Source of the DNA: a virus
Lineage: Duplodnaviria; Heunggongvirae; Uroviricota; Caudoviricetes
Direction: 5' to 3' (one strand)
Length of the DNA stretch: 6,181 nucleotides
IMG/VR virus record: IMGVR_UViG_2671180543_000005
Numbering within the stretch: position 1 is the stretch's first letter; each line of letters begins with the position of its first letter. Shown piece after piece: positions 1 to 6,181 of this stretch. Under the pieces are notes generated by a model. That model was not told the origin of the DNA and did no database searches. It saw only the letters and a program-made list of their open reading frames with translations. A program made the translations under genes and the position numbers.

Positions 1-43
1 CCTTCTGATGCCATTCTATTTCAGGAAGGAGTGTCCGTTAAAC

Positions 44-238
44 TCAGGCTACCTCACCCGTCCCGGATACCGAGAACGTTTCGTCCAGCAACTGGAGAGA
101 GTTCGACGGTGGCATCATTGCCCATGCCGGAGGCGCTGGAGGTTTCGGCTGAGGATGGCACAGGGCATTTTCCTTTGACGAGCACCCGACCACCATTATC
201 AAGCTTGCGCCGAAGAGCATCATTTTCAGCTTTCGCAT
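44..238 (-). CDS. Rz1: Rz1 outer-membrane spanin lipoprotein (o-spanin)
   Basis: ATG at 238-236 with AAGGAG 8 nt upstream. N-terminal hydrophobic signal ending in a lipobox-like MVVGC. Pro-rich [11 protein letters not shown] stretch typical of lambda-type Rz1. Sits in an alternative frame inside Rz but ends 10 nt past the Rz stop. Confidence 0.8.
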
Positions 239-458
239 CAGCTAACTCCTTCGTGTATTTAGCATCGAGTGCATCAGCATCACGCTGGCGCTGCTGCATG
301 TCAGTAATGGTTGCGTTCGCCAGCTTCAGTTCTCCGGCGTTTTTGTCGCGCTGCTCTTTGTAGGTAATGGCGTTATCACGGTAATGATTAACAGCCCATG
401 ACAGGCAGACGATGATGCAGATAACCAGAGCGGAGATAATCGCGGTGACTCTGCTCAT
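54..458 (-). CDS. Rz: Rz inner-membrane spanin (i-spanin)
   Basis: N-terminus [34 protein letters not shown] matches lambda Rz as I recall it. ATG at 458 overlaps the endolysin stop (ATGA), with GGGGGA about 9 nt upstream. Single N-terminal TM segment followed by a charged helical region. I prefer this start over the track start at 473. C-terminal third diverges from lambda Rz. Confidence 0.85.
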
Positions 459-988
459 TGATCTATCCCCCAACAGGCTAATGCGCTTTCCTGGTCACGA
501 CGAATAACCTGTCCATAGCAGTTATTTGAACGTATGCGGCAATCGCGCCCAACATCTTTTATCCACCAGCGAATCGCCTCGCATGCGCCCTTACGATCAC
601 CGGCATTCAGCCGCTTATAAAACGTCGACGGGAAACACTTACCGGGGCCAATGTTATAGGGGCAAAATGACGCTATACCCGCTTTCTGGGGTTCGGTCAG
701 AGGTACTTTAATATTGCGCTCCACCCATGCCAGCGCCTTATCACGTTCAATAGCGTTAACCTGGTCACATTTTTCCTTCGACAGCTTCATTCCCGGTATG
801 ACAGGCTTACCATCCACCATTGTGGCACCACGACAGATGGTCCATATGCCAGAACCATCACGGTATGCCGTTGTGTGATTACCCTCTTTTTCGTTCAGAA
901 ACTGGTCAAGTATCTGGGGAGCAGACGCGCCTGCGGCAATCAGCGCCAGAACAGCAGCCGACAGGCCGTATTTGATTTTTGCGCTCAT
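455..988 (-). CDS. R: SAR-type endolysin, phage lysozyme (T4-lysozyme / GH24 fold)
   Basis: 177 aa. N-terminal Gly/Ala-rich weakly hydrophobic segment [15 protein letters not shown] (signal-anchor-release type). Catalytic E-x8-D-x5-T motif readable in [16 protein letters not shown]. Resembles Qin-prophage/phage-21-type R lysozymes from memory. Directly precedes Rz with ATGA overlap. Confidence 0.9.
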
Positions 989-1053
989 GGATATTTATCA
1001 GGATTTATCGGCAACAAATAACGAGCCAACTTATATACGCCTTTTAAGATAAG

Positions 1054-1683
1054 TCAGCCCCGGCTGGATCCAGTCATCAGGCTCTTTCTTAAAGGGGGAG
1101 TATTGAAATCACGAAGAAGAGCCTCCCGCACCGCAGCATCCATGTCTGCACCACTGGCAAGTGCTTCAATCTCTGCCGCCACCTGCAAATACCCCATGCA
1201 ACGGCCAATGCGTTTCATAACTCTGGTGTTTTCGTCTTTCAGGCATCTGATAGCGAGATTAATAATTTTCAGGCAGTGATGATGCGATGCCCGGACAGGT
1301 TTTCCGTTCTCATAAACGACGAACTCACCCTCTTCACAGGAAACCCTGAAAGGCCGATGGGGTTCCTGGTCTTTATCCGGTGCAGACGCAATAAAATCAC
1401 TTTTATGCTCTTCCTCTCCGGCACTGTTAACCGTAATGACGTACTCAGGCCGCAGGTAAGCCGCCTCTTTTTCTGACAATGCGGCCGGTAAAAACTTTTC
1501 CTGCAAAAACTTCATAAAAGTCTCGTGAGCGACTTTGTGGCAGTAATCGTAAATCGCCGCATAATGCTCATCGCGGCGTTTGTTTTCATCTTCAGAACTC
1601 ACCAACGCCGACAATTTTTTATTAAGCTCAGTGATTTCATTTTCCAGGTGATTGAATCGCTGATTCATTTCTTCATGCTTCAT
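1054..1683 (-). CDS. hypothetical protein (209 aa) between holin and endolysin; family not recognised
   Basis: Longest ORF in the interval. ATG at 1683-1681 lies 3 nt after the stop of the upstream holin copy, with GGGGAGAG 7-8 nt upstream. Predicted N-terminal coiled-coil-like segment (NQRFNHLENEITELNKKLSALV), acidic linker, and C-terminal region with clustered His/Cys (SHHHCLKIINLAIRCLK, GRCMG). No TM segment seen. Function unknown. Confidence 0.6.
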   Translation of the reverse strand: MKHEEMNQRFNHLENEITELNKKLSALVSSEDENKRRDEHYAAIYDYCHKVAHETFMKFLQEKFLPAALSEKEAAYLRPEYVITVNSAGEEEHKSDFIASAPDKDQEPHRPFRVSCEEGEFVVYENGKPVRASHHHCLKIINLAIRCLKDENTRVMKRIGRCMGYLQVAAEIEALASGADMDAAVREALLRDFNTPPLRKSLMTGSSRG

Positions 1684-1686
1684 TAT

Positions 1687-1872
1687 TTACTCTCCCCGTG
1701 CAGCCTTACGCTTGTCTTCTCTTATTTTGAAATACAGATTCGTCAGATAAGTCAGAAGCCCCAGAAGCAGACTTCCCAGCACACCAATCGCAGCCCACTG
1801 TGATGGCCTGACCTGATCCAACCACTGCAAAAACCAGTAGCCGGCACTGCCGGCGGAGGTGCCGTAGGCAAT
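1687..1872 (-). CDS. class II holin (S21-type pinholin), second diverged copy, 5-prime end missing in the N gap
   Basis: Translation [61 protein letters not shown] differs from the intact holin at 1896-2111 by 3 residues. About 16 nucleotide substitutions across roughly 170 aligned nt by eye. Start codon and first ~10 codons are absent because the sequence runs into N at 1873. Confidence 0.6.
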
Positions 1873-1882
1873 NNNNNNNNNN
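1873..1882. other. run of 10 N: assembly/scaffold gap, true length unknown
   Basis: Ten consecutive n characters. Flanking sequence cannot be joined across 10 nt to give an intact gene on either side. Confidence 0.95.
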
Positions 1883-1895
1883 AATGATGGCGACA

Positions 1896-2111
1896 TTATT
1901 CACCTCTCGCAGCCTTACGCTTGTCTTCTCTGATTTTGAAGTACAGATTTGTCAGATAAGTCAGGAAGCCCAGAACCAGACTCCCCAGTACACCAATCGC
2001 AGCCCACTGTGACGGACTGACCTGATCAAGCCACTGTAAAAACCAGTAGCCAGCACTGCCTGCGGAGGTGCCGTAGGCAATGCCCGTTGAAATTTTGTCC
2101 ATGGATTTCAT
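1896..2111 (-). CDS. S: class II holin / pinholin with dual-start motif (phage 21 S-like)
   Basis: 71 aa, [30 protein letters not shown]..., near-identical to phage 21 S / DLP12 EssD as recalled. Met1 and Met4 give the antiholin/holin dual start. Two predicted TM segments and a charged C-terminus. GGAGGTGA 5 nt upstream of the ATG at 2111. Confidence 0.9.
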
Positions 2112-2271
2112 AGCCTCACCTCCGCAAATAACGGATGGCGTAGTTTTACACTGAGAAATGAAAGGGATTTGAAAAGAAAAAAACGCAAAAGCGGGCGAAA
2201 CGATATATACAGTAAGGAAAGCACTCTATCCAACAAACCACCCACAGTTAATCGGAATAAAAGCAGAGTGC

Positions 2272-2344
2272 TTATGAATGATCGCACGCCCGAAGGTTAG
2301 TATTTCTGCACAGCAATTTTGCAAAAAAAGGCGATCATTCATAA
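2272..2344. repeat. perfect 14-bp inverted repeat (TTATGAATGATCGC / GCGATCATTCATAA) with 45-nt spacer, in the holin leader
   Basis: Arms at 2272-2285 and 2331-2344 are exact reverse complements. Each arm contains a GATC. Confidence 0.7.
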
Positions 2345-2351
2345 CTTAAAC

Positions 2352-2397
2352 GTCTTTCAGTCACTCCGGGATTTCCCATCATCGCAGACTGAAAGAC
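2352..2397. repeat. perfect 11-bp inverted repeat (GTCTTTCAGTC / GACTGAAAGAC) with 24-nt loop, just 3-prime of tRNA-Gly
   Basis: Arms at 2352-2362 and 2387-2397 are exact reverse complements. The repeat lies 7 nt beyond the tRNA-Gly 3-prime end on the transcribed strand. Confidence 0.7.
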
Positions 2398-2403
2398 TCT
2401 GAC

Positions 2404-2478
<75 letters not shown>

Positions 2479-2481
2479 ATA

Positions 2482-2557
<76 letters not shown>

Positions 2558-2559
2558 GC

Positions 2560-2636
2560 TGGCCCACCACCGAGGACTCGAACCTCGCACCGTCAACTTA
2601 GAAGGTTGATGCTCTATCCGGATGAGCTAGTGGTGG
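2560..2636 (-). tRNA. tRNA-Arg (anticodon UCU)
   Basis: 77-nt cloverleaf: acceptor CCACCAC/GUGGUGG, D-arm GCUC...GAGC, anticodon stem UCAAC/GUUGA, loop CUUCUAA, T-arm CGAGG-UUCGAGU-CCUCG, CCA encoded. Reads the rare AGA/AGG codons, like the argN/argO-type tRNAs of lambdoid prophages. Confidence 0.8.
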
Positions 2637-2637
2637 T

Positions 2638-2714
2638 TGGTGGCCCTTGCTGGACTTGAACCAGCGACCTGGCGATTATGAGTCGCTCGCTCTGACCAAC
2701 TGAGCTAAAGGGCC
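2638..2714 (-). tRNA. tRNA with CAU anticodon, ileX/ileZ-like (probably tRNA-Ile2, lysidine-modified; could be annotated tRNA-Met)
   Basis: 77-nt cloverleaf: acceptor GGCCCUU/AAGGGCC, anticodon loop CUCAUAA, T-arm GCUGG-UUCAAGU-CCAGC, CCA encoded. Overall sequence resembles E. coli ileX (tRNA-Ile2) as recalled. Confidence 0.75.
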
Positions 2715-2802
2715 GGAGGCAGAATAATAACCATATGTCATCACATCTGCAAACTCATCTGACCACCAGCGTGTTTAACGTCCTGTACCGTTTTTCAGGC
2801 AT

Positions 2803-2824
2803 AAAAAACCCGCCCGGAGGCGGG
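2803..2824 (-). terminator. intrinsic (Rho-independent) terminator, candidate tR-prime of the Q-dependent late transcript
   Basis: On the minus strand: 6-bp GC stem CCCGCC/GGCGGG (2809-2814 with 2819-2824), 4-nt loop, followed by UUUUUU (plus-strand A run 2803-2808). Lies about 90 nt downstream of the Q stop and just upstream of the tRNAs. Confidence 0.55.
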
Positions 2825-2827
2825 TTT

Positions 2828-2913
2828 AAGCTGTGTGGCGAAGCAACCACTCTTAACAGAATATCCCGTTTTTTACGTACGTAAAATATTTTCTAGAAAG
2901 TCGCCCCTTACCA
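2828..2913 (-). promoter_or_regulatory. expected position of the Q-dependent late promoter (pR-prime) and Q-utilisation site; exact -35/-10 not resolved
   Basis: Placed by synteny only: between the Q stop at 2914 and the terminator hairpin. AT-rich, with weak candidate hexamers (TTTTAC, 17 nt, TATTCT on the minus strand). No confident sigma-70 match by eye. Confidence 0.3.
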
Positions 2914-3294
2914 TCAGGGATGTTCAATATATTTGTCCATTTCTAACCGGACACCCAACATCATCAACATTCCTTCCACCACCCCCTCGGCTTTTTGTAG
3001 CTTCTTTCCTATATAACCATCTGAGCATCCATGCTTCCGCGCCAGCGTCATGAATGTCATCCCAAACACGTAGTAGTCAACCAGCAAGTCATGTAGATCG
3101 TTGTTGTTCCGGTTAAGGCGGGCCATACACCCACATATAACCATCGCGTCATCGTCACAGCATTGCGGGCGGGATTTTACTTTTGAAGGGATTAATCCCT
3201 TAAAACCGGCAGCAATGGACGACCAGGTCACATCCTCATGATTATTAGCCACCCACGCGCCCCAGCGCTCAAGAACCTGCTGAATATCACGCAT
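2914..3294 (-). CDS. Q: late-gene antiterminator Q (phage 82 / DLP12 QuuD-like)
   Basis: From [34 protein letters not shown]... the protein closely matches DLP12 QuuD as recalled. Cys cluster [14 protein letters not shown] fits the Q zinc-binding motif. Start placed at the ATG at 3294; the track start at 3330 is a TTG. The 5-prime end overlaps the ninH stop by 8 nt. Confidence 0.85.
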
Positions 3295-3487
3295 CACTGT
3301 CTTTACCCCTGTCCCATCCACGATGAACAATCAGAACACCATCAACAATGGCGTGCCCTTTGCCCTCTTTATCTTCAGCATATTTTCTTACCGTGGCGCG
3401 ATTACAGTTCAGCATTCGTGAAACTTCGGTCATATTACCTCGTGTCTGGATAAGCAGTTCCGGTATCGTTTGAATTTTGACGCTCAT
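3287..3487 (-). CDS. ninH: NinH-like small DNA-binding protein
   Basis: [58 protein letters not shown] resembles lambda NinH as recalled. ATG at 3487 with GGAGAG 6 nt upstream. Sits immediately upstream of Q, as in lambda. Confidence 0.8.
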
Positions 3488-3581
3488 CAAATACTCTCCG
3501 GTTCGGTGATTTTTATCCCGGGCTTTCCACCAGGGACATAATGATCGCGCACAAGCCAGGGCAAAACAAACTCATGGCGCA

Positions 3582-3839
3582 TCAGCGCAGCGCCTCCTGC
3601 ACCAGTTTTTCAAACTTTCCGACTCTGGTTTCCAGCTCTGCCACACAGTCCACCAGCTCATCTACTGCTTTCTGTGCGCGATGCTTCGCCTGCATCAGTT
3701 CCCGAAGCGCGGGTACCATATCTTTACGGATAGCATCTTTTGTTATGCCCGTTTTTTCGAGTTGTTCAGCATGACGCAGCATTTCCTGCGCGTGTTTACG
3801 CAATTGTTCAGGGGTAAAAGTCATTGTCTGGTTGTTCAA
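3582..3839 (-). CDS. hypothetical small helical protein (80-85 aa), nin-region ORF of unknown function
   Basis: ORF immediately after the helicase. A TTG at 3839 overlaps the helicase stop (TTGA) with GGAG 7 nt upstream. The first ATG is at 3824 (80 aa) with no obvious SD, so the start is ambiguous. Predicted all-helical and highly charged. No family recognised. Confidence 0.5.
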   Translation of the reverse strand: MNNQTMTFTPEQLRKHAQEMLRHAEQLEKTGITKDAIRKDMVPALRELMQAKHRAQKAVDELVDCVAELETRVGKFEKLVQEALR

Positions 3840-5227
3840 AAGAAACGCTCCATCTTACTGCTGTCAGTTCGTTTATTACTGTATCTGCGCGGATTGCCGG
3901 GCTTCATGGGAGTGGAAAGCACCCGTGCACTTTCCTGGTCCACAGGCAGAAAATGTCCGTTATAAAAACGCCGGTAAATCGTTCCCAGAGAACCGTTACG
4001 TTGTTTCGTGATATTGATTTCTGCGATGCCCCTGGCCTGCGTATCCGGGTTGTACACTTCATCCCTGTAAAGCATCAGAATGATGTCTGCATCCGCCTCT
4101 ATTTCTCCGGAATTTTTCAGGTCTGAGTTCATGGGACGTTTATTGGGTCTGGACTCCACACCGCGGGAGAGCTGGCTCAGCGCAATCAACGGAAAACCAC
4201 CGGATTTTGCCAGGCCTTTAAGCCCCTTTGAGATTTCACCCACGGCAAGGTCATGACGCCCCGTGGTTCGGTTTTTTATCAGCCCGAGATAATCAACCAC
4301 CACCAGCGCCGTTTCCGGATATTTAATCAGGTGGTGTTTCGTTGTTGCGCATATCTCATCAATGGCCAGGTTCGCCTGGTCCACCATCCAGATATTGCGC
4401 CCGGTCATCCGCCCCACCCCTTGTGAGAAACGCGTCCAGTCTTCATCTTCAAAGTGAGCCACAGATTTCAGGCGTGATACTGGCATCCCTCCAGCCGCAG
4501 ACACCATACGTTCACCAATCTGGATGTTCGCCATCTCCATGGTGAACAGAAGCACACCATGCCCCTGCTCAGTCACCTTGTCGATGATGTCCAGCGCAAG
4601 TTCGGTTTTCCCCATCGAAGGACGGGCGGCAATGAATACCAGGTCTCCGGGCTCCATACCGCCTGTTTTTGCGTCCAGTTCATCAATACCGGTCATCAAC
4701 GTCCTGGATTTCTCCAGCCCCTGATTCCGGCATTCAACACGCTCAACCACTTCCGGAAGCACATCATCAATATGTACCGGCTGAATGACGCCCTTTCCTG
4801 TCGACAGTGTGACCATCATGTTCTGCGCATCCTTCAGGGCATCTTCAGCTGCTTCACAGGTATGCGCATCACGTAATTTCTGCAGCGCCTCATTCAGTGT
4901 TTTTTCTGCATCGCGCAGTGCGGCATTGCGCCGCAACGCTGCAACATAGTGCTCCAGTGAAGACTTCACCCAGGTTTTACGCCCGGTATCAGTAATCACC
5001 GGGGCAAGTTCCGGCATCTCATTACACAACAGCACGGGGTCAATCACTCCTGAAACACGGGCCTGTCTGCAGATGCCTGTATAGATATCCTGATACGCTC
5101 GTACAGAAAAAACGTCCGCTGGCAGTGTGGCCAGAATATCCATCACTTCAGGATCTGCTCCGCGCAGAAAGAACGCGCCGATGACAGCGCCTTCAAGGTC
5201 ATCGTTACGCCATACTGGAGTTGTCAT
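3836..5227 (-). CDS. DnaB-family replicative DNA helicase (phage-encoded)
   Basis: 463 aa. Walker A AARPSMGKT, Walker B-like VVVDYLGLI, and the DnaB C-terminal block SQLSRGVESRPNKRPMNSDLKNSGEIEADADIILMLYRDEVY. ATG at 5227 overlaps the loader stop (ATGA), with GAGGTG 9 nt upstream. Confidence 0.9.
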   Translation of the reverse strand: MTTPVWRNDDLEGAVIGAFFLRGADPEVMDILATLPADVFSVRAYQDIYTGICRQARVSGVIDPVLLCNEMPELAPVITDTGRKTWVKSSLEHYVAALRRNAALRDAEKTLNEALQKLRDAHTCEAAEDALKDAQNMMVTLSTGKGVIQPVHIDDVLPEVVERVECRNQGLEKSRTLMTGIDELDAKTGGMEPGDLVFIAARPSMGKTELALDIIDKVTEQGHGVLLFTMEMANIQIGERMVSAAGGMPVSRLKSVAHFEDEDWTRFSQGVGRMTGRNIWMVDQANLAIDEICATTKHHLIKYPETALVVVDYLGLIKNRTTGRHDLAVGEISKGLKGLAKSGGFPLIALSQLSRGVESRPNKRPMNSDLKNSGEIEADADIILMLYRDEVYNPDTQARGIAEINITKQRNGSLGTIYRRFYNGHFLPVDQESARVLSTPMKPGNPRRYSNKRTDSSKMERFF

Positions 5228-6102
5228 GCAGCCACACCTCTGATACGAGAACGGTAACTGGGCCAGTTAAACGACAACCAGTTGCGTCCCCCGTCTGTGA
5301 TCCTGTCGGCAATTCGGGGACTGATGAACGCCCACAACTCTTCCGGTGAGAGGTTACTGATCAGAATGGTGGGCAAGATACTTTCGTACCTGGCGTTGAT
5401 AATTTCCTGCAAAATAGCCATTTCAGCCGCGCTGCCAAACTGAACGCCAACTTCGTCGATGATCAGCAAATCCATTGACGCATAACGCTCAATAACTTCA
5501 TCCGCTGTTTTTTCGCTGTCATTCCGCCAGCAATTTTTCACAGCACGGGTAAGGCGCATCACGTCGGTGATCTCCACACTGGCCAGATAGTTACGGATGA
5601 TGTGTTTTGCCATAGCCACAGCCAGATGATTTTTTCCGGTACCACAACTGCCGGTCATAACAAGACTGGTACCGTTCTCCAGCATATCTGGCCAGTTCTC
5701 CGCATAGCGGCGACAGGCCGCAAGATTTCTGGCTGCGCCAGGATTAACCTCCAGATAATTATCAAACTCGCAGTCCCGAAAACGCAGGGCAATTCCGGCG
5801 TTATCAGTCAGCTCTTCCGCCTTGATGGACGACAGCTCCATGGTCAAATCGTTGGCCTCAGCGATTAAGCAGTCAGGGCAGCATGAAATTTCTTCTCTGT
5901 CCTCGCCATTACGATCGCTCCACACCAGTATATGCGTGTGATATTCGCCATGTTTTTCGCAATATCCGCGACCTTCACGCATCAGGCAGGAACGATAAGG
6001 CCATGGCTTTTCGCCCTTCTGAGCAAATGCAATCTCTGCCCGTAACTCATCCATTCGCGCCTGTAGTCTTTTTTGTTGTTCACGCAGGTTAAACGTCATC
6101 AT
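5224..6102 (-). CDS. DnaC-like helicase loader (AAA+ ATPase) with N-terminal Cys/His cluster
   Basis: Walker A TGSCGTGKNHLAVAMA, Walker B DLLIIDEVGVQ, and C-terminal FNWPSYRSRIRG matching the E. coli DnaC C-terminus as recalled. Start placed at the ATG-ATG at 6102 with GAGGTGA 6 nt upstream; the track start at 6171 is a GTG in an open frame. N-terminal region has a C-x3-H...CC-x2-C cluster. Confidence 0.85.
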   Translation of the reverse strand: MMTFNLREQQKRLQARMDELRAEIAFAQKGEKPWPYRSCLMREGRGYCEKHGEYHTHILVWSDRNGEDREEISCCPDCLIAEANDLTMELSSIKAEELTDNAGIALRFRDCEFDNYLEVNPGAARNLAACRRYAENWPDMLENGTSLVMTGSCGTGKNHLAVAMAKHIIRNYLASVEITDVMRLTRAVKNCWRNDSEKTADEVIERYASMDLLIIDEVGVQFGSAAEMAILQEIINARYESILPTILISNLSPEELWAFISPRIADRITDGGRNWLSFNWPSYRSRIRGVAA

Positions 6103-6181
6103 CGCTGTCACCTCAGAATGTCTGAAGTGGCACACTGAATTTGGCCACCTGAACAGAGGTGATATGCTCACCTCAGAACAA

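Follow-up and report, generated by a model that had tools for sequence, protein, structure and literature searches.

The window analysed here, that is, the full stretch of 6,181 nt, covers the replication-to-lysis part of a lambdoid prophage and has all of its genes on the minus strand. An IstB/DnaC-like ATPase (5224-6171) and a DnaB helicase (3836-5227) are followed, towards lower coordinates, by an 85-aa ORF that the gene list places between the helicase and NinH, by NinH itself (3287-3490) and by the antiterminator Q (2914-3330), and between Q and the holin ARAGORN finds an array of four tRNA genes (2404-2714) comprising Gly-TCC, Thr-TGT, Arg-TCT and a tRNA with the anticodon CAT. Beyond the array lie an intact 71-aa holin, a strandless run of ten Ns (1873-1882), a second holin lacking its 5' end (1687-1872), a 209-aa ORF (1054-1683), an endolysin of the phage lysozyme type with 177 aa (455-988; PF00959, 85.3 bits; PHROG 7, endolysin) and an Rz/Rz1 spanin pair (44-473), of which 54-473 matches PF03245 and 44-238 matches PHROG 3198, 'Rz-like spanin'.

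The fourth tRNA (2638-2714, minus strand) is called Met by ARAGORN on account of its CAT anticodon, and RefSeq labels the identical gene tRNA-Ile in related genomes, which would make it a tRNA of the lysidine-modified CAT type. The array is likewise annotated in the single-holin loci of E. coli CFSAN029787 (L001) and E. coli FDAARGOS_944 (L003), and a variant of it, with a tRNA-Lys in place of the tRNA-Arg of the window, is found in the essD-rrrD locus of the latter genome (L002). Between Q and the tRNAs there is furthermore a G+C-rich hairpin on the minus strand (2803-2827, AAACCCGCC-UCCG-GGCGGGUUU) followed by a run of U, and the segment 2790-2840 that contains it folds with -18.9 kcal/mol (z = -3.2 relative to shuffled sequences). 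Such a placement is what would be expected of a tR'-type terminator subject to readthrough by Q; a scan of the window for promoter and terminator consensus sequences returned none above shuffled expectation and missed the hairpin as well.

Both ends of the window appear to be formed by insertion sequences. An IS3-family element contributes its terminal part at positions 1-57 (about 57 bases) and cuts Rz short, the protein being 134 aa where the element follows and 155 aa where it is absent. In finished S. flexneri genomes, transposase ORFs matching HTH_Tnp_1 and rve start 9 bp beyond the window start, and in other strains the same 56 bp adjoin a transposase in a different position and orientation. 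At the other end the last 59 bases (6123-6181) no longer match E. coli CFSAN029787. They are repeated, inverted, at either end of one IMG/VR contig (L242) and adjoin the equivalent of window position 2116 in another (L243), which lacks the holin and lysis genes, and this segment, starting TGAAGTGGCACAC, looks like another IS end. With the IS3-family end on one side and the likely IS end on the other, the whole window would be a prophage remnant bounded by IS ends.

A preliminary description of this DNA had reported a 10-N gap between an intact holin with an endolysin stub (1883-2111) and a truncated holin (1687-1872), and these elements are indeed present, the gap being the sole N run of the window. 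Read on the minus strand from 2111 to 1896, the right copy encodes an intact protein of 71 aa ending in KAARGE, which matches Pfam PF04971, 'Bacteriophage P21 holin S', with 121.5 bits at a cut-off of 26 and over profile positions 1-63 of 64, and which is matched by PHROG holin families too. Its translation directly reveals the Met1-Lys-Ser-Met4 dual-start motif, a length of about 70 aa and two hydrophobic segments. The stop codon overlaps an ATG (TAATG), from which ATGTCGCCATCATT (1896 to 1883) reads M-S-P-S before the Ns, and the left copy begins mid-gene around codon 11, as had likewise been described, since 1872 to 1687 encodes Ile11 to the stop. The two copies are diverged as claimed, but the estimate of about 16 substitutions over about 170 nt was too low, an alignment giving 21 differences in 186 nt (88.7% identity), which result in three amino-acid differences (R32S, L46V and L49F). 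What the preliminary description missed is that the 14-nt stub and the ten Ns add up to 24 positions, so that the MSPS frame continues in frame into the left copy, and the ORF listing indeed gives a 69-aa ORF that spans the gap (MSPSXXXXIAYG...).

Finished genomes hold just one holin at this place. When positions 1560-2260 were compared with 5,426 complete E. coli genomes by megablast and records covering at least 80% of the query were kept, eight finished records passed, and in these both halves of the query fall on one span of 430-492 bp with a single holin. The chromosome of CFSAN029787 is collinear with the window over 58-1872 (99.2% identity) and 1909-6122 (99.5%), and the interval from its 209-aa ORF to its tRNAs contains a single holin. 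S. flexneri chromosomes were found by way of the exact 209-aa protein, ten being listed and 13 more similar places lying beyond these, and include the finished chromosomes of 2457T (AE014073.1) and M90T (CM001474.1). All ten listed genomes carry DnaB, the 85-aa ORF, NinH, Q, a single 71-aa holin, the 209-aa ORF and the lysozyme, the holin being directly upstream of the 209-aa ORF in every case. Positions 1-1872 are 100.000% identical to most of the listed finished S. flexneri genomes, 2457T among them, and 1909-4892 shows 14 mismatches and two gaps in all. Differences from CFSAN029787 concentrate in 1909-2061, with three mismatches across 2062-5260, and judging from this position map all 14 mismatches and both gaps relative to S. 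flexneri would fall in 1909-2061 as well. Taken together, these identities and the position map mean that the window corresponds almost perfectly to an S. flexneri-type prophage remnant, apart from some 180 bp beside the gap.

In the following we designate the holin allele proper to this locus A and the essD-type allele B. Positions 1896-2061, which are of type B, are about 89% identical to the holin that occupies the locus in finished genomes, whereas joining 2111-2082 to 1872-1687, with 1873-2081 deleted, yields a 71-aa holin only 1 nt off the single holin of CFSAN029787 and FDAARGOS_944. The earlier preference for a scaffold join over a proven tandem duplication thus agrees with the presence of one holin in every finished genome with this prophage. 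The other option that had been offered, a true paralogous cassette that had diverged, is not supported.

The 3' two-thirds of the right copy (1896-2061) is foreign to the locus. Window positions 1883-2182 are 100% identical to an essD-rrrD junction that lies in another prophage, namely L002 of FDAARGOS_944, in which rrrD follows a class II holin, the TAATG overlap is the same and RrrD begins MSPSLRKAV. Since this is how RrrD begins, the reading of MSPS in the preliminary description as the start of a phage-21-type endolysin proves sound, and the stub (1883-1896), with which the right contig ends, is the first 14 nt of an rrrD or R21-type endolysin gene. In agreement with this, 25 of the best 25 E. 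coli matches lie under features annotated as class II holin and rrrD, and the exact 28-nt junction recurs in IMG/VR, where almost all of the more than 120 contigs with it read on into rrrD.

From the gap up to 2182 the window matches the B locus exactly, and from 2062 on it matches the A locus. The overlap between the two, in which the switch of locus lies, is a 121-bp exact repeat (2062-2182, minus strand) common to both loci, made up of 71 nt upstream of the holin and its first 50 nt. The left contig, which carries the A allele from codon 11 to the stop and ends at 1872, overlaps this repeat by 20 nt, since 1853-1872 equals 2062-2081. A comparison of the two loci within FDAARGOS_944 gives 95% identity over 824 bp, including identical stretches of 121, 136, 70 and 58 bp, and the four-tRNA array sits in a repeat of about 0.8 kb that is 95% identical between prophages. 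That one genome can hold both loci is evident from FDAARGOS_944, which carries L002 as well as L003. In E. coli a holin-tRNA query (1883-2900) has a median of three matching places per genome and a maximum of 13. The suggestion that two lambdoid lysis regions had been joined is therefore correct in so far as a second prophage-type locus contributes, but in finished genomes both flanks (1-1872 and 2062-6122) line up with a single prophage, and the contribution of the second locus amounts to about 180 bp (1883-2061), that is, a holin 3' end and the 14-nt stub only.

Three IMG/VR contigs (L011 at 912-2276, L035 and L091) show what may lie just beyond the stub. In these, rrrD is cut after codon 6 (MSPSLR and a stop) by an IS66-family element with the end GTAAGCGCCCC, and the inserted sequence comprises an ORF matching HTH_Tnp_1, an ORF matching TnpB_IS66 and the start of an IS66 transposase. 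All three hold the same exact 179-mer as the window, then MSPSLR with its stop and then GTAAGCG... (TnpB_IS66, 86.5 bits). The right contig may have ended at 1883 because a multi-copy insertion sequence three bases further on would bring a contig to an end; the contigs with the stub::IS66 junction have no genome identifier in common with the Shigella-type drafts.

Other drafts break at the same site. In the IMG/VR record UViG_2700989169_000005, positions 1-1857 equal window 1-1856, and after a break of ten positions 1868-2375 equals window 1883-2390, so that its left contig ends 16 nt earlier than that of the window. As the gap has ten positions in both scaffolds despite this shift, the Ns are a placeholder whose length is uninformative, and the view that they stand for something other than ten real bases is thereby borne out. 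A further draft, UViG_2667527998_000003, has a first stretch that ends at the same base as the left contig of the window and resumes 2,495 nt later at the equivalent of 2772, and UViG_2667527994_000005, a sister draft with a neighbouring IMG genome identifier, is a gap-free contig of 5,978 nt with one A-type holin.

These observations bear on the idea that the tandem is real, in which case an essD-type holin would be followed within some ten real bases by a fusion of the rrrD start to the second holin, encoding some 69 aa (MSPS....IAYGTS...). Across the ten Ns, stub and left copy share a reading frame, and a difference of 11% between the copies speaks against a trivial read duplication. An in-frame arrangement is however expected by chance in one case out of three, and a ten-position gap combined with the 16-nt shorter left contig of the second draft would break the frame. 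As the shift gives a different frame across the gap, the in-frame ORF is a coincidence, and we rejected it as a real gene. The 3' end of the right copy and the stub furthermore match a normal essD-rrrD junction exactly, and two adjacent holins are found in no finished genome and no gap-free contig searched. A pattern anchored on the holin end and requiring conserved holin interior 30-90 nt further on gave 0 matches in the GTDB representative genomes and IMG/VR, whereas the within-gene single-holin control for this pattern matched 107 IMG/VR contigs, and tblastn on these 107 contigs revealed no adjacent second holin. One IMG/VR record (UViG_2648501245_000003; L081, 3909-3998) has a partial holin match covering residues 1-30 with 90% identity, but this lies about 8.5 kb from a full-length holin on the same contig and is not a tandem. 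If the tandem were true, the locus would possess two diverged pinholin genes, one of them with a novel N-terminus devoid of the antiholin Lys2 as a result of rrrD codons being fused to codon 11, but we consider a real tandem very improbable.

A different possibility is that the right contig is true and that the Q-tRNA module really leads into an essD-type holin and a truncated rrrD, for example because two prophage remnants had recombined, or undergone gene conversion, via their shared repeat, in which case there would be no tandem and the join to the left contig would be wrong. Two loci with 95% identity over 824 bp and long exact runs make a good recombination substrate, prophages visibly differ in how holin, downstream-gene and Q modules are combined, and the hybrid path, by which we mean a B-type holin 3' end with A-type sequence upstream, is present over window 1883-2390 in two drafts. 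The fact that two independent drafts have the same right-contig start (1883) and the same hybrid path could in principle reflect real structure. However, the hybrid path is absent from the 5,426 finished E. coli genomes, where the best match has 98.6% identity and begins at window 1909 only, and an exact 171-mer spanning B-specific and A-specific positions was found in just one other IMG/VR draft, which is also gapped. Neither a tandem holin nor the hybrid path is thus found in gap-free sequence in any collection searched. In addition, the listed finished S. flexneri genomes link the exact 209-aa ORF to the DnaB-Q-tRNA segment through one A-type holin, with 100% identity to either side of it, the two pieces joined by the scaffolder are neighbours in homologous position in those same genomes, and the sister draft runs through contiguously with an A-type holin. 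Since the two pieces are adjacent in this way in all finished genomes, a true right contig with a wrong join is disfavored, and we regard it as unlikely.

We infer a B locus in the source genome, and an exact look-up of the B-type holin protein, which occurs in 17,232 blocks of the collection searched, returned only E. coli-type loci among the matches listed when a second locus in S. flexneri was sought. This leaves some room for the B-type sequence to stem from contamination or a mixed culture, the library then containing another strain of E. coli or Shigella. Contamination is nevertheless unlikely since the identical B-type piece occurs in two independent drafts, and it is furthermore in poor agreement with the facts that several holin modules per genome are common in E. 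coli, as the query above revealed, and that both loci occur together in single finished genomes. We rank it as the least probable explanation considered.

The apparent holin pair is most probably a short-read assembly artefact that arose at a repeat common to two prophage remnants, and we assign this reading a probability of about 0.88. It builds on the single holin of finished genomes, the foreign identity of 1883-2061, the shared repeat and the shift of the contig end from one draft to another. The locus proper would then consist of one S21-type holin (2111-2082 followed by 1872-1687), the 209-aa ORF, the lysozyme and Rz/Rz1, and the source genome would hold a second prophage remnant elsewhere with an essD-type holin and the start of rrrD. 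The two loci would have in common a near-identical module from the tRNAs to the holin, including the 121-bp exact repeat over the holin start, and the right contig, carrying DnaB, Q and the tRNAs, would have passed through this repeat and left it on the wrong branch, thus acquiring the essD-type 3' end and 14 nt of rrrD before stopping at 1883, possibly at a multi-copy IS66-family insertion three bases further on. The true A-type continuation would have ended up in a separate contig starting 20 nt inside the repeat. On this account the scaffolder joined true neighbours, and as the contigs could not be overlapped it would have set the minimum gap of ten Ns, thereby creating a false tandem pair.

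Velvet writes any gap smaller than 10 bp as ten Ns. A literature search on the '10 N' convention turned up only unrelated uses. The arrangement closely resembles the contig breaks that repeats cause in short-read scaffolds and that are filled with a minimal N placeholder, in that there is a fixed minimal N run with flanks collinear with finished genomes, that the sequence at the side of the gap derives from another copy of a multi-copy element, and that the contig end varies between drafts, and we see no essential difference between such a break and the present case.

With respect to known lysis systems, the right copy resembles the holins of phage 21 (S21-R21-Rz/Rz1) and of the K-12 prophage DLP12 (essD-rrrD-rzpD), which pair a pinholin with a signal-anchor-release endolysin, in belonging to PF04971 and in having 71 aa and an M-K-S-M dual start, and its stop codon overlaps an RrrD-type start (TAATG) exactly as in essD-rrrD junctions. 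The S21 holin acts by pinhole formation and membrane depolarisation, which releases the SAR endolysin. In contrast to phage 21 and DLP12, the window has just 14 nt of rrrD, and in the cassette that truly belongs here holin and endolysin are separated by a 209-aa ORF, the endolysin being a different lysozyme of 177 aa. The latter possesses a hydrophobic N-terminal stretch and the spacing E-x8-D-x5-T in its translation, and on these grounds would fit a signal-anchor-release endolysin paired with a pinholin.

The true cassette also resembles the Qin type, essQ-ydfR-rrrQ (holin, DUF1327 protein, lysozyme), which likewise comprises a holin, an extra ORF, a 177-aa PF00959 lysozyme and Rz/Rz1. The slot of the extra ORF holds a YdfR/DUF1327 gene in many genomes and other prophages, whereas the 209-aa ORF found here, directly downstream of the true holin, has no Pfam match, DUF1327 included, and matches only PHROG families of unknown function (PHROG 1085, E 1e-73). 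Its protein is exactly conserved across many S. flexneri genomes.

The genes of the window are unremarkable representatives of the S21 holin, lysozyme and Rz/Rz1 families in an IS-eroded lambdoid remnant of Shigella or E. coli, and their biology is textbook. The value of the finding is that of a data-quality flag, since automated annotation would here produce a false 'holin' call, truncated or of 69 aa, together with an apparent duplication, and prophage-typing or pangenome pipelines could count an extra holin from the scaffold.

Follow-up and report, generated by a model that had tools for sequence, protein, structure and literature searches.

The perfect inverted repeats that lie between the tRNA genes and the holin gene of this lambda-like prophage are stems of a conserved structured RNA encoded on the minus (late-transcript) strand, with helices that are selected at the RNA level. 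The RNA represents a new, uncatalogued family of a kind that is already known: a prophage late-region non-coding RNA with tRNA-trailer architecture. The reading that we favor, at slightly better than even odds (a probability of roughly 0.55), is that it is the 3′ trailer of the phage tRNA operon, freed by tRNA processing and putatively acting in trans as a regulator or sponge. The trans-acting step, taken alone, is more tentative, and we would place it on the lower side of even.

All genes in the window (the whole stretch of DNA analyzed, 6,181 nt) are on the minus strand. Listed in the direction of transcription, the parts that matter here are:

Minus strand: genes for a DnaC-like loader, a DnaB-type helicase and NinH, then that for a Q-family antiterminator
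2914-3294, minus strand: the Q-family antiterminator in the RefSeq start register (the longest mechanical ORF extends to 3330)
2826-2803, minus strand: hairpin with U-tract, read directly from the sequence
2724-2752, minus strand: putative sigma-70 promoter motif for the tRNA array
2404-2714, minus strand: phage tRNA array, with a CAT-anticodon tRNA, Arg(TCT), Thr(TGT) and Gly(TCC) (ARAGORN; Rfam tRNA scores 56-70 bits)
2112-2403, minus strand: 292-bp leader between the tRNA array and the holin gene
2352-2397, minus strand: hairpin A (the 11-bp repeat), a stem of 11+2 bp with a small GGG/CCC hairpin inside it
2272-2344, minus strand: hairpin B (the 14-bp repeat), in which a long helix closes off an inner hairpin and a small CC/GG hairpin
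2219-2273, minus strand: hairpin C, a 9-bp outer helix (repeat I4) around a near-invariant GGGUGGUUUGUUGG segment
2172-2196, minus strand: decayed intrinsic terminator, GCCCGC-UUUU-GCG-UUUUUUUCUUUU
2112-2171, minus strand: the true holin 5′ untranslated region, with a GGAGG Shine-Dalgarno sequence at 2123-2119
2111-1896, minus strand: class II holin with an MKSM dual start, followed by a 209-aa ORF, lysozyme and spanin

The order of parts around the RNA is therefore promoter motif, tRNAs, optional hairpin A, core (hairpins B and C), terminator and holin leader. The hairpin at 2826-2803 fits tR′. The putative tRNA promoter consists of a -35 hexamer TTGCAG (2752-2747), a 17-nt spacer and a -10 hexamer TATTAT (2729-2724), with a predicted start 2-4 nt ahead of the first tRNA; a promoter scan hit the neighboring register, TTTGCA-18-TATTAT. 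Across 63 distinct and otherwise divergent upstream sequences, TTGCAx-17-TATTAT/TATCAT is conserved directly upstream of the first tRNA, and is followed by a G+C-rich stretch and then the tRNA 5′ end. In a Stx phage, a tRNA start site has been mapped between tR′ and stx2AB (Sy et al., 2020; PMC7547250). The leader is 100% identical to that of E. coli CFSAN029787, and the RefSeq annotation of the identical stretch gives the CAT-anticodon tRNA as tRNA-Ile. A further repeat, I3, pairs 2126-2117 with 2070-2061 within the holin coding region and is present in most relatives collected through their holin.

Both repeats named in the original prediction are exact: the repeat finder returned I1, with 14-nt arms at 2272-2285 and 2331-2344 and 45 nt between them, and I2, with 11-nt arms at 2352-2362 and 2387-2397 and 24 nt between them, each 100% complementary. 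The accompanying claim that a chance origin is unlikely also holds, since none of 2000 dinucleotide-preserving shuffles of 2112-2403 contained a perfect repeat of at least 14 bp; one of at least 11 bp appeared in 12 of 2000. I2 had been described as abutting tRNA-Gly, which is not strictly so: a 6-nt linker separates the tRNA end (2404) from the arm end (2397), and hairpin A starts 6 nt past the tRNA-Gly CCA end. A third perfect repeat, I4 (2219-2227 / 2265-2273, 9 nt), escaped the first reading of the sequence.

Folding of the minus-strand RNA, which had been proposed as a check, yields hairpins A, B and C, each abutting the next, with z = -3.3, as against -1.9 for the plus-strand fold of the leader. 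Hairpins B and C together make up a conserved core of 129 nt (covariance-model match 2345-2217), which the core model, R1, scores at 138.2 bits on the minus strand of the window; the inner hairpin of hairpin B includes the near-invariant stretch UUUUUGCAAAAUUGCUGUG. Hairpin A is an optional 5′ extension, found in only a subset of relatives. The repeats do not have the form of intrinsic terminators: GUUUAAG comes after hairpin A, hairpin C comes after hairpin B, and no U-tract follows A, B or C.

The second proposed check, comparison across related prophages, finds the repeats conserved as RNA helices. Pattern scans of IMG/VR yielded more than 150 copies with 75 distinct cores, and the core alignment (hairpins B and C) comprises 37 distinct sequences, on which RNAalifold recovered the same helices. 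In these 37 sequences 97.6% of cells in the core are paired, against 39-51% in controls with the 3′ partners shifted by 1-3 columns; changes on both sides occur at 8 core pairs, and the covariation score was reached by none of 500 shuffles. The outer stems carry this signal. Helix 1 (hairpin B) has both-side changes at 5 pairs, with 96.9% of cells paired, and helix 4 (the outer helix of hairpin C) has 3 compensatory pairs, with 98.6% paired, while the inner helices 2 and 5 show wobble changes only, none of them compensatory. For hairpin A, known in 27 distinct versions, 95.4% of cells are paired (38-49% when slid), with compensatory changes at two pairs and with G-U as the commonest state at one pair. 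The copy in phage HK639, 75% identical, has compensatory changes in all three stems. These figures come from limited diversity: the effective sequence number of the core model is 1.09, and the compensatory changes mark few clades and hence few independent events.

Which strand the selection acts on can be read from the substitutions themselves. The late-sense strand shows G-U in 188 cells, and 10 cells are A-C, the state that would read as G-U in the antisense; standard pairs make up 97.6% of cells when the sense strand is read and 85.9% when the antisense is, and the core covariance model scores 128-148 bits in sense and less than 20 bits in antisense. The stems are preserved, that is, through compensatory and G-U changes that maintain pairing on the minus (transcribed) strand only, which bears out the RNA-structure option of the original prediction. 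Some ~35 nt of loop and inner-helix sequence stay near-invariant over six genera while the outer stems covary. Homologs were fetched by sequence patterns, so that the apparent invariance of two motifs is inflated; in a differently anchored scan UUUUUGCAAAAUUGCUGUG and GGGUGGUUUGUUGG were still nearly unchanged.

The leader is common. It is present at 95-99% identity in 536 of 5426 complete E. coli genomes (~10%), and when one genome per species was scanned, copies turned up in Escherichia, Shigella, Enterobacter, Citrobacter, Yokenella and Phytobacter. A tRNA, almost always Gly(UCC), lies directly upstream of the core in 87 of 110 distinct loci, with a gap of 56-59 nt where hairpin A is present, or of 0-2 nt where the core is fused to the CCA end. 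Loci with no tRNA called upstream often have a decayed tRNA-Gly instead, or an ORF and then hairpin A; the core persists where tRNA-Gly has decayed or is absent, so its retention does not depend on the tRNA. Among 80 prophages collected through their holin protein (90-100% identical), the core is found in 30, always in sense orientation and always ending ~105 nt before the holin start. Its absence from the other 50 prophages, with the same holin, marks the element as accessory. The core accompanies 30 of 31 arrays that end in Gly(UCC) and none of 25 arrays with another last tRNA, a tight linkage that could reflect shared descent instead of function. The tRNA genes are themselves variable: the Gly scaffold also occurs with Val, Arg and Glu anticodons, and the neighboring array has a tRNA scaffold with a hypervariable anticodon loop (Lys, Arg, Phe, Leu, ochre, irregular).

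Downstream of the core, a canonical intrinsic terminator is found within ~45 nt in 77 of 110 distinct loci. These terminators have at least four unrelated hairpin sequences and lie at variable distances (7-43 nt) from the core. Among the window-type relatives, the 3′ arm of the terminator forms a series, from GCGGGC (44 copies, -13.5 kcal/mol) through GCGGGU (28 copies, -11.0 kcal/mol) and GCGGUU (24 copies, -6.6 kcal/mol) to GCGUUU (11 copies, -3.3 kcal/mol), in which the stem is cut to 3 bp. The last is the allele of the window, the weakest of the series, and a discrete 3′ end is doubtful here; a terminator scan of 1850-3000 returned no terminator-like site, the decayed terminator at 2172-2196 included.

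How might such an RNA be made and used? The element comes right after the last tRNA in a multi-tRNA unit, the position that characterizes tRNA-operon 3′ trailers. In a lysogen, the tRNA promoter would transcribe the tRNAs together with the trailer RNA, and cleavage at the 3′ end of tRNA-Gly would then leave a stable RNA of ~170-250 nt ending at the terminator, which would also bar transcription from the tRNA promoter from reaching the holin gene. After induction, Q-modified polymerase would read through, and the same structure would come to form the 5′ end of the lysis mRNA. Once released, the RNA might bind a specific partner, either another RNA or a protein such as Hfq or ProQ, the expected contact sites being AAAUUGCUG or GUGGGUGGUUUGUUGG. 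The combination of covarying outer stems with ~35 nt of near-invariant sequence favors a specific partner and a role in trans. The spacing from the tRNA end, constant at 0-6 nt, is compatible with a trailer and with a purely cis-acting element alike. A full-text literature search for the conserved motifs returned unrelated papers only, and in the literature on prophage tRNA trailers and on HK639 no description of the RNA was found.

A cis-only processing or stability element is the main rival to this reading, and we consider it unlikely while giving it appreciable weight. On this model RNase P and RNase E would excise the tRNAs from the Q-antiterminated late transcript, leaving a lysis mRNA with a monophosphate 5′ end exposed to 5′-end-dependent decay, and hairpins A and B would shield that end or serve as RNase III sites. 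RNase III sites are found between genes of phage T7. The model accounts for a hairpin that always begins 0-6 nt past the tRNA 3′ end, with or without hairpin A, for the length and stability of the helices, and for an element that is always in sense, upstream of lysis cassettes. A stem alone would suffice for a stabilizer, however, and does not call for near-invariant loops and inner helices over six genera; moreover, same-holin prophages with tRNA arrays of other composition (Asn-Thr, Met-Arg) lack the element, and in most relatives a strong terminator stands between it and the lysis genes. That terminator, present after the core in most relatives, could instead be taken as a sign that the hairpins belong to a transcription-barrier stack, adding to tR′ against read-through from PR′ or the tRNA promoter into the lysis genes during lysogeny; the annotators of HK639 mark four terminators on the way from Q to the lysis genes, including one directly after the core. 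We regard this as quite improbable, given hairpins A, B and C without U-tracts and the empty terminator scan of 1850-3000. The terminators are unrelated in sequence between clades while the core is conserved, so the core is not itself the terminator. Much the same variability tells against a T-box-like leader that would sense tRNA-Gly and control the terminator that follows. A structured leader followed by a terminator, beside tRNA genes, is what a T-box would look like; its conserved GGGUGGU resembles the T-box core, and UUGGAU holds both a GGA codon and a UGGA able to pair with the UCCA end. Yet terminators that are unrelated and spaced 7-43 nt from the core make a conserved antiterminator pairing impossible, the core motif is unchanged beside the Val, Arg or Glu anticodon variants, and no Rfam T-box match appears at E up to 10, so that a T-box seems very unlikely.

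Explanations at the level of DNA or protein fare no better. Perfect palindromes adjoin a tRNA gene, and mosaic breakpoints fall at module edges (two loci, L024 and L046, diverge directly after hairpin C), as would be expected if the repeats were regulator-binding palindromes, or scars or targets of recombination at a tRNA 3′ end. The strand-specific substitutions and model scores given above disfavor DNA palindromes or scars as the cause of the repeats, and the G-U that is commonest at one hairpin A pair would be a mismatch in DNA. As a conserved 290-bp module that shows covariation of its own and is carried by about a tenth of complete E. coli genomes, the interval leaves the regulator-binding option unsupported and is not what a leftover junction from a cargo insertion or excision would be. 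Nor is the interval an emptied toxin slot, as its comparison with Stx phages had suggested: phi467, an Stx2f phage, has its toxin genes upstream of tRNA-Thr/tRNA-Gly and retains the leader intact, at 97.6% identity. A DNA-level origin for the repeats is accordingly hard to credit. The interval had also been said to hold no cargo ORF; no conserved one is present, but mechanical ORFs of 59, 43, 38, 33 and 31 aa overlap it, and two phage records annotate a hypothetical protein across the stretch. These ORFs would be the basis for a small protein-coding moron (the 38-aa ORF at 2342-2226 or the 59-aa ORF at 2287-2108), which we find scarcely believable: the ATG of the 38-aa ORF is present in 22 of the 75 distinct versions and absent from 53, its length ranges from 13 to 43 codons, one-nucleotide indels occur inside it, and the substitutions are compensatory in stems, not synonymous. 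A more speculative idea within the RNA framework, and a long shot, is that the RNA works together with the phage tRNA array, as a decoy, sensor or processing cofactor against host tRNA-targeting nucleases (counter-defense or translation reprogramming). GOLLD and ROOL are large unexplained RNAs that likewise lie beside phage tRNAs, and if this partnership were real, the present RNA would be a small enterobacterial parallel to them.

Taken as a whole, the original prediction is partly supported, with the RNA option right and the scar and binding-site options wrong. It did not see that the repeats are part of a larger unit that includes a third hairpin and a terminator remnant, and it also missed the linkage to tRNA-Gly, the promoter motif of the tRNA array and the occurrence of STnc100 in the equivalent slot of sister prophages.

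Among known RNAs, no Rfam 15 family matches the leader (2100-2410) at E up to 10. The closest in position and probable kind is STnc100/PasD; STnc100 is a known prophage-encoded, Hfq-associated sRNA family (RF02076). It occupies the same slot in the same orientation and has a similar size, roughly 200 nt: in two loci (L153 and L166), ~80 nt separate it from the end of a three-tRNA array upstream and ~165 nt from a near-identical class II holin downstream. There is, however, no sequence or structure similarity between it and the RNA of the window. At a gathering threshold of 47 bits, genuine STnc100 copies in other loci score 61-140 bits, whereas STnc100 has no match in the whole window at E up to 1 or in 2100-2410 at E up to 10. 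In three further loci (L062, L091 and L213) STnc100 and the core occur together, in the same orientation; the two are thus distinct genes and positional alternatives, not relatives.

In the logic of its biogenesis the RNA is closest to 3′ETS-leuZ, the trailer of the chromosomal glyW-cysT-leuZ operon, which Lalaouna and colleagues reportedly described in 2015 as a sponge of RyhB and RybB. 3′ETS-leuZ directly follows the last tRNA of a polycistronic tRNA transcript and runs to the operon terminator, an arrangement that the RNA proposed here would share, with tRNA 3′ processing as the natural route of release; 3′ETS-leuZ differs in being short and chromosomal, whereas the RNA of the window has a covarying core of 129 nt and is prophage-borne, within a Q-controlled late operon.

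The neighborhood, too, is one in which small RNAs are already known. Prophage sRNA genes have been documented downstream of PR′, among them AgvB and AsxR (PMC4104026), PasA, PasC and PasD adjoin holin-lysozyme genes (PMC8550237; bioRxiv 10.64898/2026.05.13.724894), and the lambda late operon yields Hfq-dependent RNAs. In lambdoid prophages PasA/PasC and AgvB/AsxR occupy, like the present RNA, the interval that runs from Q or its cargo to the holin-lysozyme genes. They differ from it in other respects: the PasA gene and the late operon are on opposite strands, and AsxR runs antisense to the stx2 transcript (PMC4104026), while the RNA of the window is sense, and AgvB and AsxR are a convergent pair of sRNAs of 51-60 nt (PMC4104026), far smaller than the RNA of the window. 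AgvB/AsxR (RF02702, RF02703) gave no Rfam match and were rejected, their size and arrangement also being different, and PasA, PasC and PasD1 from the E2348/69 loci gave only chance matches of 11-34 nt (BLAST, word size 7).

Several other candidates were considered and set aside. GcvB shares the 10-mer GGUCUGCGAU with the RNA, but the local alignment scores are within the range of shuffles (287/500 and 69/500 reach them). The put RNAs of HK022 and HK639 are likewise phage cis-encoded structured RNAs upstream of terminators, the HK639 putL-like feature being 126 nt long; they differ in lying just after an early promoter, as opposed to after a tRNA array in the late region. A put-type antiterminator was rejected: R1 has no match at the putL-like feature of HK639 with filters off, and its best hits in the 10.6-kb early region, at E >1, are elsewhere. 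The idea that hairpin A is a relic of the tRNA-Gly T-arm was dropped as not significant, 509 of 2000 shuffles reaching its score. Matches of the HK639 copy to isrB, istR or rsmX, at 22-26 bits against gathering thresholds of 35-56, are driven mainly by the terminator hairpin. A riboswitch-like alternative pairing with the terminator was also discarded: the terminators are non-homologous and variably spaced, and inspection revealed no conserved antiterminator.

In lambda-like prophages, Shiga toxin and several sRNAs that alter host regulation are encoded between Q and the lysis genes, and to this region an uncatalogued, well-structured RNA family can now be added, found in ~10% of the complete E. 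coli genomes and in five or more further enterobacterial genera. The graded terminator alleles just ahead of the holin gene offer a testable example of the way in which lethal genes are insulated in prophages. The family can now be modeled, annotated and sought in existing RNA-seq, Hfq/ProQ CLIP and RIL-seq data. If the trailer model is true, this would be the first prophage RNA made as the trailer of a tRNA operon, and a lysogen could produce it without phage induction.

Relatives of the window share a conserved minus-strand structured RNA after the prophage tRNA array, with a 129-nt core made up of hairpins B and C, and the genes and signals on either side of it vary between loci. The features of the window considered here are:

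1054-1683, minus strand: 209-aa ORF within the lysis cassette, between holin and lysozyme, annotated as hypothetical in RefSeq
1687-2111: doubled holin gene, with 10 Ns between the copies at 1873-1882
2117-2126 / 2061-2070: perfect 10-bp repeat in which the holin Shine-Dalgarno region (UGCGGAGGUG) pairs with holin codons 14-17
2560-2636: tRNA-Arg (TCT), second tRNA of the array

The doubling of the holin gene looks like a scaffolding artefact in which overlapping contig ends were joined, judging from mapping to the E. coli reference genome CFSAN029787: window segments 58-1872 and 1909-6122 match overlapping stretches of it, so that 173 bp are present twice in the window, and the reference itself has only one holin. 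A real duplication is disfavoured.

The holin gene begins with an MKSM dual start, as does the S gene of phage 21. The repeat between its Shine-Dalgarno region and codons 14-17 probably forms a hairpin that controls translation, and as such would set the holin to antiholin ratio; most relatives keep this repeat, and another clade of holins has a variant of it. In the terminator after the RNA (window 2172-2196), G-to-U changes in the 3' arm form a graded series whose strongest member is at -13.5 kcal/mol; the weakest, at -3.3 kcal/mol, is that of the window. The series may reflect decay, or an adjustment of how much transcription reads through into the holin gene.

Upstream of the core, one clade (L056, L104, L025, L007, L216 and other relative loci) has no tRNA directly adjoining it. 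Here a 38-codon hydrophobic ORF (MGVWKIALILTASLIAGVVIYIDVISDFIADANFLHLP) stops exactly at the core's 5' edge, and hairpin B has a changed first arm (UUUUUGCGUGAGCGC).

Where arrays are present, the second tRNA, in the window and in loci L007-L298, is built on one conserved scaffold (CCGCCAC...GGTGGCGGACCA) with a hypervariable anticodon loop: Lys(UUU), Arg(UCU), Phe(AAA or GAA), Leu(UAA) and an ochre-reading UUA form all occur, and some loops are irregular enough that ARAGORN gives them no name. These forms may be anticodon-loop variants of the type used by phages against tRNA-cleaving defences. The tRNA-Gly scaffold adjoining the RNA (window counterpart 2404-2478) also has switched anticodons, UAC (Val) in L083 and UCU (Arg) in L087, the scaffold sequence in both being otherwise nearly unchanged; at the same position in L303 is a tRNA called as Glu (UUC).

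The same array carries toxin cargo in the Shiga-toxin phage phi467:

phi467 (locus L002), 3960-5195: stxA and stxB, upstream of tRNA-Thr and tRNA-Gly

Since the toxin genes lie upstream of both tRNAs, gene order places the cargo as an insertion within an array that elsewhere has four tRNAs, with the first two replaced.

Other RNAs share the Q-to-holin interval. Full-length genes for the Hfq-associated prophage sRNA STnc100 (86-140 bits) are found in five loci, two of which (L062 and L091) also have a second, partial copy; phage HK639 has a possible further example of a different family:

L153 and L166, 2136-2335: STnc100, taking the place of the RNA
L062, 3405-3618: STnc100, upstream of the RNA
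L091, 5797-6009: STnc100, upstream of the RNA
L213, 8016-8219: STnc100, downstream of the RNA
HK639 (locus L003), 3338-3410, minus strand: candidate isrJ-like region, a short stretch between Q and the first terminator

The HK639 stretch scores 34.6 bits (E = 1e-4) against the Salmonella isrJ model, just below the gathering score of 37. This score, at a position between Q and the first terminator, suggests that RNAs of the IsrJ type arise in lambdoid prophages as transcripts running from PR' to tR'.

Follow-up and report, generated by a model that had tools for sequence, protein, structure and literature searches.

The 85-codon open reading frame (ORF) directly behind the helicase gene in the 6,181-nt window (the whole stretch of DNA that was analysed) is a genuine, well-conserved gene under purifying selection, and its product corresponds to the C-terminal helix of longer Enterobacterales phage proteins, here encoded on its own. 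In this phiP27-like prophage of E. coli the ORF lies at the delayed-early position. Comparison with related prophages also shows that the short gap behind it, previously taken for a spacer, is what a deletion has left of a rusA gene. Every gene in the window is encoded on the minus strand, in the following order:

6102..5224, minus strand: DnaC/IstB-like loader, with its start as in RefSeq.
5227..3836, minus strand: DnaB-type replicative helicase of 463 aa (PF03796, E 2.6e-72; phrog_19).
3851-3848, minus strand: GGAG Shine-Dalgarno motif, read from the sequence, 8 nt upstream of TTG-3839.
3839..3582, minus strand: 85-codon ORF, gene of a predicted coiled-coil protein (phrog_2565, E 2.7e-32; dN/dS; AlphaFold2).
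3593..3598, minus strand: AGGAGG inside the final codons of the 85-aa gene; the next ATG follows 10 nt downstream.
3581..3488, minus strand: 94-nt gap between the 85-aa ORF and ninH, taken up by the rusA remnant.
3582..3487, minus strand: rusA remnant, a 31-codon in-frame ORF recognised by alignment to the 5' and 3' ends of rusA.
3575..3513, minus strand: 20-codon hydrophobic mini-ORF (MSLFCPGLCAIIMSLVESPG), in another frame of the rusA remnant.
3487..3287, minus strand: ninH, 66 aa from ATG-3487 (PF06322, E 3.6e-26; RefSeq 'protein ninH').
3294..2914, minus strand: antiterminator Q, 126 aa (PF06530, E 4.2e-54; phrog_79; RefSeq).
2404..2714, minus strand: four tRNA genes, downstream of Q.
Downstream of the tRNA genes, minus strand: P21-type lysis cassette, from profile matches.

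The ninH product belongs to its family by a wide score (91.3 bits against a gathering cut-off of 29.8 for PF06322), and the ninH and Q genes overlap by 8 nt. From the helicase stop to the Q start the interval measures 541 nt (3835..3295); the preliminary description gave roughly 900 bp, a length approached (about 920 bp) only when Q itself is counted. Its picture of a minimal nin region holds, with the 85-codon ORF and ninH as the only intact genes between helicase and Q, as does its comparison with lambda, where ren and ninB-ninI lie between P and Q. This reduced layout is typical of phiP27-like phages and not peculiar to the window. E. coli O121 strain 201805972 carries a prophage that matches the 801 nt around the ORF at 100% identity; there RefSeq annotates the same genes, naming the helicase 'replicative DNA helicase' and the ORF product WP_001064799.1, a 'hypothetical protein' with the same TTG start as here. 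Scans of positions 2800-4100 returned no promoter-like site, and no terminator in the ORF or the gap; two weak terminator-like sites both fall inside ninH. An Rfam scan of the window found the four tRNAs only, with nothing in the ORF or the gap. Overall, the locus is a case of ordinary lambdoid-prophage mosaicism and no new kind of system.

Several features of the flanking regions were recorded along the way. Upstream of the window genes in the O121 prophage, the initiator position of the replication module is filled by a gene (5980-6888 of locus L001) annotated as 'LvrA C-terminal domain-related protein' and not as a lambda O homologue, an unusual name for that position. The tRNAs at 2404-2714 are Gly-TCC, Thr-TGT, Arg-TCT and one with a CAT anticodon (Ile in RefSeq, Met according to ARAGORN). 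In Stx phages, tRNAs and toxin genes occupy the position downstream of Q; no stx gene is present in this window. Further downstream, a run of 10 N at 1872-1881 lies within tandem P21-type holin genes (1687-2111, minus strand); the Ns break up the second copy and leave the first (2111..1896, 71 aa) whole. The run looks like a scaffold join between two contigs. IS911 follows the holin in the complete O121 relative, and the part of the window below about 1870 may belong to another prophage or lie beyond an IS element. Between the holin and lysozyme genes, a 209-aa ORF (1054-1683, minus strand) with no Pfam match is an uncharacterised insert in the lysis cassette.

Alleles of the 85-codon ORF were taken from 72 fetched loci, which yielded 36 unique alleles, 33 of them close. 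None of the 36 contains an internal stop, and among the 33 close unique alleles the polymorphic sites were distributed over codon positions 1/2/3 as 11/8/50. The dN/dS ratio was 0.04 against the phiP27 copy and 0.07 against the O103 prophage copy; it rose to 0.14-0.19 for the copies in Stx2 phages, Klebsiella and Hafnia, whose proteins are 54-69% identical. Because dN/dS is low and polymorphism is in excess at third positions, we judge the ORF to be a real gene. DNA matching the helicase 3' end plus the ORF was found in 321 of 5426 complete E. coli genomes, and homologues of the protein fall into 189 clusters at 90% identity, some of them present on 1000 or more contigs. A lack of conservation in related prophages, which had been named as a ground for dropping the ORF, was thus not what we found: the ORF is strongly conserved there, and at the protein level similarity extends down to 30% identity across genera. 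The opposite reading, in which the ORF is a non-functional relic kept for the ribosome-binding sites and the junction that the downstream gene needs, draws on the fact that both ends overlap neighbours and that the last codons hold the AGGAGG of the next gene. We rejected it on dN/dS, which stays at 0.04-0.19 along the whole length; the codon-position counts, the open frame in all 36 unique alleles and the conservation of the protein across genera also count against it, and it is very improbable.

The ORF begins inside the helicase gene, whose last codons hold the GGAG ribosome-binding site and overlap the ORF start, and its TTG shares 4 nt (TTGA) with the helicase stop. Since an alternative in-frame ATG lies at 3824, the preliminary description had called for a decision between TTG-3839 and ATG-3824, and the comparative data favour the former. 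TTG with GGAGCG upstream is present in 72 of 72 close copies. The 68%-identical allele of Stx2 phages keeps both TTG and GGAGCG and has neither an ATG at codon 6 nor any other internal ATG, the copy in Hafnia phage yong2 starts with GTG after GGAGG, and a Klebsiella relative has ATG where the window ORF has TTG; in all three the 4-nt overlap with the upstream stop recurs. Because starts, GGAG and overlap agree across these relatives, TTG-3839 is better supported than ATG-3824. The N-terminal eight residues themselves are not conserved, and the conserved domain begins at T9-P10-E11.

At the other end, the ORF stop overlaps the next ATG (TGATG), a junction seen in 72 of 72 copies whether rusA or Q comes next, and the AGGAGG at 3593..3598 would likely be the ribosome-binding site of whichever gene follows. 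These start and stop overlaps with both neighbours suggest translational coupling. The DNA resembles that of phiP27, Stx1a phages and the O103 prophage across the end of the helicase gene and as far as the ORF stop codon, where the similarity breaks off. We also observed that CGCTGATGCG at the ORF 3' end (3582-3584 / 3580-3582; loci L002, L003 and L016-L095) is unchanged before either rusA (MRHE...) or Q (MRDI...); it looks like a short conserved junction for module exchange. Separately, a second locus in each of E. coli ECMA0423 and Shigella flexneri SFBU1023 (L014 and L015) carries a truncated ORF covering residues 40-85 at 96% identity, followed by an apparently full-length rusA, which suggests another rearrangement at this place, in a decayed prophage.

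The gap between the ORF and ninH had been described as a neutral spacer of about 90 bp; alignment leads to another reading of its 94 nt. In the O103 prophage the same ORF is directly followed by rusA, and the beginning of that gene (MRHEFILPYPP...) is matched by the first 28 nt of the gap; the last ~50 nt together with ninH match the rusA 3' end plus ninH in hundreds of E. coli prophages. Aligned to rusA, the gap carries a 264-nt internal deletion (~88 codons) that is in frame, with its junction near 3555/3554, so that the remnant peptide reads MRHEFVLPW joined to LVRDHYVPGGKPGIKITEPESI. The 'spacer' is a rusA pseudogene that has lost an internal segment in frame; it keeps ~9 first and ~22 last rusA codons and TGATG overlaps on both sides. 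A full-length RusA of ~120 aa with its acidic core was not found here: only the termini are present, and the RRRDLDN...DD region falls within the deletion. The 31-codon ORF thus shares with the RusA Holliday-junction resolvase its termini and its overlaps with the neighbours, whereas the acidic core is missing, and because ~88 codons including that conserved core are gone the remnant cannot be an active resolvase. When a full-length parent was sought, nothing closer than ~87% identity for the 3' part was found. The deleted-rusA arrangement occurs at 99% identity or more in 9 of 5426 complete genomes.

The 20-codon hydrophobic mini-ORF at 3575..3513, to which the preliminary description had drawn attention, is present as stated. 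We rejected it as a gene: it is an out-of-frame read of the rusA remnant, has no family match and is judged spurious.

The ORF product is a protein of ~10 kDa with 15 K+R and 14 D+E, in agreement with its earlier characterisation as charged and all-helical. Residues 2-83 match phrog_2565 (E 2.7e-32) and phrog_2539 (E 1.4e-17), both uncharacterised, and the expectation that the ORF lies outside characterised families is borne out by these being its only families. The same PHROGs include phiP27 L20 (NP_543072), gp10 of Shigella phage 75/02 Stx and Lys8385Vzw_52; the phiP27 copy is 93% identical to the window protein and sits in the same place after the helicase. The alignments cover only the C-terminal part of each family (121-202 of 204 for phrog_2565, 153-227 of 229 for phrog_2539). 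The full-length architecture of PHROGs 2565 and 2539, a winged helix with or without a zinc ribbon and then the helix, was not found in the window protein, which has the C-terminal domain only, and the DNA upstream of the ORF is the end of the helicase gene.

Other searches placed the protein in no further family. Scans against Pfam, NCBIfam and PADLOC gave only sub-threshold matches to unrelated helical families (for PADLOC, which covers defence systems, the best E was 0.0028), and a Pfam scan of 28 family members revealed no common family. Sequence searches of the PDB, whether started from the single sequence or from the family profile, returned designed helical bundles and chance helical matches only, and a Foldseek search with the single-helix model gave no match, which is unsurprising for a lone helix. 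Literature searches turned up no paper on the 85-aa protein, whether by accession number, PHROG id or phiP27 context. Among 1.84 billion cluster representatives, only 33 clusters reached E up to 0.001, the few weakest being unrelated repetitive proteins; the genuine members comprise short forms of 80-93 aa and long forms of 133-265 aa with the domain at the C-terminus. A genome-collection scan with a narrow alignment retrieved loci of E. coli, Shigella and Klebsiella only, and a further homologue search with the domain profile retrieved close E. coli copies only, with no informative fusions.

AlphaFold2, run on a 28-sequence alignment as a monomer model, predicted one continuous helix over residues 10-84 (mean pLDDT 85, pTM 0.47). 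Conserved hydrophobic residues are spaced by 3-4 along an N-terminal stretch (positions 13, 17, 20, 24 and 27) and recur along a C-terminal stretch (37, 41, 44, 48, 51, 55, 59, 62, 66, 69, 73, 76, 79 and 83), with a variable segment at about 29-36. The model thus predicts one long amphipathic helix with a heptad pattern, and the combination of a continuous helix with hydrophobic residues at heptad positions a and d is, as a prediction, that of a coiled coil. K39, P43 and D64 are invariant, A24, L41 and D60 nearly so, and E11, R14, E25, E28, E47 and Q50 are strongly conserved. Given that the invariant P43 lies inside the predicted helix, the protein may in reality fold as a hairpin or as a helix with a kink.

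Long forms were found in Serratia, Klebsiella, Citrobacter, Enterobacter, Salmonella, Yersinia, Pectobacterium, Providencia and Morganella, all annotated as hypothetical proteins. Their C-terminal domain is 30-57% identical to the short forms, with the same invariant residues, and the invariant or near-invariant polar residues are common to both. Some longer members carry a CxxC...CxxC zinc ribbon besides the N-terminal winged helix; the window protein has neither element. For one of them (P0147, 240 aa) the model shows a winged helix at 8-80, a zinc ribbon at 97-135, a disordered linker and a helix at 169-237, and Foldseek matched the N-terminal part to winged helices of PadR, Fur and RTP type with probabilities of 0.9-0.99 and E values of only 0.03-0.3. 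PadR/LmrR, B. subtilis RTP and Fur/Zur combine a winged helix with a C-terminal dimerisation helix, and the long forms are modelled alike; the likeness is weak at these E values, comes with no sequence similarity and does not extend to the 85-aa protein, which has no winged helix. Each of 34 phage records (34/34) has exactly one copy, short or long, which suggests that both forms take one and the same place in these genomes.

Dimeric DNA-binding regulators are usually laid out as a winged helix with a helix at the C-terminus that serves dimerisation only. This layout invites the idea that the free coiled coil acts as a decoy, inactivating the long winged-helix members of competing or co-resident phages by forming mixed oligomers. 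The shared C-terminal domain with its identical invariant residues and the PadR- and RTP-like layout of the long forms would fit such a role; however, no phage among the 34 records carries both forms, and specific cross-pairing at 30-40% identity is doubtful. We regard the decoy as improbable.

The positions of the gene across the family bear on its function. Among E. coli copies of at least 89% identity for which upstream DNA is present, all lie directly after DnaB and overlap its stop by 4 nt. Downstream, the commonest next gene is Q directly, in several alleles 44-87% identical to the window Q, and phiP27 has the same order; a sibling prophage with a 99.3%-identical ORF also has Q directly next. 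Other orders are rusA then Q, rusA then DUF1133, and the window's own deleted rusA, ninH and Q, while Stx2 phages carry a 68%-identical ORF allele after a 93%-identical helicase, followed by DUF968 and Q. Beyond these, the contexts of the family, sampled by hand for adjacency, were as follows:

Klebsiella short form: after an HTH_36/DnaD_N/Phg_2220_C protein, before Dam.
Hafnia yong2 short form: after Phg_2220_C, PerC and a hypothetical protein, before Dam, RusA, DUF968 and an antitermination protein.
P0127, P0131 and P0142 short forms: after Phage_GPA, before DUF968 and Q (preceded by ANT in P0142).
P0133 short form: after a lambda P-like gene, several genes and DUF551, before Q.
P0137 short form: after Rep_O, DnaB and a 254-aa protein, before a 74-aa protein and then Q.
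P0136 short form: after a methyltransferase gene, before DnaB, with a gap of ~1.1 kb.
P0134 short form: after an unannotated 122-aa ORF that follows the repressor gene and is presumably N-like, before gp17 and Kil.
Long forms of 171-173 aa (Salmonella, E. coli): after KilA-N, before DUF968 and then an antiterminator.
P0124 long form of 196 aa: after an HTH_36 replication protein, before a 188-aa protein.
Long forms of 198-244 aa, in the pL operon: 0-3 nt after N, before other pL-operon genes.

The N gene in front of the 198-244-aa forms was recognised as N_peptide (PF25694) or, in phage 75/02 Stx, as an arginine-rich N-like ORF. The latter (L005, 3188-3532) is an unannotated ORF of 114 codons with the arginine-rich N-like motif AASRRRAHRAE; it ends directly before gp10, a long-form member, and is probably the unannotated N gene of 75/02 Stx.

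Across the family, the gene is thus found either directly after N or between the replication genes and Q, there in combination with at least four replication systems, and the family is an early-operon accessory gene that is not tied to one replication or antitermination system. This bears directly on the possibility that the protein serves the phage DnaB helicase as accessory subunit or regulator and is co-produced with it by translational coupling. Within E. coli the arrangement would agree with a cofactor, given the 4-nt overlap with the helicase stop in every copy of at least 89% identity and the DNA similarity with phiP27, Stx1a phages and O103 that continues through the helicase end to the ORF stop. 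However, relatives follow non-helicase Phg_2220_C/DnaD-like and P2 gpA-like proteins, others are found several genes after a lambda P-like gene, in front of DnaB or behind N, and 93%-identical helicases pair with 68%-identical ORF alleles, showing no co-evolution; the family as a whole does not co-occur consistently with a DnaB-type helicase. We rejected the helicase-cofactor idea, which the family contexts contradict and which is improbable. Of the coupling to the helicase proposed earlier, the TTG overlap (TTGA) and the GGAG 8 nt upstream stand, but the link is positional and not functional, because relatives follow DnaD/Phg_2220_C, P2 gpA or lambda P-type genes or N.

In lambda, the positional analogue is Ren, an accessory protein of the early right operon whose gene is the first small gene after P and overlaps the P stop by 4 nt. 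Ren and the family have no sequence relation (hhalign probability 0.2%; hmmsearch E 0.87). Homology to a characterised nin protein, which would have made the ORF less remarkable, was likewise not detected: searched against every lambda P-to-Q protein (Ren and NinB-NinI), the family profile reached E 0.15 at best, and there was no Pfam nin match.

The downstream neighbours could hint at a phage partner instead. The gene lies upstream of DUF968, in five or more divergent lineages, or of rusA, an adjacency that could point to the protein being a partner of the adjoining DUF968 (YdfU-like, HNH-related) protein or of RusA, for example as an adaptor in DNA-junction processing. It is directly upstream of DUF968 in E. 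coli Stx2 phages, in two gpA-type phages and in the 171-173-aa long forms, one to three genes upstream of it in two further lineages, and directly upstream of rusA elsewhere. Yet in many phiP27-type phages the ORF abuts Q with neither gene between them, the window has only a dead rusA, and the pL-operon members are far from any such gene. We consider a partnership of this kind unlikely.

The two recurrent positions, first after N and the nin region, are accessory hotspots of early operons, and the earlier suggestion of a candidate host-interaction or anti-defence factor would fit them. In the strict anti-defence form the protein would inhibit a bacterial immune system, like Ral, Gam and Ocr. 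The ral gene lies directly after N in lambda and P22, which is also the place of the long pL-operon members of the family. In addition, the zinc-ribbon part of the long forms matches a PHROG annotated as Lar-like restriction alleviation (E 1e-9). That match, however, falls in a segment absent from the 85-aa protein, PHROGs of endonuclease VII and HNH type match this segment just as well, and Pfam gives no support; the likeness to Rac Lar is that of a generic zinc ribbon. The anti-defence reading, which is a special case of the explanation we prefer, has only a small chance of being right in its strict form.

Taken together, these results lead us to favour, tentatively and at somewhat less than an even chance for the whole, an explanation in which a genuine, coupled gene encodes a coiled-coil oligomer with a partner that is likelier to come from the host, beside a dead rusA. 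Translation of the 85-aa ORF would be coupled to that of the helicase through the TTGA overlap and the upstream GGAG, and the 3' end of the ORF would hand ribosomes on to the next gene through AGGAGG and the TGATG overlap. The protein would consist of amphipathic heptad helices, a short one at ~10-29 and a long one at ~37-84 with the variable segment between them, and would act as an oligomeric coiled coil, with a conserved polar surface (E11, R14, E25, E28, K39, P43, D60 and D64) as its contact site for a partner protein. Because the family sits behind four replication systems and several antiterminator types, this partner would more likely be a conserved host component than a phage-specific one. 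An activity as an enzyme or a DNA binder is unlikely for the 85-aa protein. Against this explanation counts the point that, if the helix merely dimerises, as in the regulators named above, its free-standing form would have no obvious activity, and so does the recurrent adjacency to DUF968 or rusA, with its hint at a phage partner.

A more far-reaching version can be formulated from the fact that the family lies directly after N, or else directly or one to a few genes before Q. Here the C-terminal helix would be the effector module of a group of undescribed early lambdoid proteins and would bind a conserved host protein, with a candidate role in transcription elongation, DNA-junction processing or immunity, and phiP27-like phages in which the region has shrunk to this single gene would keep it because they need it. 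We offer this as a speculative idea that will most probably prove wrong.

It is important to note what was already known, namely the RefSeq annotation and the PHROG clustering, and that the protein is one of thousands of conserved hypothetical phage proteins. New here are the domain relation to the winged-helix forms, the two recurrent positions in the nin region and directly after N, the support for the TTG start and the rereading of the gap as a rusA pseudogene; as a practical correction, the hydrophobic mini-ORF is not worth pursuing. Many phiP27-like prophages, including Stx1a-, Stx2e- and related Stx-converting ones of pathogenic E. coli, keep only the 85-aa gene between helicase and Q, and the family spans Enterobacterales phages with unrelated replication systems. 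This persistence, together with strong purifying selection, makes the 85-aa gene a reasonable target in the search for a new phage-host interaction.
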